Source: Terrimicrobiaceae bacterium
GTDB taxonomy: Bacteria; Verrucomicrobiota; Verrucomicrobiia; Chthoniobacterales; JAATET01
NCBI GenBank assembly: GCA_028713285.1
Contig: JAQTOP010000010.1
Span: forward strand, 207-64,206
Length of the DNA: 64,000 bases
Direction: 5' to 3'
In this document: positions 1 to 64,000 of the stretch, one piece after another
Numbering within the stretch: the stretch's first letter is position 1
Layout: every line of letters starts with the position of its first letter
Made by a program: the position numbers and the translations under genes
The notes under the pieces: generated by a model
The model's input: only the letters and a program-made list of their open reading frames with translations
Databases searched by the model: none
What the model was told of the DNA's origin: nothing

Positions 1-1972
1 CATCGTAGAGCCGAAAGGCGAACGCGCCGGAGATCCGGGGAGCGCGGGCATCCTGCCCGCCGTTCCCGGCATCCTGCCGGGAACCCTCCTCAAGGCCGCC
101 CCCATCCCCACCGCGCCACCAAATCCAGTCGTAGCTCTCCGCGTCCCCCGCGATCCCGCTGCGCCACGGATTCGACAGCACATAGTGGAACTTCTCCTCG
201 ACATCCGCGTCGGATCGCATGAGCCGATCGTGGTATTCCGCCTCCCACACCTGCGCTCGCGGTGTGCTCTCGATCTCGTTGATTCGATTCGCCGAAAACG
301 ACTTCACCGAATGGAAAATCTCGCTCAGCCCATGGAAGATCGGGTCACCCTCCGCTTCCCCGGATTTAATCATCGGTTGGAGAATCACGTGAACGTGGTC
401 GGGCATCACGCAGAGGGCATAGAGTTCGTAGCGCGAGCCGTCGAAGTAGCGAAACGCGCTGAGCACCGCCTCCCGCGCCGCCGCGCTCAACACCCGGTGA
501 TTCCGCGTGGAAAAAGTCACGTGATAGATTCCGTGCGGGCGCTCGTAGTGAGGAAGGCGGCGCTTCCAGTAGCGAATACCGGGGGCTGGCGGCGGCTGGA
601 AGCCGCCTGTTGCGGGCTGGAAGCCCGCGCTCCCCAACAGAATTGCCGCCTCGCGCTCGAAGAGCTCAATCCCCCGATCCAGCGTCTTGTTGAACGCCTC
701 CTCCTCGCGTTTGAGCGCCTCCTCGACATGCGCCTGCCGTGCGCGGATTTCGGGAAACACATCGCCCATCGTGCGGGCGAGGACGGCTGTGAGTTTGTAG
801 AAAAACGGTTCGTGCAGGCCGAGCGTGCGGCCATAGCGGACGGCGCGACGCAGGATGCGGCGCAGGACGTAGTTGCGGTCGGTGTTGCCGGGCTGAATGC
901 CGTCGGCTATCGCGAAGCTCAATGTGCGGATATGGTCGGCGATTACGCGAAACGCGACGTCGATTTTCTCCTGCTCGCTGTGGCCCGTGCTGCCCGAGGC
1001 CGGGAGCGTGGAGGCGTATTTTTTGCCGCTGAGTTTTTCGATCTCGTCGAAGATCGGGCGGAAGATGTCCGTCTCGTAGTTCGAGATTTTCGCGCCCGCA
1101 AAGTCGGTGAAGCCTTTTGTGCCCTGGAGGATCGAGGCCACGCGTTCAAAGCCCATGCCGGTATCCACGTGCCGCGCGGGCAGCGGGACAAGCTCGATGG
1201 GGAGCGCGGCCATCCTGGCCGTGGAAGCCGGCATCCTGCCGGCTGCGTCCTCGGCGCGAGCAGGATGCTCGCTCGTGCGGGCTGGAAGCCCGCGCTCCCC
1301 GGGCTGCGCGTTGAACTGGATGAAAACGAGATTCCATATCTCGATGCACTCGGCGGTGCCCTTGTTGACGAGCGCGCCCCGCGTGTCGCCCGACGGCGTG
1401 AGATCGACGTGCAACTCGGAGCACGGACCGCACGGACCCGTGTCGCCCATCATCCAGAAATTGTCCTTCTTGTTGCCGTTGACGATGTGGACCGCCGGGT
1501 CGAGTCCGGCGCTGCGGAATTTCCCGGCCCAATGGCTCCACGCCTCCTCGTCACGCTCGGCCGGGTCGCCTTCGTCGGGTTGATAAACCGTGGCGTAGAG
1601 CCGCTGCGGCGGGAACTTCCACCGCTCGACGACCAGCTCCCACGCCCATTCGATGGCCTCCTTTTTGAAATAATCGCCGAAGCTCCAGTTCCCGAGCATC
1701 TCGAAGAACGTGTGGTGGTAGGTGTCGAGGCCGACGTCGTCGAGGTCGTTGTGCTTGCCGCCCGCGCGGATGCACTTCTGCGTGTCCGCCGCGCGGCCCG
1801 GCGTGTAAGGGCACGCGATCTCGCCCAGAAAAATCGGCACAAACTGGTTCATGCCCGCATTCGTAAACAGAAGATTCGGCGAGTCGGGCAGCAGCGAACT
1901 CGACGGCACAATCGTGTGCTGCTTCTCCCGAAAAAACTCGAGGAAGGACGTGCGAATCTCTGCGCTGGTCAT
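1..1972 (-). CDS. alaS: Alanine--tRNA ligase (AlaRS), first ~657 codons. The ORF is open from ATG at 1972 to the window edge at 1, and the 3' part lies outside the window.
   Basis: Manual minus-strand translation from ATG 1972 gives [165 protein letters not shown]. The last residues at the window edge (..[11 protein letters not shown]) match the conserved AlaRS F-x-LYDTYGFP block. There is no stop in this frame anywhere in 1..1972. The ORF is not in the supplied track because it has no stop inside the window. It is interrupted in-frame by the elements at 37..635 and 1199..1300. Confidence 0.9.
37..81. repeat. REP hairpin pair (loop TCC orientation) flanking the RAYT core
   Basis: There are two hairpins with perfect 7-bp GC stems and 3-nt loops: gcgggca-tcc-tgcccgc at 44-60 and cccggca-tcc-tgccggg at 65-81. 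They are preceded by the terminal motif ggggagcgcgggc (37-49). Confidence 0.8.
591..635. repeat. REP hairpin pair (loop GGA, inverted relative to 37-81) flanking the other side of the RAYT core
   Basis: The hairpins are ggcggct-gga-agccgcc at 591-607 and gcgggct-gga-agcccgc at 612-628, followed by the terminal motif ..gcccgcgctcccc ending at 635. The 24-mer gcgggctggaagcccgcgctcccc recurs exactly at 1277-1300. Confidence 0.8.
1199..1300. repeat. 102-nt REP doublet-of-doublets (REPIN/MITE-like) element inserted in-frame in the alaS catalytic-domain region
   Basis: Four hairpins with 6-7 bp stems and 3-nt loops are present: 1207-1221 and 1227-1243 (loop TCC), then 1256-1272 and 1277-1293 (loop GGA). 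The element is bounded by inverted termini, ggggagcgcgg at 1199-1209 and ccgcgctcccc at 1290-1300. It is 102 nt (34 codons) long and is read as [34 protein letters not shown]. It sits between the AlaRS blocks [14 protein letters not shown] and [16 protein letters not shown], where canonical AlaRS has only a short linker. Confidence 0.75.
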
Positions 1973-2072
1973 GGCGAAACTGGAAAGAGTGACGCCGGGG
2001 CAGGCGGAGTCAAGTCCGCCGCCTCGCAATCCTGCGTTGCCACGGCCCTGTCGATTTGTTGCGGTGTGCGGA

Positions 2073-3326
2073 ATGCGACCCCTTCCCGGCTTTCGTGATT
2101 TTTACCCCGAGGATTGCGCGCGCCGCGGCTACCTGCTCGACGGCTGGCGCGCGGTCGCATGCCGCCATGGCTTCGTCGAAGTGGACGGACCCGTGCTCGA
2201 ATCGATGGACCTCTACGCGAAGAAGAACGAAAGCGGAGCCGAGATTCTCGGCCAGCTCTATCAATTCACCGACCGCGGCGAACGCGAGGTCGCGCTGCGT
2301 CCGGAAATGACGCCCACCCTCGCCCGCATGGTCATCGCGAAGGAACGCGACTACCGCAAGCCGCTCAAGTGGTTCAGCATCGCGAATTTTTTTCGCTACG
2401 AGCGCCAGCAAAAGGGCCGCCTGCGCGAGTTCATCCAATTCAATGCCGACCTCCTCGGCGACGCCTCGACGGCCGCGGACGCTGAGTTGATCAGCCTCGC
2501 CATTGGGGTGCTTCGGGAATTCGGATTCACGCGGGACGATTTTGTCATTCGGTTGAGCGACCGGCGGGCGTGGATGGATTTTCTCGCGGCGCGCGGCTGC
2601 GATGAGGGCGCCGCACGGGCTGTGCTCGCGATCATCGACAAGCTGGACCGCGAGCCCGAGGCATCGCTGGATGCGAAACTCGCGCCGCACGGCCTCACCG
2701 TCGCGGAGCTGCGGGCGTTCATCGCGGCGGCCAGTCCGGAGCATTTTGCGCCACTGCTCGACCAGTTCGAGGCGCGCGGTCTGCGCGAATTCGTCGAGGT
2801 CGATCTGTCGATCGTGCGCGGGCTGGCTTACTACACCGGGCTCGTCTTCGAGGCGTTCGACCGCGGCCAGTCGATGCGGGCGCTGGCCGGCGGAGGCCGC
2901 TACGACAATCTGCTCGCCGACCTGAGCGACGGCTCGGTGAACCTCCCCGCCATCGGCTTCGGCCTGGGCGACGTGGTGCTGGGCAATCTCATCGAAGAGA
3001 CGCCACGCGCCCGCGAGAAAATGGAACGCGCGCTTGGGGCCGCGCCGGCTGCGGAGATTTACGTCGTCATCGCCGGGGAGGCGCGCCGCCGCGAAGCGCT
3101 CGGCCTCGTCCAGTCGCTGCGCGACGCCGGCTGGCGCACGGATTTTCCGCTCGATGCGGCGAAGGTCGGCAGGCAATTCCAGACGGCCGACCAGCTCGGC
3201 GCGCGGTTTGCCGTCGTGGTCGGCAACGAATGGCCCGCGGTGAAAATCAAGACGCTCGCGACGCGCGCCGAGGATTCCGTCGCGCACGGCGCGCTTGCCG
3301 AGTGGCTGAAAACCGCCCACGTTTGA
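2073..3326 (+). CDS. hisS: Histidine--tRNA ligase
   Basis: In the frame of track ORF 1851..3326, ATG at 2073 gives the conserved N-terminus [14 protein letters not shown]. Other class II HisRS blocks are [35 protein letters not shown] and AGGGRYDNL. Confidence 0.93.
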
Positions 3327-3335
3327 CGGTTCGTT

Positions 3336-5105
3336 ATGAAGTATCGTTCCTGCTCCTGCGGCGCGCTGCGCCCGTCCGACGCCGGCTCGGAGGCCACCCT
3401 CTGCGGCTGGGTGGATTCGCGCCGCGACCACGGCGGCGTCATTTTCATCGACCTGCGCGACCGCGAGGGCATCACGCAAATCGTCTTCCGTCCCGAGGAG
3501 CACCCCGCGGTCGCCGGGCAATCGCACGGTCTGCGCAGCGAGGACGTCATCACCGTCACCGGCGTCGTCGCCCCGCGCCTCGCGGGCACCGAAAACACGA
3601 AGCTCGCGACGGGCGGCGTCGAAGTCGTCGCCACGGCGCTGACCGTCCTGAACAAGGCGGAGGTGCTGCCATTCCCGATCGACTCGAAGGTGTCCAACGA
3701 GGACCTTCGCCTGGAATACCGCTACCTCGATCTGCGCCGTCCCGAGATGGCCGCGAACCTCCGCCTGCGCCACCGTGTGATCAAGACGATCCGCGACGTG
3801 ATGGATGGCGAGGGATTTCTGGAGATCGAAACACCCATTTTGTCGAAGAGCACGCCCGAGGGCGCGCGCGACTTTCTCGTGCCCTCCCGGCTCACGCCCG
3901 GCGCATTCTACGCGCTGCCGCAGGCTCCCCAGCAATACAAGCAGCTCCTCATGGTCGCCGGCGTGGAGAAGTATTTCCAGATCGCCCGCTGCTTCCGCGA
4001 CGAGGATTTGCGCGCCGACCGCCAGCCCGAGTTCACGCAGCTCGACGTCGAGGCGTCGTTCACGAGCGAGGAGGAAATTTTTGGGCTCATCGAGCGCCTG
4101 CTTGCGACCGTGTTCAAAGTGGCGCGCGGCGTCGAGCTCGCGCCGCCCTTCCCGCGCCTGACGTGGCTCGCCGCAATGAACCGCTACGGCAGCGACAAGC
4201 CCGACACGCGGTTCGGAGTGGAGATCAACGACCTCGCCGACGTTTTCGCGACGACGGAGTTCAAGGTCTTTCGCGGCGCGCTTGACACGGGCGGCGTCGT
4301 GAAGGCGATCAACGCGAAGGGATTCGCCGGCATCACGACAGGGCAGATCAACGAACTCACGCAGGTCGCGCAGCAATACGGCGCGAAGGGCCTCGCCTTC
4401 ATCAAGGTCGAGGGCGGCGAGTGGAAGTCGCCCATCGTGAAATTCTTCACCGACGACGAGAAGGCCGCACTCACCGAGCGCCTCGGCATCGAGGAAGGCG
4501 ACCTGATCCTCTTCGGCGGGGACAAATGGGATGTCGTCTGCGAAGTGCTCGGCCGCGTGCGCCTGCGCGTGGCGGAGATGCAGCGGCTCGTCGCGGACCC
4601 GCGGCAATTGAACTTCCTCTGGGTCACCGAATTCCCGCTGCTCGCCTGGAGCGCCGAGGAGAACAAATGGAACGCGGTGCATCATCCGTTCACGCGGCCG
4701 CTGGCGACGGACCTGGAGAAGCTCGAGTCCGGCGACCTCCACCATGTGCGCGCAGTGGCCTACGATGTCGTGCTCAACGGCGTGGAAGTCGGCGGCGGCA
4801 GCCTGCGAATCCACGAGGCCGACCTGCAGGCGAAAATGTTTTCGATTCTGGGTGTCACCGAAGAGCAACAGAAAACGCTCTTCGGCCATCTATTGAAGGC
4901 CTTCCGCTTCGGCGCGCCACCGCACGGAGGGATCGCGCTGGGCCTGGACCGTCTCGTGATGCTCATTGCCGGCGCAGACTCGATCCGCGATGTGATTGCG
5001 TTTCCGAAAAACAACCGCGGGCAGGAGCTTCTGACCAGTTCGCCGTCCACGGTCGATCCACGCCAGCTTCGCGAGCTGTCGATGCAATCGACGAAGAAGC
5101 CCTGA
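3336..5105 (+). CDS. aspS: Aspartate--tRNA ligase (possibly non-discriminating)
   Basis: The 589-aa ORF has an OB-fold N-terminus (LCGWVDSRRDHGGVIFIDLRDREG). It also carries FYALPQAPQQYKQLLM, QIARCFRDEDLRADRQPEFTQLD, GGGSLRIH and PPHGGIALGLDRLVM. Confidence 0.95.
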   Translation: MKYRSCSCGALRPSDAGSEATLCGWVDSRRDHGGVIFIDLRDREGITQIVFRPEEHPAVAGQSHGLRSEDVITVTGVVAPRLAGTENTKLATGGVEVVATALTVLNKAEVLPFPIDSKVSNEDLRLEYRYLDLRRPEMAANLRLRHRVIKTIRDVMDGEGFLEIETPILSKSTPEGARDFLVPSRLTPGAFYALPQAPQQYKQLLMVAGVEKYFQIARCFRDEDLRADRQPEFTQLDVEASFTSEEEIFGLIERLLATVFKVARGVELAPPFPRLTWLAAMNRYGSDKPDTRFGVEINDLADVFATTEFKVFRGALDTGGVVKAINAKGFAGITTGQINELTQVAQQYGAKGLAFIKVEGGEWKSPIVKFFTDDEKAALTERLGIEEGDLILFGGDKWDVVCEVLGRVRLRVAEMQRLVADPRQLNFLWVTEFPLLAWSAEENKWNAVHHPFTRPLATDLEKLESGDLHHVRAVAYDVVLNGVEVGGGSLRIHEADLQAKMFSILGVTEEQQKTLFGHLLKAFRFGAPPHGGIALGLDRLVMLIAGADSIRDVIAFPKNNRGQELLTSSPSTVDPRQLRELSMQSTKKP

Positions 5106-5109
5106 CACG

Positions 5110-5484
5110 ATGAAGTTGCGCGAACTCCCCGGGCTTACCGCAGAGGTCACCCAGGTGGTTCATGCGGCAGACCTCGACGGCCCGCCGGACAAGCCGCATG
5201 TCTTCGTCTATTTCATCACCATCGCGAACGCCTCCGACGTGTCGGTCACAATCAAGGGCCGGAAATGGGTCGTGCGCGAAGCCAATGGAGAAACGCTCGT
5301 GGTCGAGGGCGATGGCGTGGTCGGTGAGTTTCCCCATCTCGAACCCGGGGAGCAATTTCACTACAACAGCTCGCACGCCATCGCGACGGATGCGGTCGCC
5401 GAGGGCGCCTACCTGGGCGTGAGCGACGCGGGCGAGGCCGTCTTCACCCGCATTCCGCCCTTCGAGATGCGCGTGCCGCGTTGA
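5110..5484 (+). CDS. apaG: ApaG (DUF525) protein
   Basis: The 124-aa ORF starts 4 nt after aspS. The segment HVFVYFITIANASDVSVTIKGRKWVV..GDGVVGEFPHLEPGEQFHYNS is typical of ApaG. Confidence 0.85.
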   Translation: MKLRELPGLTAEVTQVVHAADLDGPPDKPHVFVYFITIANASDVSVTIKGRKWVVREANGETLVVEGDGVVGEFPHLEPGEQFHYNSSHAIATDAVAEGAYLGVSDAGEAVFTRIPPFEMRVPR

Positions 5485-5489
5485 CCGGA

Positions 5490-6242
5490 CTACTTCGCGA
5501 ATTGGGCAAAAATCTGGTCGGCCTCCGCGAGCGATTCCGGGCCGCCGATGTCGAACCAGATTCCCGGCACCCGCCACGTCCGCACCTCCGTCCGGTGGTG
5601 GAGCCACTCGATGAGGCGGCCCGGCTGGTCGGGATTGTTGCCCTCGGCGATATACTGGTCGATGAACGGCAGCGTGTCGCGCCGGTAGTAATAGAGCGCA
5701 ATTGCGGAGAGCGTGCTCTCGGGCTCCGGCGATTTTTCGACGAATTTCGTGATGCGTCCGCGCGGGTCCACGGAGATCGAGTTGTATTTCTTCGCAAGCT
5801 CCAGATCGCCCACGTCATAGACCGCGACCGTGGCGGGCGCATCCTTCCCGGCTGCGGCGAAACCCTCGACAGACTCGCTAAAAAGGTTGTCGCCGGCCAC
5901 GACGATGAGGTCGTTCGCATACAGGTGCTCGCGGTGAATCGCGAAATGAATGTCGCCGATAGCGCCCTTCTTGTCGTCGTCGCCGGTCGAGCCGTCGTTG
6001 ATGATCTTGAACGCAAATCGCGAACTGCGTCGGCTGTATGCGTCGGCCCAGGCGCGAAAATCGTTGGCGAATTTGTTGTTCGTCACGACGTGGATCGCGT
6101 CGAGATCGGGAATGGGCGCCAGGCCGTCGAGCACCCACTCGATCATCGGCTTGCCCGCGACTTCGAGCAGGGGCTTGGCTTTGGCGAGCGTGAGGGGATA
6201 CAGCCGCGTGGCGTAGCCGGCGGCGAGAATGAGGGCGTTCAT
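5490..6242 (-). CDS. Sugar-phosphate nucleotidyltransferase (NTP_transferase family)
   Basis: An internal ATG at 6242 of track ORF 5490..6479 gives MNALILAAGYATRLYPLTLAKAKPLLEV, the G-x-G-T-R-L type signature of glucose-1-P nucleotidyltransferases. The upstream extension in the track is R/S-rich and implausible. Confidence 0.85.
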   Translation of the reverse strand: MNALILAAGYATRLYPLTLAKAKPLLEVAGKPMIEWVLDGLAPIPDLDAIHVVTNNKFANDFRAWADAYSRRSSRFAFKIINDGSTGDDDKKGAIGDIHFAIHREHLYANDLIVVAGDNLFSESVEGFAAAGKDAPATVAVYDVGDLELAKKYNSISVDPRGRITKFVEKSPEPESTLSAIALYYYRRDTLPFIDQYIAEGNNPDQPGRLIEWLHHRTEVRTWRVPGIWFDIGGPESLAEADQIFAQFAK

Positions 6243-6306
6243 GCGGCGGGGAGAATCGCCGAAACATCCCGCCCGCGGCAAGCGGATCGTTCGACGTCCG
6301 GTGCCC

Positions 6307-7209
6307 TCACAGACCGACCGGCACGAATTGATACCATTGGCGCGGTTCGCGGATGATTTCCTCAAAGAGCGATGCGGCGATTGCCCGTGTCGCGGCTTCG
6401 ACCCCCGCCTCACGCCCTCCCGCGAAGGCCCTCGGCCACACGCAGGGCTTCGTGACGATGCGGTATCCGCCATCCGCACGGCGCACGATGACGACGGGAA
6501 TCACCGGGCAATCGGCCATGTAAGCGAGCAGCGCGGGAGCGGCGGCGAAAGCCAGCCGGCCGCGCGGCAGATCGATCGTCACGGTCGGTCCGCCCATCGG
6601 ACGATCCGCCAGCATCGCCGCGAAGCCGCCCGCGTTGAGCGCTTCGACCACCCGCAGGGACGAGAATGCGTCCGGTCCCACTTCGATCGTTTCCGCGCCC
6701 CAGCGCCGCCGGAATTGCGCCCGCCAATCGGTGAGCGCTCGCGTTGGTTCGGAGAGCGTCACCACGGTGACCGGGTATCCCATCCGGCCCAGCAGCAGCG
6801 CACCGAACTCGAAAAATCCGTAGTGCCCCGTGGCGAGGATCGCGCCCTTGCCATGACGCCGCGCCGCCTCCAGGTGCTCGACGCCGAGCGACTCCACGCA
6901 CAGCGCCGCCGCGGCGGCGGGCTCCATGTTGCGCAGAAGCACGTAGTCGGCAATCGTCGCGCCGTAGTTCGTAAATACGGCAACGGCGTCGCGACGTCGC
7001 GCCGGCCGGGCGGTGAGGAGCGCGAGATTCCGCCGCACCGTTTCGCGCACGCCATGCTGGGTCACCGCGTAGGCCCACGCGACCGAGCGCGCGACGAAGC
7101 TGCAAAAACCGCGCCCAAAGAAACGCGACAGCCGCGACGTGGATTCGAAGACGGCGGGCGTGTAGAGCAGCTTGAAGAACGTGCGCTCGTTATGGGGCTT
7201 GGGCGGCAT
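6307..7209 (-). CDS. Lysophospholipid/lipid A-type acyltransferase (LpxL/HtrB, PatA-like family)
   Basis: The ATG at 7209 avoids overlap with the upstream gene. The sequence ..RRNLALL..NYGATIADYVLL..GKGAILATGHYGFFEFG..TLSEPT..R..FGAETIEV resembles the lauroyl/myristoyl acyltransferase family layout. The family call is from pattern memory, not a search. Confidence 0.7.
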   Translation of the reverse strand: MPPKPHNERTFFKLLYTPAVFESTSRLSRFFGRGFCSFVARSVAWAYAVTQHGVRETVRRNLALLTARPARRRDAVAVFTNYGATIADYVLLRNMEPAAAAALCVESLGVEHLEAARRHGKGAILATGHYGFFEFGALLLGRMGYPVTVVTLSEPTRALTDWRAQFRRRWGAETIEVGPDAFSSLRVVEALNAGGFAAMLADRPMGGPTVTIDLPRGRLAFAAAPALLAYMADCPVIPVVIVRRADGGYRIVTKPCVWPRAFAGGREAGVEAATRAIAASLFEEIIREPRQWYQFVPVGL

Positions 7210-7214
7210 TCCTT

Positions 7215-7907
7215 TCACCGAAGCGCCGGCGCGGCCGGAATTACACACCGATAGCCATCGTCGCTCAAGCGAGTGAGCAGCCGGGCGAGGGTTTCGATTC
7301 TTCCGGGCGCGCCGCCCTCGTGCAGCACGAGGATCGCCCCCGGCGTGACGCCGCGCATCAACCGCTCGACGACGATTTCCCCGCGATCACCGAGTCCATC
7401 CAATCCGCTCACGCTCCAGCCGACGAGCCGCTGGTCGCCCAGTGCGGGATGCACGTGCGGATTCGTCATCCCGACCGGGGAACGGAACAGCGCCGGAATG
7501 CGGCCCGTCGCGACGAGAATCGCGTCGCTCCCCCGCTCGATTTCCCGCCGCGTCGCGCGCGATCCAAGCGACCAAAAGCGCGCCGACGGGTGCGAATACG
7601 TGTGATTGCCGATCTCGTGCCCCTCGCAATGGACGCGCCATGTGAGATCGCGATGGGCCTCCACCTTGCGTCCGATCATGAAAAATGTCGCTTTTGCCGA
7701 ATGGCCCGCCAGCAGATCGAGCAGCGAGGGCGTATCGCGCGCATCAGGTCCGTCGTCAATGGTGAGCCAGATCTCGCGGCGCGGCGTCTCGAAGCGGGTG
7801 GCGACCGGACCGAACCAATCGCAATTCCTTCGCAGTGTCGGATAAAGCACCAGCCCGTGCGCGAGCGCTCCAACCCCCAGGCTCGAAAAAACAGCCGCCC
7901 GCTTCAC
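7215..7907 (-). CDS. Polysaccharide deacetylase (NodB-homology / CE4 domain)
   Basis: The ORF starts at a GTG that overlaps the upstream stop (GTGA). CE4 motifs present are LTIDDGPD, ATFFMIG, GHEIGNHTYSHP and LFRSPVG. Confidence 0.88.
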   Translation of the reverse strand: MKRAAVFSSLGVGALAHGLVLYPTLRRNCDWFGPVATRFETPRREIWLTIDDGPDARDTPSLLDLLAGHSAKATFFMIGRKVEAHRDLTWRVHCEGHEIGNHTYSHPSARFWSLGSRATRREIERGSDAILVATGRIPALFRSPVGMTNPHVHPALGDQRLVGWSVSGLDGLGDRGEIVVERLMRGVTPGAILVLHEGGAPGRIETLARLLTRLSDDGYRCVIPAAPALR

Positions 7908-8665
7908 GGCCGCCTCCTCCGCATCGCCAGCAGACGGGGCAGGCGCGCAAGCATTCCGAAAAACAGCCGCGTGTGCGCGGCGACGAGAAGCAGATTATCC
8001 CGCACATAATGAAAGTGCGTCACGCCGCCCGCGTCGCGGGACGGATAGCAAACGGGAACGGGAATGTTGATCGGACGCACGCCCCGCCAGTAGAGCCGCA
8101 CAGCCAGTTCGGTGTCGAAGTCGAATCGCCGCGCCGTGCGAATCGAGTCAAGAATTTCAATCGACTCGCGAACCGGATACACGCGAAAGCCGAACAACGA
8201 ATCGTCGATCCCGCCCCACAGCGTCGCGAGATTCGCCCACCAATTCCCCACCCTCCGGCCCTTCACCCGCTCGGGAGGCGCATCGTCGCCAAAAATCGGC
8301 ACGCCCAGAATCATCGCGTCGGGCTCCCGCTTCGAACGCGCTAAAAATGGCGCGATCGCATCGACGGCGTGCTGCCCGTCGGCATCCATCACGAGCGCGT
8401 GCGTGAATCCCTCCGCGCCCGCAGCCCGCAGCCCGGCAAGCACCGCGCCGCCCTTGCCCGAGTTCTCCACCAGCACGATGCGGCGCACGAACGGATTGCA
8501 CGCGAGCAGCGGATCGAGCAATCGCGCGCTGGCGTCCGTGCTGGCGTCGATCACGATCCACACGGGCAGCCAGCGCGCGGCGACTTCGGAGGCCACGCGG
8601 GCGAGCATTTTCCCGCTGTTGTAACTGGGCAGCAGGACGAGGTGGGTGGCGCTCGGATCGGGCAT
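7904..8665 (-). CDS. Family 2 glycosyltransferase (short, DPM1/ArnC-like, no obvious C-terminal TM helices)
   Basis: GT-A signature blocks are LVLLPSYNSGKML.., VIDASTDAS, ENSGKGGAVLAGL, LVMDADGQH and FGFRVYP. The ATG at 8665 shares one base with the upstream stop (TGATG). An alternative GTG lies at 8668. Confidence 0.88.
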   Translation of the reverse strand: MPDPSATHLVLLPSYNSGKMLARVASEVAARWLPVWIVIDASTDASARLLDPLLACNPFVRRIVLVENSGKGGAVLAGLRAAGAEGFTHALVMDADGQHAVDAIAPFLARSKREPDAMILGVPIFGDDAPPERVKGRRVGNWWANLATLWGGIDDSLFGFRVYPVRESIEILDSIRTARRFDFDTELAVRLYWRGVRPINIPVPVCYPSRDAGGVTHFHYVRDNLLLVAAHTRLFFGMLARLPRLLAMRRRRP

Positions 8666-9510
8666 CACCGGGCGACGCGCACTCCGTCATCCGTATTCTC
8701 GAGACGTTTTCGGAAATACGTTTCGAGGCGCGCGGAGAGATCCTTCGCCGTCTCGCCAGGCTCCGCGCGAAAGACTTCGCCGAGGCGGATCGTCACGTGA
8801 ATCGGAATCCGCGCGGCGCTCATCAGGCCGGTTTCCTTCCCCAGATAATTGCCGCTGCGTTCGATGAGCACGGTCTGGATCGGCGCGCCCGTGATCACCG
8901 CCGCCAGCGCAAAGCCGCTCTTGAAGGAATTCACCCCGCGCGCGTGAGCACGGGTGCGGGTTCCCTCGGGAAAGATCAGCAAGTTGTCACCATCAGCCAG
9001 CTTGCGCTCGCAGTCGCGAATGAGGCCGGGGCCGCGATCGTTCGTGATGAAGCCGGCCAGCCATGCGGCGCCGGCGAAGCACGGGTTGCGCATCAATCCC
9101 GCCCGCATCACGCACACCGCCCGGGGAAGGCGCGCAATGAGGAACACAGCGTCGAGCAACCCGGGGTGATTCGGCGCGACGATGGCGCCGCGCAAGTCCT
9201 CCAGCCGCTCGATGCCCTCGCAACGGATGCGGAACAGCCCGGCCCATTGCAGCCATGCGACGTAGTCTTGAAAAACCCGCCGAAGGGCATCCCGACCCGC
9301 CGCCTGCGAGCGCCGCGGACCGAGCACGAGCCGCAGAACCGGCGCGAGCATTGTCATCGCAATGCCTCCCCCGAAAAAATAGGCGAGGCTTGCGAGCTGA
9401 AGCGCGTAATTCCGCAGGTCGCGAAACGTCCATGCCACGGCGCGGCTGTGAGGGGAACGCATCAACTCGGCGCCGGAGGCAGCGTGGGGTTCGGCTTTTA
9501 CGGCTGGCAT
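8665..9510 (-). CDS. 1-acyl-sn-glycerol-3-phosphate acyltransferase-like (PlsC/LPLAT family)
   Basis: An internal ATG at 9510 lies within track ORF 8665..10023. Family features are the HX4D motif (APNHPGLLD), FPEGTRT and an N-terminal hydrophobic segment. An alternative start is at 9462. Confidence 0.82.
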   Translation of the reverse strand: MPAVKAEPHAASGAELMRSPHSRAVAWTFRDLRNYALQLASLAYFFGGGIAMTMLAPVLRLVLGPRRSQAAGRDALRRVFQDYVAWLQWAGLFRIRCEGIERLEDLRGAIVAPNHPGLLDAVFLIARLPRAVCVMRAGLMRNPCFAGAAWLAGFITNDRGPGLIRDCERKLADGDNLLIFPEGTRTRAHARGVNSFKSGFALAAVITGAPIQTVLIERSGNYLGKETGLMSAARIPIHVTIRLGEVFRAEPGETAKDLSARLETYFRKRLENTDDGVRVAR

Positions 9511-9628
9511 GACGTTGTTTTTGAATGTGTCGCAACCGGCGCGCAATTTCGAGCCGGGATTTTCTGCTTGCGGGCGGGGGCGGGATTTGGCCCGGTCTGG
9601 GCCGCGCATCCTTTTCCCCACTTCGCGA

Positions 9629-10630
9629 ATGCATAAACGCTGGCTACTCGTCCTCCTGCAAACGTCCGTCACGGTCGGCTTGCTGGCGTTCTTCTTCCAC
9701 GACGCGGAGTTTCGCCGCGACGCGATCGAGGCGCTGCGACGCGCGCATCCCGGCTGGCTCGCGCTCGGCGTGGCCATCGCGGGCGCTGAAAATCTGGTGG
9801 GTGTTTTGCGCTGGCGCATTTTCCTGCGAATGCTGGGCATCACGGTGGCGTTCTGGAAAAGCGTGCAGGTCTGCCTTGTCGCGCTGTTTTGCAACACGTT
9901 TCTGCTCGGAGGAGCGGGCGGCGATCTTGTGCGCGCGGCGTATCTCATCCGCCAGGGAGCGGGCAAGACGGATTCGCTATTGTCGGTGATCATGGACCGC
10001 GTGAGCGGCCTTGCCGCGCTCATTTGCTACACCGTTGTGCTGTGCGCCTGGAATTTCGACTGGCTGATGCGCAGCCCCAAAGCGGCGCTGCTCGTCGAAT
10101 TTGTCATCGCCTACCAGGCCTTCTGCGCGCTGCTGATCCTTGGTTCGCTATTCGTCTCGGTGCGCGGACTCACGGAGCGGCTGCCGCGCTGGGCGCCATT
10201 CCCCGAGTTCGTTCGCAAATTGGGCGTCGGCTACGCGAAGCTCATTTACCATTGGACCGGCACGCTGCGGGCGATGGCATTCTCGTTTGTGATGGTCCTC
10301 GGTTACTTCGCCGTTTTTTTCTGCACGGCGCGGGCCTTCGGGTTGAACATTTCCTTTTTTCACCTGGCGACACTCATGCCAATCGTCGATGTCATCAGCG
10401 CCCTGCCGATCAGCATTGGCGGGATGGGGGTGCGCGAGCAGGTGTTCGTGTGGCTGCTGGGCGGCCTCGCAGCGGTGCCGGCGGCGATGGCGGTATCGAT
10501 TTCTCTCGTCGGTTATCTCGTGAACACCTCGTGGGGCCTGGTCGGCGCCGCAATCCTGCCGCTCTTCAAGGGCATCGTCCGCGACGCACGCAGCGCGGCC
10601 CGCCCACCCGGACAGTCGCGCTGGAAATGA
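9629..10630 (+). CDS. Flippase-like polytopic membrane protein (UPF0104 / lysyl-PG synthase TM-region family)
   Basis: The ATG at 9629 (MHKRWLLVLLQTSVTVGLLAFFF) starts a protein with multiple predicted TM helices. Blocks LLGGAGGDLVRAAYL and LPISIGGMGVREQVF are typical of the family. The gene is divergent from the 9510 operon. Confidence 0.8.
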   Translation: MHKRWLLVLLQTSVTVGLLAFFFHDAEFRRDAIEALRRAHPGWLALGVAIAGAENLVGVLRWRIFLRMLGITVAFWKSVQVCLVALFCNTFLLGGAGGDLVRAAYLIRQGAGKTDSLLSVIMDRVSGLAALICYTVVLCAWNFDWLMRSPKAALLVEFVIAYQAFCALLILGSLFVSVRGLTERLPRWAPFPEFVRKLGVGYAKLIYHWTGTLRAMAFSFVMVLGYFAVFFCTARAFGLNISFFHLATLMPIVDVISALPISIGGMGVREQVFVWLLGGLAAVPAAMAVSISLVGYLVNTSWGLVGAAILPLFKGIVRDARSAARPPGQSRWK

Positions 10631-11091
10631 ACGCGAAAACGGCCGCCCGTCGCGACATCCAGCAACTCGAAAACCTGCAAATCCGCCCCGTGTTTCGCGT
10701 AGCGCACGCTGAATCGTCCCGTGCGCACGTCGCTGTCGCCATCGGGCGCAGCCGATGCGCCTTCATAAGCCTCGGCGAGACACAACCATCCGGCGAGGGG
10801 CGCGGGAGCGGTGTTCCAGGCGCCGCGCCAGCCGTTTCGCGCGAGCGGACCGACGGCGGTCCATTCGCCGCCCGCACGAGTGAGGGCGAGGAGCGGCGCA
10901 TCCTTCGCGACGAGCAGGCGCAAAGCGCCATTTGCCCCGGTCTGGAAATCCATGTCGGCGACGAGCAGGTTCGCGCCGTTGCGCCAGGTCACGATTGCGT
11001 GCCGCGACGCAGTCGGTTGGAAGGCAGCTCGCGGAGCGATCGCGCAACCCGCGAGAAGGAAAGCGGCTGCGGCGACCCGGCACGCGGTCAC
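10513..11091 (-). CDS. Hypothetical lipoprotein
   Basis: A GTG at 11091, 7 nt after the gnd stop, gives (M)TACRVAAAAFLLAGC with lipobox LLAGC. The coding-like frame continues to the stop at 10513. The 3' end overlaps the convergent gene by 118 nt, which lowers confidence. Confidence 0.5.
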   Translation of the reverse strand: MTACRVAAAAFLLAGCAIAPRAAFQPTASRHAIVTWRNGANLLVADMDFQTGANGALRLLVAKDAPLLALTRAGGEWTAVGPLARNGWRGAWNTAPAPLAGWLCLAEAYEGASAAPDGDSDVRTGRFSVRYAKHGADLQVFELLDVATGGRFRVHFQRDCPGGRAALRASRTMPLKSGRIAAPTRPHEVFTR

Positions 11092-11098
11092 CCGGCGG

Positions 11099-12109
11099 CT
11101 ATGCCTTTTTCTCGAGATGCCCGCCGAATTGGTAGCGCATCGCGGAGCAGACTTTCTCGGCCATCGTGTGCTCCTTGCGGGAGCGGAAGCGGGCGTAAAG
11201 CGCGGCGGTGAGCACCTCGCAATCGACGGACTCGTCGATGGCGGCCATGATCGTCCAGCGGCCTTCGCCCGAGTCGGAAACCCGGCCGGAGAAATTCGAG
11301 AGGTTCGGATCTTCCGCAAAGGCGGCTGCGGCGAGGTCGAGCAGCCAGGAGGAGACCACGCTGCCGCGACGCCAGACCTCGGTGACGTCGGCGAGGTTCA
11401 AATCGTAAACCAGGTCGTGGTTCGTGAGCGGCGCCGTCTCGGCATCGGAGACCTGCGCCTGCGTGGCAACATTCGCATTTGAGAGAATGTCGAGGCCTTC
11501 GCCGTATGCGGCCATCATGCCGTATTCGATGCCATTGTGGACCATCTTGACGAAGTGGCCCGCGCCGGACGGGCCACAGTGCAGGTAGCCTTCCTCGGCG
11601 GTGCCGCCGAGTTTCTCGCGGCCGGGCGTGCGGGGCACGTCGCCGCGACCGGGCGCAAGGGCCTTGAAAATCGGATCCATCCGTTCGACGGCCGGGGTGT
11701 CGCCGCCGATCATCATGCAATAGCCGCGTTCGAGGCCGTGGGTGCCGCCGCTGGTGCCCACGTCGAGGTAGTGGACGCCCTTGGACTGAAGCGCCGCGGA
11801 ACGGCGGCGATCGTCGCGGAAGTAGGAATTGCCGCCGTCGATGATCGTGTCGCCTACGTCGAGCAGCGCCCCGAGCTGGTTCACGATTTTGTCCGTGATC
11901 GCCGCGGGAATCATGATCCATGCGTTACGCGGTTTCTCGAGTTTCGAGACGAAATCCTCGATCGAGGCGGCGCCCGTCGCACCCTCGGCGGCGAGCTCCT
12001 TGACCGTCTCGGGATTGGTGTCATAGACGACGCAGGTGTGTCCCTGGCGGATAAGCCGGCGGACCATGTTGGCGCCCATTCTCCCGAGACCGATCATTCC
12101 TAATTGCAT
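11099..12109 (-). CDS. gnd: 6-phosphogluconate dehydrogenase, decarboxylating (short Gnd/YqeC type)
   Basis: The ATG at 12109 gives [19 protein letters not shown] (Rossmann GxGxxG). Other blocks are [18 protein letters not shown] and [18 protein letters not shown]. Confidence 0.9.
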
Positions 12110-12188
12110 GGTGTGAGGCAGGGTTGAAGTTTGGCTGAGGTTGTCGCCACTCGCGGGGCCGAACAAGGATAATCGCCCGCTCGCGGAG

Positions 12189-14072
12189 TCATGATCGATA
12201 CATGCGCTCGATTTCCGCCTCGCCGGCGGCACGCGCCCTGCGGCGCTCCCGAACGATCACGACGGCAAGACCCGCCACGGCGACGAGTCCGAGCCAGATC
12301 CACGGAATCCGAAAGACCGCGCTCGGCTTCGTGAAGACGTCAAATGGCGGAGAAGGCTGCGACGGCGCTCCAGCGGCATCGAAACCCACAATGAGGATGG
12401 TTATGCTCTCGCCGGGATGGAGGCCGCCGATGGTGGCCCGCACGTCATCGCGGACGAAACGGGGCTTCACCTGCGGGAGCGGGAGGTATTTGAAAACGGC
12501 CTCGCCATTGGCGGCGAAATCGACCCTGCGGAGGATCACGGCGTAGCGCACGGCGGACGGTGACGTTCTCTTCCATGTGAGATCGAGCTCCGTTTTCGTC
12601 TGACGCGAAACGCCGATTTGCTCGACGGGCGGAATGTCGCTGGCGGGCTGGATTGCGGGAGCCGCCGCGCGGGAGGCGCCGGTCGGGGCGGCATCGGGCG
12701 CGCTGCGAGGATCCTCGATCACCACGGCGCGCACCGGCAGCAAGAGCGGAACATTTCCCGCGTCGAACGAGACGGCGTCATCCAGCCTGCCCGCCGCGGG
12801 GCGCGCAAAGGCAACTTCAATTTCCCGCACGGCCCCGGGCGCCAGCGCTTCGTAGGATGGGTCGGGCTGAAGCAGCACGCCCTCGGGCGCCGTGACCCGC
12901 AGCTCCGCGGGCGTGCCGCCTGCATTATGCAGCGTGACCTTCACGCGCCCAAAATGCCCGGCGACGAGGGAACCGAAATCGATGGCTTTGGGCTGGGCCG
13001 TGATACGCGCCGGTGCGGCCATCACGCGCAGCGGCACCTCGATGCGCACATCGTCGCCGGTGATGGTGATGCGACCGCCCAGCGCGCCGAGAAAGCCCGC
13101 CCGGGTGTGCAGCGCGACCTGGCACTCGGACTTCGCCGCGAGATTCACCTTGTCCTGGATGATGACCTCGGTGGGCGCGGCGATTGTCAGTTCGCGATCC
13201 GTATCCGACACATTGCGGAGCAAAAATCCTCCCGTGCGGACCTCGCCGCGGCCGTCTCCCTCGACCCGCACTTCGCGTGGCACGACCTCGATGGGCGCGT
13301 ATCCGCGTCCGCCAAGGCCGATTTCGACCCCCGGTGCGTGCGAGAACTCCCCCGTGCCGGCGAACTGGCGACTGTCGGTCGGCGTAAACGTGACGGCCAG
13401 CGTCGCGGAGCCGCCGGGACCGAGCGAATAACCGCCATCTCCGGCGGCTATCTTCCACGGCGCGGGCACGGTGAGCCGTCCTTCCAAGCGGCTGCCGCCG
13501 TCATTTCGGATCTCGAAGGTTTTCCGCTCGGACTCTCCCACGGGCACGTCCGGAAACTCCAGCCTTGCCGGCGCGACGAAGACAGGCGGCCGCTCGACGA
13601 CGTTCAGCAGCACCTCCGCCGGCGTGGAGACGCCGCCATACGGCGCGCGCACTGCGTAGCGGAAGCGGTCAGCGCCCGGGCCGGCGGACGCGTCGTGCGT
13701 ATAGGTCACCGTCGCGGTGTTGCGGCTCGTTGGCGTGATTGCGGAGAGCTTCCCCGCGGCGGGCTGGCGGCGAATGATGAATTGGAGCGGGAGTCCCGAG
13801 CGGCTCACGCCCTTGAGTGGAATCTCGACCGACTCACCGACGAACACCTTCGCCGTGGCCGGCTCCGGTTGCGCGGGCGGAACGGAGGGCAGGTCGATAT
13901 CGGCTCGCAGGTTCCATGCGACAAGCAGCCCCGCCGCGGCGCAAGCGCCGGCCAGCCGGTTCAAAATCGAGGAAGGAAATGAACGCAAGGCGGGAATGTC
14001 GTTGAAATGTCGGGTGTCAGCAACTATGCGAATAGTTGACGCCAGACGGACCCGACACAAGAGCGATGCCAT
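12189..14072 (-). CDS. Large secreted/membrane-anchored protein with repeated beta-sandwich (choice-of-anchor-D / PapD-like) modules and a C-terminal TM anchor
   Basis: The 627-aa ORF has repeated F..V.VGES..K.F.I.N.G-type modules. It has a C-terminal hydrophobic helix ([17 protein letters not shown]) followed by RERRRAR. The start is uncertain: ATG 14072 collides with the divergent gene, and an in-frame TTG at 13964 gives [17 protein letters not shown]. Confidence 0.7.
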
Positions 14073-14707
14073 TTTTTTCCGGTCACATTACCGCCGCTAC
14101 AACAGTCGTCGCCGCTGTTTTCCTCACGCTGGGCGCGGCGTCGCATGCCGCACCGCAGCCTGTCCCGGTGGGGCGGGACGCATCCCCCGCTCGAACGACG
14201 AGGCAAAAGCCCGCGAGCGAACTCATCTCAAAGCAGGCGAAGCCAAAGGTCGTGCCGCGCGTGCTCGATACCGCGACGCCGGACAATACCCGCATTTACG
14301 TCTCGCTGAGCAAGCAGCGCGCCTACCTGCTGGTCGGCGACGAGGTCGCCATCGACTCGCCGATCTCCTCGGGCAAGCGCGCGGGGATGACGCCGAAGGG
14401 CAGCTTTACCGTGATGGAAAAGGACAAGGATCATCGCTCAAACGTGTATGGGGCGTTCTGCAACAGCCGCGGCCAGATCGTGCGCGCGGGCGTGAGCACG
14501 AGGATCGACTCCGCGCCGAGCGGCACGCACTACGTAGGCGCGCCGATGCTGTGGTTCATGCGGCTCACGAGCGAGGGCGTCGGCATGCACGTGGGCATCC
14601 TCCCGGGCTACCCCGCTTCCCACGGCTGCGTCCGCATGCCGCTCGATATTGCCCCGCTGTTTTACGAACGGGTGAAGGTCGGCACGCCCGCGGTGATTGG
14701 CGATTGA
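14066..14707 (+). CDS. L,D-transpeptidase (YkuD domain)
   Basis: The ATG at 14066 gives a signal peptide [28 protein letters not shown]. The YkuD catalytic block is GMHVGILPGYPASHGCVRMP. Confidence 0.85.
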   Translation: MPFFSGHITAATTVVAAVFLTLGAASHAAPQPVPVGRDASPARTTRQKPASELISKQAKPKVVPRVLDTATPDNTRIYVSLSKQRAYLLVGDEVAIDSPISSGKRAGMTPKGSFTVMEKDKDHRSNVYGAFCNSRGQIVRAGVSTRIDSAPSGTHYVGAPMLWFMRLTSEGVGMHVGILPGYPASHGCVRMPLDIAPLFYERVKVGTPAVIGD

Positions 14708-14719
14708 TTCCGTGCCCGG

Positions 14720-15334
14720 CTACGGTGTGGGCGCCGGGCTCGACGAAGTCTTGCTCTCCGAAGCGGAGGCCGGTTTCGCGGCGGAGAATTCGGATTTCAG
14801 GCGCTCGAGCATTTCATCGATTTTCTGCCGGCGCTTGGCGTCCACTTCCTCGCGAAGCTGCTCCTCGATCTTGCGGCGCTCCTGCCGATAGCGCAGGATA
14901 AAGACCTCTTTCTGATCCTCGTTGAGCGACAGGCCGGTCTTTGCGATGGCGTCATCGATGACCTTTTTTACGCGGTCCCGCTCCTCGACTGCCCGCTGCT
15001 GCCAGGCCTTCCGCTCGCGGTCGCCCATCTCCTTCCAGCGTTTCCAGTTCTCCTTGAATCGCTCCCGCTCCTCGGGGCCCATCTTTTCGAGACGCTTTTG
15101 GAAACCCTGAAACAGGCTCTCTTCGCCAGGCGGAGGGGCTGGCGGCCGATGCATCGGGTCGGCGTCCCGCGGGGGGGAATTCCTGTCGGGGCAGGTGGCG
15201 TCCGGTGGCGGCGGATTCGGGCCCTTGCCTAAAAACGCGTCAGGTGCCGGCGGGGCAAGCGGAGGTGGTTCCGCCGTGGCCGCGATCACGGGGAGCAGGG
15301 AAGTTAAAACGAGGGCGAGGACGGATCGAGCCAT
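14720..15334 (-). CDS. Secreted Pro-rich / charged coiled-coil protein (DUF3106-like)
   Basis: The protein has a signal peptide MARSVLALVLTSLLPVIAATA and a Pro-rich spacer. This is followed by K/E/R/W-rich repeats (ERERFKENWKRWKEMGDRERKAWQQ). Confidence 0.6.
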   Translation of the reverse strand: MARSVLALVLTSLLPVIAATAEPPPLAPPAPDAFLGKGPNPPPPDATCPDRNSPPRDADPMHRPPAPPPGEESLFQGFQKRLEKMGPEERERFKENWKRWKEMGDRERKAWQQRAVEERDRVKKVIDDAIAKTGLSLNEDQKEVFILRYRQERRKIEEQLREEVDAKRRQKIDEMLERLKSEFSAAKPASASESKTSSSPAPTP

Positions 15335-15645
15335 AGCGAGGATTCGTAGTTGGAGACCAGGAGGTCGAGATTTTGAATGGTCTCAAATTCGATCTCGGCG
15401 GTTGCGGACGTCGGAGCAGCGCGATGGATGCCCACGACGGCAAGTGCAGTGAGGATTGCGCAGGCGGCTGCCGGCGCGACCATGCGCAGGAGCACCTGCA
15501 ACCAGCCGGGGCGCGCATCGATGCCGGCAGCGGCGGCGCGCAGCACCTTGCGTGCGAAATACGGCGAAGCCCCGGCGGGGCGGGCCCGACCGAGCAAGCT
15601 CCACAGCGCTTCGTCGCGAGGATCGTTGGAGTCAAATCCACTCAT
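15304..15645 (-). CDS. Small single-pass membrane protein (anti-sigma-like topology)
   Basis: An ATG at 15645 inside track ORF 15304..16314 gives a 113-aa protein with one TM helix (VAPAAACAILTALAVVGI). It lies directly downstream of rpoD on the same strand. Confidence 0.5.
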   Translation of the reverse strand: MSGFDSNDPRDEALWSLLGRARPAGASPYFARKVLRAAAAGIDARPGWLQVLLRMVAPAAACAILTALAVVGIHRAAPTSATAEIEFETIQNLDLLVSNYESSLWLDPSSPSF

Positions 15646-15758
15646 GGTCTCGATGGTGGAAGAAACCCCAAGCCTCGCGGGAAGTTTCCCGGAATCTTCC
15701 GGGCGATTGTCCACTCTCCCGCCCGGCGCTGCGGGAAGGAGCGGAATGACCCCCGCGC

Positions 15759-17969
15759 CTAGACTTCCTGCGGCTCGAGGAAGCCCTCGAGCTGGCGGAT
15801 GCGGGTGGGGTGGCGCATCTTGCGCAGCGCCTTTGCCTCGATCTGGCGGATGCGCTCGCGGGTGACCTTGAACTGGCGGCCCACCTCCTCGAGGGTGCGA
15901 CTGTAGCCATCGACGAGGCCAAAGCGCTGCTCGAGCACCTGGCGCTCGCGCTCGGTGAGCGTATCGAGCACGTCCTTGATTTTGTCCTTGAGAAGGACGA
16001 TCGCGGCCTGGTCGGCGGGATTTTCGGCGCTCTTGTCCTCGATGAAATCGCCAAAGCTCGTGTCGTCGCTGTCGCCGACCGGCGCCTGGAGCGAGATCGG
16101 TTGCTGGGCCATCTTGAGCACGGCGCGCACGCGCTCGACGGGAAGCTGGATTTCGTCGGCGACCTCCTCGGGGTTCGGCTCGCGTCCGTATTCCTGGACG
16201 AGCTGCTTCTGCACGCGGATGAGCTTGTTGATCGTCTCGATCATATGAACCGGGATGCGGATTGTCCGTGCCTGGTCCGCGATCGAGCGGGTGATCGCCT
16301 GGCGAATCCACCACGTGGCGTAGGTCGAGAATTTGTAGCCGCGGCGGTATTCGAATTTCTCGACCGCCTTCATCAGGCCCATGTTGCCTTCCTGGATGAG
16401 GTCGAGGAAGGAGAGGCCGCGGTTCGTGTACTTCTTGGCGATGGAAATGACGAGCCTGAGGTTGGCCTCGACCATCTCCGTCTTCGCGCGGAGCGCCTTG
16501 CGATGCCAGTCCTTCAGCTCGCGGTGCCGCTTTGCGTAGTCGGCGGGGGCGAGCCAGAGGCGGGCCTGCATCTCGCGAAGCTGGGATTCGACGTTGCGTT
16601 TCGCCTTGGTGGCATCCGCGGTCTTGCCGCTGCGTTTCGCGCGATCGGCCTCGTGCTGCAGATTCTGGATGAGCCGGAGATTTTCGTCGGCGAGCGCCAC
16701 GAAATCCTCGATGACCTTCTGTTTGAAGAAAAACTTGGGGTAAAGCTTGCGCAGGGCGGCGACATTCTTGTCGAAGGCCTTTGAGTGGGAGGCGCCGGGT
16801 TTGCCTTCCTTCACGACGCCAATCTCGCGATAGGCGGTGGTAACCAATTCGGTCTGCCTGCGCACCTGCTGGCAGAGGCGCGGGAGCAGCTTCATATAGC
16901 GCTCGCGGCTCTCGATTTTCTTATCCTGGATGACGCGGTCGAAGCGTTCGCGCATATCGACGAGCTTCTGGGCGAGGTCCAAGTGCGCCCGAGCGACGAA
17001 GCCGAAGCCGTAGAGCGTCTCCTGCACCTTGATCTCGGCGTCTTCGATGCGTTTGGAAATCTCGACCTCCTGCTCGCGGGTGAGCAGAGGGACCTGCCCC
17101 ATCTGGCGCAAATACATCCGCACGGGGTCGTCGAGGATATCCAGCTTCGAGTCGGCCTTTTCATCCTTCTCGTCCTTCTCGTCGTCCTCCTCCTTTTTGA
17201 AATCCTTCACGCGATCCACGTCGGATGCGTCGATGATTTCGATCTCGACCCCGCGAAGCTGGGCGATGATCGAGTCCATCGTCTCCGGATCGTTCACCCC
17301 CTCGGGCAAAGCCTCTTCAAGGTCATCGAAGGTGACGTAACCCTGCTCCTTCGCGAGCTTGATGAGTTCGCGGACCTTCTCCTGGGTCGCCTTTTGCAGG
17401 TCGGCGGGCGTTTTGGCCGCTTCACCGTTCAGATGGGCCCCGTTAACGGCGACCGAATTCGTGGATTTCGGAACGGCAGTTTTCCTGCTTGCGACCGATT
17501 TCACGGCGGCCACGGCCTCTTTCTTCGCAGACGCGGCGGAGGCGGTTGTTCCGGATGTGGGGGACTTCGGCGCGGTTGCGGATTTTTTTTCGAGAGGCTT
17601 TGCGCTAGTGGCGGGCTTGCGCGCGGGAGCCACAGCTTTCATCTTGGCTCCGCTTGCGGCACGGGCCGGCTTTTTGGCGCGTGCCGGAGGACGGGGCGCC
17701 TTGGCAACAGGGCGGTTCGGCCGCGCGACGGGGCGCTTGGGTTTGACAATCGGTTGCCTGGCGCTTACGGCGGCGGCGACCTGGGTCTTCGGCGCGGGAC
17801 GGCGCTTTGCGACTTCTGCGGGACGCCTGGAGTTTGCCCCGGGCCGCGGGCTCACGGCTTTCGGCGACGTTTTCGGATGACGAGCAGGCGAGGACTTGCT
17901 CTTGGAGACTTTGGTTTTGGCTTTCAAGAAAGGTTGGGCGGCAGCTTCTACAGGAAAAAAGGCCTTCAA
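15759..17969 (-). CDS. rpoD: RNA polymerase primary sigma factor (sigma-70) with ~185-aa K/A/P-rich N-terminal extension
   Basis: Conserved regions are [34 protein letters not shown] (2.x-3) and [30 protein letters not shown] (4.2). The track start is a TTG overlapping the dnaG stop (TTGA). The next in-frame ATG is ~113 codons in, so the start is uncertain. Confidence 0.92.
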
Positions 17970-19747
17970 ACCTGTCCCAGGCTCTTCTGAAGGTCAAGGA
18001 TTTGTTTGTGGAGGGATGCGACCTCGTCGGGACTGGTGTCGGGGTGGCGCATCCGGGAATGGATGGCTGCGATCCCGGCCTGGATTTTCCGCCTTGCCAG
18101 CGAACGCCACGCATCCGCCAATACTGCCACCGGGTCCTCCGGAAGGCTGCTCGAGAGGTGTTCCACCCGAACATTCGCGAGCGCCCGTTCCTCCGCGGCC
18201 GGCAGACCCGCCCGGAATGCGGCGAAGGCCGGGCCGTCCGCGGCCAGCACGGACGACATGGCGAGCTTGTCCACCAGGGCATAGTCCGGGCCAAAATCCG
18301 ACGCGTTCCCAGGCTGGCCGCGAATCCATTCCCGCGCGGCGAGCGAATCGAGGGCGAGCCGGCACATCAGGCGGGCGGGCTCGGACAACTCGACCACATC
18401 GATATCCGCCTCCTCCGATTCGCGGTCGGCGTCGGGACGCGGGGCGGATTTCATCAGCGCTGCGAAGGCGGCGTCGGTCAGCTCGAGCCGGCTGCGCAAG
18501 CGAAGGGTGACCGCCTCGCGGAGCGCGGGATCCTCGATGATCCGCACAAAGCCCGCGAGCTTGCGCGCCAGCGCCGCGCGCTGGCGGGGCGGCGCGCCAG
18601 GGAGCAATTCCTCCGTGAGGACATCGTCGAAATAATCCCGCGCCTCCGCCACCACGGCGCGCAGGGCATCGGCGCCATGGTTTCGCACGAGCGAATCGGG
18701 ATCCTCCCCTGCGGGAACGCGGGCCACGCGCACTCCGAGACCGACCGCGAGTAGCGCCGGCAGCGAACGCTCGACGGCCTTGCGACCGGCGGCATCCGAG
18801 TCGAAGCACAGCACCGCGGACTCCGCAAAGCGCCGCAGGAGGCGCGCCTGCTTCGAGGTGAAGGCGGTGCCCTGGGGTGCGGTGACGTTTTGCACGCCCG
18901 CCTCGAAGGCCGAAATCAAATCGAGCTGCCCCTCGCAGACGACGGCTTCGTTCGCCTCGATGATCGCGCGCTTCGTCTTTTCGAGGCCGAAGAGCACCCC
19001 GCCCTTGGTAAAGATCGGGGTCTCGGGCGAATTCACGTATTTCGCCGGATCGTCGCCGAGCGTGCGGCCGCTGAAGCCGATCACCTCGCCGTAGTCGTTG
19101 CAGATCGGGAACATCACGCGGTTGCGGAAGCGATCGTACGATTTTGGGTTTTCGATTTTGGATTTTGGATTTTGCTCGTCCCGGAGGATGACCAGGCCGC
19201 TCTTGAGGATTTCCTCGCTCGAATAGGCGCGCGCGCGGAGGGCGGCGGTGAGCGCGTCCCAGGAGTCCGGCGCGTAGCCGAGCTGCCAGCGCGCCGCGAC
19301 ATCCGAGCCGATCCCGCGGCCTTTCAAATACTCGCGGGCATGCGCACCGAATTTTTGCCGCATCAGATTTTCGTGAAACCACGCCGCCGCATCCCTGTGC
19401 AGGGCGAGCAGGCGATCCCGCTCGCCCCGGCGCACCTCGTCGCCGGCGGACTCCTCCTCGACGGGCACGCCCGCACGCGCCCCGAGCCGCCGCACGGCGC
19501 CTGGAAAATCGACATTTTCGTAGTCCATGATGAAGCGAAAGACCGATCCGCCCGCGCCGCAGCCGAAGCATTTGAAGGTCTGCCGCGCAGGGTTCACGTG
19601 GAACGACGGCGATTTTTCGTTGTGAAACGGGCACAGCCCCTTCCAATTCGAGCCCGCCCGCTTGAGCTGGAGGTAGCTCCCGATCACAGCCACCACGTCG
19701 CTCGCCGCGGCGACGCGCTGAATGGTGTCTTCGGAAATGCGGGGCAT
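17966..19747 (-). CDS. dnaG: DNA primase
   Basis: An ATG at 19747 inside track ORF 17966..21019 gives [12 protein letters not shown]... It has a zinc finger ([31 protein letters not shown]), [12 protein letters not shown] and a TOPRIM domain ([20 protein letters not shown]). Confidence 0.93.
19140..19174. repeat. Heptanucleotide tandem repeat (GATTTTG x3 perfect, plus degenerate copies) inside dnaG
   Basis: Perfect copies lie at 19154-19160, 19161-19167 and 19168-19174, and degenerate copies at 19140-19153 (gattttgggttttc). On the coding strand this is read as ..[12 protein letters not shown].. Confidence 0.85.
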
Positions 19748-19807
19748 GGCGTAAATGGCTCGAGCGGTGTAACTATTTACAACAGGTCGCACAGGACACG
19801 AAGGATT

Positions 19808-21187
19808 ATGAAATTTCTCCCAGCCCTGGTTTTGCTCGCCGCGCTGCTCGCCGGACGTTGTGAAAACGTGCGCTCGGCCGAGCCGGGCGAAGTCGTCGTC
19901 GTGCCGCTCTCGGGCGAGATTTCCAACGCGCAGACGGCATTTCTCCGACGCACGCTCAAGCAGGCCGAGAGCGCCGGCGCGTCGGCCTACGTGATCGAGA
20001 TGGACACGCCCGGCGGCGAACTCCAGGCGGCGGTGGACATCCTCCAGCTCCTGCTCAAGGCCCGCATCCCGACCTACACGTGGGTGAATACGAACGCCGG
20101 CAGCGCGGGAGCGCTCATCGCGCTCGGGACCGACCACATCTACATGGCGCCCGTGAGCGCCATCGGAGCGGCGGCGCCGGTCTCCAGCGAAGGGGCCGAC
20201 ATTCCCCAGACGATGAACGCGAAGGTCATCTCGTATTTTTCCGGCTACTTCCGCAGCGCGGCGCAGGCGAAGGGCCGAAACCCCGCGCTGGCCCAGGCAT
20301 TCATCGACAAGGACACGGAGTTCAAAATCGGCGGCGACATCATCAGCGCCAAGGGGTCGCTCCTCACGCTCAGCGCGCAGGAGGCGGTGCGAAAATTCGA
20401 CGGCAAGCCGCTGCTGGCCGACGGGCTCGCGGATTCCATCGAGCAATTGAAGGCCGGGGCAAAGCTCGCCGGGCCGACGGAAAGGCTGGAGCCGAGCGGG
20501 TTCGAGCGCATCGCGCAATGGGTGACACTGCTTGCGCCGCTGTTCCTCGTCGGCGGCATCGCGGCGGCCTACCTCGAGTTCAAGGCGCCGGGGTTCGGCG
20601 TCGCCGGCTTCGTGTCCATCGCATGTTTCGCGATTTTCTTTCTCGGGCATTACATCGCAGGGCTTACGGGCCTGGAAGTCATCGTCGTCTTCGCGCTGGG
20701 CCTCGGGTTGGTCCTCGTGGAGCTGCTGTTCTTCCCGGGCGTGACCGTCGTCGCGGCCCTCGGAGTGGCGCTCATGCTTGGTTCGGCCCTCTTCGCGATG
20801 GTCGATTATTTTCCCGGCGATCCCATCATTCCCAGTCCGGAGCAACTGATGCGACCGGCGTTGAATCTCGCCGTCGCGCTGGCGCTGTCGGCGGTGGCCA
20901 TCGGGCTGCTTGCGCGGTATTTCCCGAGTCTGCCGTTTTTCCGCCGGCTGCTCCTGCCGGCCGCGTCGGCCACGGGTCCGTCGCTGGCAGCAAGCACTCC
21001 GATTCGACCCGGGGTCCATCCGGGCATGGTCGGCGTCGCGCGGTCCATCCTGCGGCCCGCCGGCAAGGCCGAAATCGGCGGCGTGTTCGTGGACGTGGTC
21101 ACCGAGGGCGAATTTCTCGATGCCGGAACGCCCGTGCGCGTGACGATGGTCGAGGGCAGCCGCGTCGTGGTATCCGCGTCAGCCTAG
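19808..21187 (+). CDS. nfeD: NfeD-family membrane-bound serine protease (ClpP-class)
   Basis: The ATG at 19808 follows aagga and gives a signal peptide MKFLPALVLLAALLAG. A ClpP-like domain (IEMDTPGGEL..AGSAGALIAL) is followed by 4-5 TM helices and a C-terminal NfeD beta-barrel (GKAEIGGVFVDVVTEGEFLDAGTPVRV). Confidence 0.85.
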   Translation: MKFLPALVLLAALLAGRCENVRSAEPGEVVVVPLSGEISNAQTAFLRRTLKQAESAGASAYVIEMDTPGGELQAAVDILQLLLKARIPTYTWVNTNAGSAGALIALGTDHIYMAPVSAIGAAAPVSSEGADIPQTMNAKVISYFSGYFRSAAQAKGRNPALAQAFIDKDTEFKIGGDIISAKGSLLTLSAQEAVRKFDGKPLLADGLADSIEQLKAGAKLAGPTERLEPSGFERIAQWVTLLAPLFLVGGIAAAYLEFKAPGFGVAGFVSIACFAIFFLGHYIAGLTGLEVIVVFALGLGLVLVELLFFPGVTVVAALGVALMLGSALFAMVDYFPGDPIIPSPEQLMRPALNLAVALALSAVAIGLLARYFPSLPFFRRLLLPAASATGPSLAASTPIRPGVHPGMVGVARSILRPAGKAEIGGVFVDVVTEGEFLDAGTPVRVTMVEGSRVVVSASA

Positions 21188-21949
21188 CAGAAGCCGCACC
21201 GCCGCGAGGAGGGTGAATGCCAGCAGCAGCGTTTCGAAGAGGGATTGATTGATCCGCAGGAGCAGCCATTTTCCGAGGAACGCTCCGGCGGCGACCAGCG
21301 GCGCAAGGGCGAGCGTGAGCAGCAGCGAATCCCGGGTGATCAGGCCCAGCGAGGCGCTGAACGGGACCTTGATCAGGTTCACCACAAAGAAGAACCACGC
21401 GCCCGTGCCGACGAATTCCATCTTCGGCAGCCGGCACGCGAGCAGGTAGATCGCCATGATCGGGCCGGCGGCATTGGCGATCATCGTCGTCACTCCCCCG
21501 GTCCAACCGGCAATCCAGCCAAATGCCGGGCGCGCGCTCACGGCTGTCGCCAGTCGCGGCAGCGCCCGTTGAATGAACAGCAGCCCGATCAACGCGAGCG
21601 TCACGCCGCCAAGCAAGGGGCGAAACGCGCCGTCGGGCACGAGGGGCATGAGAATCCAGCCTGCGAAGATGCCCAGAAATGCGGCTGGCAGCAACCGCAG
21701 GACGACGCGCCAGTTCGCATGGCGGTGAAAGGCGCAGACCGCGTAGATGTCCCCGACGATGAGGATGGTGAGGAGCACGCCGGTGGACTCGCGCGCCGGC
21801 ATGACGAGGGCCATGAGGACGAGCGCGACGGCGCTGATCCCGCCGAAGCCGGTCTTCGCCATGCCGATGCAAAGGGCGGCCGCCGCGCAGAGGAGCCATT
21901 GCGCGGAAGTGAAGGCGGCGAGATGCATCGGCGCGGGTATCATTCGCAT
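21179..21949 (-). CDS. TauE/SafE family sulfite/anion exporter
   Basis: The 256-aa polytopic membrane protein has [15 protein letters not shown] and [23 protein letters not shown] blocks typical of the family. Confidence 0.8.
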
Positions 21950-22013
21950 CTACCGCGAAAATTTCGCAACTTTTTCCTCCGTGCGACCGGGCCTCTGCGG
22001 TTATTTGAGCGCG

Positions 22014-23294
22014 ATGAAGATCGTCGTCGCATACTCTGGGGGCCTCGATACCTCCGTCCTCCTGAACTGGCTCAAGGAAACTTATTCCGCCGAAGTGATC
22101 GCGTTTTGCGCGGACATCGGGCAGGAGGAGGAACTCGACGGGCTCGAAGAGAAGGCGCTCAAGACCGGCGCAAGCGAATGCCATGTCGATAACCTCCAGG
22201 AGGAATTCGCCCGCGATTTCATTTTTCCGATGATGCAGGCCGGCGCGATCTACGAAGGGCAGTATTTTCTTGGCACAAGCATCGCGCGTCCGCTCATCGC
22301 CAAGCGCATGGTGGAAATCGCGAAGGCCGGGGGTGCCGACGCCATCGCGCACGGCGCCACCGGCAAGGGCAACGACCAGATTCGCTTCGAGCTCACCGCC
22401 GCGGCGCTCGCGCCGGAGTTGACTGTGATCGCCCCATGGCGGCAGGAGCGCTTCCGCGCGCAGTTTCCCGGGCGCGCCGAGATGATCGCCTACTGCGCCG
22501 CGCACGGCATCAACGTCGAAGCCAGCGCGAAGAAGCCGTATTCGATGGACCGGAATCTTCTGCACATCTCGTATGAGAGCGGCATCCTCGAAGATCCGTG
22601 GTTCGACGCGAGCGCGCCCGAAAATAAGGGCATGTTCAAGCTCTCGGTGGCGCCGGAGGAGGCACCCGACGAGGCCGAGGTGGTCGAACTTCACTTCGAG
22701 CGGGGCCATTGCGTCGGCCTCACCACTCCCCGGCTTTGGGACCTGCTCGCGGAGCTGAACTACGACGGCAACGCCGATTCCAGGCTGAGCCCGTTGTGGA
22801 TCATGAAGGTCCTCAACAAGCTCGGCGGCGCGCACGGCGTCGGTCGCGTGGACATGGTCGAGAACCGATTCGTCGGCATGAAAAGCCGCGGCGTCTATGA
22901 GACGCCGGGCGGCGCGATCCTGCACTTCGCCCACCGGCAAATGGAGAGCCTCACGATGGATCGCGAGGTGATGCATTTGCGGGACAGCCTCATCCCGAAA
23001 TACGCCACACTGGTTTACAATGGATTCTGGTTCGCGCCCGAACGCGAGGCCCTTCAAGCACTCGTCACCGAGAGCCAGAAAAACGTCACCGGCGACGTGC
23101 GGGTAAGGCTCTACAAAGGCAACCTTATCGCCGCCGGCCGGCGGAGCCCCGTCTCGCTTTACAACCCCCACATCGCCACGATGGAGGCCGATCCCACGCA
23201 GGCCTACGACCAGGGCGACGCGACCGGCTTCATCCGACTCAATGCCCTCCGGCTCAAGGTCGAAGCCAGCGTATTGGCCCGTCCGCGGCAGTAG
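22014..23294 (+). CDS. argG: Argininosuccinate synthase
   Basis: The ATG at 22014 gives [20 protein letters not shown]. Other blocks are [33 protein letters not shown] and [11 protein letters not shown]. Confidence 0.95.
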
Positions 23295-23297
23295 CTC

Positions 23298-23333
23298 CCG
23301 TCGGCGCTCCCACAATCGAAGCGAGGCCGACGG
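23298..23333 (+). terminator. Candidate hairpin downstream of argG
   Basis: An 8-bp stem, ccgtcggc (23298-23305) paired with gccgacgg (23326-23333), starts 4 nt after the argG stop. The loop is long (20 nt) and only a weak T-rich tail follows. Confidence 0.3.
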
Positions 23334-23401
23334 ACCGGCGTTTGATCTTGCCATGCCGATTGAAGCATGTAGAGATTCGCGCACCACCTCAACAAATCGA
23401 A

Positions 23402-23938
23402 ATGAAGACCTCACATCCCCTCCAATTCATCCGAGTCCTTGGAATTGCCGCCGCGCTGCTCACCGCCGCGAACGCAAACGCCGCCACGATCAATCTGGCG
23501 CCGTTCGCCGGAACCTATGCGGGAACCTACGGGGCCGCCGGTTCCATCCTGACGTTCTCGGGCGATTCGAGCGGTCCATCGCAGGCAAAATTCAAGGCGA
23601 GCCAGGCCAATGCCGCCGGCAAGCTCAACCTGTCGGGAACCGATACCAAGAACTCCGGCGGGGGCAGCTACACGGCCGTCATCCAGTTCAAGAAGGGCGG
23701 CGCCTGCACGACGGACGCGATTGTTCCCGGAATCGTGAAAGTCGCCGGCACCGGCACCTGGAAGCTGAGCGGAAAAAAAATCACATTCACCCTCACGGCG
23801 GATGTCGGCGTCGGCGTGATCGTCGCAAGCGGGACCTTGAAGCTGGGTGGCAAGAAACTGAACATCACTTCGACAGGCGTGCTCCAGAGCCTTTTCGCTT
23901 CCGGCAGCGGCAAATACGTTTTCGCAGGCAAGAAGTAA
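23402..23938 (+). CDS. Secreted hypothetical protein (G/T/K-rich beta-strand repeats)
   Basis: The ATG at 23402 gives a signal peptide MKTSHPLQFIRVLGIAAALLTAANANA. I recognise no family. Confidence 0.65.
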   Translation: MKTSHPLQFIRVLGIAAALLTAANANAATINLAPFAGTYAGTYGAAGSILTFSGDSSGPSQAKFKASQANAAGKLNLSGTDTKNSGGGSYTAVIQFKKGGACTTDAIVPGIVKVAGTGTWKLSGKKITFTLTADVGVGVIVASGTLKLGGKKLNITSTGVLQSLFASGSGKYVFAGKK

Positions 23939-24201
23939 GGCGCGTCCGCTCGATTCGCCGCGGAGGCGGGGAATTCCTGGGATCGTCTCGCCTTGGGGAC
24001 GACGGGGTGCTCCCGATACATGAGGCGGACGATTCGCGCTCGTCGTTGGGGGGAATCGATGCCGGCATGTTTCACCCCCCCGGTGGGCTCCACTCTCTGC
24101 TTGTAGTTGATCCGGTCGGTCGTAGAATGGCCCTTGTCTTACCGCCCCGGCGGTTGTTTCCCGCTTGAGCCGGCCAGCCTATAGGAAACTCCCGATGCCC
24201 C

Positions 24202-25443
24202 ATGAAAGCGACCGACATCGTCCGATCCGTCTTCGTGTTTCTCATTCCGAGTCTGTCGGCTTTCCTGGGGCAGGGAGCCGGCGCGCAGACGATCACCTTC
24301 CTCAATGCGTGGGGCTCTTTCGGCTCGAACACCAACCAGTTTATTTCGCCGCAGGGCGCCGCGGTCAATAACTCGACCGGCAGGGTTTACGTCACGGATT
24401 TCAGCAACCATCGGATCGAGCGCTTCTCCGCGGACGGGACGTTCGATATGACTTGGGGCTCCGGTGGGAGCGGCAACGGGCAGTTCAACAACCCGTGGGG
24501 CATCGCCATCAACCAGACCACCGGCGACGTCTATGTCGTGGACTCCGGCGACAATCGCATCCAGCAGTTCGATGCCAACGGCGTGTTCATTCGAGCCTGG
24601 GGCGGCCTCGGCACCGCCAACGGAAAATTCACAACCCCCTCCGCAATCGCCATTAACCAGACCACGGGCGACGTTTACGTCACCGAGGAAGCGAACAATC
24701 GCGTACAACGCTTCGACAAGAACGGCGTTTACATCAGCCAGTGGGGCAGCTCGGGGACCGGGAACGGGCAGTTTGACGCGCCGGACGGCATCGCCATCCA
24801 TCCCACCACCGGCGATGTTTATGTTTCGCAGAAAAACGCCAGCCGCATTCAGCACTTCGGAGCCGCGGGAAATTATCTCAGCCAATGGGGCAGTTGGGGA
24901 ACCGGCGACGGACAGTTTGAGTGGGCGCTCGGCATGGCGACCGACAGCGCCGGCAGACTTTATGTGGCGGATGGATTGAACAATCGCGTCCAGATTTTTG
25001 ACGCGAACGGCACTTTCCTCGCGAAGTTTGGCTCGAACGGCAATGGCGACGGCAAGTTCAACACGCTCTTCGATATCGCTGTGACGCCTTCCGGACTCGG
25101 ATACATCGCCGACAAAGGCAACAACCGCGCGCAACGATTTCAGATCACCTTTCCCGCTCCGCCGCCGTTGCCGCCAAATCCCAGCGTGACTGTCGGCGGA
25201 AAGAAAAACTTCGTGACCTCGAAATCGAAACTCATGCTCAAGGGCTCCGCAAGCGATACGAACGGCACCCTCGCGCGCGTCGAGGTGAAAGTCGGCAGGA
25301 CAGCCTACAAGCCTGCGACAGGCAAGGAAACATGGAGTTTCAAAGCCTCGCTCCTGGCCGGCAAAAACACGATTCTCGTTCGCGCCGTGGATGGCAATGG
25401 GAGCGCCTCGGCACCGGTCAAAGTGATCGTTACGCGAAAGTAA
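24202..25443 (+). CDS. NHL-repeat six-bladed beta-propeller protein with C-terminal Ig-like domain
   Basis: The protein has a signal peptide and six repeats of the type G.G.GQF..P.GIA....G.VYV.D..N.RIQ.F. The C-terminus (ARVEVKVG..W.F...L..G.N.I.VRAVD.NG) looks like an Ig-like module. Confidence 0.85.
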   Translation: MKATDIVRSVFVFLIPSLSAFLGQGAGAQTITFLNAWGSFGSNTNQFISPQGAAVNNSTGRVYVTDFSNHRIERFSADGTFDMTWGSGGSGNGQFNNPWGIAINQTTGDVYVVDSGDNRIQQFDANGVFIRAWGGLGTANGKFTTPSAIAINQTTGDVYVTEEANNRVQRFDKNGVYISQWGSSGTGNGQFDAPDGIAIHPTTGDVYVSQKNASRIQHFGAAGNYLSQWGSWGTGDGQFEWALGMATDSAGRLYVADGLNNRVQIFDANGTFLAKFGSNGNGDGKFNTLFDIAVTPSGLGYIADKGNNRAQRFQITFPAPPPLPPNPSVTVGGKKNFVTSKSKLMLKGSASDTNGTLARVEVKVGRTAYKPATGKETWSFKASLLAGKNTILVRAVDGNGSASAPVKVIVTRK

Positions 25444-25574
25444 CCAACAGATACTCCGTCACGACAATGCAAATTTCCATCGCAGGGATCGGCTTCCAGC
25501 GCCGCAAAACCGTTCATCCTCGGAAGAACGCGATTTCGGCACGGCCAAATCCCGTGGCGACGCGAATTTCCTGC

Positions 25575-27035
25575 ATGAGGCTCTTCATTCTTCTTGCGTC
25601 CGTCAGCGTCGCAATCGGCTTCGCGGCTTCCGCGGCCGCCCAGGATTTCCAGAATTTCCAGGCTGCGGACGTTGTGATCGGCAAGCCGGACTTTACAACA
25701 AACACGCCGACGACTCCATTGACCACAAACATCGGCAGCACTGGCGATTCGTTTGTGGATCCCACTTCGGGCAAGCTTTTCGTCTGCGACGAAGGCAACA
25801 ATCGCGTTCTTCGGTTCTCGTCGTCGGCGGCCGCGGCCAACGGTGCGGCGGCCGAGGCTGTTTTCGGTCAGCCCGATTTTGTCACCGGCACCGCGAATAC
25901 AGGCGGTGTCAGCGCCACGAGCATGAGCGACCCCGTGGGCATTTTTGTGGATTCCGCCGGCAGGCTCTGGGTCGCCGATAGCGACAACAATCGGGTTCTG
26001 CGATTCGACGGCGCCACCGGACCGGTCACGCTGGCAACCCTCACCGCGGATCAGGTGATCGGCCAGCCGGGTTTTGTCACTTTTGCAGGCGGCACCACCG
26101 CCATCGCACTCAGCAATCCACTCGACGTCTGGCTCGATGGAAGTGGAAATCTCTGGATCGCGGACGCGTTCAATAACCGCGTGCTGCGATACGACGCCGT
26201 CGTCGGGCTCGGAAATGGCCCCGCGGTTACCCGCGTATTCGGCCAGGGAAACGCCATAAGCGGAGGAGCCGCGACATCACAGACCGGAATGAGCAACCCC
26301 TTCGCCTTGTGCATCGACGGCAGCGGGAATCTCTGGGTCGCCGATGAGGGAAACAATCGTGTGCTCCGTTTCGCCGGCGCCGCCGCCGTCGCTCTGGATG
26401 GACCGGCGGCCTCCGGCGTGCTCGGCCAGACACTCTTCACGGCCCAGGCTCCCGGTCTCACGCAGTCCGGCCTAAACTCGCCGAGAGGAGTCTCGGTGAA
26501 CTCCGGCGGTCGTCTTTGGGTCTCCGACCACGGGAACAATCGCGCGGTGTGGTTCGATGCTGCCGCGACCAAAGCCGACGGCGGTCTGGCCGACGGCGTG
26601 CTGGGACAGCCGAATTTCGCCACCGGCGTCGTGGGGCTCACCCAGAAAACGCTCGACAGCCCGCAGGGGATCTTCGAGGACTCCGCCAACCATCTTTGGA
26701 TCTCCGATACCAACAACCACCGCGCCCTGCGCTTCACCGCGCCGGTGCCGCCCGCCCCGAAGCCGCCGCTCATCTCCCTGCGTGGCTCGACCAAACGCAC
26801 CACCACCGCATCGAAGCTCCTGATTACGGGCCTCTCCGGCGATGCCGACGGAACGGTGGTTGCCGTGAAGGGCAACGTAAACAGTGGAAGCTACACCACG
26901 GCAAAAAACATCTCTCCGTGGAAATTTACGGCCCGGCACCTTGTGAGAGGCGAGGCGAATCACATCAAGATTCGCGCTATCGACAATGACGGACTGAAGT
27001 CGGAATTTGTGCGGGTGACGGTCACGCGGAATTAA
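25575..27035 (+). CDS. NHL-repeat beta-propeller protein (paralogous architecture to 24202..25443)
   Basis: The ATG at 25575 gives a signal peptide MRLFILLASVSVAIGFAASAAA. Repeats of GQPDF........P.G..VDS.G.LWV.D..NNRVLRF are followed by a similar C-terminal Ig-like module (HIKIRAIDNDG). Confidence 0.85.
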   Translation: MRLFILLASVSVAIGFAASAAAQDFQNFQAADVVIGKPDFTTNTPTTPLTTNIGSTGDSFVDPTSGKLFVCDEGNNRVLRFSSSAAAANGAAAEAVFGQPDFVTGTANTGGVSATSMSDPVGIFVDSAGRLWVADSDNNRVLRFDGATGPVTLATLTADQVIGQPGFVTFAGGTTAIALSNPLDVWLDGSGNLWIADAFNNRVLRYDAVVGLGNGPAVTRVFGQGNAISGGAATSQTGMSNPFALCIDGSGNLWVADEGNNRVLRFAGAAAVALDGPAASGVLGQTLFTAQAPGLTQSGLNSPRGVSVNSGGRLWVSDHGNNRAVWFDAAATKADGGLADGVLGQPNFATGVVGLTQKTLDSPQGIFEDSANHLWISDTNNHRALRFTAPVPPAPKPPLISLRGSTKRTTTASKLLITGLSGDADGTVVAVKGNVNSGSYTTAKNISPWKFTARHLVRGEANHIKIRAIDNDGLKSEFVRVTVTRN

Positions 27036-27138
27036 TCTGCCCATTGGGAATCGCAAACCAAGTCGAGTGACGTCGGCTTTCGGATTCATCCTTGTCTCCA
27101 CGCCTGCCGCGCCTACGATTTCGAAAATTCCCACGAAA

Positions 27139-27879
27139 ATGTGCCTCATCTGCGGAAACCCCTCGGCGAACCACACTGGCCAGCTCCCCCGTCGCCATTT
27201 CCTCGGCCTGCTCGGCGCGGGTCTCGCCGCCACCGCCTTTGCGCCGATTTTGCGCGCAGCGGCGAAGGGTCCGCCACCGAAGCCACAAAACGTCCTCACA
27301 CCCGCCGAGGCCTTCGCGCGCCTCGTCGAGGGCAATCGCCGCTACGTCGCCGGGACGACCAGGCGAACCGACTTTGCCACCGAGCGCGCCGCGCTCGTCC
27401 ACGGGCAGAACCCCTACGCGGGCATTCTCAGCTGCGCCGACTCGCGCGTCGGGCCGGAGTTCGCGTTTGATGCCAGCCGCGGCGACCTGTTCATCGTGCG
27501 CGTGGCCGGCAACTTCCTCGAAAGCGACGGACTTGCCAGCCTGGAATACACCACCGCCGTGCTCGGCACCCCGCTCCTCGTCGTGCTCGGCCACGACAAA
27601 TGCGGCGCCGTCCACGCCGCCATCGAGGTCGTCGAGGACGGCGCAAAGCTCCCCGGCCACCTGCCGGAACTCGTCCATCACCTCAAGCCCGCGGTGAAAG
27701 CGGCCGAACACAAGTCGGGCGATCTGCTCGCAAACGCGATCGAGGCCAACGTCGCTCTCACGGTCGAGAAGCTCAAGAATTCCGGCCCCATCATCTCCCG
27801 TCTCGTGGAGGAGAAAAAGGTGCGCGTCGTGGGCGGCATCTACCGCCTCGCCACCGGACAGGTGGATTTCCTCTTCTAG
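27139..27879 (+). CDS. Beta-class carbonic anhydrase with twin-arginine (Tat) signal
   Basis: The ATG at 27139 is followed by a Tat motif, PRRHFLGLLGAGLAATAFA. Beta-CA zinc-ligand blocks are SCADSRV and LGHDKCGAV. Confidence 0.88.
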   Translation: MCLICGNPSANHTGQLPRRHFLGLLGAGLAATAFAPILRAAAKGPPPKPQNVLTPAEAFARLVEGNRRYVAGTTRRTDFATERAALVHGQNPYAGILSCADSRVGPEFAFDASRGDLFIVRVAGNFLESDGLASLEYTTAVLGTPLLVVLGHDKCGAVHAAIEVVEDGAKLPGHLPELVHHLKPAVKAAEHKSGDLLANAIEANVALTVEKLKNSGPIISRLVEEKKVRVVGGIYRLATGQVDFLF

Positions 27880-27888
27880 CGACCGCCC

Positions 27889-28923
27889 TTACACCAGCCC
27901 CGCGGCAGCGTCCCCGTCGCGGTAGCTGCCCCATTTGCGATACGGCTGGTATTTGTTGGCTTCCGTTGCCGCCTTGCACCGCTCTTCGAGCGCGATCAAC
28001 GCGTCCTCGGGCATGGGCACATACGCCGCGGCGACCCCGGCATTTTCGCTCAACTGCACCTCCGACGTGATGCCGCTCACCACGGCCGCCACCGGGTGCG
28101 AGAGCGCGTAGGAGATCGCCTCGCGAACAGTGAGCACCCCGTCTTGCACCGATTTCCCATTCCCGCCGAGCGTCTTCATCGCCAGCGGGGCGATCCGCTG
28201 TTTGAGCAGCTCGGGAAGCACCCGCTTGACGAAGGCGTTCGAGTTCGCCTCGATCGGCGAAATGGGCATCTGACAGGAATCGAACGGGAATCCCTTCGAG
28301 AGCATCGCAAGGTGGACATCCGGGTCGGTGTGGCCGGTGAATCCGATAAATCGCACCTTGCCCCGCTTCTGCGCCTCCTGCATCACTTCGAGCGGACCTC
28401 CCGAACTGAATGCATGCTTCACGTGGTCCATCGACGCCACCGCATGAAGCTGCCAGAGGTCGAGGTGATCCGTTCCCAGCCGCTGCAGCGACCCCTCGAG
28501 GAATTTCATGATCTCCGCCCGGCCTCCCCTGCCGTGCGTGTCGAGCTTCGTCATCAGGAAAACTTTGTCCCGCCGGCCCTTGATTGCGCGGCCCATGAGC
28601 TCCTCGGCCTTCCCATCGAAATAGTCCGAGGCGTTGTCAAAAAAGTTGAGCCCGCGGTCCAACGCTCCGTCCACGATGCGCAGGGCTTCTTCATCGCTCG
28701 CCAGCCGCAGGGCATGCCCGCCCAGCACCATGGAGGACACCGTGAAGTCGTGGCGTCCGAACTTCCGCCTCAGCACCTGCGCGGGCCGCGTCGTCGCCGG
28801 CTCGTCCGATCCTGCCGAGAAGGCCCTCCCCGCCGCACTGGCCAGCAGCACGCCGGCTCCCGCCATGCCGAGCCGCCTTAGGAATTCTCTCCGCTCAAAT
28901 GGGGTGTCACGAAAGTCTCTCAT
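27889..28923 (-). CDS. Aldo/keto reductase with twin-arginine (Tat) signal
   Basis: The ATG at 28923 gives MRDFRDTPFERREFLRRLGMAGAGVLLASAAG, a Tat motif. AKR blocks are LGGHAL, NFFDNASDY, DLWQLHA and IGFTGH. Confidence 0.82.
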   Translation of the reverse strand: MRDFRDTPFERREFLRRLGMAGAGVLLASAAGRAFSAGSDEPATTRPAQVLRRKFGRHDFTVSSMVLGGHALRLASDEEALRIVDGALDRGLNFFDNASDYFDGKAEELMGRAIKGRRDKVFLMTKLDTHGRGGRAEIMKFLEGSLQRLGTDHLDLWQLHAVASMDHVKHAFSSGGPLEVMQEAQKRGKVRFIGFTGHTDPDVHLAMLSKGFPFDSCQMPISPIEANSNAFVKRVLPELLKQRIAPLAMKTLGGNGKSVQDGVLTVREAISYALSHPVAAVVSGITSEVQLSENAGVAAAYVPMPEDALIALEERCKAATEANKYQPYRKWGSYRDGDAAAGLV

Positions 28924-29072
28924 CAAAATCCTCCGCTTTCCGCCAGCCGAGCCGCATAGATTCCAAGTTGCAAGGACTTTCATCGCCAATTTGCCGCGGC
29001 GGGGTGCAGCCCGGCGCGCTCCCTTTTGGATCGGCTTGGCGTTGGTTACGAAGATTCACACACTCACGCCTT

Positions 29073-29947
29073 GTGGAAACCTTCGTCCGAAGCCTTGTCC
29101 TGCTTCTTCTCACGCTTTGTTCCGCCTGCAACGGGCGGGATCCGGGGACGGAACTCAACGTTTCCTTTGGTGAAGCCGACAGGCAGCCATTGCTGCTCGA
29201 CGTCTCCGGCCCCAAGCCGGAGGAAGGGAGGCGCGCCCGGCAGTGATCCTCGTCCACGGCGGGGGCTGGAGCGGCGGCGACAAGCGGGACTTTCACGACG
29301 TGGCGGCCGGCCTGGCCCGGCAGGGCTATGTGACCTTTTCCATCAACTACCGGCTCGCAACCGAAACTGCCAATCGCTGGCCGGCGCAACTCGACGACGC
29401 GCAACGGGCCGTCCGATGGGTGCGCGCGAACACAAGCCGCTACGGCGTCGATCCACAGCGGCTTGGCGCGATCGGGGGATCTGCCGGCGGGCATCTGGTG
29501 ACCTGCCTCGGGACGAGCGACACACGCGACAACACGGACGCCCCGCTCGCCGCGTATTCGAGCCGGGTCGCATGCGTCGTCGATTTGTTCGGCCCCACCG
29601 ACCTCACGGAAGACCTTGTTCCAAAGGTCAGGAATGGGGCGGCGGCCAACGACATTGTGCGAAGGTTGCTCGGCGGCACCGCCGCGGATCTGCCGGCCGT
29701 CGCGCGCGATGCATCCCCCCTGTTTCGCGTCGATGCAACGAGCGCTCCTTTTCTCATTTTCCATGGACGATCCGACGATCTCGTGCCCCTCGACAATGCC
29801 GAACGCCTCGACGCCGCACTCCGCAAAGCGGGCGTTGAATCCAGGTTGATCATCTACGATGGAGGCCACGGCTTCACGAACAACGAAATCGTCGGGCGCT
29901 TTCTCTCGGAGACGACAGCATTTTTTAAGAAACACCTGCGGCCTTGA
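29073..29947 (+). pseudogene. Alpha/beta-hydrolase esterase (HGGG-type, GxSxG = GGSAGG) split by a 1-nt frameshift
   Basis: The frame of ORF 28899..29246 encodes a signal peptide and N-terminus ((M)ETFVRSLVLLLLTLCSAC..NVSFGEADRQPLLLDVSGPKPEEG) and stops at TGA 29244-29246. The rest (..ARPAVILVHGGGWSGGDK..GGSAGGHL..FHGRSDDLVP) continues in the -1 frame, which is open from 29174. The track ORF 29243..29947 would start directly at HGGGW, which is structurally implausible. Adding one nt in the G/A-rich run at about 29222-29233 restores one ORF. Confidence 0.7.
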
Positions 29948-29998
29948 GAAGATTGCGGGCGCGATACCGCGAATAACCGCCGCGACCGCGAGCCGAAT

Positions 29999-30655
29999 TC
30001 AATCCACCACGCGCACCGGTGTGCCATTCGACGCATTCTGGAAGAAAATTTCCGCCATGTGGTCGGGAAGGCGCACGCAGCCGTGGGAGTCGGGAAACCC
30101 GGGGAGAAATCCCGCATGCATGCCGGCGCCATCGTGGAAGCGCAGGAAATAGGGCATCGGCGCGCCAAGGAAATGCCCGCCCGCCGGCTCGCGGTCCCTG
30201 GTGACATCCACATTCGCCACGAGCGTGTTCCCGCTCGCGTCCACGTAATTCCCATACAGGGTCGAGCGGTGATTCCTGTCCTTTTGAATCACACAAAAAC
30301 TTCCGTGCGGCGTGGGATGCTGCGCGTTGCCGCTGGAAATGGGTGTCTCGCCCACGAGCCGTCCGCCCTTGTAAAAAAGCGCCTTTTGCGCGCCGATGTC
30401 GATGGTGATGGCCGCCGCGCCCGATACGCCATCGCCGTGCCAGTAGGCTGCGGCCTCCGCCGCACGGGCCTTCGCGCGGGTCGATTGGATGGTGACGACC
30501 TGTCCGTTCGCCCCGAGAAACTGCGTCGCCTCGCTGTAGTTGCGCGACGGCGCGCGACGGCCTGCGGTCGAGTGTTTGGTGGTCTCGCAAGCGGCGAGCG
30601 CCAGCCCGAGCGCCAGGAGCGGCGCAAAGCGCAGACTGTCGCGCACCGCGTTCAT
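29999..30655 (-). CDS. L,D-transpeptidase (YkuD domain) lipoprotein
   Basis: An ATG at 30655 inside track ORF 29999..31342 gives MNAVRDSLRFAPLLALGLALAAC (lipobox). The catalytic block is GMHAGFLPGFPDSHGCVRLP. Confidence 0.85.
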   Translation of the reverse strand: MNAVRDSLRFAPLLALGLALAACETTKHSTAGRRAPSRNYSEATQFLGANGQVVTIQSTRAKARAAEAAAYWHGDGVSGAAAITIDIGAQKALFYKGGRLVGETPISSGNAQHPTPHGSFCVIQKDRNHRSTLYGNYVDASGNTLVANVDVTRDREPAGGHFLGAPMPYFLRFHDGAGMHAGFLPGFPDSHGCVRLPDHMAEIFFQNASNGTPVRVVD

Positions 30656-31272
30656 CGGATCACCTGGACGGGCGTGCCTTTCTGAACGTTCGCGAAATAA
30701 ATCTTCGCCATGTGCTCGGGCATGCGGATGCAACCGTGCGAATCGGGCACACCCGGCAGGAATCCCTGGTGCATGCCGACCCCCGGGGCGAAATGCATGA
30801 AATACGGCATCGATGCGCCGCGAAATTTCGCGCCTGGCGGTATCGGATCCACCTTCACGGCCACGTTCGCCTTGACCACCACGCCCTGCGCATCGACGTA
30901 ATCGCCGTAGAGGTTGGATGCGTGTGTGAGATCCTTGTCGATGATCCTGTAGTTGCCGGTCGGCGTCTCGTGGCCCTCGCGTCCGCTCGAGATCGCCGAC
31001 ACACCCACGAGTTTTCCGCCCTTGTAAAACGACGCCGTTTGCTCCGTGAGATTGATCACGACCGAGGGCGCGCCGGGCGCGCCGTCGCCATCCCAATACG
31101 AATTCGCATCCGCGAGCGTCGAGGCCTTGCCCCGGCTGATCACGTCGGCGCCTCCGCCGAGATAGGTCGTTTTTGGATTCGTGAGCCGGGTATCGTAATC
31201 CGCGCATCCGGTCCCGGCGAGCACCGCGACCGCCATGAAGCTGAACAGGACCAAAAAGTTTTTTATGCGCAT
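30652..31272 (-). CDS. L,D-transpeptidase (YkuD domain) lipoprotein
   Basis: The N-terminus MRIKNFLVLFSFMAVAVLAGTGC carries a lipobox, and the catalytic block is GMHQGFLPGVPDSHGCIRMP. It has an ATGA overlap with its downstream paralog. Confidence 0.88.
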   Translation of the reverse strand: MRIKNFLVLFSFMAVAVLAGTGCADYDTRLTNPKTTYLGGGADVISRGKASTLADANSYWDGDGAPGAPSVVINLTEQTASFYKGGKLVGVSAISSGREGHETPTGNYRIIDKDLTHASNLYGDYVDAQGVVVKANVAVKVDPIPPGAKFRGASMPYFMHFAPGVGMHQGFLPGVPDSHGCIRMPEHMAKIYFANVQKGTPVQVIR

Positions 31273-31376
31273 GCTGGAGCGGCAGGAATAAATGAAAGGC
31301 CCGTCGCGTCAAGTCCCGGCCAACGACCCGGTTGCCCTCCACCCCCCGAGTTTGCTAGGCTCCGCCCGCCATCACC

Positions 31377-31703
31377 ATGCCCACCTACGAATACGAGTGC
31401 TCCAAGTGCCGCAAAGGCTTCGAACTTTTCCAGTCGATGAAGGACGATGCTCTAAAAATCTGTCCGAAGTCCCATTGCCGCATGAAGACCTGGGGCAAGG
31501 GCCCCGTGAAGCGGATGCTTGGCACCGGCGCGGGGCTGATTTTCAAGGGCTCCGGATTCTACATCACCGACTACCGCAGCGAGGGCTACAAGGCCGCCGC
31601 GAAGAAGGACGCTCCTCCATCGAGCGGGGATTCCTCGCCGAAAGCGGAATCGAAACCCGCTGAAAAACCCGCGGCAAAACCAACGAAAAAATCCGATGGC
31701 TGA
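31377..31703 (+). CDS. FmdB-family zinc-ribbon protein
   Basis: MPTYEYECSKCRKGFELFQSM..ICPKSHC is the CxxC...CxxxC signature of the FmdB/CxxC_CxxC_SSSS family. It is followed by GFYITDYR and a K/A/P-rich tail. Confidence 0.85.
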   Translation: MPTYEYECSKCRKGFELFQSMKDDALKICPKSHCRMKTWGKGPVKRMLGTGAGLIFKGSGFYITDYRSEGYKAAAKKDAPPSSGDSSPKAESKPAEKPAAKPTKKSDG

Positions 31704-32493
31704 GCCCGGCAACAGTGCGGCGAACGCGCGCTGTCCGGCGTGCGGATTCGAAAACGCGCCCCATTCGCTCTTTTGCAAGGATTGCGGGGCGAAGCTCGAA
31801 ATCGCCCCTCCCAGCTACCTTGCCGGACCGGCGGCCGAGATCGCGTCTCCAGGCGCCGCCCCAAAGGCCGCGCCTGTATCGAGAAAGCCCTGCATCCTCA
31901 GCGCGCGGCGTCACCGGCCGGTCGGAGCGTTCCTCGGCACGAGCCTGCGCATCGTCATTTACGCCGCCATCGTGGCGGCCGTCATCCAGATCCTGCGCGC
32001 CCCGCGCGACCTTCCGCAGCCGGGACCGCCGATCGATGCGAAGGTCGTCGCAGACGTCCGCGCGCGGCTGGCGGATGCCGCGCAACGCGGCATCCCGGTG
32101 GATGCGCCGTGGCCCCGGACAAATGCCTACCTCGCCTCCGTGCTCGCGCCGGGCGCAAACGAAAGCCCGGTCGCCGCTTCGTTCGTGCGCGCTTTGCTCA
32201 CGCCCGAGCCAGGCGGTTTCGCGCTCACCATCCAAAAGACCGTCGCCCACATCCCGATCTACACGACGGTGAATTACGAACTGGTGTCGCGCGGCGGCGC
32301 GCTCGCGCTGGTGCGCACGGGCGCCGCGATTGGCCGCATGCCGCTGCCCGCAATGGTCGCGCCGCTCGTCGAATCCACCGGCGGAGACCTCAGCGGCGCG
32401 CTCAAGTTCGAGCTGGATATCCTGCGCGGCGCCCGCACCGTGCAATTCTCCCCCGCGACCGCCCACATCGAGTTCGCGCGCGCCCGGCCATGA
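31696..32493 (+). CDS. Zinc-ribbon membrane protein, hypothetical
   Basis: The N-terminus has CPACGFEN..FCKDCGAK (double CxxC), then one TM helix (LRIVIYAAIVAAVIQIL). It overlaps the upstream gene by 8 nt and the downstream gene by 4 nt. Confidence 0.7.
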   Translation: MAEPGNSAANARCPACGFENAPHSLFCKDCGAKLEIAPPSYLAGPAAEIASPGAAPKAAPVSRKPCILSARRHRPVGAFLGTSLRIVIYAAIVAAVIQILRAPRDLPQPGPPIDAKVVADVRARLADAAQRGIPVDAPWPRTNAYLASVLAPGANESPVAASFVRALLTPEPGGFALTIQKTVAHIPIYTTVNYELVSRGGALALVRTGAAIGRMPLPAMVAPLVESTGGDLSGALKFELDILRGARTVQFSPATAHIEFARARP

Positions 32494-33791
32494 CCGCGCG
32501 GATGGCCCTCACCGCGTTGCTGCTTTCCGCGGCAGCCGCCCCCGCTGCGCTCGACGTGCCCACGCGTTCCGTGAGTTCGTCGCGGCAGTTTGTCATCTAC
32601 GCGACCGATCCGGGCATCCGCTCCGCCGTCGCGATAAAGGCCGAGGATTTGAAAGGCGCCGTTCTCGAGGCGCTGCGCGCAAAGGACGAATGGAAACTGC
32701 CGATCATCCTCAACATCGGCTCCACCCCGCCGAGTGCGAAGCGCCCGCCGCGTTTCCTGCTCGGCATCTACGAGGGTGACGGCGGACAGGCGAAGGTGCA
32801 GTTCGACGTATTCGATCTCGGCCTGCTCAAGGAACCGGAATTCCAGACCCAGATCCTCACGGCGATCCTGCTCGAGGCTGCCTACCGCCGCACGCCTCCC
32901 AAGGCCGGGCGGCCCTTCGAGCCGCCGCCCGCATGGGTGGTCGAGGGCCTCGCCGAGCGCATCCGATCCCGCGACGACGATTCCCGCGCCGGCCTCTACG
33001 CGAGCCTGCTTTCCAGCGCGAACCCGCCCCGGCTCGCGGATTTCCTCGGCGTGCAGCCCGGGCGCCTCGACGCGACATCGCGCACCATTTATTGCGTCCA
33101 GGCCGCAGCCCTGCTGGACGCCGTCCTCGCCCTGCCGGACGGCCGTACGGGATTGCGCCAGTATTTGTCCGTTCCGCACCGCTCGCCCGCGCTTCTCTCC
33201 GAGGTCGTCGCAGCCTTCCCCTCGCTGGGCAAGGACGGCGGGCCGCTCAGCCGCAAATGGGTGCTCGCCATCGCCCGGGCGTCCGCCGCAAACCGCGTCG
33301 ATCTTCTCGACGAACGCGAGACCGCGAAGGAACTCGACCGCCTGCTCGCGGTGAAGGCGCTTCCCGATCCGAAGCACCCCGAGGTCGCCTCGATGTCCGG
33401 CCCATACGCCCTGCCGGCCATCGCCCGCAGCCAGAACGGGCGCTTCATCCTCGCGCAGGCGGAGAACGGCCTGCTGCAACTCTCGCTGCGCGCTCATCCG
33501 CTCTACAAATCCCTCGTCGATGAATATCTCGGCATCACGCGCGATCTCATCGCGAAACCCAAACGCCGCCTCGACAAGCGCATCGCGACGGCGGAGGAAA
33601 TCCGCGCGGGCCTCTCGCGGCAGACCTCCGAAGCCCGCGACTACCTGGACTGGGTCGAGGCGACAAAAATCAAAACTGAGAACACCGACCTCTCCAGCAC
33701 GCTCCAGGACATCGACAACCTCGAGGCGGCTCCCTCGCGCACCGACGCAATCTCGCGCCTGCTCGACGCAGCCTCGGAGCGCGGCTGGTGA
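32490..33791 (+). CDS. Secreted hypothetical protein (433 aa)
   Basis: An ATG at 32490 (ATGA overlap) inside track ORF 31740..33791 gives a signal peptide MTARMALTALLLSAAAAPA. The translation is coding-like, but I recognise no family. Confidence 0.7.
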   Translation: MTARMALTALLLSAAAAPAALDVPTRSVSSSRQFVIYATDPGIRSAVAIKAEDLKGAVLEALRAKDEWKLPIILNIGSTPPSAKRPPRFLLGIYEGDGGQAKVQFDVFDLGLLKEPEFQTQILTAILLEAAYRRTPPKAGRPFEPPPAWVVEGLAERIRSRDDDSRAGLYASLLSSANPPRLADFLGVQPGRLDATSRTIYCVQAAALLDAVLALPDGRTGLRQYLSVPHRSPALLSEVVAAFPSLGKDGGPLSRKWVLAIARASAANRVDLLDERETAKELDRLLAVKALPDPKHPEVASMSGPYALPAIARSQNGRFILAQAENGLLQLSLRAHPLYKSLVDEYLGITRDLIAKPKRRLDKRIATAEEIRAGLSRQTSEARDYLDWVEATKIKTENTDLSSTLQDIDNLEAAPSRTDAISRLLDAASERGW

Positions 33792-33881
33792 GATTTGCCC
33801 GGCCCCGCCCCCCGCGCTCCGGATTAAATATTCCGTCTTCCCGATTGCGCGGCGCGCCCGGGGACCTATCATCCAGAAGCC

Positions 33882-34025
33882 ATGTTTCACCTCACGCGGC
33901 GGGAGCGGCTGCTCATTGCGTGCCTGCTCCTCGCGTTCCTCACCGGGCTCGCGGTGAAGCATTTTCGCCAGGCGGGCATGGCGGCCGCCAACCCACCAAC
34001 CGATCACAGGAATGCAAAGCGTTAG
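33882..34025 (+). CDS. Possible 47-aa membrane peptide (below ORF-track size cutoff)
   Basis: ATG 33882 gives MFHLTRRERLLIACLLLAFLTGLAVKHFRQAGMAAANPPTDHRNAKR, which has one TM helix. It overlaps the next gene start by 14 nt. The only support is position and hydrophobicity. Confidence 0.3.
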   Translation: MFHLTRRERLLIACLLLAFLTGLAVKHFRQAGMAAANPPTDHRNAKR

Positions 34026-34443
34026 TTTTCCCGAGGCACTCGATGCCGTTCTCAATCGCGATGCCCGCTACGACCGCGAGGCCTACGTGTTCCTCCGCGA
34101 CGCCCTCGAATTCAGCCTGAAAAAGCGCCGCAAGTCCCGCAAGGATGAGCCCGGCGACATCCCTGCCGCCGAATTGCTCGACGGCTTCCGCCTCTACGCG
34201 CTCAAGGAATTCGGCCCGATGGCGCACCTCGTGCTCGGCTACTGGGGCGTGCGATCCTGCGACGACATCGGCAACCTCGTTTTCAATCTCGTCGATGCCA
34301 GCGTGTTCAGCAAAACCGAGCGCGATACGGCGGCGGAATTCCGCGCCGGCTTCGATTTCGACGAGGCATTTCTCGCCCCATTCCGCCCGCAAAGAAAAAA
34401 ATTGAGCACTTCGCCGCCGCACGTTGTCGAACGCGGCTCATGA
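34012..34443 (+). CDS. Conserved hypothetical protein (Minf_1886 / Verrucomicrobia-Planctomycetes-restricted family-like)
   Basis: The 143-aa sequence MQSVSFPEALDAVLNRDARYDREAYVFLRDALEF..HVSGAELL-type motif (DIPAAELLDGFRLYALKEFGPMA..VLGYWGVRSCDDIGNLVFNLVD) matches my memory of that family. No search was possible. Confidence 0.65.
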   Translation: MQSVSFPEALDAVLNRDARYDREAYVFLRDALEFSLKKRRKSRKDEPGDIPAAELLDGFRLYALKEFGPMAHLVLGYWGVRSCDDIGNLVFNLVDASVFSKTERDTAAEFRAGFDFDEAFLAPFRPQRKKLSTSPPHVVERGS

Positions 34444-37067
34444 GGTCGTCGTTGTTTCTGCCCTTAGCCATCATGTCCCTGCTTGCCGTCACCGGATACT
34501 CACACGCCAAAAAGCCATCCGCCACCGCCACCAGCGCCCCCATCACCCTTCCCGCAACCACGGCGCAGGTCTTCACCCTTCCTGACGGCCTCACGGTCAT
34601 CATTGACGAGGACCACAGCGCTCCGGTCGCCAGCGTGCAGGCCTGGTGCGAAACGGGCAGCATCGACGAGGACAAATGGATGGGCGCCGGCCTCTCGCAC
34701 ATCCTCGAGCACATGCTCTTCAAGGGCACCGAGACCCGCCCGCCCGGCAGCATCGCCCGGCAGGTACAGGATCGCGGCGGTTACATCAACGCCTACACGT
34801 CCTTCGACCGCACCGTTTTCTACATCGACACTCCCGCCGACGGCGCGAGCGAGGCCGTGGACATCCTTTCCGACGCGGTGATGAATGCCACGCTTCCGCC
34901 CGTCGAATACGCGAAGGAGCAAAACGTCATCCGCCGCGAGTTCGCGATGGGCTTCGACGATCCCGACCGCATGAGTTCGCAGCTCATGTTCCGCACCGTC
35001 TTCTCGCAGAGCCCGTTCCGACACCCGGTCATCGGCTACCTCGACATCTACAACCGCCTCAGCCGCGAGGACGTCTTTGCCTACTACAAGCGCCGCTACG
35101 TTCCGAACAATCTCGTCTTCGTCATCGTCGGCGACGTCGATGCGGCGAAGATCAAGGCGCAGATCGAGGCCACCTTCGAAAAATTCCCGCGCAAACCGCT
35201 CGAGCCGGTGTTCGTCGCCCAGGAGCCCCCGCAGGCCGGCCGCCGCGACGCCCACGAGGAGTTTCCCACCGAACTCACGCGCCTCACCCTCGCCTGGCCC
35301 ATTCCCGCAGTCACCGATCCCGACATGCCCGCGCTCGACCTGCTCGGCACCGTGCTGGGCGGTGGCGCCAGCACTCCTCTCAATCAGGAAATCCGCGAAA
35401 AAAAGCGGCTCGCCTTCCGCATCGATGCCGGGTCCTACGCCCTGTCCGACGGCGGCATCTTCGCGATCCAGGCGATCTGCGCCCCCGGGAACCGCGAGGC
35501 CGTCGAGCAGGAGTCACTCGCCATCCTCAAGCGGGCGCAGAAGGACGGCATCACCGCCGCCGAACTCGACAAAGCCCGCAAATCCCTTCTCGCCACGCAA
35601 CTCGGCGCGCTCGCCACCGTGCGCGGTCGCGCCGGAGACCTCGGCTCGAACTGGCTGCAAACCCGCAATCTCAATTTCAGCCGCGACTACCTGGACGCGA
35701 TCAATCGCGTCACCCCCGACGACCTCAAACGCGTCGCAAACCGCTATCTCATCGACGATCACCTCAACGTCACCTCGCTCAACCCCGCCGGCTCCCTCGC
35801 GAAGAAAGCGGTGCAACCCGCCGGCGCGCGCGAAACCGATGTGCAAAAATTCGAGTTGCCCAATGGCCTGCGCCTTCTCGTCCGGGAGGACCATAAAGTC
35901 CCGCTCGTTTCGCTGGTTGCGGTCTTCAAGGGCGGCCTCCTGGCCGAAGCGCCCGCTTCGAATGGCACCGCCCGCCTGATGGCAAGTTCGATGCTCAAGG
36001 GAACCGCGAGCCGCACGGCCGAACAGATCGCCGGACAGATCGAGTCCGTCGGCGGAGACATCTCCAGCGATTCCGGGAACAACAGCTTTACCATCTCCGC
36101 CGGCGTGATGAAGCCCGACCTCAAGCTGGGCCTCGACCTGCTCGCCGATGTCCTCACGAATCCGACGTTCCCGGAGGACGAAGTGAAGACCGAGCAGGCC
36201 GCGCAGCTTGCAGCCATCAAGGCCGAGGACGACGAACCGACCAACGTTGCCCGCAATCTCCTGCGTCAAAAACTCTTCGGCGCGCACCCCTACGCCATGC
36301 GCAGCATCGGCTCGCCCGAGGTCGTCTCGAAACTCGCCCCGGCGCAGCTCCGCGCGCTGCACGACAAACTCGTCGTCGCAAAGAATGGCGTCCTCGCCGT
36401 CTTCGGCGACGTGGATGCGCAGGAAGTCTATGCGCTTGCGAAAAAGGCCTTCGCCGCGCTGCCGCCGGGCGGCTCCGCGCTGCCGAATCCCGCGCCAGCC
36501 GCCAGGCTTGTCGTCACGGAAACCGCCACCGCGAACCGCCCGAAAAACCAGGCCATCGTCATGGTCGGCTACCCGGGCGCGGATTTGCTCAGCCCCGACA
36601 GGCCCGCGCTCGAACTCATCGACACCGCATCCAGCGACCTGGGATCGCGCTTCTTCGATCGCATCCGCGAAAAAATGGGGCTCGCCTACTTTATCGGCAC
36701 CTCCCAGCTCCAGGGGCCCACTCCCGGCGCGTTCGTCTTTTATCTCGGCACCGACCCATCCAAGGTCGATCAAGTGCGCACCGAGTTCCACGATGAGATC
36801 GGCAAGCTCGCGACCGGCGGCCTCACGGCCGAGGAACTCGCCCGGGCAAAAAAGAAACTGCTGGGCGCGGAGGCGATCCGCGACCAGAGCAACTCCGCCA
36901 TGGCCCAGGCCATCGCCCTGGACGAACTCTTCGGCCTCGGCGCGGACCATTACAAAAAGCGCAAAGCGGAGATCGAGTCCGTCACGCTGGACGATACCAA
37001 GCGCATCGCCGGAAAGTATTTCAACCAGCCCGGCAGCGTCGAAGTGATCGTCGCGCCGCCTAAGTAG
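34440..37067 (+). CDS. M16-family zinc metallopeptidase (pitrilysin-like), two fused M16 units
   Basis: The protein has a signal peptide and an inverted zinc motif HxxEH (SHILEHMLFKGT). A second M16-like half begins near residue 450 (FELPNGLRLLVREDHKVPLVSL). Confidence 0.88.
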   Translation: MRSSLFLPLAIMSLLAVTGYSHAKKPSATATSAPITLPATTAQVFTLPDGLTVIIDEDHSAPVASVQAWCETGSIDEDKWMGAGLSHILEHMLFKGTETRPPGSIARQVQDRGGYINAYTSFDRTVFYIDTPADGASEAVDILSDAVMNATLPPVEYAKEQNVIRREFAMGFDDPDRMSSQLMFRTVFSQSPFRHPVIGYLDIYNRLSREDVFAYYKRRYVPNNLVFVIVGDVDAAKIKAQIEATFEKFPRKPLEPVFVAQEPPQAGRRDAHEEFPTELTRLTLAWPIPAVTDPDMPALDLLGTVLGGGASTPLNQEIREKKRLAFRIDAGSYALSDGGIFAIQAICAPGNREAVEQESLAILKRAQKDGITAAELDKARKSLLATQLGALATVRGRAGDLGSNWLQTRNLNFSRDYLDAINRVTPDDLKRVANRYLIDDHLNVTSLNPAGSLAKKAVQPAGARETDVQKFELPNGLRLLVREDHKVPLVSLVAVFKGGLLAEAPASNGTARLMASSMLKGTASRTAEQIAGQIESVGGDISSDSGNNSFTISAGVMKPDLKLGLDLLADVLTNPTFPEDEVKTEQAAQLAAIKAEDDEPTNVARNLLRQKLFGAHPYAMRSIGSPEVVSKLAPAQLRALHDKLVVAKNGVLAVFGDVDAQEVYALAKKAFAALPPGGSALPNPAPAARLVVTETATANRPKNQAIVMVGYPGADLLSPDRPALELIDTASSDLGSRFFDRIREKMGLAYFIGTSQLQGPTPGAFVFYLGTDPSKVDQVRTEFHDEIGKLATGGLTAEELARAKKKLLGAEAIRDQSNSAMAQAIALDELFGLGADHYKKRKAEIESVTLDDTKRIAGKYFNQPGSVEVIVAPPK

Positions 37068-37090
37068 TCCTCCTCCCACAGAACCAAATC

Positions 37091-37474
37091 ATGGCCGAAG
37101 TCCAACGCAACCAGCTCAGCGGCGAAATGACGCAGCGCTTCATCGAGTTTATCATGATGCAAGCGCAGCAGGCTGCGCTCTTCCTCGGTCGCCTGCCGAA
37201 TCCCCAGACCGGCAAACCCGAGGTGAATCTCGATGTCGCGCACATGCTCATCGACCAGCTTGAAATGATCCGCGAGAAAACCCGCGGCAACCTCAACCAC
37301 GAGGAAACCGAAATCCTCGGCAGCATCCTTTCCGACCTGCAGCTCGGCTACGTCCAGGCGACAAACGCGGCGAATGCCGCCGCCACTGCGCCGCCTGCGC
37401 CCGAGGGTCGATCCGGCCCGCTCCCCGCCGATTCGGAACCCGAAAAACGCTTCACGAAGAGCTATGGCGGGTGA
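37091..37474 (+). CDS. DUF1844 domain protein
   Basis: The block FIEFIMMQAQQAALFLGRLPNPQTGKPEVNLDVAHMLIDQLEMIREKTRGNL is typical of DUF1844. Confidence 0.7.
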   Translation: MAEVQRNQLSGEMTQRFIEFIMMQAQQAALFLGRLPNPQTGKPEVNLDVAHMLIDQLEMIREKTRGNLNHEETEILGSILSDLQLGYVQATNAANAAATAPPAPEGRSGPLPADSEPEKRFTKSYGG

Positions 37475-37534
37475 CTTGGGGCGGTTCCGCATTTTCCGCT
37501 TTCCATCGAAAATCGTTCCCTTGAATCTCGGGTC

Positions 37535-38566
37535 GTGAGCACGTCCCTGCCCGATGTCATTTCTGAGGGTGTTGATCCCGCCCGCGTCCCCGTCCGCCGT
37601 CTCGCATCCGGCGCCACCATGCCTGCAATCGGCCTCGGCACCTTCGGCTCGGATCGCAACCCGCCGGAGGCCATTGCAAATGCCGTGCGCGGCGCCGCGG
37701 CCGTGGGCTATCGGCACTTCGATTGCGCCTCCGTCTATGGCAACGAAGACGCCATCGGCCCCGCTTTCGAGGACATCATCGCGGGCGGCGTTCCTCGCGA
37801 GGAACTCTGGATCACCTCGAAGGTCTGGAACGACCGCCACCACGAAATCGCCGCCTCCTGCGAACAATCGCTCGCCGACCTGCGCCTCGATTACCTCGAC
37901 CTCTTCCTCGTTCACTGGCCTTTTCCAAATTACCATCCGCCCGGTTGCGACGTCGATGCGCGCAGTCCCGACGCGAAGCCCTACATCCACGAGGCATTCA
38001 TGCGCACGTGGCGTCAAATGGAGGCCCTTGTGGACCGCGGCATCGTCCGCCACATCGGCACCTCGAACGTCACCATTCCCAAGCTCAAACTCATTCTCCA
38101 CGACGCACGCACCCGCCCCGCCGTGAACGAAATGGAGTTGCATCCACATTTCCAGCAGCCCGCGCTCTTCGACTACGTGCGCGCGCAGGGCATCGCGCCG
38201 GTGGGTTATTGTCCCATCGGTTCGCCGCACCGTCCCGAGCGCGACCGCACGCCCGACGACACCTCGCCCATCCAGGATCCTGTGATTCTCGACATCGCCG
38301 CCCGCCATGGCGTGCATCCCGCACTCGTCTGCCTCAAATGGGCCGTCCAGCGCGGGCAGACTCCGATTCCCTTCTCGACGAACCCGCGCAACTTCCTCGC
38401 AAACCTCCGCGCCGTCACCGAGGATCCCCTCAGCGCGGACGAGATGACCGAGATCGCCGGCATCGACCGAAATTGCCGCCTGATCAAAGGTCAGGTGTTC
38501 CTGTGGAAGGAAGGCCAGACCTGGGAGGACCTGTGGGACGTCACGGGCGAAGTCACCCCGCCGTAA
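37535..38566 (+). CDS. Aldo/keto reductase (cytoplasmic)
   Basis: The ORF starts at a GTG. AKR blocks are MPAIGLGTFG, YRHFDCASVYGNE, LWITSKVWN, DYLDLFLVHWP and IGTSN. Confidence 0.88.
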   Translation: MSTSLPDVISEGVDPARVPVRRLASGATMPAIGLGTFGSDRNPPEAIANAVRGAAAVGYRHFDCASVYGNEDAIGPAFEDIIAGGVPREELWITSKVWNDRHHEIAASCEQSLADLRLDYLDLFLVHWPFPNYHPPGCDVDARSPDAKPYIHEAFMRTWRQMEALVDRGIVRHIGTSNVTIPKLKLILHDARTRPAVNEMELHPHFQQPALFDYVRAQGIAPVGYCPIGSPHRPERDRTPDDTSPIQDPVILDIAARHGVHPALVCLKWAVQRGQTPIPFSTNPRNFLANLRAVTEDPLSADEMTEIAGIDRNCRLIKGQVFLWKEGQTWEDLWDVTGEVTPP

Positions 38567-38588
38567 CCCGCAATCGATCCGAATTTTC

Positions 38589-39671
38589 ATGAGCACCATC
38601 CCCACCGCGATGCAGGGCGCCATTCTTCCCGGCAACAGCACCACCCGCCTGAGCGAATTCCTCGTGCCCGAGCCCGCCCACGGCGAAGTCCTCCTCCGCA
38701 TGAAGGCCTCGACCATCTGCGGCTCCGACATCCGCTGCATCTACCACGAGCACCTCGGCAAGGGCGCAGAGGGCTACCAGGGGGTGATCGCGGGTCACGA
38801 ACCGTGCGGCCAGATTTTGAAGACCGGCCCCGGCTGCCGCCGCTTCCAGGCGGGCGACCGCGTGATCGTCTATCACATCTCCGGCTGCGGCGTGTGCAAC
38901 GACTGCCGCCGCGGTTACATGATCTCCTGCACCAGCGAGAAATATCGCCGCGCCTACGGCTGGCAGCGCGATGGCGGCATGGCCGAGTATCTGCTCGCCG
39001 AAGAGAAAGATCTCGTCCGCCTGCCCGACGAGCTTTCCTACGTCGATGGCGCGCAGGTCGCCTGCGGCTTCGGCACCGTCTATGAGGGTCTCGAAAAAAT
39101 CGGCATTTCCGGCAACGACGCGGTCCTCATCACCGGCCTCGGCCCCGTCGGCCTCGCGACCGGCGCGCTTTGCCGCAAGCTCGGCGCGAACCGCATCATC
39201 GGCATCGACGTTGTCGAGGAACGCATGCGGCTCGCGCTCGATCTCGGGCTTTGCGACGAGGTCCTCAAATCCGGCCCCGAGAACGTCGCCGACGTGCGCC
39301 GCCTCACCGGCGGCCACGGAACCGAGCGTGCCGTCGATTGCTCGGCGAACGCCGCCGCCCGCGCCACCGCCATCCGCGCGACGCGCAAATGGGGCCGCAT
39401 CGTCTTTCTCGGCGAGGGCGGCAAGGTCGAGTTCAACCCCTCCGAGGACATGATTCACGACCAGAAAACGCTCTACGGCTCGTGGGTCACGTCCATCTGG
39501 CGCATGGAGGAACTCGTCGAGCGCCTCGTCCGCTGGAATCTCCACCCCTCCGACTTCGTCACGCACCGCTTCGCCCTCGACGCCGTGGACAAGGCCTACG
39601 CCCTCATGGCCGGCGGCCGCTGCGGAAAGGTCGCCGTTTGCTTCGACGAGGAACTCGCCGTCGCCGGCTAA
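38589..39671 (+). CDS. Zinc-dependent alcohol/sugar dehydrogenase (MDR family)
   Basis: Catalytic zinc ligands are in ICGSDIRC and GHEPCG. A structural zinc Cys cluster is at [15 protein letters not shown], and the Rossmann motif is ITGLGPVGL. Confidence 0.88.
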
Positions 39672-39696
39672 AAAAGCCCGCGCACAAACGATTCCC

Positions 39697-40134
39697 ATGC
39701 TCCTCGGCATTTCCCCGCTCCTCAGCCCCGACCTCCTCGCCACGCTCCATCGCATGGGACACGGCGATGAAATCATTCTCGCGGACGCCCATTTTCCCGG
39801 CGAATCGTTCAACCCCCGCGTCCTGCGCGCCGACGGCCTGCGCATTGCCGACCTCCTCGCAGCGATCCTGCCCCTGTTCGTGCTGGATCCCTACGTCCCA
39901 AACCCGCTGGCCATGATGGCTGCCGTCCCCGGCGACACCCTCGATCCGCAGGTCGAGGCCGCCTACCTCGCGGCGATTCGCCGCACCTGGCCCGACACCG
40001 CCCCGCCCGAGCGCATCGACCGCTTCGCCTTCTACGAGCGCGCCCGCTCCGCCTTCGCCGTCGTCATGACCGGAGAAACCGCGAAATACGGAAACATCCT
40101 GCTGAAAAAAGGCGTGACTCCGCTGACGGCGTAG
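39697..40134 (+). CDS. fucU: RbsD/FucU-family sugar mutarotase (L-fucose mutarotase-like)
   Basis: The 145-aa protein has [18 protein letters not shown] and NILLKKGV blocks typical of FucU. Confidence 0.8.
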
Positions 40135-40219
40135 TTTTCCCAATCGACGGACCAGGACGCAGGCGTCCCGATTCCCGCTCGGTTGACATCAGGACATCAA
40201 TCGCCACATGCTAGGATGC

Positions 40220-40483
40220 ATGCGAACGACATTGACCCTCGACGACGATGTCGCCGCGTTGTTGCGCGAGGCGTTGAAGAGCGGAAATGCATCACTCAAA
40301 GCCGTGGTCAACGAGGGCCTTCGGCGGGGACTCTCCGGCGAAAAGCCGTCCGGGAAGGCACCGGTCCATCGCACCGCCACGGTTGACCCGGGCCGCTGCC
40401 TCATGGGCCGGATCGAAGATGCCGCCGAACTCATCGCGCTCGCAGAGGGTTTGACGGGCATGCGGAACGATTTCACAACGTAG
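40220..40483 (+). CDS. VapB-type (DUF2191/RHH-like) antitoxin, apparently orphan
   Basis: The ATG at 40220 gives MRTTLTLDDDVAALLREALKSGNASLKAVVNEGLRRGL, a canonical antitoxin N-terminus. No PIN/VapC ORF follows. Confidence 0.65.
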   Translation: MRTTLTLDDDVAALLREALKSGNASLKAVVNEGLRRGLSGEKPSGKAPVHRTATVDPGRCLMGRIEDAAELIALAEGLTGMRNDFTT

Positions 40484-40879
40484 CTTGGCACCGTAATCGC
40501 GTTCGCCTGCGCCCAAAGCACGCGCGGCCTGCGTTCGCTCCAAGGGGTATTTGGCCGGCGTTTGCAGCCCGGCGAGTTCGTAGATACCTATCTCCCGCCA
40601 GGCATCGCCTTTACCAAGCTTCCCAATCGTGAACCCGAGCGAATCCGTTGCTGGGAACCGACAACTTGAGAACGAACGGGCTTTTTTCCGTTGACATTCC
40701 CGGGGTCCTGCCCTTTCTTTGGCCAACGTAGAACTTCACCTCCAGTCCGGCATCGACCGGGCGGCGTCCCACGAATCATCCCATCCGGGCGCGAGTCGAG
40801 TTCCACACTTTCACGGCGCACCGTTTCCGCTATCCAATAGCGGGCACTTGCCCATCCGCAGAATCAGGAAACCAACATA

Positions 40880-41635
40880 ATGGCCGGCCACAGTAAATGG
40901 TCGAAGATCAAACGCACCAAAGGTGCCCTCGACGTAAAGCGCGGAAAGTTATTTTCCCGCCTCTCGAAGGAAATCACCGTCGCCGCACGGCTCGGGGGAG
41001 GCAATCCCGCCTTCAACCCCCGCTTGCGGGCGGCCATCTCCACGGCCCGAGCCGAATCCATGCCGAATGACAATATCGACCGCGCCATCAAAAAAGGCAG
41101 CGGTGAACTCGATGCCTCCAGCGTCGAAGAACTCGTCTACGAGGGCTATGCCCCCGGCGGCGTCGCTCTCATTATCGAAACCGCCACCGACAACAAAAAC
41201 CGCACCGCCGCCGACCTTCGTCTCGCCATGTCGAAGAATCACGGCAACCTCGGCGGCTCCGGCAGCGTCGCCTTTATGTTTCACCGCAAGGGGCAGATGG
41301 CTGTGCCCGCCATCACCACAGACGAGGACCGCCTCCTCGAGATCATTCTCGACGCGGGCGCTGAGGAGTTGACACTCGACGAGGATCAGTTTGTGATCAC
41401 CACGCCGCCCGACCGGCTGTATTCGGTCGCGGATGCGCTGAAGACCGCGGGCATCGAGCCCGAATCTCCGAAGCTCACGTTTATCGCGGAGAATACCGTC
41501 GCCGTCACCGACGAACAGACCGCCGCCCAGGTGCTGAAGCTCTGCGACGCACTCGACGACCTCGATGATGTGATGAACGTCCACGCCAATTTCGACATTC
41601 CCGAATCCACGCTCGCGAAACTGCAGGCCGCCTGA
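40880..41635 (+). CDS. yebC: YebC/PmpR-family transcriptional regulator
   Basis: The N-terminus MAGHSKWSKIKRTKGALDVKRGKLFSRLSKEI is near-invariant in the family. Confidence 0.93.
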   Translation: MAGHSKWSKIKRTKGALDVKRGKLFSRLSKEITVAARLGGGNPAFNPRLRAAISTARAESMPNDNIDRAIKKGSGELDASSVEELVYEGYAPGGVALIIETATDNKNRTAADLRLAMSKNHGNLGGSGSVAFMFHRKGQMAVPAITTDEDRLLEIILDAGAEELTLDEDQFVITTPPDRLYSVADALKTAGIEPESPKLTFIAENTVAVTDEQTAAQVLKLCDALDDLDDVMNVHANFDIPESTLAKLQAA

Positions 41636-41672
41636 GCCCGCCGCGCGCATCCAGAACCCAATTGATTTTTTT

Positions 41673-43169
41673 ATGACCGAGGACACCCAAACCCAGCTTT
41701 CCGACACGCGGCCCGCCGTGAACGAATCCACCGAGCCACCCCAGCGCCCGCGTCGTGGCCGCCCACCCCGCCGCCGGGAACCTGAGGCGAATGCCGGATC
41801 ACCCCTGGCGAATGGCGCAGCGCCCGCCTCTGCCGCGGATTTCGAACGCCCCTCACCGAATGGCACGCTTGCCGCCACGGCGGAGGATCCGGCTCTCGTA
41901 TCCCCCGAGGTGACTCCCACGCAGGAGCTCGTCGCGGTCGAAGACATCGTCGTCGCGCAAACCACCCCGCCCGAAACCTCCGCCGCGCCCGCGATCGAGG
42001 ACTCCTCGCCGCAGGCAACCGCACCGGCTCCCGAGATTTCCCGACCCGCGCCGCAACCGCCCCCGCCCGCGGTTTATGCGGAGGGCATCGTCGAGGTGTC
42101 CGGCAAGGGCTTCGGCTTCCTGCGCGAGCCGAAACGGAACTTCACCCAATCGAACAACGACGTCTTCGTCACCCCCGAGGTCATCCGCAAACACAACCTG
42201 CGCGACGGCATGTGGATCAAGGGCGAGACCCGCCGGGGCCCGCGCGGCCCGCAGCTGTTCAAGCTCACCGAACTCGAACACGAAAATCCCGCGAATTTCG
42301 ACACCTTCCCGGTCTTCGAGGAACTCACGACCGTCAGCCCCGACCGGCGCATCAAGCTCGAAACCACGTCCGATCTCTACACGACACGCGTGATCGACCT
42401 CATCGCGCCCATCGGTCGCGGCCAGCGCGGCCTCATCGTCGCCCCGCCCCGCACCGGCAAGACCACGCTGCTCCAGCATATCGCCGGCGCCGTCGTGAAA
42501 AACTATCCCGACATCAAGCTCATCATCCTGCTCGTCGATGAACGGCCCGAGGAGGTCACCGAGATCCGCCGCACCGTTCCGCAGGCCGAAATCATGGCCA
42601 GCTCGAACGACTCCGACGTGAAGACGCACACCCGCATCTCCCAGCTCGCCATCGAACGCGCCAAGCGGCTCGTCGAGATGGGCAAGGATGTCTTCGTGCT
42701 CATGGACTCGCTCACCCGCATGGGCCGCGCGTTCAACAACGCCCAGGGCGGCGGCGGACGCACCATGAGCGGCGGCGTCGATTCCCGCGCGCTGGAAATT
42801 CCCCGCAAGCTCTTTGCCGCGGCTCGCAACACCGAGGAGGCCGGCTCGCTGACCATCGTCGCGACCGCGCTCATCGAGACGAACAGCCGCATGGACGACC
42901 TCATCTTCCAGGAATTCAAAGGCACCGGCAACATGGAGCTCGTGCTCGGCCGGCTTATCGCCGAACAGCGCATCTACCCCGCGGTCGATATTTTCCAATC
43001 CGGCACCCGCCGCGAGGAGCTGCTGCTGGCCCCCGAGGATTTGCACAAAATCAACGTCATCCGCCGCGGCCTCGCGGGCCACAAGCCCATCGAGGCCATC
43101 GAGCGCCTGCTGTTTTTCATCCGCAAATACCCGACGAACGCCGAGATGCTCAAAGGCATCCCGGGTTGA
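41673..43169 (+). CDS. rho: Transcription termination factor Rho with ~130-aa low-complexity N-terminal extension
   Basis: The RNA-binding domain is GIVEVSGKGFGFLRE. Other blocks are Walker A GLIVAPPRTGKTTLLQ, VLMDSLTRMGRAFN and RIYPAVDIFQSGTRREELL. Confidence 0.95.
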   Translation: MTEDTQTQLSDTRPAVNESTEPPQRPRRGRPPRRREPEANAGSPLANGAAPASAADFERPSPNGTLAATAEDPALVSPEVTPTQELVAVEDIVVAQTTPPETSAAPAIEDSSPQATAPAPEISRPAPQPPPPAVYAEGIVEVSGKGFGFLREPKRNFTQSNNDVFVTPEVIRKHNLRDGMWIKGETRRGPRGPQLFKLTELEHENPANFDTFPVFEELTTVSPDRRIKLETTSDLYTTRVIDLIAPIGRGQRGLIVAPPRTGKTTLLQHIAGAVVKNYPDIKLIILLVDERPEEVTEIRRTVPQAEIMASSNDSDVKTHTRISQLAIERAKRLVEMGKDVFVLMDSLTRMGRAFNNAQGGGGRTMSGGVDSRALEIPRKLFAAARNTEEAGSLTIVATALIETNSRMDDLIFQEFKGTGNMELVLGRLIAEQRIYPAVDIFQSGTRREELLLAPEDLHKINVIRRGLAGHKPIEAIERLLFFIRKYPTNAEMLKGIPG

Positions 43170-43179
43170 GAGATTCGCG

Positions 43180-43195
43180 ATCTCAAATTTGAGAT
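43180..43195. terminator. Perfect 16-nt palindrome in the 41-nt gap between convergent genes (candidate bidirectional terminator / repeat)
   Basis: The sequence atctcaaatttgagat is its own reverse complement. It lies 11 nt after the rho stop and 16 nt before the stop of the convergent gene. It sits in an A/T-rich low-complexity tract (..gagatttcaaattcgaggcttcaaaatc..). Confidence 0.4.
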
Positions 43196-43210
43196 TTCAA
43201 ATTCGAGGCT

Positions 43211-43762
43211 TCAAAATCCGCGATAGTGGTAGCTGAGCATCCGAAAGGTCTCCGCGCCTTTTTCGGCGGTATATAAAATCAGCCGCAGCGAGGTGTAGGA
43301 TTGCGTCCACTGGTAGCCGACAATTGTCTGCACCACGTCGCCCTCCCTCGAGGTCTGCCGCGCGATGTTGCGGCTCGTGCCGTATTTCCGATCCAGATTC
43401 CGCCGGGTCTGCTCGAAGATGGACGCGAATTTCTGGCCGTCCCACGCATCGTCCCCATATTGCAGCTCGACCTCCACCAGCGAATCGTTGTCGAAGCTGA
43501 ACAACGAGCGCTTGAGCCTGGGATCCGGGTGCCCCTCGACGACGAGGACCTTCCGCCCGTTGACGACTTTGCGATCCACCACGCGGGCCTGCGCCCGCTC
43601 GATGGTATCCTCGACGAGCTGCGACGCGTCGCCCCAGCGGAAGTTGAACGGCACCTTGATCTCTTCCGCGGCCCGCGACGACGCAGCAACCATGCAGAGG
43701 AGGGCTCCGGCAAGCGCGAGGAGGCGGAACGCGGCGGAAATTTTCGGACAAACAGGCGTCAT
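43211..43762 (-). CDS. Secreted hypothetical protein (183 aa)
   Basis: An ATG at 43762 inside track ORF 43211..43969 gives a signal peptide MTPVCPKISAAFRLLALAGALLCMVAASSRA. I recognise no family. Confidence 0.65.
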   Translation of the reverse strand: MTPVCPKISAAFRLLALAGALLCMVAASSRAAEEIKVPFNFRWGDASQLVEDTIERAQARVVDRKVVNGRKVLVVEGHPDPRLKRSLFSFDNDSLVEVELQYGDDAWDGQKFASIFEQTRRNLDRKYGTSRNIARQTSREGDVVQTIVGYQWTQSYTSLRLILYTAEKGAETFRMLSYHYRGF

Positions 43763-43808
43763 CGGGCGAGCAGCATTCGATAGCACAAAATGCGTCCGGC
43801 GCACGCGC

Positions 43809-44975
43809 TCATTGCGCCGCTGGCGCGAGCAGGAACGATCCCGCATCGAACGCGGCGACGCGATCCAACTGGCGCAGGGCAAACTCTTCCACCACGATCC
43901 CATCGCCTTGGAAAATTTTTGCCTCCCCCGCTCCGGCGCCGCCCGCGAGGGCGAATCGTTTCCAGCCACCCGCCGCTGAGACCTCGATCAGCTCGATCCC
44001 TTCGGGCGAGACCAGCGCGCTGCCGGGGTTCGTCGCGATGGCCTTGAAGCGAAGGCTGGTCTTGCCCGGCTGCAGCGCATTTCCCACAAGCGAAACGGTG
44101 AGCGAGTCCGCTGGCGGAACAGTTCCTGCGTCGGCGACGAGCTTTCCATCCGCAATGCCGAAGTTCGCGCAAGGCTGTAGCGTCCGCTCGAAGACAACCT
44201 CCCAATCCGCGACGACCTTGCCGTCCTTCGTCTCGGCAGGCCGGCTGGCGTTGCGGCGCAGCAGGCGCACACGCTCGACTCCGCCCGGCCCGGTTTCCCG
44301 GAGCAGGATCGCATCCTCCGTCGGCGACGCCAGCACCTCCACGGGCTGCGGTTCATCCTTCGCAACGCGCAGCGCCCGTTCCGGTTCGCCCTCCCTGCCC
44401 ACCTGAACGACGACCTTCTGGCCGTGGTCGTCGAGAATCATCCATCGAGCGCCCTCCGGCCCGGCGGCGGGCGGAGAGGTAGCAATGTCGAGCGCGCCAT
44501 CGCTGCGAATCTTTGCGAAAACCGGCGCCGCGGAAGTCTCGATTTCGACGCCGAGCGCGTTCGGCCAGCGGCACAGCTTCACCCAGGTCGCCGGGATGCG
44601 GTCCTCGGCCATCCAGTCGTTGAAATGAAAGGCCTCCCCTTCCACCTTCACGTCCGCGCCGACCACGTAACCGCGGGCGGAATAGCGTCCCGCTCCGCAG
44701 GCAGTCCCTCGCTCGTCGCGCCCGTCCCACGTCGCGATGTAGCCATTCGTATCGACTTTGAGATCCGAAGATCCCGGCTCAAACCGCAGCGTGCGCACCA
44801 GCCGGCCGGCGGCGTCGAAAATGCCCAACGCGATGCGCCCATCGAGATCGGGCGGCGTAAACGTGATCGCGACCGGAGGCTTCGACGCGCGCTCGGCGGG
44901 AATTTCGTCCTCCTGTGCCCGCGCCGGGACGAGCATAAGGACAGCCAGCAGGATGAGCAGGGGAACAGGGTTCAT
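43809..44975 (-). CDS. Secreted hypothetical protein with FlgD-Ig-like beta-sandwich motif
   Basis: The ATG at 44975 (ATGA overlap with the GH57 gene) gives a signal peptide MNPVPLLILLAVLMLVPARA. The motif is GRLVRTL..ATWDGRDERG...GAGRYSARG. Confidence 0.7.
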   Translation of the reverse strand: MNPVPLLILLAVLMLVPARAQEDEIPAERASKPPVAITFTPPDLDGRIALGIFDAAGRLVRTLRFEPGSSDLKVDTNGYIATWDGRDERGTACGAGRYSARGYVVGADVKVEGEAFHFNDWMAEDRIPATWVKLCRWPNALGVEIETSAAPVFAKIRSDGALDIATSPPAAGPEGARWMILDDHGQKVVVQVGREGEPERALRVAKDEPQPVEVLASPTEDAILLRETGPGGVERVRLLRRNASRPAETKDGKVVADWEVVFERTLQPCANFGIADGKLVADAGTVPPADSLTVSLVGNALQPGKTSLRFKAIATNPGSALVSPEGIELIEVSAAGGWKRFALAGGAGAGEAKIFQGDGIVVEEFALRQLDRVAAFDAGSFLLAPAAQ

Positions 44976-46552
44976 GCGTAGTAACGCCATTGGACCTCGG
45001 GAAAAAGACTGTCGCGCGACTCGCAAAATTCAACGAATTCCTCGTCCGCCCGTCCCGCGACGAGCTTGTCGTGGAGCCGAGTGAAGCGGAGCAGATGCTC
45101 CTTCGTGCGCTGCGTGGCGTATTCCCGCGCGGTGCCGGTTTTCATGAGGAACGCCCAGTCGCTCGACTGCGCCAGCAGGAGTTCGCGCGCCATTTGCCGC
45201 AGGGTGCGCTCGACGTGCGGCGACGGATTCACCGCAAAGAGCCGCGCGCAGTCGGTCATGCGCCGGGCAGCCGCATGCAGATGCGGATAAATCCACGAGT
45301 TGGATCGATCGAGCCACACCTCCCAGTAGCCCTTGTTGCCCCAGCTCGAGGGAGCGGGCGCGACGAGCTGCTGCGTGGGATGGCGCTTCAAATAATCGCT
45401 CGGCGTCGCGAGCCGGAACGCCTGCTGATCGAACGCCGCCTTGCGCAGAAAGAGATTCAGGAACTCGGGTCCCTCGAACCACCAATGCCCGAACAACTCC
45501 GCGTCGAACGGGCTCAGCACGATCGGCTCGACCGGCAGCACGCCGCCCAGGTGCTCGAACTGCCGCACCCGGCTGTCGAGAAAGTTTCCCGCGTGCGAAT
45601 CGGCGGCGGCGGCGGCCCACGCGAGGTTGTAGAATTCTTTTTCCTCACCGGAGCCCGTGATGCGGTGGTATTTGATCCCGGTGAATCGGCGATGATCCGA
45701 CGGCACGAAACGCCCCAGGTATTCCTGCGGCAGGTCCTGCCCAATGTCGCGGTAGAAATCCCGATACGCCGGGTCGCCGGGATAACCCTCGCGCTGGCTC
45801 CACACCTGCCGGCTCGAATCGCGGTCGCGCCCGAAAACCGCGGGCCCCGCCGGCGTAAAATACGGCGAGTAGATCGCGAAGCGCGGCTTCGGCCGGCCAA
45901 ACATCAGCCCGTGCGCGTCCACGACGAACCACCGGATATTCGCCTCCTGCAGAATCCGCCCGACCGCCGGCACATATGCGCACTCCGGCAGCCAGATGCC
46001 CGCCGGCTGGCGGCCGAAGCACTCCACATACGAATCGCGCCCGATGAGTATCTGCGCGCGCATCGCCTCGGGGTAACCCTCCATCAATGGCAGGAAGCCG
46101 TGCGTCGCCGCGCAGGTGATGATCTCGATCACGCCGTCGGCCTGCAATTGCGCGAACGCTCCGACAATGTCGCGGTTCAGCTCGCGCGTATAAAAATCGA
46201 GCGCCTCCGAGAATCGCCGAAGATAGAAGCGCGCGAGGTCGTTGAGCGCCGCCTCGCCCGCCGTGCGTTCGACCTCCGCCCGCGAGAGATCCACCCCGCG
46301 CGCAAGGTAACGCTCGGCCCGGCCTTGCAGGAGCGGGTCGCGCAGCATCTCGCAGAGCGTGGGCGTGAGCGTGAAGGTGAGGCGGATCGGCGCCCGCTCG
46401 ACGGCGAGCTGCCGCAACAGGCGCAGCAGAGGGATGTAGGTCTCCGTGATGGCCTCGTAGAGCCAGTCCTCCTCGTGAAAATCCCCGTGCTCCGGGTGGC
46501 GCACGAACGGCAAATGCGCGTGCAGAATGAGAGCCAGGGAACCTTTCGACAT
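44972..46552 (-). CDS. GH57-family 1,4-alpha-glucan branching enzyme
   Basis: The ATG at 46552 gives MSKGSLALILHAHLPFVRHPE. Blocks EIITCAATHGFLPL, WLPECAY and PFDAELFGHWWFEGPEF are typical of GH57 plus a DUF1957 C-terminus. Confidence 0.88.
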   Translation of the reverse strand: MSKGSLALILHAHLPFVRHPEHGDFHEEDWLYEAITETYIPLLRLLRQLAVERAPIRLTFTLTPTLCEMLRDPLLQGRAERYLARGVDLSRAEVERTAGEAALNDLARFYLRRFSEALDFYTRELNRDIVGAFAQLQADGVIEIITCAATHGFLPLMEGYPEAMRAQILIGRDSYVECFGRQPAGIWLPECAYVPAVGRILQEANIRWFVVDAHGLMFGRPKPRFAIYSPYFTPAGPAVFGRDRDSSRQVWSQREGYPGDPAYRDFYRDIGQDLPQEYLGRFVPSDHRRFTGIKYHRITGSGEEKEFYNLAWAAAAADSHAGNFLDSRVRQFEHLGGVLPVEPIVLSPFDAELFGHWWFEGPEFLNLFLRKAAFDQQAFRLATPSDYLKRHPTQQLVAPAPSSWGNKGYWEVWLDRSNSWIYPHLHAAARRMTDCARLFAVNPSPHVERTLRQMARELLLAQSSDWAFLMKTGTAREYATQRTKEHLLRFTRLHDKLVAGRADEEFVEFCESRDSLFPEVQWRYYA

Positions 46553-46647
46553 CGGGAGCGCCCCAAAATAGGGTGCGACCAGTCGGCGCGCCAGCAAGAT
46601 TGAGTTGCCCGCGCCGGAATGCCGCCGTTACCTTTGCACCCGCTCCC

Positions 46648-47310
46648 ATGCGCCGCTGCATCCCGTATTTGCTCGCCCTCGCGTCCGCCGCCGCGGCTCC
46701 CGCCGGTGCAGTGAGCCGCGACGAGGCCTTCGCGCGTTTGCGCGACGAGGCGCGGGTCGCAAAGCTCGAGGAGCAATCCGCCGACGACGTCAAGAACCAC
46801 CGCTATGAGGTCGCGCTGAAAAAGGCGATCGAAGCCGACGCGCTCCGTCCCGGCAATCCCATCATCCTCAATACCAAGGGCGCCGCGCTCACCGAGCTGG
46901 GGCGCTACGACGAAGCCACGAAGGCGCTGGAGGCCGCCGTGGCGGCCGATCCGCAGGCGTTCCAGCCGCAGTTCAACCAGGGCGAAATGCTTTCGCTGCA
47001 GAAGAAATACTCCGACGCCGCCGTGCAGTTCACCGTGCTGCTGTCGCGTTTCGGCGCGATCCCGATCATCAAATACAAGATTTACCTGTGCTACGTTCTC
47101 ACCGGACAAAAGAATCTCGCAAGCGATGCGCTGCGGACCATGCGTTATCCCGAGGACGGCGCGGCGTGGTATTTCGCGCACGCGGTGGATCGCCTGCAGG
47201 CAGGCCAGCGCAGCGAAGCGCTCCGATTGCTCGCCGCCGCCGACGCCATTCATCACGAGGAGGCGCAGACCTACCGCGATACGTTGCGCGGAACCGGATT
47301 GCTCAAATAA
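46648..47310 (+). CDS. TPR-repeat secreted protein
   Basis: The ATG at 46648 gives a signal peptide MRRCIPYLLALASAAAAPAGA. TPR-like repeats follow (ALTELGRYDEATKALEAAVAADP). Confidence 0.7.
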   Translation: MRRCIPYLLALASAAAAPAGAVSRDEAFARLRDEARVAKLEEQSADDVKNHRYEVALKKAIEADALRPGNPIILNTKGAALTELGRYDEATKALEAAVAADPQAFQPQFNQGEMLSLQKKYSDAAVQFTVLLSRFGAIPIIKYKIYLCYVLTGQKNLASDALRTMRYPEDGAAWYFAHAVDRLQAGQRSEALRLLAAADAIHHEEAQTYRDTLRGTGLLK

Positions 47311-47312
47311 CC

Positions 47313-48314
47313 ATGTCGGGCAGAAAAAAGAAAAAGCGCGTGCTCGTCACCGGCGCGGCGGGTTTCATCGGCAGCGCGCTCGTCCACGCGCTCAACCAGC
47401 GCGGCGTCGAGGATATTCTCGTGGTTGACGTGCTCGGCCACGACGACAAATGGCGCAACCTCTCGCCGCTCAAGTTCGACGACTACCTCCAGGCGAGCGA
47501 ATTGCTCGCGGCGCTCGAATCCGGCGGCCTCGGCCGTATTCACAAGATTTTTCATCTCGGCGCGTGCTCCGCGACCACCGAAAAAAACGGCGACTACCTC
47601 ATCGAAAACAACTACCGCTACACCCAGCGGCTCGCCGAGTGGGCGCTCGCGCACGATGCCCGCTTCGTCTATGCCTCCTCCGCTGCGACCTACGGCGACG
47701 GCGCGCGCGGAATGGACGACCGCGACGACGACATCACGAAGCTCCGTCCGCTCAATCTCTACGGCTACTCGAAGCACCTGTTCGACCTCCACGCGCAGCG
47801 GCGCGGCTGCCTCGGCGACATCGTTGGAATCAAGTATTTCAACGTCTTCGGCCCAAACGAATATCACAAGGGCGAGATGCGCAGCCTCGTTTGCAAGGCC
47901 TATCAGCAGATCGTCGAGACCGGAAAAATCCGGCTGTTCAAGAGCCACCGGCCCGACTTTCGCGACGGCGAACAGATGCGCGATTTCATCTACGTGAAGG
48001 ACGCCGTCGCCATCACGCTGCACCTCGCGGAATCGAAGCGGACGGGCGGCCTCTACAACGTCGGCTCCGGCATCGCGCGGACCTGGCTGGACCTTGGCCG
48101 CGCGATCTTCGCCGCGCTGGATCGCGAACCGCAGATCGAATTCATCGACATGCCCGAAAACATCCGCGGGCAGTATCAATACCACACCTGCGCCGACATC
48201 GGGAAGCTGCGCGAAACGGGCTACGACGCGGAGACGACGCCGCTCGAAGCCGCCGTCCACGACTACGTCACGAATTACCTCGCCCCAAACCGCCGACTCG
48301 GCGACGAGGCGTGA
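47313..48314 (+). CDS. hldD: ADP-L-glycero-D-manno-heptose 6-epimerase
   Basis: The ATG at 47313 gives MSGRKKKKRVLVTGAAGFIGSALV. Other blocks are FHLGACSATTE, YASSAATYG, NLYGYSK and KYFNVFGPNEYHKG. Confidence 0.88.
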   Translation: MSGRKKKKRVLVTGAAGFIGSALVHALNQRGVEDILVVDVLGHDDKWRNLSPLKFDDYLQASELLAALESGGLGRIHKIFHLGACSATTEKNGDYLIENNYRYTQRLAEWALAHDARFVYASSAATYGDGARGMDDRDDDITKLRPLNLYGYSKHLFDLHAQRRGCLGDIVGIKYFNVFGPNEYHKGEMRSLVCKAYQQIVETGKIRLFKSHRPDFRDGEQMRDFIYVKDAVAITLHLAESKRTGGLYNVGSGIARTWLDLGRAIFAALDREPQIEFIDMPENIRGQYQYHTCADIGKLRETGYDAETTPLEAAVHDYVTNYLAPNRRLGDEA

Positions 48315-48364
48315 TACACCACGAATGACGGCCCGACCGTCCGCCGCCAATTTCACCACGCATC

Positions 48365-49345
48365 ATGTCCGCACGCACGCCCGTCACCATCCTCACCGGC
48401 TTTCTAGGAGCCGGGAAAACCACGCTGCTCAACCGCATCCTCACCGAGCAGCACGGCCGGCGCATCGCCGTGATCGAAAATGAATTCGGCGAAGTCGGGA
48501 TCGATCACGAGCTCGTGGTGAACACCGACGAGGAAATCTTCGAGATGAACAACGGCTGCATCTGCTGCACGGTGCGCGGCGATTTGATCCGCATCCTCGG
48601 CCGGCTGATGAAGCGGCGCGACAAGTTCGACCGCGTGCTCATCGAGACGACGGGCCTCGCCGACCCGGGCCCGGTAGTGCAGACGTTTTTCATGGACGAC
48701 GACATGAAGGAAAAGTTCGTCGTCGATGCCATCGTCACGGTCGTGGATGCGAAGCACATCCTCCTCCATCTGGATGACAGCGACGAGGCGCGGGAACAGA
48801 TCGCCTTCGCCGACGTCCTGCTGCTCAACAAGTGCGACCTCGCCGAGCCGGCCGGCGTGGACGGGCTCGAGCGGCGGTTGCGCGGCATGAACGCGCTGGC
48901 AAAAATTCATCGCACGACCCACGGCGCCGTCGATCTCGAAAAGGTCCTCGCCGTCGGAGGGTTCAACCTCGATCACGCGATGGAACTCGATCCGCACTTT
49001 CTCGACGGGGAGACCGGCGACGGACACGACCATCATCACCACCATCACGACGAGGAGATTGCCAGCGTGGGCATCGAGGCCGGCGGCGATGTGGACGGAC
49101 GCAAGCTGAACGCATGGCTCTCCGAACTCGTCCGCACGAAGGGGCAGGACATCTTCCGCACGAAGGGCGTGTTTGCTCTCGCCGGAAATCCCGACCGCAT
49201 TATTTTTCAGGGCGTTCACATGCTCATCGACGGCGCGAATGGCGGCCCGTGGGGCGAACGCCCGCGCATGAACCGGCTCGTCTTCATCGGCCGCAACCTC
49301 GACCGCGAGGCCCTCAACGCGGGCTTCCGCGACTGCCTCGCCTGA
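48365..49345 (+). CDS. COG0523-family GTPase metallochaperone (CobW/ZigA-like) with His-rich tract
   Basis: The P-loop is GFLGAGKTTLLN, followed by the CxCC motif GCICCT, ETTGLADP and NKCDL. The His-rich tract is GDGHDHHHHHHDEE. Confidence 0.88.
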   Translation: MSARTPVTILTGFLGAGKTTLLNRILTEQHGRRIAVIENEFGEVGIDHELVVNTDEEIFEMNNGCICCTVRGDLIRILGRLMKRRDKFDRVLIETTGLADPGPVVQTFFMDDDMKEKFVVDAIVTVVDAKHILLHLDDSDEAREQIAFADVLLLNKCDLAEPAGVDGLERRLRGMNALAKIHRTTHGAVDLEKVLAVGGFNLDHAMELDPHFLDGETGDGHDHHHHHHDEEIASVGIEAGGDVDGRKLNAWLSELVRTKGQDIFRTKGVFALAGNPDRIIFQGVHMLIDGANGGPWGERPRMNRLVFIGRNLDREALNAGFRDCLA

Positions 49346-49367
49346 GTTCGCACGCGGACGCGAAACG

Positions 49368-50378
49368 ATGGAGCTGAAGCAATTCGCCGCCTCGACGGCG
49401 AACGATCACGTTCTCGGCCTCTCCTGGTCGGCCGATGGAGAGAGGCTTGCCGCAGCCCCGTCGGAGGGCCCGATTCTCGTGCTCAATCGCCAGGCCGCTC
49501 TCGTCGGCGAGCTGTCCGATCATGGCCTCGGCAATGGCGCGGCGGTTTTTCATCCGGATGCGGGAAGTCTGGCGACCTGCGGAACCGACGGTTGTGTCCG
49601 GCTTTACGATGACGTTTCCCCTTTCGCCCGGCCCGTCGAAATCTCGCTCGGAAAAGGCTGGATCGAGCGCCTCGGGTGGAGTCCCGACGGCAGGCACCTT
49701 GCAACGGCGATCGGAAAGCGTCTCGTCATCCTGGACGCCGGCGGCGCGCCCGTCTGCGAATTCGGCCCGCACAAAAGCAGCGTCTGCGATTTTGCGTGGA
49801 ACCCCCGCGAGCCGCGGGAAATCACGAGCGTTTGCGACGGGGGCGCGCACCTGTGGCGGCTCGGCCACGACGCGCCCTTCGCGCGGTTCGACTGGGGCGG
49901 TGCGAGCCTCCTCGCGAAATGGAGCCCGGACGGCCGCTGGGTCGTCACCGGCGACCAGACGCCCAGCGTGCATCTCTACGACCTCACACGCGACTACCCG
50001 CTGCACATCCAGGGCTACGAAACCAAGGTGAAGGCGCTCGCCTTCAACAGCGCGTCGCGCAAGCTCGCGACGGGCGGCGGCAAGCTCGTCACGCTCTGGA
50101 CCTGCACGGGGAAGACGGGCCCCGAAGGCACGATCCCGCGGCAGCTCCAGGGCCACACCGGCGATTGCCTCGCGCTCGCCTACCGGCCGGGCAGCGACTG
50201 GCTCGCCTCCGGCGGCGTGGACGGACGGTTGATCCTCTTCGAGCCCGACAGTTCCGCCCAGCCGCGCGCGAGCCAGCGCCTGGGCTCCGCCGTCACTTGC
50301 GTGGCGTGGCATCCCCGCGATCCGCTGTTGGCCCTCGGGACCGAAGCCGGCGAAATCGTCCTCGTCGAGGTCGCGTAG
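49368..50378 (+). CDS. WD40-repeat beta-propeller protein
   Basis: The 336-aa protein has repeated ..W.PDG..LA.....G.v.l.. units (LSWSADGERLAAA, LGWSPDGRHLATA, AKWSPDGRWVVTG, VAWHPRDPLLALG). Confidence 0.75.
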   Translation: MELKQFAASTANDHVLGLSWSADGERLAAAPSEGPILVLNRQAALVGELSDHGLGNGAAVFHPDAGSLATCGTDGCVRLYDDVSPFARPVEISLGKGWIERLGWSPDGRHLATAIGKRLVILDAGGAPVCEFGPHKSSVCDFAWNPREPREITSVCDGGAHLWRLGHDAPFARFDWGGASLLAKWSPDGRWVVTGDQTPSVHLYDLTRDYPLHIQGYETKVKALAFNSASRKLATGGGKLVTLWTCTGKTGPEGTIPRQLQGHTGDCLALAYRPGSDWLASGGVDGRLILFEPDSSAQPRASQRLGSAVTCVAWHPRDPLLALGTEAGEIVLVEVA

Positions 50379-50423
50379 TTTTTCTCGTTTCCCCGGCGGA
50401 AGGTTTGGAATTACACTCCGCGC

Positions 50424-51131
50424 ATGGCGGGCGCGATCCTCATCACTGGCGCCAGCCGCGGCATCGGCCACGCGCTGAGCATCGCCTTCGCGAAGGCCGG
50501 GTGGACGGTCTTCGCGAGCTCGCGCAAACCCCAGGCGCCCTTGCTCTGGAACGTCGCGCGGGAATTTCCGAACCTCCGCCCTCTGGTGCTTGACGTGCTC
50601 GACGACTCGTCGGTGGGTGAGGCCGCCGCCGCGGTCGCGAAGGAGACGGATTCGCTCGACGTGCTCGTGAACAACGCCGCCGTCTTCCCCGGCGAGGGCG
50701 ACGAGCGCCTTGAGGATCTCGATCTCGCCTGGTTCGGCGAGGCGGTCGAGACGAACGTTACCGGCGTTGCCCGCGTCACCCGCGCAGCGCTTCCGCTCCT
50801 GCGCAAAGGCAACCGGCCGCGCATCGTGAACATCTCCTCCGGCGCCGGCTCGATCTCGGACAAGGAGGACTTCAGCTATTATCCCTACTCCGTTTCCAAG
50901 GCCGCGCTGAACATGCTCACCCGCGCCATGGCCGCGGAGTTCCGCACGGACGGGATCACGGTCACCGCCCTCAGCCCCGGCTGGGTGCAGACCGAAATGG
51001 GGGGCCCAAACGCGCCGCTCACCGCCGAACAGTCCGCGCGAAGTCTTTACTCCACGATTGATCGCCTGACTCCGGAAGACTCCGGACGATTTCTCAACCG
51101 CGACGGCAGGGGCGGCGACTACGCCTGGTAG
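50424..51131 (+). CDS. Short-chain dehydrogenase/reductase (SDR)
   Basis: SDR blocks are ILITGASRGIGHAL, NNAAV and YSVSKAALN (YxxxK). Confidence 0.88.
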   Translation: MAGAILITGASRGIGHALSIAFAKAGWTVFASSRKPQAPLLWNVAREFPNLRPLVLDVLDDSSVGEAAAAVAKETDSLDVLVNNAAVFPGEGDERLEDLDLAWFGEAVETNVTGVARVTRAALPLLRKGNRPRIVNISSGAGSISDKEDFSYYPYSVSKAALNMLTRAMAAEFRTDGITVTALSPGWVQTEMGGPNAPLTAEQSARSLYSTIDRLTPEDSGRFLNRDGRGGDYAW

Positions 51132-51141
51132 AGACGCCCGG

Positions 51142-51489
51142 TCAAATCCCGCGCTCGCTTTTCACCTGCGCCAGCGACTCGACGAACAATCGCTCCGCCG
51201 TTTGCAGCTCTGCTCCCAGTCCGGTCGCCGCGCCCGTCTTCGCCTGCGTCTCGATCCGGGCCATCACACCGCTGAAGCCGGCGAATCCGAAATTCGCCGC
51301 GCTGCCCTTTGCCTGATGCGCCGAGCGAGCCAGTTTTCCAAGGTCGCCAGCCGCCAGCGCCGCGGACGCCTCCCGCAGGATTCGCGGCAGATCGATCTCG
51401 AATTCGCGATAAATCTCGACGAAATCCGGGGTAAATCCGTCCGCAATCATATCGAGCTGCTCCCAATCGACGGAGGCTGCGTCAGGCAT
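51142..51489 (-). CDS. Hpt (histidine phosphotransfer) domain protein, stand-alone
   Basis: An ATG at 51489 inside track ORF 51142..51936 gives a 115-aa protein. It carries the HxxKG phosphorylatable-His block (ARSAHQAKGSAANFG). Confidence 0.75.
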   Translation of the reverse strand: MPDAASVDWEQLDMIADGFTPDFVEIYREFEIDLPRILREASAALAAGDLGKLARSAHQAKGSAANFGFAGFSGVMARIETQAKTGAATGLGAELQTAERLFVESLAQVKSERGI

Positions 51490-51553
51490 GCGCAGACTGT
51501 GCCCTCGCCTCCTCCCATTGGCAACGCGAAACCCGTCCATTGACCGAATGATT

Positions 51554-52156
51554 TCAGCGCTCCAGCTCAGGCGCCGGCCAGCGAAACACCGCCTCCCGCT
51601 CGACGGCCGAGGCGAGCAGCCGCAGATAGCGCGTCCGTGGAATCTCGATCGCCCCAAATTGTGCGAGATGCGGCGTCGTCCACTGCGTGTCGAGCAGCGT
51701 GAAACCACCCGCGCGCAGGATGCGAACCAGCGCCGCGAGAGCGACCTTCGAAGCATCGGTGCGGCGATGAAACATCGATTCGCCGAAGAACGCCCCGCCG
51801 ACCGCCACCCCATAGAGCCCGCCCGCCAGCTCGCCCTCGTGCCAGACCTCCACCGCATGCGCGTGGCCCAGCGCATGCAACTTCGCGTAGCTGCGCAAAA
51901 TGACGTCGTCGATCCAGGTCTCCTTCCGCTCGGCACAGGCCCGCATCACCTCATCGAACGCCGTATCGACCCGCACTTCCCAGGCCGGATCACGCAGCGT
52001 CCGACGCGTGCCGTGCGGCACGTGAAATGCCTCGAGCGGAAGAATGCCGCGCTGCTGCGGGCTGAACCATTGGATGTCGCCCGGCGCGACGGCCATGGGA
52101 AACGCCCCCTGCCGATAGGCGCTCAACAACAGCTCGGGCGGAATGAGGATTGCCAT
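51554..52156 (-). CDS. aat: Leucyl/phenylalanyl-tRNA--protein transferase
   Basis: The ATG at 52156 gives a sequence containing LLSAYRQGAFPM, WFSPQQRGILPL and GGAFFGESMFH. Confidence 0.9.
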   Translation of the reverse strand: MAILIPPELLLSAYRQGAFPMAVAPGDIQWFSPQQRGILPLEAFHVPHGTRRTLRDPAWEVRVDTAFDEVMRACAERKETWIDDVILRSYAKLHALGHAHAVEVWHEGELAGGLYGVAVGGAFFGESMFHRRTDASKVALAALVRILRAGGFTLLDTQWTTPHLAQFGAIEIPRTRYLRLLASAVEREAVFRWPAPELER

Positions 52157-52183
52157 GCCGAATTGATTTTCTATTCTGCCCCG

Positions 52184-52360
52184 GTGAAAATCGCCCTCAT
52201 TCTTTGTGGAGTTTGCCTGAGCGCGTTTCTGGCCGGGTGCGCGGTCTCGGAGAGCTCGACCGCCGATGTCGGCCAGCAGTTCCAACGGGGCATTCAAGGT
52301 CAGGGCCAGGTCGTTCCCAATAATCCCACCAGCGACTCCTTCGGCCCGGAATACCGCTAG
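52184..52360 (+). CDS. Possible small lipoprotein (58 aa)
   Basis: A GTG at 52184 in the frame of track ORF 51488..52360 gives (M)KIALILCGVCLSAFLAGCAVSESS, a signal peptide plus lipobox LAGC. The long upstream part of the track ORF is antisense to aat and was rejected. Confidence 0.45.
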   Translation: MKIALILCGVCLSAFLAGCAVSESSTADVGQQFQRGIQGQGQVVPNNPTSDSFGPEYR

Positions 52361-52387
52361 CCGAAAGCCTTCCCTCCCTTTCGAAAA

Positions 52388-53965
52388 ATGTCCGACGCCC
52401 TTACGCCCGCGTCGAAGATCGTCATTCTCGACTTCGGCTCGCAATACACCCAGGTCATCGCCCGGCGCGTCCGCGAGTGCCGGGTGTATTCGGAAATCCT
52501 GCCGCATACCATCGCCGCCGCCGATCTGCGAAAGCTGGGCGCGAAGGGCATCATCCTCTCCGGCGGCCCGGCCAGCGTGTATGCGAAGGGCGCGCCGAAG
52601 GTGGACAAAAAGATTTTCGACCTCGGTCTTCCGGTGCTCGGAATCTGCTACGGCATGCAGCTCATCGCGCAGAATCTCGGCGGCAAGGTCGAGCGCTCCA
52701 CGCATCGGGAGTATGGCGCCGGCACATTGAAGGCCGGCCGCCTCTGCCCGCTCTTCCACAAGCTCCCCGCGAAACTCGAAGTCTGGAACAGCCACGGCGA
52801 CCGCATCACCGCCCTGCCCGGCGGCTTCACGCCAATGGGCACGACCGAGAACTCACCCCACGCCGTGATCGGCGACCCCGTGCGCCACATTTACGGCATG
52901 CAATTCCATCCCGAGGTCGTTCACACGCCGCGCGGCAAGGAGATCGTCGCGAATTTTGTCCATCGCATCTGCGGCTGCGGCTCGGACTGGACGATGGGCT
53001 CGTTCATCCAGCGCGCATGCGCGGACATCCGGGCGCAGGTCCGCGAGGATCGCGTGATCCTCGGCCTGAGCGGCGGCGTGGATTCCTCGGTCGCCGCCGC
53101 ATTGCTGCACAAAGCCATCGGCGATCAACTCACGTGCATTTTCGTGGACAACGGACTCATCCGCAACGGCGAGCGCGAGGCCGTGGAAAAGCTCTTCGCC
53201 GGGCACTTCCACATCAAGCTGCGCGTCGTGAATGCGTCGAAACGCTTTCTCTCAAAGCTCAAGGGCGTCACCGATCCCGAGCGCAAGCGCAAGATCATCG
53301 GCAACGAATTCATCAAGGTCTTCGAGCAGGCCGCTCGGGAATTGAAGTCCTCCGTGAAAGGCGCGCACGGCTACAAGTTTCTCGCCCAGGGCACGCTCTA
53401 CCCGGATGTCATCGAGTCCGTCGCCATCGGCGGCAACCCCGCCGCGCTCATCAAAAGCCACCACAACGTGGGCGGGCTGCCCGAGCGGATGAAATTCCAG
53501 CTCGTCGAGCCGCTGCGCCAGCTCTTTAAGGACGAGGTGCGCGAAGTCGGCGCGGAACTCGGACTGCCGCGCGAGCTGGTCGGCCGGCAGCCCTTCCCAG
53601 GGCCGGGCCTCGCCGTCCGGGTGCTCGGCGAGCTCACGCCGGAAAAATTGCGCATCGTCCGCGACGCCGACACAATCGTGATCGAGGAGATGAAGGCCGC
53701 CGACTGGTATTACAAGGTCTGGCAGTCTTTCGCCGTCCTCCTCCCCGTGCGTTCGGTCGGCGTGATGGGCGACGAACGCACCTACGACTTTACCATCGCG
53801 CTGCGCATCGTCGAGAGCCAGGACGGCATGACCGCGAACTGGGTGCGCGTGCCCTACGACCTCCTCGCCCGCATCTCCAGCCGCATCATCAACGAAGTGA
53901 AGGGCGTCAACCGGATCGTTTACGACGTCTCCAGCAAACCGCCCGCCACCATCGAATGGGAGTGA
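52388..53965 (+). CDS. guaA: GMP synthase (glutamine-hydrolysing)
   Basis: The GATase domain has [10 protein letters not shown] and GICYGMQL. The ATP-PPase P-loop is [12 protein letters not shown], and the C-terminus is KPPATIEWE. Confidence 0.96.
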
Positions 53966-54444
53966 CCCGCGCCATTTACCCCGGCAGTTTCGATCCGCTC
54001 ACGCTCGGGCACCTCGACGTGATCGAACGGGCGCGGGCCATGTTCCCAGACCTCATTGTGGCCATCGCGTCGAATGAGCCGAAGGGCCCGCTCTTCACCG
54101 CCGCCGAGCGCGCCGCGCTCATTCGCGAGGCGTTGCCGGCGAATTCCACCGTGCGGGTCGAGGTCTTCGACGGTCTGCTGGTCGAGTTCGCCCGACAGCA
54201 GGAAACGTTCGTCGTCATCCGCGGGCTGCGAGCGATTTCCGATTTCGAATTCGAGTTCCAGATGGCGCTCATGAACCGGCGCCTCGAACCGCGGCTGGAA
54301 ACCGTGTTCCTCACGCCGCAGGAGGAGTTCACCTTCCTGAGTTCCCGCATCGTAAAGGAGGTCGCGCGCCTGGGCGGCGACGTCACGCCCTTCGTCCCGA
54401 CGCACGTCACCGCCGCCCTTCGCAATAAATTCGGGAAAACTTGA
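53956..54444 (+). CDS. coaD: Phosphopantetheine adenylyltransferase
   Basis: Blocks [21 protein letters not shown] and [16 protein letters not shown] are present. The gene overlaps guaA by 10 nt. Confidence 0.93.
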
Positions 54445-54530
54445 TCGTGGATTTCGCGACGAGCAGGGAAATCGCCGCCGAATTTTCTTGATTTCCCGAT
54501 TCCCACATTTGGCGGTATTTTTATCGCACC

Positions 54531-54989
54531 TTGAAAATCCACCTCCGCCAGATCCCGCAGGGAAGCACGATCCATCTTGAGGCCGACGTGGATCCCGCGT
54601 TCCTCGAGCTGGGGCCGGATGATGCGGAAGCCATCTCGCCCGTCCACTGCGCGCTCGACGTCGGCCTCTCCGACAACGGTCTTTTCGCTACCGGTTCGCT
54701 CTCGCTGCGCATACGTCAAACCTGCGTGAAATGCCTGCGGCCCTTCGAGACCACGCTCGTCGTCGGCGATTTCGGCACCCAGGTCGATCTCGTCGGTTGC
54801 GAATCCGTGGACTTGACCGCCCAGATTCGCGAGGATATTCTCCTCGTCCTGCCGTCGCATCCCCGATGCGATGACGATGGCTCGACCAAATGTCCCGCCA
54901 CGTTCCAGAGCGCGCCCGCCGCGCCCTTGATCGAAGAGGTGGACCACTCCACCTGGGACGCGCTGGATCAAATCAAACCGAAGAAATAA
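54531..54989 (+). CDS. yceD: YceD/DUF177 family protein
   Basis: The ORF starts at TTG and lies immediately upstream of rpmF, as in the conserved yceD-rpmF-plsX-fabH arrangement. It has a Cys pair (CVKCLRPF) and an acidic C-terminus. Confidence 0.75.
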   Translation: MKIHLRQIPQGSTIHLEADVDPAFLELGPDDAEAISPVHCALDVGLSDNGLFATGSLSLRIRQTCVKCLRPFETTLVVGDFGTQVDLVGCESVDLTAQIREDILLVLPSHPRCDDDGSTKCPATFQSAPAAPLIEEVDHSTWDALDQIKPKK

Positions 54990-55007
54990 CTCAACCGCTT
55001 TCCAGTC

Positions 55008-55193
55008 ATGGGAGTCCCGAAACGTAAAACCTCAAAAATGCGCCTGCGCACCCGCAAGGCCGCGAACCGCTGGCACGCCGCGAAGCTGGCCAAATGCCCG
55101 CAATGCGGCGCCGCCGTGCTCAGCCACACCGCCTGCCCTTCCTGCGGTTACTACAAGGGCCGCCAGGTCCTCACCATCGAAGCTGCGCGCTAG
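55008..55193 (+). CDS. rpmF: 50S ribosomal protein L32
   Basis: The sequence is MGVPKRKTSKMRLRTRKAANRW.., with a zinc-ribbon CPQCG..CPSCG. Confidence 0.95.
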   Translation: MGVPKRKTSKMRLRTRKAANRWHAAKLAKCPQCGAAVLSHTACPSCGYYKGRQVLTIEAAR

Positions 55194-55221
55194 CCCCCCG
55201 CCGCAAGTTGTCCCCAAGCCT

Positions 55222-56232
55222 ATGAGGGTGGCCCTCGACGCCATGGGCGGAGATTTCGCCCCCAGGAGCACCGTTGCCGGCGCGGCCCTGGCCTTGCGCG
55301 AACTCGGAGGCATCGAGAAGCTCTACCTCACCGGCGACGAGGCCCAGCTCACGCGCGAGCTGGCCGCCAACCATTGCAACGACCGGCGCATCGAGATCGT
55401 TCATACGACGCAGGTCGTCGAAATGAGCGACCACGCCGTCGAGGCCGTCCGCCGGAAGAAGGATTCCTCGGTCAACCGCGCGGTCGATCTCGTCAAGAAG
55501 GGCGACGCCGACGCCGTCGTGAGCGCCGGCCATACCGGCGCGATGGTCGCCTCGACCACGATCAAGCTGCGCACCCTGCCCGGCGTCGAGCGCCCCGGCA
55601 TCGCCAGCTACCTCCCCACCGAACACAACGTCTGCGTGCTCATCGACGCCGGCGCGAATGTGGACGCCCGCCCGATTCACATGCTGCAATACGCGATCAT
55701 GGGCACCGTCGTTTCGCAATACGTCCTCGGTTTCGACAATCCACAGGTCGGCCTGATGTCCATCGGCGGCGAAGATCAAAAGGGCAGCGAATTCACCAAG
55801 GAAATTTTCAAGCTGCTCAAGGCGAGCAGCCTGAACTTTCGCGGCAACGTCGAGGGCCACGATCTTTTCGAGCGCCCCGTCGAAGTGGTGCTCTGTGACG
55901 GCTTCGTTGGCAATGTCGTATTGAAAACCTGCGAGGCCACCGCCAGCGCCGTCTTCAGTTGGCTCAAGCGCGAACTCACCGCGAATTCCAAGCGCAAGGC
56001 CGGTGCGTTCCTTGCGCAAAACGCCTTTCGCGCCATCCGCAACAAGACGAATTACGAAACCTACGGCGGCAGCCCCCTCGTCGGCGTGGACGGCGTCGCC
56101 ATCATCGCCCACGGCGCCAGCAGCCCCCTCGCGATCAAGAACGCCGTGCGCGTCGCCTGCGAACTCATCGAAAAAAAGATCAATCCGCGCATCGTCGAGG
56201 CCGTCAGGCAGGGAGGCCGCTCCGCAGTTTAA
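55222..56232 (+). CDS. plsX: Phosphate acyltransferase PlsX
   Basis: Blocks MRVALDAMGGDFAP, VSAGHTGA and DGFVGNVVLK are present. Confidence 0.95.
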   Translation: MRVALDAMGGDFAPRSTVAGAALALRELGGIEKLYLTGDEAQLTRELAANHCNDRRIEIVHTTQVVEMSDHAVEAVRRKKDSSVNRAVDLVKKGDADAVVSAGHTGAMVASTTIKLRTLPGVERPGIASYLPTEHNVCVLIDAGANVDARPIHMLQYAIMGTVVSQYVLGFDNPQVGLMSIGGEDQKGSEFTKEIFKLLKASSLNFRGNVEGHDLFERPVEVVLCDGFVGNVVLKTCEATASAVFSWLKRELTANSKRKAGAFLAQNAFRAIRNKTNYETYGGSPLVGVDGVAIIAHGASSPLAIKNAVRVACELIEKKINPRIVEAVRQGGRSAV

Positions 56233-57248
56233 TGAAAAAATCCCCTCGGGCGCGATCCCGGCAGCCGAATCGCACCGTCTCCATCATCGGCACCGGCAGC
56301 TACGTGCCCGAGCGCGTGCTCACGAATGCCGACATCGAGAAGTTCGTTGAGACCAGCGACGAATGGATCACCTCCCGCACCGGCATCAAGGAACGCCGCA
56401 TCGCCGCCGAGGGAGAGCATACCAGCCACATGGCCGCGAAGGCCGCGCAGCGCGCGATGGAACAGGCGGGGGTCACCCCCGGCGAGATCGACGTCATCAT
56501 TCTCGGAACTGTCACTCCCGATACTTTCTTCCCCTCCACCGCCTGCCACGTCCAGCGCATCCTCGGCGCGAAAAACGCCGCCTGTTTCGACATCTCCGCC
56601 GCCTGTTCCGGCTTTCTGTTTGCCGTCGAGATCGCCCAGCAATTCATCACGAACCACACCTGCAACACGGTGCTCGTCATCGGAGCGGACAAGCTCAGCT
56701 CCATCGTCAATTGGGAGGATCGGAACACTTGCGTCCTCTTCGGAGACGGCGCCGGCGCCGCCGTGCTGCGCTACCGCGCCGGCTCCCACGGCGTCATCAC
56801 CACGTATATGGCCAGCGATGGCAACTACGGCGAGATTCTCCACATGCCCGGCGGCGGCTGCGCCCTGCCGATCACACGGGACAACGTCGATCAAAGGCTC
56901 AACACCCTGCACATGAACGGCCGCGAGACCTTCAAGCAGGCCATCATTTCCATGAGCGCCGCCGCGACCATCGCCCTCGAGCAGGCCGGCCTCACCACGG
57001 ACGACCTCACGTGCATCATCCCTCACCAGGCAAACATGCGCATCATCGAGGCCCTCGCCGAACGCATGAAAGTTCCGCTCGGGAAATTCCATGTGAACCT
57101 CGATCGATATGGCAACACGTCGGCCGCCGCCGTCGCCATCGCCCTCGACGAGGCAAACCGCTCCGGCCGTTTCCAGCTCGGCGATTATGTCCTGCTCGTT
57201 GTCTTTGGCGGAGGGCTCACCTACGCCAGCAGCGTGATCCAGTGGTGA
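56232..57248 (+). CDS. fabH: 3-oxoacyl-ACP synthase III
   Basis: The ATG at 56232 shares one base with the plsX stop (TAATG). The active-site Cys is in ISAACSGFLFA, with further blocks IPHQANMRII and YGNTSAAAV. Confidence 0.95.
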   Translation: MKKSPRARSRQPNRTVSIIGTGSYVPERVLTNADIEKFVETSDEWITSRTGIKERRIAAEGEHTSHMAAKAAQRAMEQAGVTPGEIDVIILGTVTPDTFFPSTACHVQRILGAKNAACFDISAACSGFLFAVEIAQQFITNHTCNTVLVIGADKLSSIVNWEDRNTCVLFGDGAGAAVLRYRAGSHGVITTYMASDGNYGEILHMPGGGCALPITRDNVDQRLNTLHMNGRETFKQAIISMSAAATIALEQAGLTTDDLTCIIPHQANMRIIEALAERMKVPLGKFHVNLDRYGNTSAAAVAIALDEANRSGRFQLGDYVLLVVFGGGLTYASSVIQW

Positions 57249-57317
57249 CACTGCGTCGGTGCGAATCCGCATCTTGCGGATCGGGAATCCAAAGTTAGCG
57301 TCAGGGCGGAACCGCTT

Positions 57318-57764
57318 ATGAAAATCCGGCTGCTGTTGGCGTTGCTCCTCACGATGCTTGCCGCCGCCAGCACCTCGCAAGCCGGGTGGGGCCGAGGCTG
57401 CGGATGGGGCGGCCCGCGATTGTTTGGCGGATTCGGTTGGGGCGGCGGATATTGCGCCCCGGCCTACGGCTGGGGTGGCTATTGGGGACCCGCATTCGGA
57501 GTGACGATCGCCGCCCCGGTCGTGGTCTATCGGTCCCAACCCGCCAACTACTACGCCCGCCCCGTCTATGAGGACCGCGCATTCGGCCAGGCCACGCTCG
57601 TCCGCATCCAGGCCCAGCTCGCCCGTCTCGGCTACTATCGCGGCGAGGTCGATGGAGCCTTCGGCCCGCTCACCAGCAGCGCCATTCAGCGCTATCAGGC
57701 CGACTACGGACTGCCGGTCACGGGTCGGCTCGACCGCCGAACCCTCGTCACTCTCGGTGTCTAG
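57318..57764 (+). CDS. Secreted protein with G/W-rich N-region and C-terminal peptidoglycan-binding (PG_binding_1-like) domain
   Basis: The protein has a signal peptide MKIRLLLALLLTMLAAASTSQA and a low-complexity region GWGRGCGWGG..GFGWGGGY..YGWGGYWGP. The C-terminal block is LARLGYYRGEVDGAFGPLTSSAIQRYQADYGLPVTGRLD. Confidence 0.8.
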   Translation: MKIRLLLALLLTMLAAASTSQAGWGRGCGWGGPRLFGGFGWGGGYCAPAYGWGGYWGPAFGVTIAAPVVVYRSQPANYYARPVYEDRAFGQATLVRIQAQLARLGYYRGEVDGAFGPLTSSAIQRYQADYGLPVTGRLDRRTLVTLGV

Positions 57765-60700
57765 CGCCCCTCGCCGATCGTGACCCTTCGGCTTTCGCCG
57801 TTGCAGCGAATCTCGGGCGCATACATCGCCTGACCACAGACCGGCAGAGCGGAAAATTCCCCGGCGGTTTCGGTCCGAAGATCGTAACGGATGGCCCAGG
57901 TGCCTTGCGGCAGTTTGCGAATGAACAGCGCCACTTTGCGGTCGCGCAGTTCGCAGTAAACAGGAAGCCGCTCGCCATTCATTCCCTCCGCATCGACGAG
58001 CCCGCCGCTGCGCACATCGACCGCCTCGAGTCCGGCGGGCTTCAAATCTTCGACAAGGACATAATCGAGATCGTTCTTCGCATCGAGGGTCAACACGACC
58101 GTGACGCGCTGATCCGTCGGCGCGGATTCACCCTCCTTCCACGGCACGCGGTCGAATCGGTAGCCGTCGAGCAGGGTCAACTGCGAGGCCTGGCGAAAAT
58201 ATTCGCGCTTTACGAAGAGCTCGCTGCCCGCCGCGGGAATCGGATGTTCCAGCGTGAAGAACTTTGCCTGCGCCGAGAGATAGATCGGACCGTCGCCATC
58301 CGAGCGACGCAGTGCAATCTCGTTTTCGCCGTCGCGGAGCAGCGACCGGTCGATCTCGAACCGCGACTGCCCGTCGAGCGCGGTCGCATTTCTCACTTCG
58401 GCCGCCAGTTTGCCATTCACCTCGATGCGGAATGACGCCGCCTTGCCGAGATCCTTCGTCGCGGCGAGGTAGCGGTTGATCGCGAGCACGGTGATCGCCG
58501 TGTCGCGAGTGTTCGACCACTGCGCACCCCGGCGGTTCTTCACGAGCCAGTTCATCGCGGGCTCGATGAGATCGCTCTGCGGCTCGATGGCGAGCAGCGC
58601 CTGCAATGCGAATGCGGTCGCCTCGACCCCGCCGTCCTGCCACGCCCGAAACATCCCTTCGCTGCCCCAATGCGCCGTCGGAACGATGGCAGCGTTCGTG
58701 TTCTGCGCCGTCGGAACGATGGCAGCGTTCGTGTTCTGCGCCGTCGGATTCGCCTGACCCCCGGCCGTCGCAGAAGAAACATCCGGCTGCGCGTCGCGAA
58801 TGACTCCGTCGCGCAAATTCCGCACGAGCGTCCGCGCCTTCGCGCTGTCGCCGAAGCCATGGGCCGCGAGCGCAAACAGCGCGCGGCCGTAGGCGGTGAG
58901 CTGGTCGCGCCTGTTCCAGAGATTGTCGAGAGCGGCGCGTTCTTCGCTTGCGATGGAGCCGCCTGCCTCGTGCTGGATGGCAAGCGCGTGGAGCAGCCAC
59001 GCCTGCAGGTTCGGCTCGTCCCGCGCATCGATCAGATGCAGGCGCAGCCAGGCATTGGCATGGTCGAGCCGGTCGGAGCGCACGGCCACACCCGCCTGCT
59101 GGGCAAGCCGCAGACCCCACACGACATACGCCGTCATGAAGGCGTCGCTCGCATCGCCCTTCCACCAGCCCCAGGCGCCGTCGCCGTGCTGGGAGTCCGC
59201 CAGCCGCGCCATGCCCCGCGCGATGGCGGCATCGAGTTCCCCGAGACCGGCGTCGCCGGCCGTCTTCGGATGCGTCTGCACAAGGAACTCCGGCTCGATG
59301 CCGCCGAAAATGCGATTCGCCACCGCGCCCCGGTCCAGCCCGAGCGATTGGAGCGTGCGCGCGGTGACGGCCGCCGGAAGGAAACGGCTCATGGTCTGCT
59401 CGACGCAGCCGTAGGGATAGCGAATGAGATAGGGCAGCGCGTCGAGCGCCGCGGCGGCAAGGCTCGGCGTCGCGGCGACGACGAGCGTCTCCGAGCCGCG
59501 ACGCCGCTCCGCCGGGAGCGTGAGTTTCCACGTCGCGTCGGCGGCGACGGCCTTGCCCGAGATCGACACCGACTTGTCAATGCCGTCATCGCAAATCGGC
59601 AACACGGCGGCGATTCCATCGTTCGCGCTGCCGCTCGCGGCGGTGAGCGTGAGCTTCGCCGTGCCCGGCTCGGGCGCGCCGAGACGCCACGACGCCCGCG
59701 CATCCCCGTCCGGCTCGATGCGCAGACTTTGTGTCCGTGGCGATCCAGCCAGACCCTCGACGCGCAAATCGGCGTGCGCCGTGATCTGGGCGGAGGTGCG
59801 GTTATTCACCACGCCCGAGATCTCGACCTGATCCCCGGCCACAAGGAAACGAGGCGCCTGCAAGCGTGCGATGAGCGGCTTCGCCGTTCGAGTCGTCGTC
59901 TCGGCAAAACCGAATTCCGCTCCGGCCGTCGCGCCGCGCAGGACCGCCCGCCACGTCGTGAGCGAGTCGGGATATTTGAATTTCACCGTCGCCACGCCGT
60001 CCGAGTCGGTGACGATGCCCGGCTGCCAGAACGCGGTCGCGCTGAAGTTTGATCGCACCGCAATCGCGGCCTCGCCGCCTGCCTGTCTTGTTCCAGATGT
60101 CCGCGGCGCCATCGCGGCTGCGACTGCCGCTTGCGGCGATGCAAGGAGATCGCCGCGCTCGGAGAATTCGCTGCGGGTGACCGGATCACGTTTCACGAAA
60201 AACGGACTGCGCGACATCGAGCTGGTCGGATCGCCGCCCGCCGCGCGCTGTTGTCCGAAAAAGAAATCCACCGGGTTGCCGGCATAGTCCTCCTGGATGT
60301 AGGAGATCGCCTCGTCTGAGACTCCCAGCGCGAACTCGCCCCGCACGGGATCGCCGGCGGCATCCTTCACCGCGAGGCGAAACGCCGCTTCGGCGCCCGG
60401 CAGCGAAGTCGTCGAGGCCGGGCGGATCTCTGCGGAGAGCGCGTTGCGATACGGCGGGAATTTGATTTCCTTCGTGTCGGCAAAAAATTCCAGTCCGCGC
60501 ACGGCGCCGGCGGTGACGAAGACGTTCGGCACGAACCGCGCCTCGCTTTCGAGTTCCACGAGCTTCGAATCGCCGTCGAGATGCACCACCTCCGCGCGGA
60601 ACAAATCGCCGCCCGCATGCACGAGCAAAAGCACGTCGCGGTCCGACGTGTCGGTGGTGATGAGCACCGGCGCCTTGCCGCCGCGTGCGGGAGCGGCGGG

Positions 60701-63394
60701 ATCGACGATGATTTCGACGCCGCCCGAGCGATAGCCGATCATGCCGGCGGCGGAGTCGCTCACCCACACATTCGTCTCCGCCGTCACGGGCGGTCCGTCG
60801 CCATCCGCGCTCGACCATGCAATGCGATAGAACCCCGCGCTCCCGGGGCGAAACGTGTACACGCCCCGCCCGTCGGCATTCGTCGCCACGTTGTCCCGCG
60901 CGACTTCGTCGCCGGTGTATTCCTGCCTGATCAAGCGCCAGCCGGCCTCGCCGGGCGGCGGGAAGACGCCGTGCTTGAGCTTGTCGAGCACGGCGCCGGT
61001 GACTTCGCGCCCCTGCGGATCGAGCCAGACCTCCGTCCACCGCTGGCGCGTGACGGTGAGCGAACCGGGTGCCGCCAGGCGGCGGCCGTTGCCATCCCTC
61101 GCCTCGAAGGAGATTTCCACGGCATCCTTCGGCAGCGCGACGCGGCGGGACGGACGCATCTCGACGAAATACCCCTGCCGCCCCACGACGAGGCTTCCCG
61201 TCGCGACGACTTCGCGACCCGAGGAATCGACCACGCGCGCGGTGATCGTGTAGCGCAGGTCGGTCCGGCCATCGGGCGGCGTCCGCACGCGGATCGCCGC
61301 CGTGCCGTCCGGGCCGGTGCGCACGGTTTCATTTTTGACGATGCGGGCTTCCCCGCCGGCGGGCGGAGGGATCGAGCGGAAGCCCGGTTCCGGCCAGGGA
61401 AGCGGCCGCGCATAGGGCTCCTCGCGCACTTCCACCGCCACTTTGGCGTCGGCGACGGCACCGCCGAAATAATACTCCGCGGAGATCTTCGCCTCGAACT
61501 CGTCCCCGAGCCGAATGCCCGCCTTCGCATCGCCGGCCGCGACGACGCCCACCTTGAACTCCGGCAGCCGGTATTCCTCGAGCCGGAACAGGGTCCCGCC
61601 GCCCAGCGATTCGTCGCCCCGGCGAAACTCGATCCCGTATTCGCCCAGCGCGAGATCGGTGCGCAGCGCCAGCTCTCCCCAGGCCCCGCCGAACTCCGTG
61701 AGCTTCACCTCGCCCTCATCCACCTTCGCCCCGCGCGGATCCGTCACCGTGAATTTCACCAGCGCGCCCGCCGGCGTCGCATAGGAGCCCGCGGCGCGCT
61801 TGCGCGCGATCAGCTTCCACCGCACCGTGTCGCCCGGGCGGTAGGCGGCGCGATCCGTGAATACCTCGATGCGCCATGCCTTCGCGGCCGCGTTGTCGTT
61901 CGCGGCGTAGCCCTGGGCAACGAAGGGCTGGTCTCCGGCCCTGCCGAATAGAAAAAGCCGCCCGTTCTCGCCGGCTTTCGCCTTGGGAAGGTCAAACGTG
62001 ATCAGGCCATCCTTCGCTGGTGGGCCGTCCACGGCCTGCCATCGCCATTGGTCATTCATCGAGCGCGCCCGCCACAGCCGGGCCGTCGCCTCCGCCGCGC
62101 GCGCTCCGGTGCGCGCGTCGCAAAGAAAGGCAACCACCTGCCCGCCGATCGGCTGCACGATGGCTGCGCCGGAGGTCACCACCAGTAGCGCCCGCGATGT
62201 GAGCCCGCCACCGCTCGCTTCGACCTGATAGGTTCCCGCCTCGTCGATGGCTTCGAGATCGAGGATCTTGTCCCGCGGCGCGTAGGGCGCGCCCAGCGTG
62301 TCCGGGTCGGTCCATTGTCGCACGGCTTCTCCCTCCGGCGGCTGCACGGCATCGAGCCACGTTTCGGGAGCCGTGCGCGATGTCGGCCGGAAGTCGCGGG
62401 CGAGATCGACTCGACGGATGGAAAATCGCACGGCGCCGACGTTGCGCCACTGGGCGCGGATGGCGGGCTTCACGCCCGGGAGAAACTGGTTGTCCACCGC
62501 AATGCTCAGCGAGGGGCGCGTGATGTCGTCGATTTGCGCCGAGGCACGGTCGGTGTATTGCGAACGGCCCTTCGGAAACTCCCGCACGAAGCGGCGAAAG
62601 AGCTCGAGCGCGCGCTCGTAGTCCGGCATGAGTGCGAGCTGCCCGCCCTCGCGCCATTGCGCGGACCCCGCCGAGAGGCTCCATTGAGCCAGCTCGAAAA
62701 GCGCGGCCTCATAGACGGCGGTGTCGGGGCCTTCGTCGATGGCGGCCTGAAACTCCCGTCCCGCCCGGCGGCTCGAGAACGGGTCGCCCTCCGCCAGATG
62801 CCAGCGGCCGAGAAAAAAATGCGCACGAGCGCGCGCCTCGGCGTCCGGCGCGATGCGCAGGGCGTTCGAGAGCACGTCCACCGGCACGCGGCGATCTCGT
62901 CCGTTCGCCGAGGGCGGGCCGGTCGCCTTCCAGACGATGCCGAGGTATCGCTCGCGCGCGGGATCCAGGTCGGTCGCCGCGGCCCAGAATTTCAACGCGC
63001 GCTCGTATTCCTTCCACGCCCGGTCCCAATCGCTCCCGATCGCGAGCCAGGAATCGCCGAGCGACTCGGACGCCTCCGCTGCGAGGGCATCCGGGCCGCC
63101 CGCGATCTTCTCGAGCGCCGCGCGCGCCCCGGCGACCTGCTCCGCATCGGGCTGCGACCGCCAGAGCGAATCGGCGAGGTAAAAATCGAGCGTGGATCGC
63201 TCGCCCGCCGGCACGTCGAGCTTCGCCGCCTCGCTCCATGCCTGGTGGGCGAGGGCGTAGGATTGCTCGGAGTAGTATTCGGCGGCCCGCTGCCGAAGCT
63301 CGGCATAGCTCCCCGCCGGCTGCGAGAGCCCGCCGGTCGCCGCGCCAAGCCAGAGGCCGAGCAAAAATGCCGCGCGGAGGAAAGGGCCTTTCAT
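57761..63394 (-). CDS. Alpha-2-macroglobulin family protein (bacterial A2M, thioester-containing) with TPR-like N-terminal extension
   Basis: The 1877-aa ORF has a signal peptide MKGPFLRAAFLLGLWLGAATG and about 300 aa of helical-repeat N-region. Macroglobulin-type beta-sandwich repeats follow. The thioester motif YPYGCVEQTMSRF has its CVEQ codons at 59395-59406. The C-terminus has an A2M receptor-binding-like end. Confidence 0.9.
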   Translation of the reverse strand: MKGPFLRAAFLLGLWLGAATGGLSQPAGSYAELRQRAAEYYSEQSYALAHQAWSEAAKLDVPAGERSTLDFYLADSLWRSQPDAEQVAGARAALEKIAGGPDALAAEASESLGDSWLAIGSDWDRAWKEYERALKFWAAATDLDPARERYLGIVWKATGPPSANGRDRRVPVDVLSNALRIAPDAEARARAHFFLGRWHLAEGDPFSSRRAGREFQAAIDEGPDTAVYEAALFELAQWSLSAGSAQWREGGQLALMPDYERALELFRRFVREFPKGRSQYTDRASAQIDDITRPSLSIAVDNQFLPGVKPAIRAQWRNVGAVRFSIRRVDLARDFRPTSRTAPETWLDAVQPPEGEAVRQWTDPDTLGAPYAPRDKILDLEAIDEAGTYQVEASGGGLTSRALLVVTSGAAIVQPIGGQVVAFLCDARTGARAAEATARLWRARSMNDQWRWQAVDGPPAKDGLITFDLPKAKAGENGRLFLFGRAGDQPFVAQGYAANDNAAAKAWRIEVFTDRAAYRPGDTVRWKLIARKRAAGSYATPAGALVKFTVTDPRGAKVDEGEVKLTEFGGAWGELALRTDLALGEYGIEFRRGDESLGGGTLFRLEEYRLPEFKVGVVAAGDAKAGIRLGDEFEAKISAEYYFGGAVADAKVAVEVREEPYARPLPWPEPGFRSIPPPAGGEARIVKNETVRTGPDGTAAIRVRTPPDGRTDLRYTITARVVDSSGREVVATGSLVVGRQGYFVEMRPSRRVALPKDAVEISFEARDGNGRRLAAPGSLTVTRQRWTEVWLDPQGREVTGAVLDKLKHGVFPPPGEAGWRLIRQEYTGDEVARDNVATNADGRGVYTFRPGSAGFYRIAWSSADGDGPPVTAETNVWVSDSAAGMIGYRSGGVEIIVDPAAPARGGKAPVLITTDTSDRDVLLLVHAGGDLFRAEVVHLDGDSKLVELESEARFVPNVFVTAGAVRGLEFFADTKEIKFPPYRNALSAEIRPASTTSLPGAEAAFRLAVKDAAGDPVRGEFALGVSDEAISYIQEDYAGNPVDFFFGQQRAAGGDPTSSMSRSPFFVKRDPVTRSEFSERGDLLASPQAAVAAAMAPRTSGTRQAGGEAAIAVRSNFSATAFWQPGIVTDSDGVATVKFKYPDSLTTWRAVLRGATAGAEFGFAETTTRTAKPLIARLQAPRFLVAGDQVEISGVVNNRTSAQITAHADLRVEGLAGSPRTQSLRIEPDGDARASWRLGAPEPGTAKLTLTAASGSANDGIAAVLPICDDGIDKSVSISGKAVAADATWKLTLPAERRRGSETLVVAATPSLAAAALDALPYLIRYPYGCVEQTMSRFLPAAVTARTLQSLGLDRGAVANRIFGGIEPEFLVQTHPKTAGDAGLGELDAAIARGMARLADSQHGDGAWGWWKGDASDAFMTAYVVWGLRLAQQAGVAVRSDRLDHANAWLRLHLIDARDEPNLQAWLLHALAIQHEAGGSIASEERAALDNLWNRRDQLTAYGRALFALAAHGFGDSAKARTLVRNLRDGVIRDAQPDVSSATAGGQANPTAQNTNAAIVPTAQNTNAAIVPTAHWGSEGMFRAWQDGGVEATAFALQALLAIEPQSDLIEPAMNWLVKNRRGAQWSNTRDTAITVLAINRYLAATKDLGKAASFRIEVNGKLAAEVRNATALDGQSRFEIDRSLLRDGENEIALRRSDGDGPIYLSAQAKFFTLEHPIPAAGSELFVKREYFRQASQLTLLDGYRFDRVPWKEGESAPTDQRVTVVLTLDAKNDLDYVLVEDLKPAGLEAVDVRSGGLVDAEGMNGERLPVYCELRDRKVALFIRKLPQGTWAIRYDLRTETAGEFSALPVCGQAMYAPEIRCNGESRRVTIGEGR
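58672..58748. repeat. Perfect 33-bp in-frame tandem duplication (2 full copies plus an 11-nt partial third) inside the A2M gene
   Basis: The unit gcgccgtcggaacgatggcagcgttcgtgttct occurs at 58672-58704 and 58705-58737, and its first 11 nt repeat at 58738-58748. The protein reads ..NPTAQNTNAAIVPTAQNTNAAIVPTAHWG.. Confidence 0.95.
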
Positions 63395-63453
63395 CGTTCG
63401 ACAGGATAACGAAGCCGGCGGCCCGAACTTTCAAAAAAAAGCGCCGCCACGGC

Positions 63454-63478
63454 AAAAAAATCGGCCGCGCGCCGCGGC
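63454..63478 (-). terminator. Rho-independent terminator candidate downstream of recA
   Basis: On the minus strand, 3 nt after the recA stop, a 6-bp GC stem (63478-63473 paired with 63469-63464, loop 63472-63470) is followed by CCGATTTTTTT. The T7 tract is the complement of a63454-a63460. Confidence 0.6.
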
Positions 63479-63481
63479 GGA

Positions 63482-64000
63482 CTATTTCTTCTCGGCGTCG
63501 AGGGCGGCCTTCACGGCCTCCTCGATTTCGGCGAAAAGCGTCGCGTCGTTTTTGAGCACTTCCTTGGCGGCGTCGCGGCCCTGGGCGATCTGCGCGCCCT
63601 TGTAGCTGAGCCACGAGCCGCGCTTCTCGAGGATGTTTTTCTCGATGGCGAGATCGAGCAGCGAGCCCGTGTGGGAGATGCCCTCGTTATACATGATGTC
63701 GAACTCCGCCTCGGTGAAGGGCGCGGCGACCTTGTTCTTCACGAGCTTCACGCGGGTGCGATTGCCGGTCACGACACCGTCGCCATTCTTGATCGCGCCA
63801 ATGCGCCGGATGTCCACCCGCACGCTGGAGTAGAATTTGAGCGCCTTGCCGCCGGGCGTCGTCTCGGGGTTGCCAAACATCACGCCGATCTTCTCGCGGA
63901 TTTGATTCGTGAAAATGACGACCGTGTTCGCCTTCGAGATGAAGGCCGTGAGCTTGCGCAGCGCGTTGCTCATCAGGCGGGCCTGCGCGCCCACGACCGC
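63482..64000 (-). CDS. recA: Recombinase RecA, C-terminal ~172 codons (5' end outside the window)
   Basis: The sequence ..[65 protein letters not shown].. is unmistakably RecA. The track start at 63994 is an internal GTG, and the frame stays open to the window edge. Confidence 0.95.

Follow-up and report, generated by a model that had tools for sequence, protein, structure and literature searches.

An In-Frame REP–RAYT–REP Cassette inside the Alanine–tRNA Ligase Gene of a Terrimicrobiaceae Bacterium and Its Relatives

The alaS Gene and Its Reading Frame

The stretch of DNA analyzed in this study (64,000 nt, referred to as the window) begins with the N-terminal 657 codons of alaS, the gene for alanine–tRNA ligase (AlaRS), which lies on the minus strand at positions 1–1972, runs off the window start and was recognized by its open reading frame and by Pfam and NCBIfam matches. 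A previous inspection of the letters alone (the sequence-only reading) had described one unbroken minus-strand frame from the alaS ATG to the window edge, and the ORF translation bears this out, with 657 codons and no stop between the ATG at 1972 and base 2. P0001, the source protein (100% identical), is partial, with 726 aa, and lies at one end of a contig of 64,238 nt (NCBI MAG, Terrimicrobiaceae bacterium, a soil verrucomicrobium). In Pfam, tRNA-synt_2c covered residues 5–444 of the mosaic ORF (E 4.8e-139), and full-length AlaRS relatives carry PF01411, PF07973 (tRNA_SAD editing) and PF02272 (DHHA1 C-terminal). The NCBIfam model TIGR00344 gave 435.6 bits on the mosaic ORF, below its cutoff of 457 because alaS is truncated and interrupted here. 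Pseudogene-like decay of alaS, which the sequence-only reading had held out as counter-evidence, was not seen: among close pairs, the cleanest gave an AlaRS-core dN/dS of approximately 0.05–0.1 and some others reached approximately 0.3, dS being saturated for most pairs overall. Profile matches and motif conservation showed that the catalytic motifs of both enzymes encoded here, AlaRS and the RAYT described below, are intact.

Architecture of the 599-nt Cassette

Positions 37–635 (minus strand) hold a REP–RAYT–REP cassette of 599 nt, which is in frame, carries neither its own start codon nor its own stop codon and encodes approximately residues 446–645 of the mosaic protein. A complete unit of this kind, in frame between two conserved AlaRS blocks, was what the sequence-only reading had proposed, and HMM matches, the predicted fold and the ortholog alignment agree on it. 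The end modules were defined by hairpin scan and covariation. The 5′ (mRNA-proximal) REP end module at 591–635 (minus strand) consists of the tail GGGGAGC (629–635), hairpin 1 (612–628; GCGGGCT-TCC-AGCCCGC on the minus strand) and hairpin 2 (591–607). The core of the RAYT (Y1 HUH tyrosine transposase), residues 470–618, follows at 119–565 (minus strand). The 3′ (mRNA-distal) REP end module at 37–81, read outside-in on the plus strand, consists of the tail GGGGAGC (37–43), hairpin 1 (44–60; GCGGGCA-TCC-TGCCCGC) and hairpin 2 (65–81), the last of which can be extended to a 10-bp stem (62–84). The two opposed pairs of hairpins claimed earlier are thus present, all four being perfect with a 7-bp stem and a 3-nt loop, and so is the perfect 13-nt terminal inverted repeat GGGGAGCGCGGGC at 37–49 and 623–635. 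Both end modules are also coded through in the minus-strand alaS frame; the insert starts with G-S-A-G and finishes with A-R-A-P, and the next residue is R. The proposed insertion boundaries, with AAILLG on the left, agree with relatives in which the site is empty, such as locus L190 (LFEAEADSKNG at the left flank).

Within 37–635 there is no ATG upstream of the RAYT core and no stop downstream of it. The sole nearby in-frame alternative start is a TTG at the left junction, where relatives have CTG, CCG or TCG, and no conserved start or stop codon for the RAYT was found in 35 loci or in 110 full-length proteins at the alaS site. Lacking initiation and termination codons, the RAYT at this site is not free-standing, and the statement that it can be translated only as an internal module of AlaRS stands, for the relatives likewise. 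Internal expression signals, which had been named as evidence for an ordinary nested gene, did not appear either: a scan found no sigma-70-like internal promoter, a result that is weakly informative for this phylum.

The Insert Core Is a Divergent RAYT

The sequence-only reading had assigned the insert to the Y1/HUH transposases of RAYT type, and the profile searches gave significant matches. Y1_Tnp (Pfam) matched residues 482–580 with 24.3 bits (gathering score 23), or 27.9 bits for the insert alone, and REP_Tyr_transpos (NCBIfam NF047646) matched over profile positions 3–145 of 146 with 80.7 bits (cutoff 80). Both scores are barely over their thresholds, and the insert is therefore a divergent member of the RAYTs; transpos_IS200 (NCBIfam), whose cutoff is 55, gave no more than 19 bits. 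The motifs RRLPHYERP (536–562), PDHVHV (386–403), FHYVLSNPW (164–190) and YDWIWW (116–133) were all present, together with a further motif at 215–250. The HUH motif PDHVHV (residues 524–529) and the tyrosine motif FHYVLSNPW (residues 595–603; Y....NP) stand approximately 70 residues apart, the spacing of the family, and the conservation of each in relatives is complete or at least 95%. In the aligned relatives, R.LPH, MPDHvH, KS, W.E..DR and EKf.YicrNPw were conserved to at least 95%. Read in the alaS frame, the RAYT core had a dN/dS of 0.05–0.12 in close pairs.

A sequence search of the PDB gave only a marginal IS200 match (2fyx, E 0.52), and a fold comparison was therefore needed. The best PDB match in Foldseek was the E. 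coli RAYT 4er8_A (E 6e-8, TM 0.46/0.55), followed by ISDra2, IS200 and IS608 TnpA; the 4ER8 structure is a RAYT in complex with a REP hairpin. In the AF2 model, the pLDDT was above 90 in the RAYT core and below 50 in the REP-encoded peptides, with 66.9 for the whole protein, a value too low for locating the domain in space, so that only the per-residue confidence pattern of this model was used. The core of the insert is a RAYT-type Y1 HUH transposase, predicted to be active.

The REP End Modules Are Conserved as Hairpins

Inverted end modules of 24–71 nt flank the RAYT at 33 of the 35 loci. Across 47 end modules, 91.5% of the cells were paired, compared with 67.4% in shuffles (none of 500 reached the observed value), and the pairing fell to 35–45% when the partner columns were slid. 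Pairing in helix 1 reached 99.4%; double-sided changes occurred in 5 of its 7 pairs and in 9 of the 10 pairs of helix 2, and G-U pairs also occur in the stems. The flanking hairpins are maintained by compensatory changes. The end modules are read in different frames and occur in different copy numbers between lineages, and the constraint is therefore on the nucleic acid. They contain 30 stop codons over the six frames, compared with 78.5 ± 8.3 in shuffles.

The tail GGGGAGC is conserved, with the variants GGGTAGC and GGGTGGA. It is a different sequence from the GT[AG]G or CGTC tag that stands beside the palindrome in known REPs, and we regard it, by analogy, as the functional counterpart of that tag. 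Among the filled loci the REP type tracks the RAYT subtype, and at L001 one genome carries two RAYTs, in alaS and recG, with different REP types.

A Second Element in alaS and Other REP Copies

The sequence-only reading had missed a second element with the same termini as the long cassette. It is a REPIN of 102 nt at 1199–1300 (minus strand), made of two inverted REP end modules with a 12-nt spacer, and it adds 34 aa in frame to the aminoacylation domain, in its FNAQP loop. Its hairpins at 1227–1243, 1256–1272 and 1277–1293 are perfect and that at 1206–1222 is imperfect; its outer 25 nt are identical to 611–635, and it is translated in another frame than the end module of the long cassette. 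The encoded peptide had a pLDDT below 50. The REPIN is missing from the aligned relatives shown; in this loop P0036 carries a different, unrelated insert, and short inserts occur there in P0023 and P0038. Extra in-frame REPINs were found in the alaS of L134, L150, L154, L140 and L158. Small RAYT-less derivatives have thus inserted in frame into further loops of alaS, and the element at 1199–1300 is one of them.

Both REP-bearing elements of the window sit in alaS, so that the long cassette has one further copy of its ends here, and no further termini, end modules or RAYT were found outside alaS in the 64 kb. In the 35 loci with their 3-kb flanks, one of seven extra REP copies lay outside alaS. 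The 23-nt REP type itself is widespread: a scan of a genome collection found the exact 23-mer in many phyla, with at least 120 occurrences, of which none lay in alaS and only one adjoined a RAYT.

Distribution and Probable Mobility of the Cassette at the alaS Site

The best 120 AlaRS relatives in the protein clusters, from Chthoniobacterales-type Verrucomicrobiota and 61–70% identical, are approximately 1090–1150 aa long, all cover the insert and all have a RAYT at exactly the same site. Among metagenome loci, the site was filled in 35 and empty in 13–14 others, and the same architecture was present in more than 150 independent assemblies (NCBI, JGI, ENA, Logan). Such recurrence goes beyond chance, and in this the sequence-only reading needs revision. 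A cassette at this site occurs throughout a large verrucomicrobial clade under purifying selection and is neither a singular case nor a chance event of recent date.

The ortholog alignment that had been called for matched the boundaries and supplied the insert-less relatives. The empty alaS of L190 and the filled alaS of L138 are 94.4% identical across the AlaRS flanks, and their junction is not a clean excision scar, since a few residues left of the site differ. The identities of AlaRS and RAYT are uncorrelated among the filled loci (Spearman 0.01). For example, L127 and L148 share 89% in AlaRS and 47% in the RAYT, and L140 and L130 share 73% in AlaRS and 93% in the RAYT. The DNA identity of L127 and L148 is 80–95% in the flanks and 35–65% within the cassette, with the break at GGGGAGCGC and GCGCTCCCC. 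In close relatives the site can thus be empty or hold another cassette, and the break in identity coincides exactly with the conserved termini. The neighbor-joining tree of this analysis has no support values. A single ancient vertical insertion as the whole story was dropped after the empty and filled alleles and the discordance of RAYT and AlaRS were found.

The same RAYT lineage, with REP-derived flanks, was also found in frame in other proteins: RecG (two sites), PriA, ValRS, another class I aminoacyl-tRNA synthetase (aaRS), PurH, DnaK, an SNF2 helicase, DNA methylases, RdgB/Ham1, BirA, CarB, shikimate kinase and a glycyl radical enzyme. A related RAYT also lies at a second site of AlaRS. 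Judged from these matches, alaS is one of many host genes of this lineage, which is present in more than a dozen unrelated proteins.

Interpretation and Alternatives

In this study, we consider it probable that alaS, an essential gene, harbors a mobile REPtron cassette in a variable surface loop and that this cassette would become an internal domain of AlaRS upon translation, with the REP-encoded peptides as disordered linkers. The transposase would borrow the alaS promoter, its ribosome-binding site and the steady expression of a gene that the cell cannot lose. By homology to E. coli TnpA-REP and the TnpA of IS200/IS605, the RAYT domain would bind folded REP hairpins on single-stranded DNA and cut and rejoin beside the GGGGAGC tail. 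Such an activity would mobilize REPINs and permit excision, re-insertion or end-for-end replacement of the cassette. The berth in an essential gene would make carriage cheap and protect the element against the loss that transposases usually suffer through frameshifts, stop codons and imprecise deletions. The nascent enzyme may prefer its own locus, which would explain the extra REPINs piling up in alaS. The cassette may be translated, may have nuclease activity and may transpose. Its exchange could also come about with no part played by the RAYT, through ordinary homologous recombination in the highly conserved alaS flanks once DNA has been taken up, and the role of the RAYT in spreading REPINs may be minor, since the other 62 kb of the window hold no REP copies and the 35 loci hold one outside alaS. 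The conservation of the catalytic residues is not explained by a "hostage" location alone, and some selection on activity, for the element or for the host, must be assumed.

It is unlikely, in our judgment, that the insert is an ancient RAYT exapted by the host and inherited vertically, with the HUH enzyme serving the host, for example in the binding or cleavage of structured nucleic acids (DNA or RNA) or in alaS regulation. RAYTs are generally seen as domesticated, vertically inherited single-copy genes (PMC5581495), and the site filled across a wide clade, the invariant catalytic residues and a purifying selection on the RAYT core as strong as that on the AlaRS core would fit such a service. 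However, an AlaRS at 94.4% identity does without the domain, which is therefore dispensable for AlaRS; RAYT and AlaRS diverge independently and cassettes have been swapped between lineages; the lineage occupies more than a dozen unrelated proteins; and the REP hairpins, which are transposon-end structures, are kept at the DNA level. Three meanings had been offered by the sequence-only reading: a tolerated loop insertion and hitch-hiking on alaS expression fit best, and a domesticated module is the least supported because close relatives lack the insert or carry another cassette.

We find it still more doubtful that the insert is absent from the mature AlaRS, whether because the paired terminal repeats direct processing of the RNA, because the linkers are cut by proteases to leave AlaRS in two pieces beside a free RAYT, or because internal initiation yields a free RAYT. 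The repeats and hairpins, whose stems include G-U pairs, would fold in mRNA too, the linkers are predicted to be disordered, and the window has the TTG codon at the left junction. Against processing of the RNA, an insert that is cut out would have no need to keep the frame or to have a length divisible by three, and an Rfam search of 1–2200 at E ≤ 1 gave only a chance sRNA match and no intron or ribozyme; RNA self-splicing was rejected on this ground, as far as known families go. Protein splicing would require a Hint domain, an N-terminal Cys/Ser and a C-terminal His-Asn followed by Cys/Ser/Thr, but Pfam found no Hint or intein domain on the whole ORF, and the junction G...P|R lacks the splicing Cys/Ser/Thr and Asn. 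Internal initiation is opposed by the lack of a conserved start or stop codon across the 35 loci and 110 full-length proteins. Finally, a chimeric assembly or a transposon-killed alaS copy kept open by high G+C might be suspected from a contig that ends inside alaS and a window of 65% G+C with a 637-aa antisense ORF, where long frames are open by chance, but this reading is effectively refuted by the identical architecture in the many independent assemblies, dN/dS values well below 1 in host and insert parts and intact catalytic motifs of both enzymes.

Comparison with Known Systems

REPtrons (TnpA-REP/RAYT) have been described in E. coli, Pseudomonas and Stenotrophomonas (PDB 4ER8; PMC3333891, PMC3479197, PMC8266576, PMC5581495). 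As a family trait, RAYTs cleave single-stranded REP DNA and carry out strand transfer (PMC8266576), and their upkeep as single-copy transposases is hard to explain (PMC5581495). Genomes with such RAYTs characteristically hold many dispersed REP or REPIN copies. The alaS cassette shares with REPtrons the fold with its HUH and Tyr motifs, the inverted hairpin repeats that bracket the gene, a short conserved 5′ tail, the co-variation of enzyme and REP and the RAYT-less doublets (REPINs). In contrast, known RAYTs are free-standing and intergenic with their own start and stop, whereas the RAYT in alaS is internal, start-less and stop-less in an essential gene; the tail is GTAG or CGTC in REPtrons and GGGGAGC here; no large REPIN population lies nearby; and REPtrons are strictly vertically inherited, whereas the alaS cassettes are apparently exchanged and lost at one fixed site.

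Rickettsia palindromic elements (RPEs) and the intragenic GTAG/CGTC REPs of, for example, Opitutus terrae (PMC3733652) are likewise hairpin repeats in frame in housekeeping genes, where 20–80 extra residues are tolerated in loops of DNA repair genes, replication genes and tRNA synthetases. The REPIN at 1199–1300 is exactly such an in-frame, enzyme-less palindromic object. The 599-nt element is not: those elements carry no enzyme, whereas the alaS frame holds a full transposase, of which the short elements are visibly end-only derivatives. We know of no transposase for the Rickettsia palindromic elements.

Inteins with homing endonucleases are also in-frame parasites at fixed sites of conserved essential proteins (synthetases, helicases, replication proteins), protected by the essentiality of the host gene, and they form a similar patchwork of filled, empty and differently filled sites among close relatives. 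The alaS insert differs in having no Hint domain or splicing residues, so that it presumably stays in the mature protein, in its site (a variable surface loop instead of a catalytic motif) and in its enzyme (an HUH single-strand DNA transposase instead of a LAGLIDADG or HNH endonuclease). IS200/IS605 elements likewise use a Y1 HUH transposase on subterminal hairpins of single-stranded DNA, but they have non-inverted ends, their own expressed tnpA and multiple identical copies, whereas the alaS cassette has inverted repeats as ends and no gene signals of its own, and the window holds one RAYT copy. IStrons likewise lower the cost to the interrupted host gene, but by RNA self-splicing through a group I intron; no intron was detected in the alaS cassette, which is apparently translated by read-through.

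The sequence-only reading knew of no aaRS with an embedded RAYT, and in the literature searched, mostly open-access, we also found none, nor an account of a RAYT embedded in other host proteins; in-frame REPs and free-standing RAYTs are described there. An intein-like way of life would thus be new for RAYT-type transposases as far as the searched literature goes. More tentatively, we propose that there is an HUH/Y1 lifestyle in which cassettes in fixed loops of essential genes (alaS, recG, priA, valS, dnaK, purH and others) would be expressed only as internal domains and gained, lost or replaced end-for-end by RAYT cleavage at GGGGAGC tails. This would be a splicing-free DNA counterpart of intein homing and a likely source of at least some in-frame palindromic repeats in bacterial proteins.

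An in-frame berth in an essential gene would be a concrete strategy for the persistence of RAYTs, with guaranteed expression and a shield against frameshifts, stops and imprecise deletion. The alaS cassette links REP/RAYT systems to the in-frame palindromic repeats of proteins (RPEs and the intragenic REPs of Verrucomicrobia), and it offers a candidate enzyme for them as well as, within alaS alone, a visible series from full-length to miniature elements. The natural alaS alleles (filled, empty or with an alternative cassette) and the defined DNA substrate (GGGGAGC with a 7-bp/3-nt hairpin) form a testable system. The mosaic alaS, which falls under the curated cutoff, bears the NCBI name "alanine--tRNA ligase-related protein", and with such scores and naming genomes can look as if they were without alaS. 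RAYT surveys, for their part, have discarded such "fusion" proteins.

The alaS Mosaic Gene and Its Two REP-Bearing Elements

The alaS gene runs on the minus strand from its ATG at 1972 to the window edge, with 657 codons free of stops, and carries at 37-635 an in-frame REP-associated tyrosine transposase (RAYT). Our verdict is that this element is a REPtron, that is, a RAYT gene with flanking REPs, whose in-frame and cassette-exchanging lifestyle resembles that of an intein. Pfam assigned residues 5-444 of the mosaic ORF to the class IIc AlaRS core (E 4.8e-139) and residues 482-580 to Y1_Tnp, with a score exceeding the gathering score, and the insert covered positions 3-145 of 146 of the NCBIfam RAYT model (80.7 bits, cutoff 80). 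The sequence-only reading had described a RAYT unit here, bracketed by four perfect hairpins with 7-bp stems and 3-nt loops (44-60, 65-81, 591-607 and 612-628) and a perfect 13-nt terminal inverted repeat (37-49 and 623-635). All of these were present. Overall, our analysis confirmed and extended that observation and supported its interpretation. The RAYT domain had no conserved start codon before it and no stop after it in any locus compared; searches found no sigma-70-like promoter and no Rfam intron, and the mosaic ORF contained no intein signature.

That reading had found the long element but missed a 102-nt REPIN (two inverted REP ends without transposase) at 1199-1300, whose termini GGGGAGCGCG...CGCGCTCCCC are the same as those of the long cassette. 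Two inverted end modules 12 nt apart make up this REPIN, which is equivalent to the long element minus its transposase and matches 611-635 exactly over its outer 25 nt. It is in frame and encodes 34 aa within the FNAQP loop of the aminoacylation domain, where the reading frame of its end module differs from that in the long element, giving GERGLPAR rather than GSAGFQPA. Among the aligned relatives shown, this REPIN is limited to the window's lineage; in the same loop, one AlaRS relative (P0036) has a different insert and two others (P0023 and P0038) have short inserts. The termini, end modules and RAYT had no further copy in the remaining 62 kb; both REP-bearing elements of the window lie in alaS.

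In metagenome loci with a related alaS, in-frame REPINs were found in the FNAQP loop (L134 and L150, with a REP type unlike that of the window), in the STLP loop (L154, 1089-1204) and before the editing domain (L140 and L158, one each). Only one of seven extra REPIN copies was outside alaS. This clustering, in the relatives and in the window, points on modest statistics to a RAYT that may act preferentially near its own gene or have a target preference. Two further AlaRS proteins (P0193 and P0197) carry a RAYT in the STLP loop, after ..KYxSTLP, at Pfam profile position about 264. With this loop hosting a RAYT in some lineages and a REPIN in L154, the sites in AlaRS that admit such elements number at least three or four.

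Distribution and Exchange of Cassettes

The insert was present in all 120 best AlaRS matches (61-70% identical, 100% query cover), of which the full-length proteins measured 1090-1150 aa; the source names were Chthoniobacter, Chthoniobacteraceae/-ales, Terrimicrobiaceae, Spartobacteria and Verrucomicrobiae. A metagenome scan of exactly the same alaS site gave 35 further filled loci and 13-14 empty ones, in which the site is a short loop variable in length and sequence; in one empty allele, LFEAEADSKNG stands directly before the insertion point. Two alaS relatives, L187 (817-1152) and L197 (3082-3264), had unrelated inserts in this loop that placed 112 and 61 residues, respectively, between the motifs. 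Neither insert contains a RAYT or a REP signature; the loop also accepts other passengers.

Empty and filled alleles were intermixed when the AlaRS flanks were arranged in a rough NJ tree. The empty L190 and the filled L138 were 94.4% identical over approximately 700 flank residues, and flank identity between filled pairs was as low as 64%. Across 32 filled loci, AlaRS-flank identity did not correlate with RAYT identity (Spearman 0.01): L127 and L148 shared 89% in AlaRS and 47% in RAYT, and L140 and L130 shared 73% and 93%, respectively. At the DNA level, both flanks of L127 and L148 were 80-95% identical and the cassette interior 35-65%, with the break at the common termini GGGGAGCGC and GCGCTCCCC. 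The intermixing, the uncorrelated identities and this break together indicate that the site holds alternative cassettes, which lineages swap or lose over short evolutionary times; the RAYT insert is not a fixed domain. The exchange could be plain homologous recombination in the conserved flanks or could be catalyzed by the RAYT.

End Modules, RAYT Fold and Proposed Mechanism

Every cassette end reads, from outside to inside, GGGGAGC, hairpin 1 (7-bp stem, 3-nt pyrimidine-rich loop), one base, and hairpin 2 (9-10-bp stem, 3-4-nt loop). Hairpin 1 occurs in at least seven kinds across lineages, for example, GCGGGCT-TCC, GCGCCCG-CCC, GCACGCG-ACC, GCGGGCG-CCT, ACACGCG-TCT and ACGGGCC-ACC, and hairpin type matches RAYT subtype. 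Within each locus, the two ends match over 24-71 nt. Pairs formed in 91.5% of cells across 47 distinct end modules, compared with 67.4% after shuffling (0 of 500 shuffles reached 91.5%) and 35-45% with slid partners. Helix 1 was 99.4% paired, with double-sided changes at five of seven pairs, and helix 2 had such changes at nine of ten pairs; the outer half of hairpin 2 often differs from one end of an element to the other, each still self-complementary. The constraint on the hairpins thus acts at the nucleic-acid level. Since end modules are also duplicated or in other reading frames in the AlaRS relatives P0052, P0034 and P0017, the conserved "peptides" GSAGFQPA and GLEARAP are by-products of DNA conservation. 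These three relatives show tandem GSARFQRAGSGFQPEPS (twice), an insertion inside the C-terminal linker of the cassette, or another frame; the cassette ends are themselves targets of further REP insertion. Across the end modules, 30 stop codons were counted over six frames against 78.5 ± 8.3 after shuffling, and 41 of 66 modules were stop-free; as the module sequences are related, this depletion is suggestive only.

The motifs R.LPH, MPDHvH, KS, W.E..DR and EKf.YicrNPw were at least 95% conserved in 110 full-length relatives. Where two sequences were similar enough for a measurement, the RAYT core read in the alaS frame gave a dN/dS of 0.05-0.12, and the AlaRS core gave 0.05-0.1 in the cleanest of the same pairs. 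In the AlphaFold model of the insert, residues 31-178 had pLDDT >90, and the best PDB match was 4ER8, the E. coli RAYT with bound REP hairpin (E 6e-8), followed by the ISDra2, IS200 and IS608 transposases. Conservation and model suggest that the protein part of the insert is functional. Stretches encoded by the REPs, the 34-aa short insert among them, had pLDDT <50 in both models, as expected if they form flexible linkers.

Studies have shown that E. coli TnpA-REP cuts and rejoins single-stranded REP DNA (PMC3479197, PMC8266576). By analogy, we propose that the cassette becomes an internal domain of AlaRS upon translation, held by floppy linkers that the REPs encode, and that its HUH/Tyr center would recognize the folded hairpins and GGGGAGC tail on single-stranded DNA and cut and rejoin at these ends. 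Such a reaction could move REPINs and permit excision or replacement of the cassette, and the essential host gene would provide expression and shield the ORF from decay.

Other Hosts and Other Genomes

Free-standing REPtrons and REPINs are well documented (PMC3333891, PMC5581495), and in-frame REP/RPE insertions in housekeeping genes have been reported, including in the verrucomicrobium Opitutus terrae (PMC3733652). We found no account of a RAYT in frame inside AlaRS or another host protein in the full-text literature, of which coverage was incomplete. RAYT-host fusions do show in automated annotation, and JGI labels the AlaRS form [quoted passage not shown]. NCBI names mosaic AlaRS proteins "alanine--tRNA ligase-related protein", and the mosaic gene (2-1972) scores 435.6 bits for TIGR00344, under the cutoff of 457, which may cause carrier genomes to be counted as having no alaS. 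The source protein (726 aa, partial) is encoded at the end of a 64,238-nt contig of the NCBI MAG Terrimicrobiaceae bacterium.

The 200-aa insert, searched against 1.84 billion representatives, had 5695 relatives at E <= 1e-3, of which 1188 reached E <= 1e-10. Among the best 149, a host flank of 100 residues or more was present on both sides in 24 and on at least one side in 60. According to Pfam, the hosts were AlaRS (including a second site), RecG (two sites), PriA, ValRS and another class I synthetase, PurH, DnaK, SNF2 helicase, DNA methylases, RdgB/Ham1, BirA, CarB, shikimate kinase and glycyl radical enzyme, and their junctions again encoded REP-type peptide pairs. One contig (L001) holds an alaS RAYT together with recG (17722-20445, minus strand) that has its own in-frame RAYT inside the DEAD helicase domain; the two RAYTs are 48% identical and use different REP types, that of recG being GGGTAGC GCACGCG-GCC-CGCGTGC.

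The exact 23-mer REP of the window, GGGAGCGCGSGCWTCCWGCSCGC, occurred in at least 120 places in many phyla (L002-L121), including Acidobacteriota, Chloroflexota, Dehalococcoidia, Planctomycetota, Gammaproteobacteria, Armatimonadota, Kiritimatiellae and others, mostly as 60-150-nt doublets often bordered by CCT...AGG. This identity across phyla may reflect horizontal spread or a constraint imposed by the enzyme. In a Verrucomicrobia MAG contig (L069, 1520-1641), the 23-mer stands four times in direct tandem with exactly 33-nt spacing, which may be an 11-residue protein repeat made of REPs.

Antisense to alaS, the plus strand of the window has a 637-aa open frame (185-2098), which we attribute to the 65% G+C and do not regard as a gene; open frames alone carry little weight here. 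Divergent from alaS, a plus-strand ORF at approximately 2060-3326 resembles histidyl-tRNA synthetase by sequence, and the starts of alaS and this putative hisS are only about 100 nt apart.

Follow-up and report, generated by a model that had tools for sequence, protein, structure and literature searches.

The alaS gene at the left edge of the 64-kb stretch of DNA analysed here (the window) carries, in the part encoding the catalytic region, a 102-nt palindromic element (1199–1300, minus strand) that reads as 34 amino acids in the alaS frame. This raises the question of what the element is and how it came to lie within an essential gene that also contains a RAYT (HUH Y1 transposase) domain. The element is probably a REPIN of a REP family widespread in Verrucomicrobiota, inserted in frame into a loop of the AlaRS catalytic domain.

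The alaS gene (alanine–tRNA ligase) occupies positions 1–1972 of the minus strand, with its ATG at 1972; the window covers its first 657 codons, and the rest lies beyond the left edge. Its identity is indicated by the match of orthologue P0004 to TIGR00344 (856 bits; cut-off 457), the domains PF01411, PF07973, and PF02272 in full-length orthologues, and solved AlaRS structures matched by the window copy at 1e-112. The nearest orthologue shares ~77% identity. All residues invariant in 29 or 104 orthologues are kept, the frame is intact for at least 657 codons, and translation of the minus strand meets zero stops across 1199–1300. The insertion site is the tip of a beta-hairpin loop, with an active-site strand on one side and motif 3 (VDTGMGFER) on the other. 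Mapping the insert on a structure, as the earlier note had proposed, places it by alignment at residues 223–226 of human AlaRS (5KNN), which it replaces.

The element is bounded by the terminal inverted repeat GGGGAGCGC (1199–1207) and its partner GCGCTCCCC (1292–1300), which extend as exact inverted copies to GGGGAGCGCGG (1199–1209) and CCGCGCTCCCC (1290–1300). Four perfect hairpins follow one another between the ends: an outer REP hairpin CGGCCA[TCC]TGGCCG (1207–1221; stem 6, loop TCC), an inner one AGCCGGCA[TCC]TGCCGGCT (1226–1244; stem 8, loop TCC), an inner one GCGAGCA[GGA]TGCTCGC (1256–1272; stem 7, loop GGA), and an outer hairpin (1277–1293; stem 7, loop GGA) that forms, together with the right terminus, the 24-mer GCGGGCTGGAAGCCCGCGCTCCCC (1277–1300). 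The earlier note, made from the sequence alone, had described the in-frame position, the inverted termini, the four hairpins, their layout as in the neighbouring RAYT unit (37–635), and the identity of the 24-mer with positions 612–635, and all of these were recovered, as was the reading of the two 24-mer copies in different frames (GSAGFQPA vs. GERGLPAR). The outer hairpin at 1207–1221 differs from the RAYT-unit hairpin at 44–60 by a compensated G/C swap, and the hairpin at 1256–1272 is that of the outer right end of the RAYT unit in locus L001. The arms 1199–1239 and 1260–1300 (41 nt) are 76% complementary, and the minimum-energy fold pairs both termini. Folding, which the note had suggested as a check, gave −42.2 kcal/mol for the 102 nt as DNA (z −6.1 against shuffles) and −67.6 kcal/mol for the sense RNA (z −5.1).

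The core motif GGCWTCCWGCC has seven occurrences in the 64 kb where 0.23 would be expected (~30-fold), six of them within alaS. The window holds eight REP hairpins, every one within alaS, and zero copies of the family were found in the remaining 62 kb. No stop interrupts any of the six frames of the element. The note had taken the stop-free state of the REPs as compatibility with coding DNA, which stands as far as it goes, but the state is not special, since 67% of random 102-nt segments of the same sequence are also stop-free. A scan for terminators and promoters returned nothing at the element, with a few weak terminator-like matches all lying elsewhere, and a role as terminator or attenuator was therefore rejected.

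The element resembles a REPIN in being an inverted, closely spaced REP pair able to form one long hairpin and in having a cognate RAYT flanked by matching REPs, but a REPIN is extragenic and this one lies within the alaS frame. It resembles a MITE in its terminal inverted repeats only: no target-site duplication is evident at 1187–1198 and 1301–1309 or at the other copies, nor is a common target sequence. Of the suggested REPIN- or MITE-like non-autonomous derivative, the REPIN half is thus retained, with the REP family being that of the ends of the neighbouring RAYT unit, and the MITE half is dropped.

A homologous 34-aa segment, which the earlier note had named as the mark of an ancient lineage-specific loop, is present in 0 of 28 aligned orthologues and 0 of five orthologous DNA loci. 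The distance from IWN to VDTGMG is 189 nt in the window and 90 nt in the five orthologous loci, a net gain of 99 nt (33 codons). The gain falls short of 102 nt by one loop codon, which was lost although the 102-nt element itself is present. The canonical 22-residue loop is found in 112 of the 119 top orthologue matches and is expanded in the other seven. In the window, the upstream flank (1301–1309, minus strand) reads GCG CAG CCC (A-Q-P), compared with A-N-P in canonical orthologues, and the downstream flank (1187–1198, minus strand) reads ATC GAG CTT GTC (I-E-L-V) in place of the canonical D-G-T-F-S. All seven expanded-loop orthologues have altered flanks of this type (AQP ... xE[F/L/Y]VPL), although they are scattered and the canonical loop is present in the nearest relatives of three of them (P0023, P0036, and P0064). 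Judged from these alignments, shared altered flanks in scattered orthologues would not be predicted by simple independent transposition, and the single simple insertion assumed at the outset does not explain a site that is recurrently expanded in this way. One of the seven, locus L135, has an intact REPIN in this loop whose REP type is another one, with CCC/CCT loops instead of TTCCA, and the RAYT of L135 itself is flanked by REPs of that type. The loop REPIN matches the RAYT flanks of its own gene in two lineages.

A metagenome scan with a lineage-specific 21-mer beside the insertion gave 12 matches, and every alaS match was insert-free; in an ungapped nucleotide comparison of the 300 nt upstream of the anchor, the best match reached 74% identity. 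A protein search with a 40-aa peptide spanning the insert returned no candidate. A larger mobile unit that includes the flanks CAGCC/ATCGAG was also considered and rejected, as these sequences are missing beside 26 other REPINs.

The putative source of mobility lies in the same reading frame. The REP-RAYT-REP unit (37–635, minus strand) consists of the terminal inverted repeat and two hairpins at each end (44–60 and 62–84; 591–607 and 612–628) around a RAYT domain (113–580, minus strand), which matches NCBIfam NF047646 with 80.7 bits (cut-off 80) over model positions 3–145 of 146 and is the only RAYT match in the window. The HUH motif (PDHVH, H526/H528) and the catalytic-type tyrosine Y597 (EKFxYxxxNP) are invariant in 29 sequences, and the same alignment contains no conserved start codon of the RAYT domain's own. 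RAYT domain and REP hairpins occur at the equivalent alaS site in more than 100 orthologues with 62–70% identity; the RAYT motif is present in 107 of 120 orthologue matches, and in 11 alaS loci REP doublets lie on both sides and the termini GGGGAGCGC/GCGCTCCCC bound the unit. The domain therefore has the HUH and tyrosine residues, the full-length model match, and the REPs on both sides that are expected of a RAYT, but it is an internal AlaRS domain and not a free-standing single-copy gene. AlaRS proteins with RAYT now carry the label 'alanine–tRNA ligase-related', which makes the locus relevant to annotation as well.

The hairpins of the unit covary across loci, with 100% of cells paired and compensatory changes in five of seven pairs; the covariation score of 0.59 compares with 0.17 for shuffles, and 0 of 500 shuffles reach 0.59. 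REP hairpins in this coding DNA are thus under structural selection, and the RAYT unit is an ancient, conserved in-frame part of alaS in the clade. The correlation between RAYT and AlaRS pairwise identities is only moderate (r = 0.41), and the unit may have had a single origin or may have been replaced. The earlier view of two independent insertions of one family into a single gene accordingly needs revision: a unit shared by so many orthologues with invariant catalytic residues is no second insertion of comparable age. Other loops of alaS can also be occupied: the gene of P0002/L002 has two RAYT domains, the second in another loop, and P0098 has a REPIN in the loop where P0002 carries its extra RAYT.

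Other genomes, most of them from Verrucomicrobiota, contain the terminal 24-mer in at least 119 stretches, with several per genome and at least seven family loci in single MAGs. The recurrence of the family elsewhere, on which the earlier note had made its reading depend, is thus borne out in other genomes but not within the 64-kb window outside alaS. The 24-mer is identical in the orthologous alaS of L001 and L003 and in many unrelated loci; since this identity reflects family-wide conservation, the two identical copies in the window are no sign of recent or local copying. Most family copies are intergenic and 141–158 nt long, with the order outer hairpin, inner hairpin, spacer, and then the mirror image, and the termini GGGGAGCGC/GCGCTCCCC also bound the REPINs of L013–L118. 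Some of the 26 REPINs whose flanks were compared have a longer terminal inverted repeat, GGAAAA...TTTTCC. In-frame copies in genes confirmed by Pfam were found in NrdJ (two loci), UvrA, ATP-dependent DNA ligase, MutS2, xanthine dehydrogenase, ValRS, an MmeI-type enzyme, and ThyA. Among the loci retrieved with the 24-mer, RAYT homologues occur only within alaS, apart from one distant Blastocatellia gene, and the JAFAXH and CANIWM genomes combine an alaS-RAYT with dispersed REPINs that have the identical 24-mer. On this evidence, the 102-nt element is a member of a REPIN family widespread in Verrucomicrobiota.

It is proposed that two REP doublets in inverted orientation, with GGGGAGCGC/GCGCTCCCC as their outer ends, were inserted together at the tip of the beta-hairpin loop. 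The absence of stops in any frame and a net change that is a multiple of three mean that the element would simply be translated, adding ~34 residues rich in Gly, Ala, Pro, and Arg, probably disordered, to a surface loop. The enzyme would tolerate the insert, as with the Rickettsia palindromic elements and other intragenic REPs, and the insert is likely to be both translated and harmless. The matching transposase would be the RAYT domain 560 nt downstream in the shared reading frame, whose REP ends carry the identical 24-mer, and we infer that this embedded RAYT, made within the AlaRS polypeptide, placed the REPIN or maintains it. To our knowledge, RAYT-driven REPIN transposition has never been reconstituted for this family.

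AlphaFold2 models built from 29-row and 104-row alignments were of moderate to low quality (mean pLDDT 61 and 68) and placed the insert, at pLDDT <50, between two short strands. The insert is probably a disordered loop, with its detailed placement resting mainly on the alignment. Neither the insert (G...P then I) nor the RAYT unit (G...P then R) has the splicing motifs of an intein, which would call for Cys/Ser/Thr at the N-terminus, His-Asn at the C-terminus, and a downstream Cys/Ser/Thr nucleophile, and the sequence bears no sign of removal of the insert at the protein level. Translational bypass, in which the ribosome would hop from the CCC before the element to its last CCC, is unlikely, as the in-frame, stop-free state kept here and at L135 would be needless for bypass.

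Other origins of the insert have been weighed. The altered flanks, shared by all seven expanded-loop orthologues although these are not mutual nearest relatives, would be explained if one ancestral filled allele (AQP-REPIN-xEFVPL) had spread by homologous recombination among Chthoniobacterales/Terrimicrobiales, in a homing-like manner with short co-conversion tracts, the REPs being brought into line with the recipient's own REP type afterwards. Immediately upstream of the insert, the window, L135, and L137 have two synonymous codons in common, AAT and GCG, whereas five canonical loci and L136 read AAC and GCC/GCA there, and L137 retains a palindromic stump, GCCGGGG...CCCCGGC. However, these markers set three loci apart from six, at two sites that are linked, a tiny sample; L136 lacks the markers despite its altered flanks; the clustering is a crude UPGMA on 395 columns; and no mechanism is known that converts REP types at a fixed site. 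Such a spread is rather improbable as the full account, yet it is the strongest of the competitors. Less probable again is that a second full REP-RAYT-REP unit entered the loop and lost its transposase core in situ, leaving the four end hairpins, which was close to the 'RAYT unit with its core deleted' of the earlier note. The end structure of the element is exactly that of the 37–635 unit, the two RAYT domains of P0002/L002 demonstrate that full units can occupy other alaS loops, and P0098 has a REPIN in the loop of the extra one. Yet the inner left hairpin reads GCGAGC...GCTCGC in the element and GGCGGC...GCCGCC in the resident unit, the 13-nt spacer holds no recognisable RAYT coding remnant, and ready-made four-hairpin REPINs are common between genes of related genomes, so that insertion of such a REPIN is at least as likely.

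The remaining two accounts can be given very little credence. The source is metagenome-assembled, the protein cluster has one member on one contig, and the metagenome scan found no independent assembly, which would suit an assembly artefact or a decaying alaS pseudogene backed by another alaS. This is highly improbable, considering the intact frame with all invariant residues, the comparable intact REPIN at the equivalent site in the independent assembly L135, and the fact that nothing would lead an assembler to create a perfect inverted doublet, in frame, within a unique gene. The least credible account is an old lineage-specific protein loop that looks REP-like by chance or through GC-rich composition. 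An expanded loop in seven of 119 orthologues and the frequency of stop-free random segments speak for it, but the element has exact family termini, four perfect hairpins, a 24-mer that equals REP ends in many genomes, and a fold z-score of −6, and the nearest orthologues do not have the segment.

REPIN insertion remains the preferred origin, and it can be embedded in a broader scheme, which is possible but distinctly speculative. The RAYT of the whole REPIN family in Chthoniobacterales/Terrimicrobiales would be a catalytically intact (predicted) AlaRS domain and not a free gene; the REPs would have evolved to be readable in six frames; and units and REPINs would find an intein-like refuge in surface loops of housekeeping proteins (alaS, with at least four such loops, recG, valS, uvrA, and others). 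The filled allele, with its loop REPIN, would then spread between lineages by gene conversion resembling homing, while the resident RAYT keeps the hairpins matched to the REP type of the host.

Taken alone, the 102-nt element is another case of a known oddity, palindromes translated within genes, and it is the setting that matters. The usual view of RAYTs is of domesticated, single-copy transposases with an unknown benefit to the cell. In the present case, an essential aminoacyl-tRNA synthetase has long carried a RAYT as one of its internal domains, with REP hairpins maintained by compensatory change within coding sequence and with matching REPINs in loops of RAYT-bearing alaS in at least two lineages that have different REP types. 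The system allows us to ask whether RAYT activity is tied to the host gene and how mobile palindromes evolve toward tolerance by proteins.

Rickettsia palindromic elements (RPEs) are mobile palindromes that lie in frame in genes and are translated as extra surface segments of functional proteins. We know of no transposase associated with RPEs, unlike the present element with its matching RAYT, and the two are unrelated in sequence, size, and host phylum. RPEs are cited as known in-frame palindromes (Ogata et al., 2000, cited in PMC3733652), and monomers and dimers of GTAG/CGTC REPs were reported in frame in ORFs, encoding 20–30 or more residues (Di Nocera et al., 2013; PMC3733652). These intragenic REPs are common in genes for DNA repair (uvrA, DNA ligase) and also occur in tRNA synthetases, and the verrucomicrobium Opitutus terrae has the most intragenic GTAG repeats (PMC3733652). 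In-frame REPs are thus already known from Rickettsia RPEs and Opitutus, and the host genes of the present family are of identical kinds. The GTAG REPs have that tetranucleotide conserved at one end of the palindrome; the copies in the window read GGAG within GGGGAGCGC, and a true GTAG is seen only in some family copies (the right end of L001, GGGTAGCGC on the opposite strand; L035; and the recG unit of L001). A difference is that here the REPIN and a matching RAYT lie together in a single frame of a single essential gene; the main text of PMC3733652, its supplementary tables aside, mentions neither alanyl-tRNA synthetase nor a RAYT in a host gene.

The locus also shares with REPIN-RAYT systems (Bertels and Rainey, 2011, PMC3116915; Bertels et al., 2017, PMC5581495) the inverted REP doublet folding into a long hairpin, the single RAYT with matching REP flanks, and vertical persistence with co-divergence of REP and RAYT. 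In those systems, REPINs are extragenic by definition and RAYTs are free-standing genes, whereas here the RAYT is an internal AlaRS domain without a conserved start and REPINs lie in coding loops; the words fusion, fused, tRNA, domain, and Verrucomicrobia do not occur in the text of PMC5581495. Our search of the literature on RAYT or transposase in AlaRS found nothing relevant, and no description was found of a RAYT embedded in alaS together with REP-matched REPINs in one gene. TIRYT/TIRtron elements, known from Acidobacteria among others, have RAYT-like genes and inverted GGGGWSAS termini (Di Nocera et al., 2013; PMC3733652), one mismatch from GGGGAGCG; unlike them, the present unit has REP hairpin doublets following the termini and lies as a whole in frame in a host gene. 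Unlike inteins and homing endonuclease genes, it has a nuclease of the HUH Y1 type and no splicing motifs. Like them, it would be a selfish in-frame element at conserved sites of essential genes, possibly with co-conversion of the flanks, and it offers a system for asking whether a DNA transposon can fill the niche of an intein.

The alanyl-tRNA synthetase (AlaRS) gene alaS starts with an ATG at 1972 on the minus strand and continues past the left end of the window. Its translation is stop-free across two foreign segments, a 102-nt REPIN (inverted REP doublet) at 1199–1300, translated between FNAQP and the next AlaRS block, and a unit at 37–635, which encodes on the minus strand a RAYT-type (REP-associated tyrosine transposase) domain in the alaS frame. 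More than 100 AlaRS orthologues (1100–1150 aa, 62–70% identity) were recovered in a protein search; they belong to Chthoniobacterales, Terrimicrobiaceae, and related Verrucomicrobiota, and one of them (P0004) is a full alaS equivalog. The window AlaRS retains all residues invariant in 29 and in 104 orthologues; the gene is thus not decaying, and a pseudogene reading was rejected. On the plus strand within 1851–5105, a hisS-like ORF (ending at 3326) and aspS (3336–5105) are arranged head to head with alaS, giving three adjoining aminoacyl-tRNA synthetase genes.

Between IWN and VDTGMG, 189 nt are found in the window versus 90 nt in five orthologous loci. The 102-nt element proposed in the earlier note is therefore present and in frame, but it lengthens the gene by a net 99 nt (33 codons), one loop codon having been lost. 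The canonical 22-residue loop occurs in 112 of 119 top hits and the 34-aa segment is exclusive to the window protein in the alignment of 29 orthologues, which identifies the element as an insertion; an ancient protein loop was rejected as its origin. An assembly artefact is unlikely because the same kind of insertion occupies the same site in an independent assembly (L135, the locus encoding the orthologue P0036). An intein was rejected as the splicing residues are absent, and a terminator was rejected after a terminator scan. When aligned with solved structures, the insert takes the place of four residues (223–226) of human AlaRS 5KNN and so lies in the loop that connects the strand IWNLVFIQ(F/Y)N to motif 3. 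Two AlphaFold2 models, both moderate overall, give the insert a pLDDT below 50, and short strands (222–224 and 261–263) flank it in the second.

The element termini, GGGGAGCGCGG and CCGCGCTCCCC, match exactly. A hairpin scan of the 64 kb (perfect stem of at least 5, loop TCC or GGA) detected nine hairpins, eight of them with stems of 6–10 and all eight within alaS, four in the element (1207–1221, 1226–1244, 1256–1272, and 1277–1293) and four around the RAYT domain (44–60, 62–84, 591–607, and 612–628). Against an expectation of 0.23, the window contains seven copies of the core motif GGCWTCCWGCC, six of them in alaS, and an identical 24-mer REP end is present at 612–635 and 1277–1300. The termini pair in the predicted folds, with −42.2 kcal/mol as DNA (z −6.1 versus shuffled sequence) and −67.6 kcal/mol as sense RNA (z −5.1). 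The termini, the four-hairpin architecture, and the repeated 24-mer all agree with the earlier note. Its stop-free frames were also found, all six being open, but 67% of random 102-nt windows of the same sequence are open as well; the length constraint alone is informative.

The element belongs to a real and widespread REPIN family. A genome-collection scan with GGGGAGCGCGGGCWTCCWGCCCGC matched at least 119 stretches, mostly in Verrucomicrobiota and at several loci per genome; other taxa among the matches listed are Acidobacteriota, Planctomycetota, Lentisphaerae, Kiritimatiellota, Proteobacteria, Chloroflexi, and Binatia. Many of those listed are inverted doublets of 141–158 nt, ordered as a terminal inverted repeat (TIR), an outer hairpin GCGGGCWTCCWGCCCGC, an inner hairpin CCGGCATCCTGCCGG, a 40–70-nt spacer, and the mirror image, and the window element follows this order exactly, its spacer being 13 nt long. 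About 100 of the 135 matches listed lie outside any long read-through ORF. In at least nine loci the repeat is in frame within Pfam-recognised genes, namely those for ValRS, UvrA, class II ribonucleotide reductase (two loci), thymidylate synthase (ThyA), MutS2, ATP-dependent DNA ligase, xanthine dehydrogenase, and an MmeI-type enzyme (L112:3281–6325, L060:4305–8000, L042:1–2640, L056:1608–4538, L073:964–1950, L064:3717–6485, L063:746–4270, L088:4264–7998, and L107:866–2473); the L060 repeat connects two UvrA-like halves. An intergenic subfamily has the longer inverted terminus GGAAAA-GGGGAGCGC ... GCGCTCCCC-TTTTCC (L026, L047, L097, L106, L110, and L118). The 24-mer is also identical in orthologous alaS genes and many other genomes, so its identity within the window is no proof of recent copying. 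Its exact occurrence in at least eight phyla (L004–L122) implies that the REP family either is extremely conserved or has spread horizontally.

The RAYT unit is both old and conserved. Its domain occupies the same alaS position in 29 of 29 aligned orthologues, with PDHVH and the tyrosine of EKFxYxxxNP invariant, which calls for a revision of the earlier view of unit and element as two independent insertions. The RAYT motif was found in 107 of 120 hits of the AlaRS protein search, and the window domain aligns with positions 3–145 of 146 of NCBIfam NF047646 (REP-associated tyrosine transposase) at 80.7 bits (cut-off 80 bits); judged from its sequence, the domain is probably catalytically intact. 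A unit of this make-up, with a REP doublet on either side, occupies in frame a single fixed AlaRS site in more than 100 Verrucomicrobiota orthologues. No start codon ahead of it is conserved across the 29 aligned orthologues, and it is therefore presumably produced as part of AlaRS. The domain diverges faster than its host (mean identity 59% versus 82% for AlaRS, r = 0.41). In 11 alaS loci it is bounded in DNA by REP doublets with GGGGAGCGC/GCGCTCCCC. The stems of the flanking hairpins vary among lineages, yet always pair: across 19 end sequences, every cell (100%) is paired and five of seven pairs changed on both sides, with a covariation score of 0.59 versus 0.17 in shuffles (0/500 reach 0.59), while slid controls pair at 28–41%. 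The REP type varies even among closely related AlaRS, the TIR-encoded GSA being constant. Among close relatives (26 residues before the domain, P0002–P0120), the left end of the unit switches REP type in step with the right end, which suggests that the unit was turned over or replaced at a fixed site.

In L001 (17725–20514, minus strand), recG beside the orthologous alaS holds an in-frame RAYT domain (aa 411–563) that is 52% identical to the alaS RAYT, interrupts the DEAD domain, and is flanked by another REP type with GTAG-containing termini (GGGTAGCGC...GCGCTACCC). The alaS of L002 (10001–13632, encoding P0002) has two RAYT domains, the additional one behind TLPNANATGD; the gene was called as two adjoining ORFs (10001–12748 and 12751–13632), and a stop or frameshift, or else an error in sequencing, may account for the split. 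REP-encoded peptides (GSAGFQ...GLEARAP) occur in other AlaRS loops (P0098 aa 280–360, P0036 aa 800–880, and P0044 aa 790–860), one loop being the site of the additional P0002 RAYT and another lying behind WLHF(L/V) in the C-terminal half.

The element matches the RAYT ends, and the alaS domain is the sole RAYT in the window. Among the listed 24-mer loci, a RAYT profile search found homologues solely within alaS (L085, L103, L117, and L118), except for one Blastocatellia genome, which has a distant homologue as a free gene, and the MAGs JAFAXH and CANIWM carry an alaS-RAYT plus dispersed REPINs with the same 24-mer. In L135, an intact REPIN in the same catalytic loop is of another REP type, with hairpins GCGCCCG[CCT]CGGGCG and AGTTTCCCGCG[CCCT]CGCGGGAAACT, and this is the type at that gene's own RAYT flanks. 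This same pairing in two lineages with two REP types is the strongest indication that the loop REPIN may derive from the embedded RAYT or from its REP ends as template. The hairpin scan found no REPIN in the 62 kb of the window outside alaS, which also argues against simple local hopping.

Seven scattered orthologues, not one another's nearest relatives, are expanded exactly at the element's loop point, by +33 and +42 residues (intact REPINs) or by +8 or +9 residues (possibly REPIN stumps); L137, another alaS locus, retains the palindrome GCCGGGG...CCCCGGC there. The loop may be a hot spot whose flanks were altered convergently, or a single filled allele may have spread through recombination. 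In each of the seven, AQP and x(E/D)(F/L/Y)VPL flank the insert in place of ANPDGTF(S/T)PLP. The window, L135, and L137 have in common the synonymous codons AAT and GCG directly upstream of the insert.

The HUH/Tyr RAYT domain would have placed the REPIN, or would keep it matched, through action on REP hairpins in single-stranded DNA, in the manner of Escherichia coli TnpA-REP. The REPIN would be translated as a disordered loop decoration tolerated by AlaRS. In the literature found, neither a RAYT within alaS nor REP-matched REPINs in the same gene were described; database annotators do see the alaS-RAYT, JGI listing these proteins as 'alanyl-tRNA synthetase/REP element-mobilizing transposase RayT'. 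In-frame REPs are already known: they were described in uvrA and ligase of Opitutus terrae and, in other bacteria, within tRNA synthetases, and likened to Rickettsia RPEs (Di Nocera et al., 2013; PMC3733652), and are of the same kind as the in-frame REPs of the present family.
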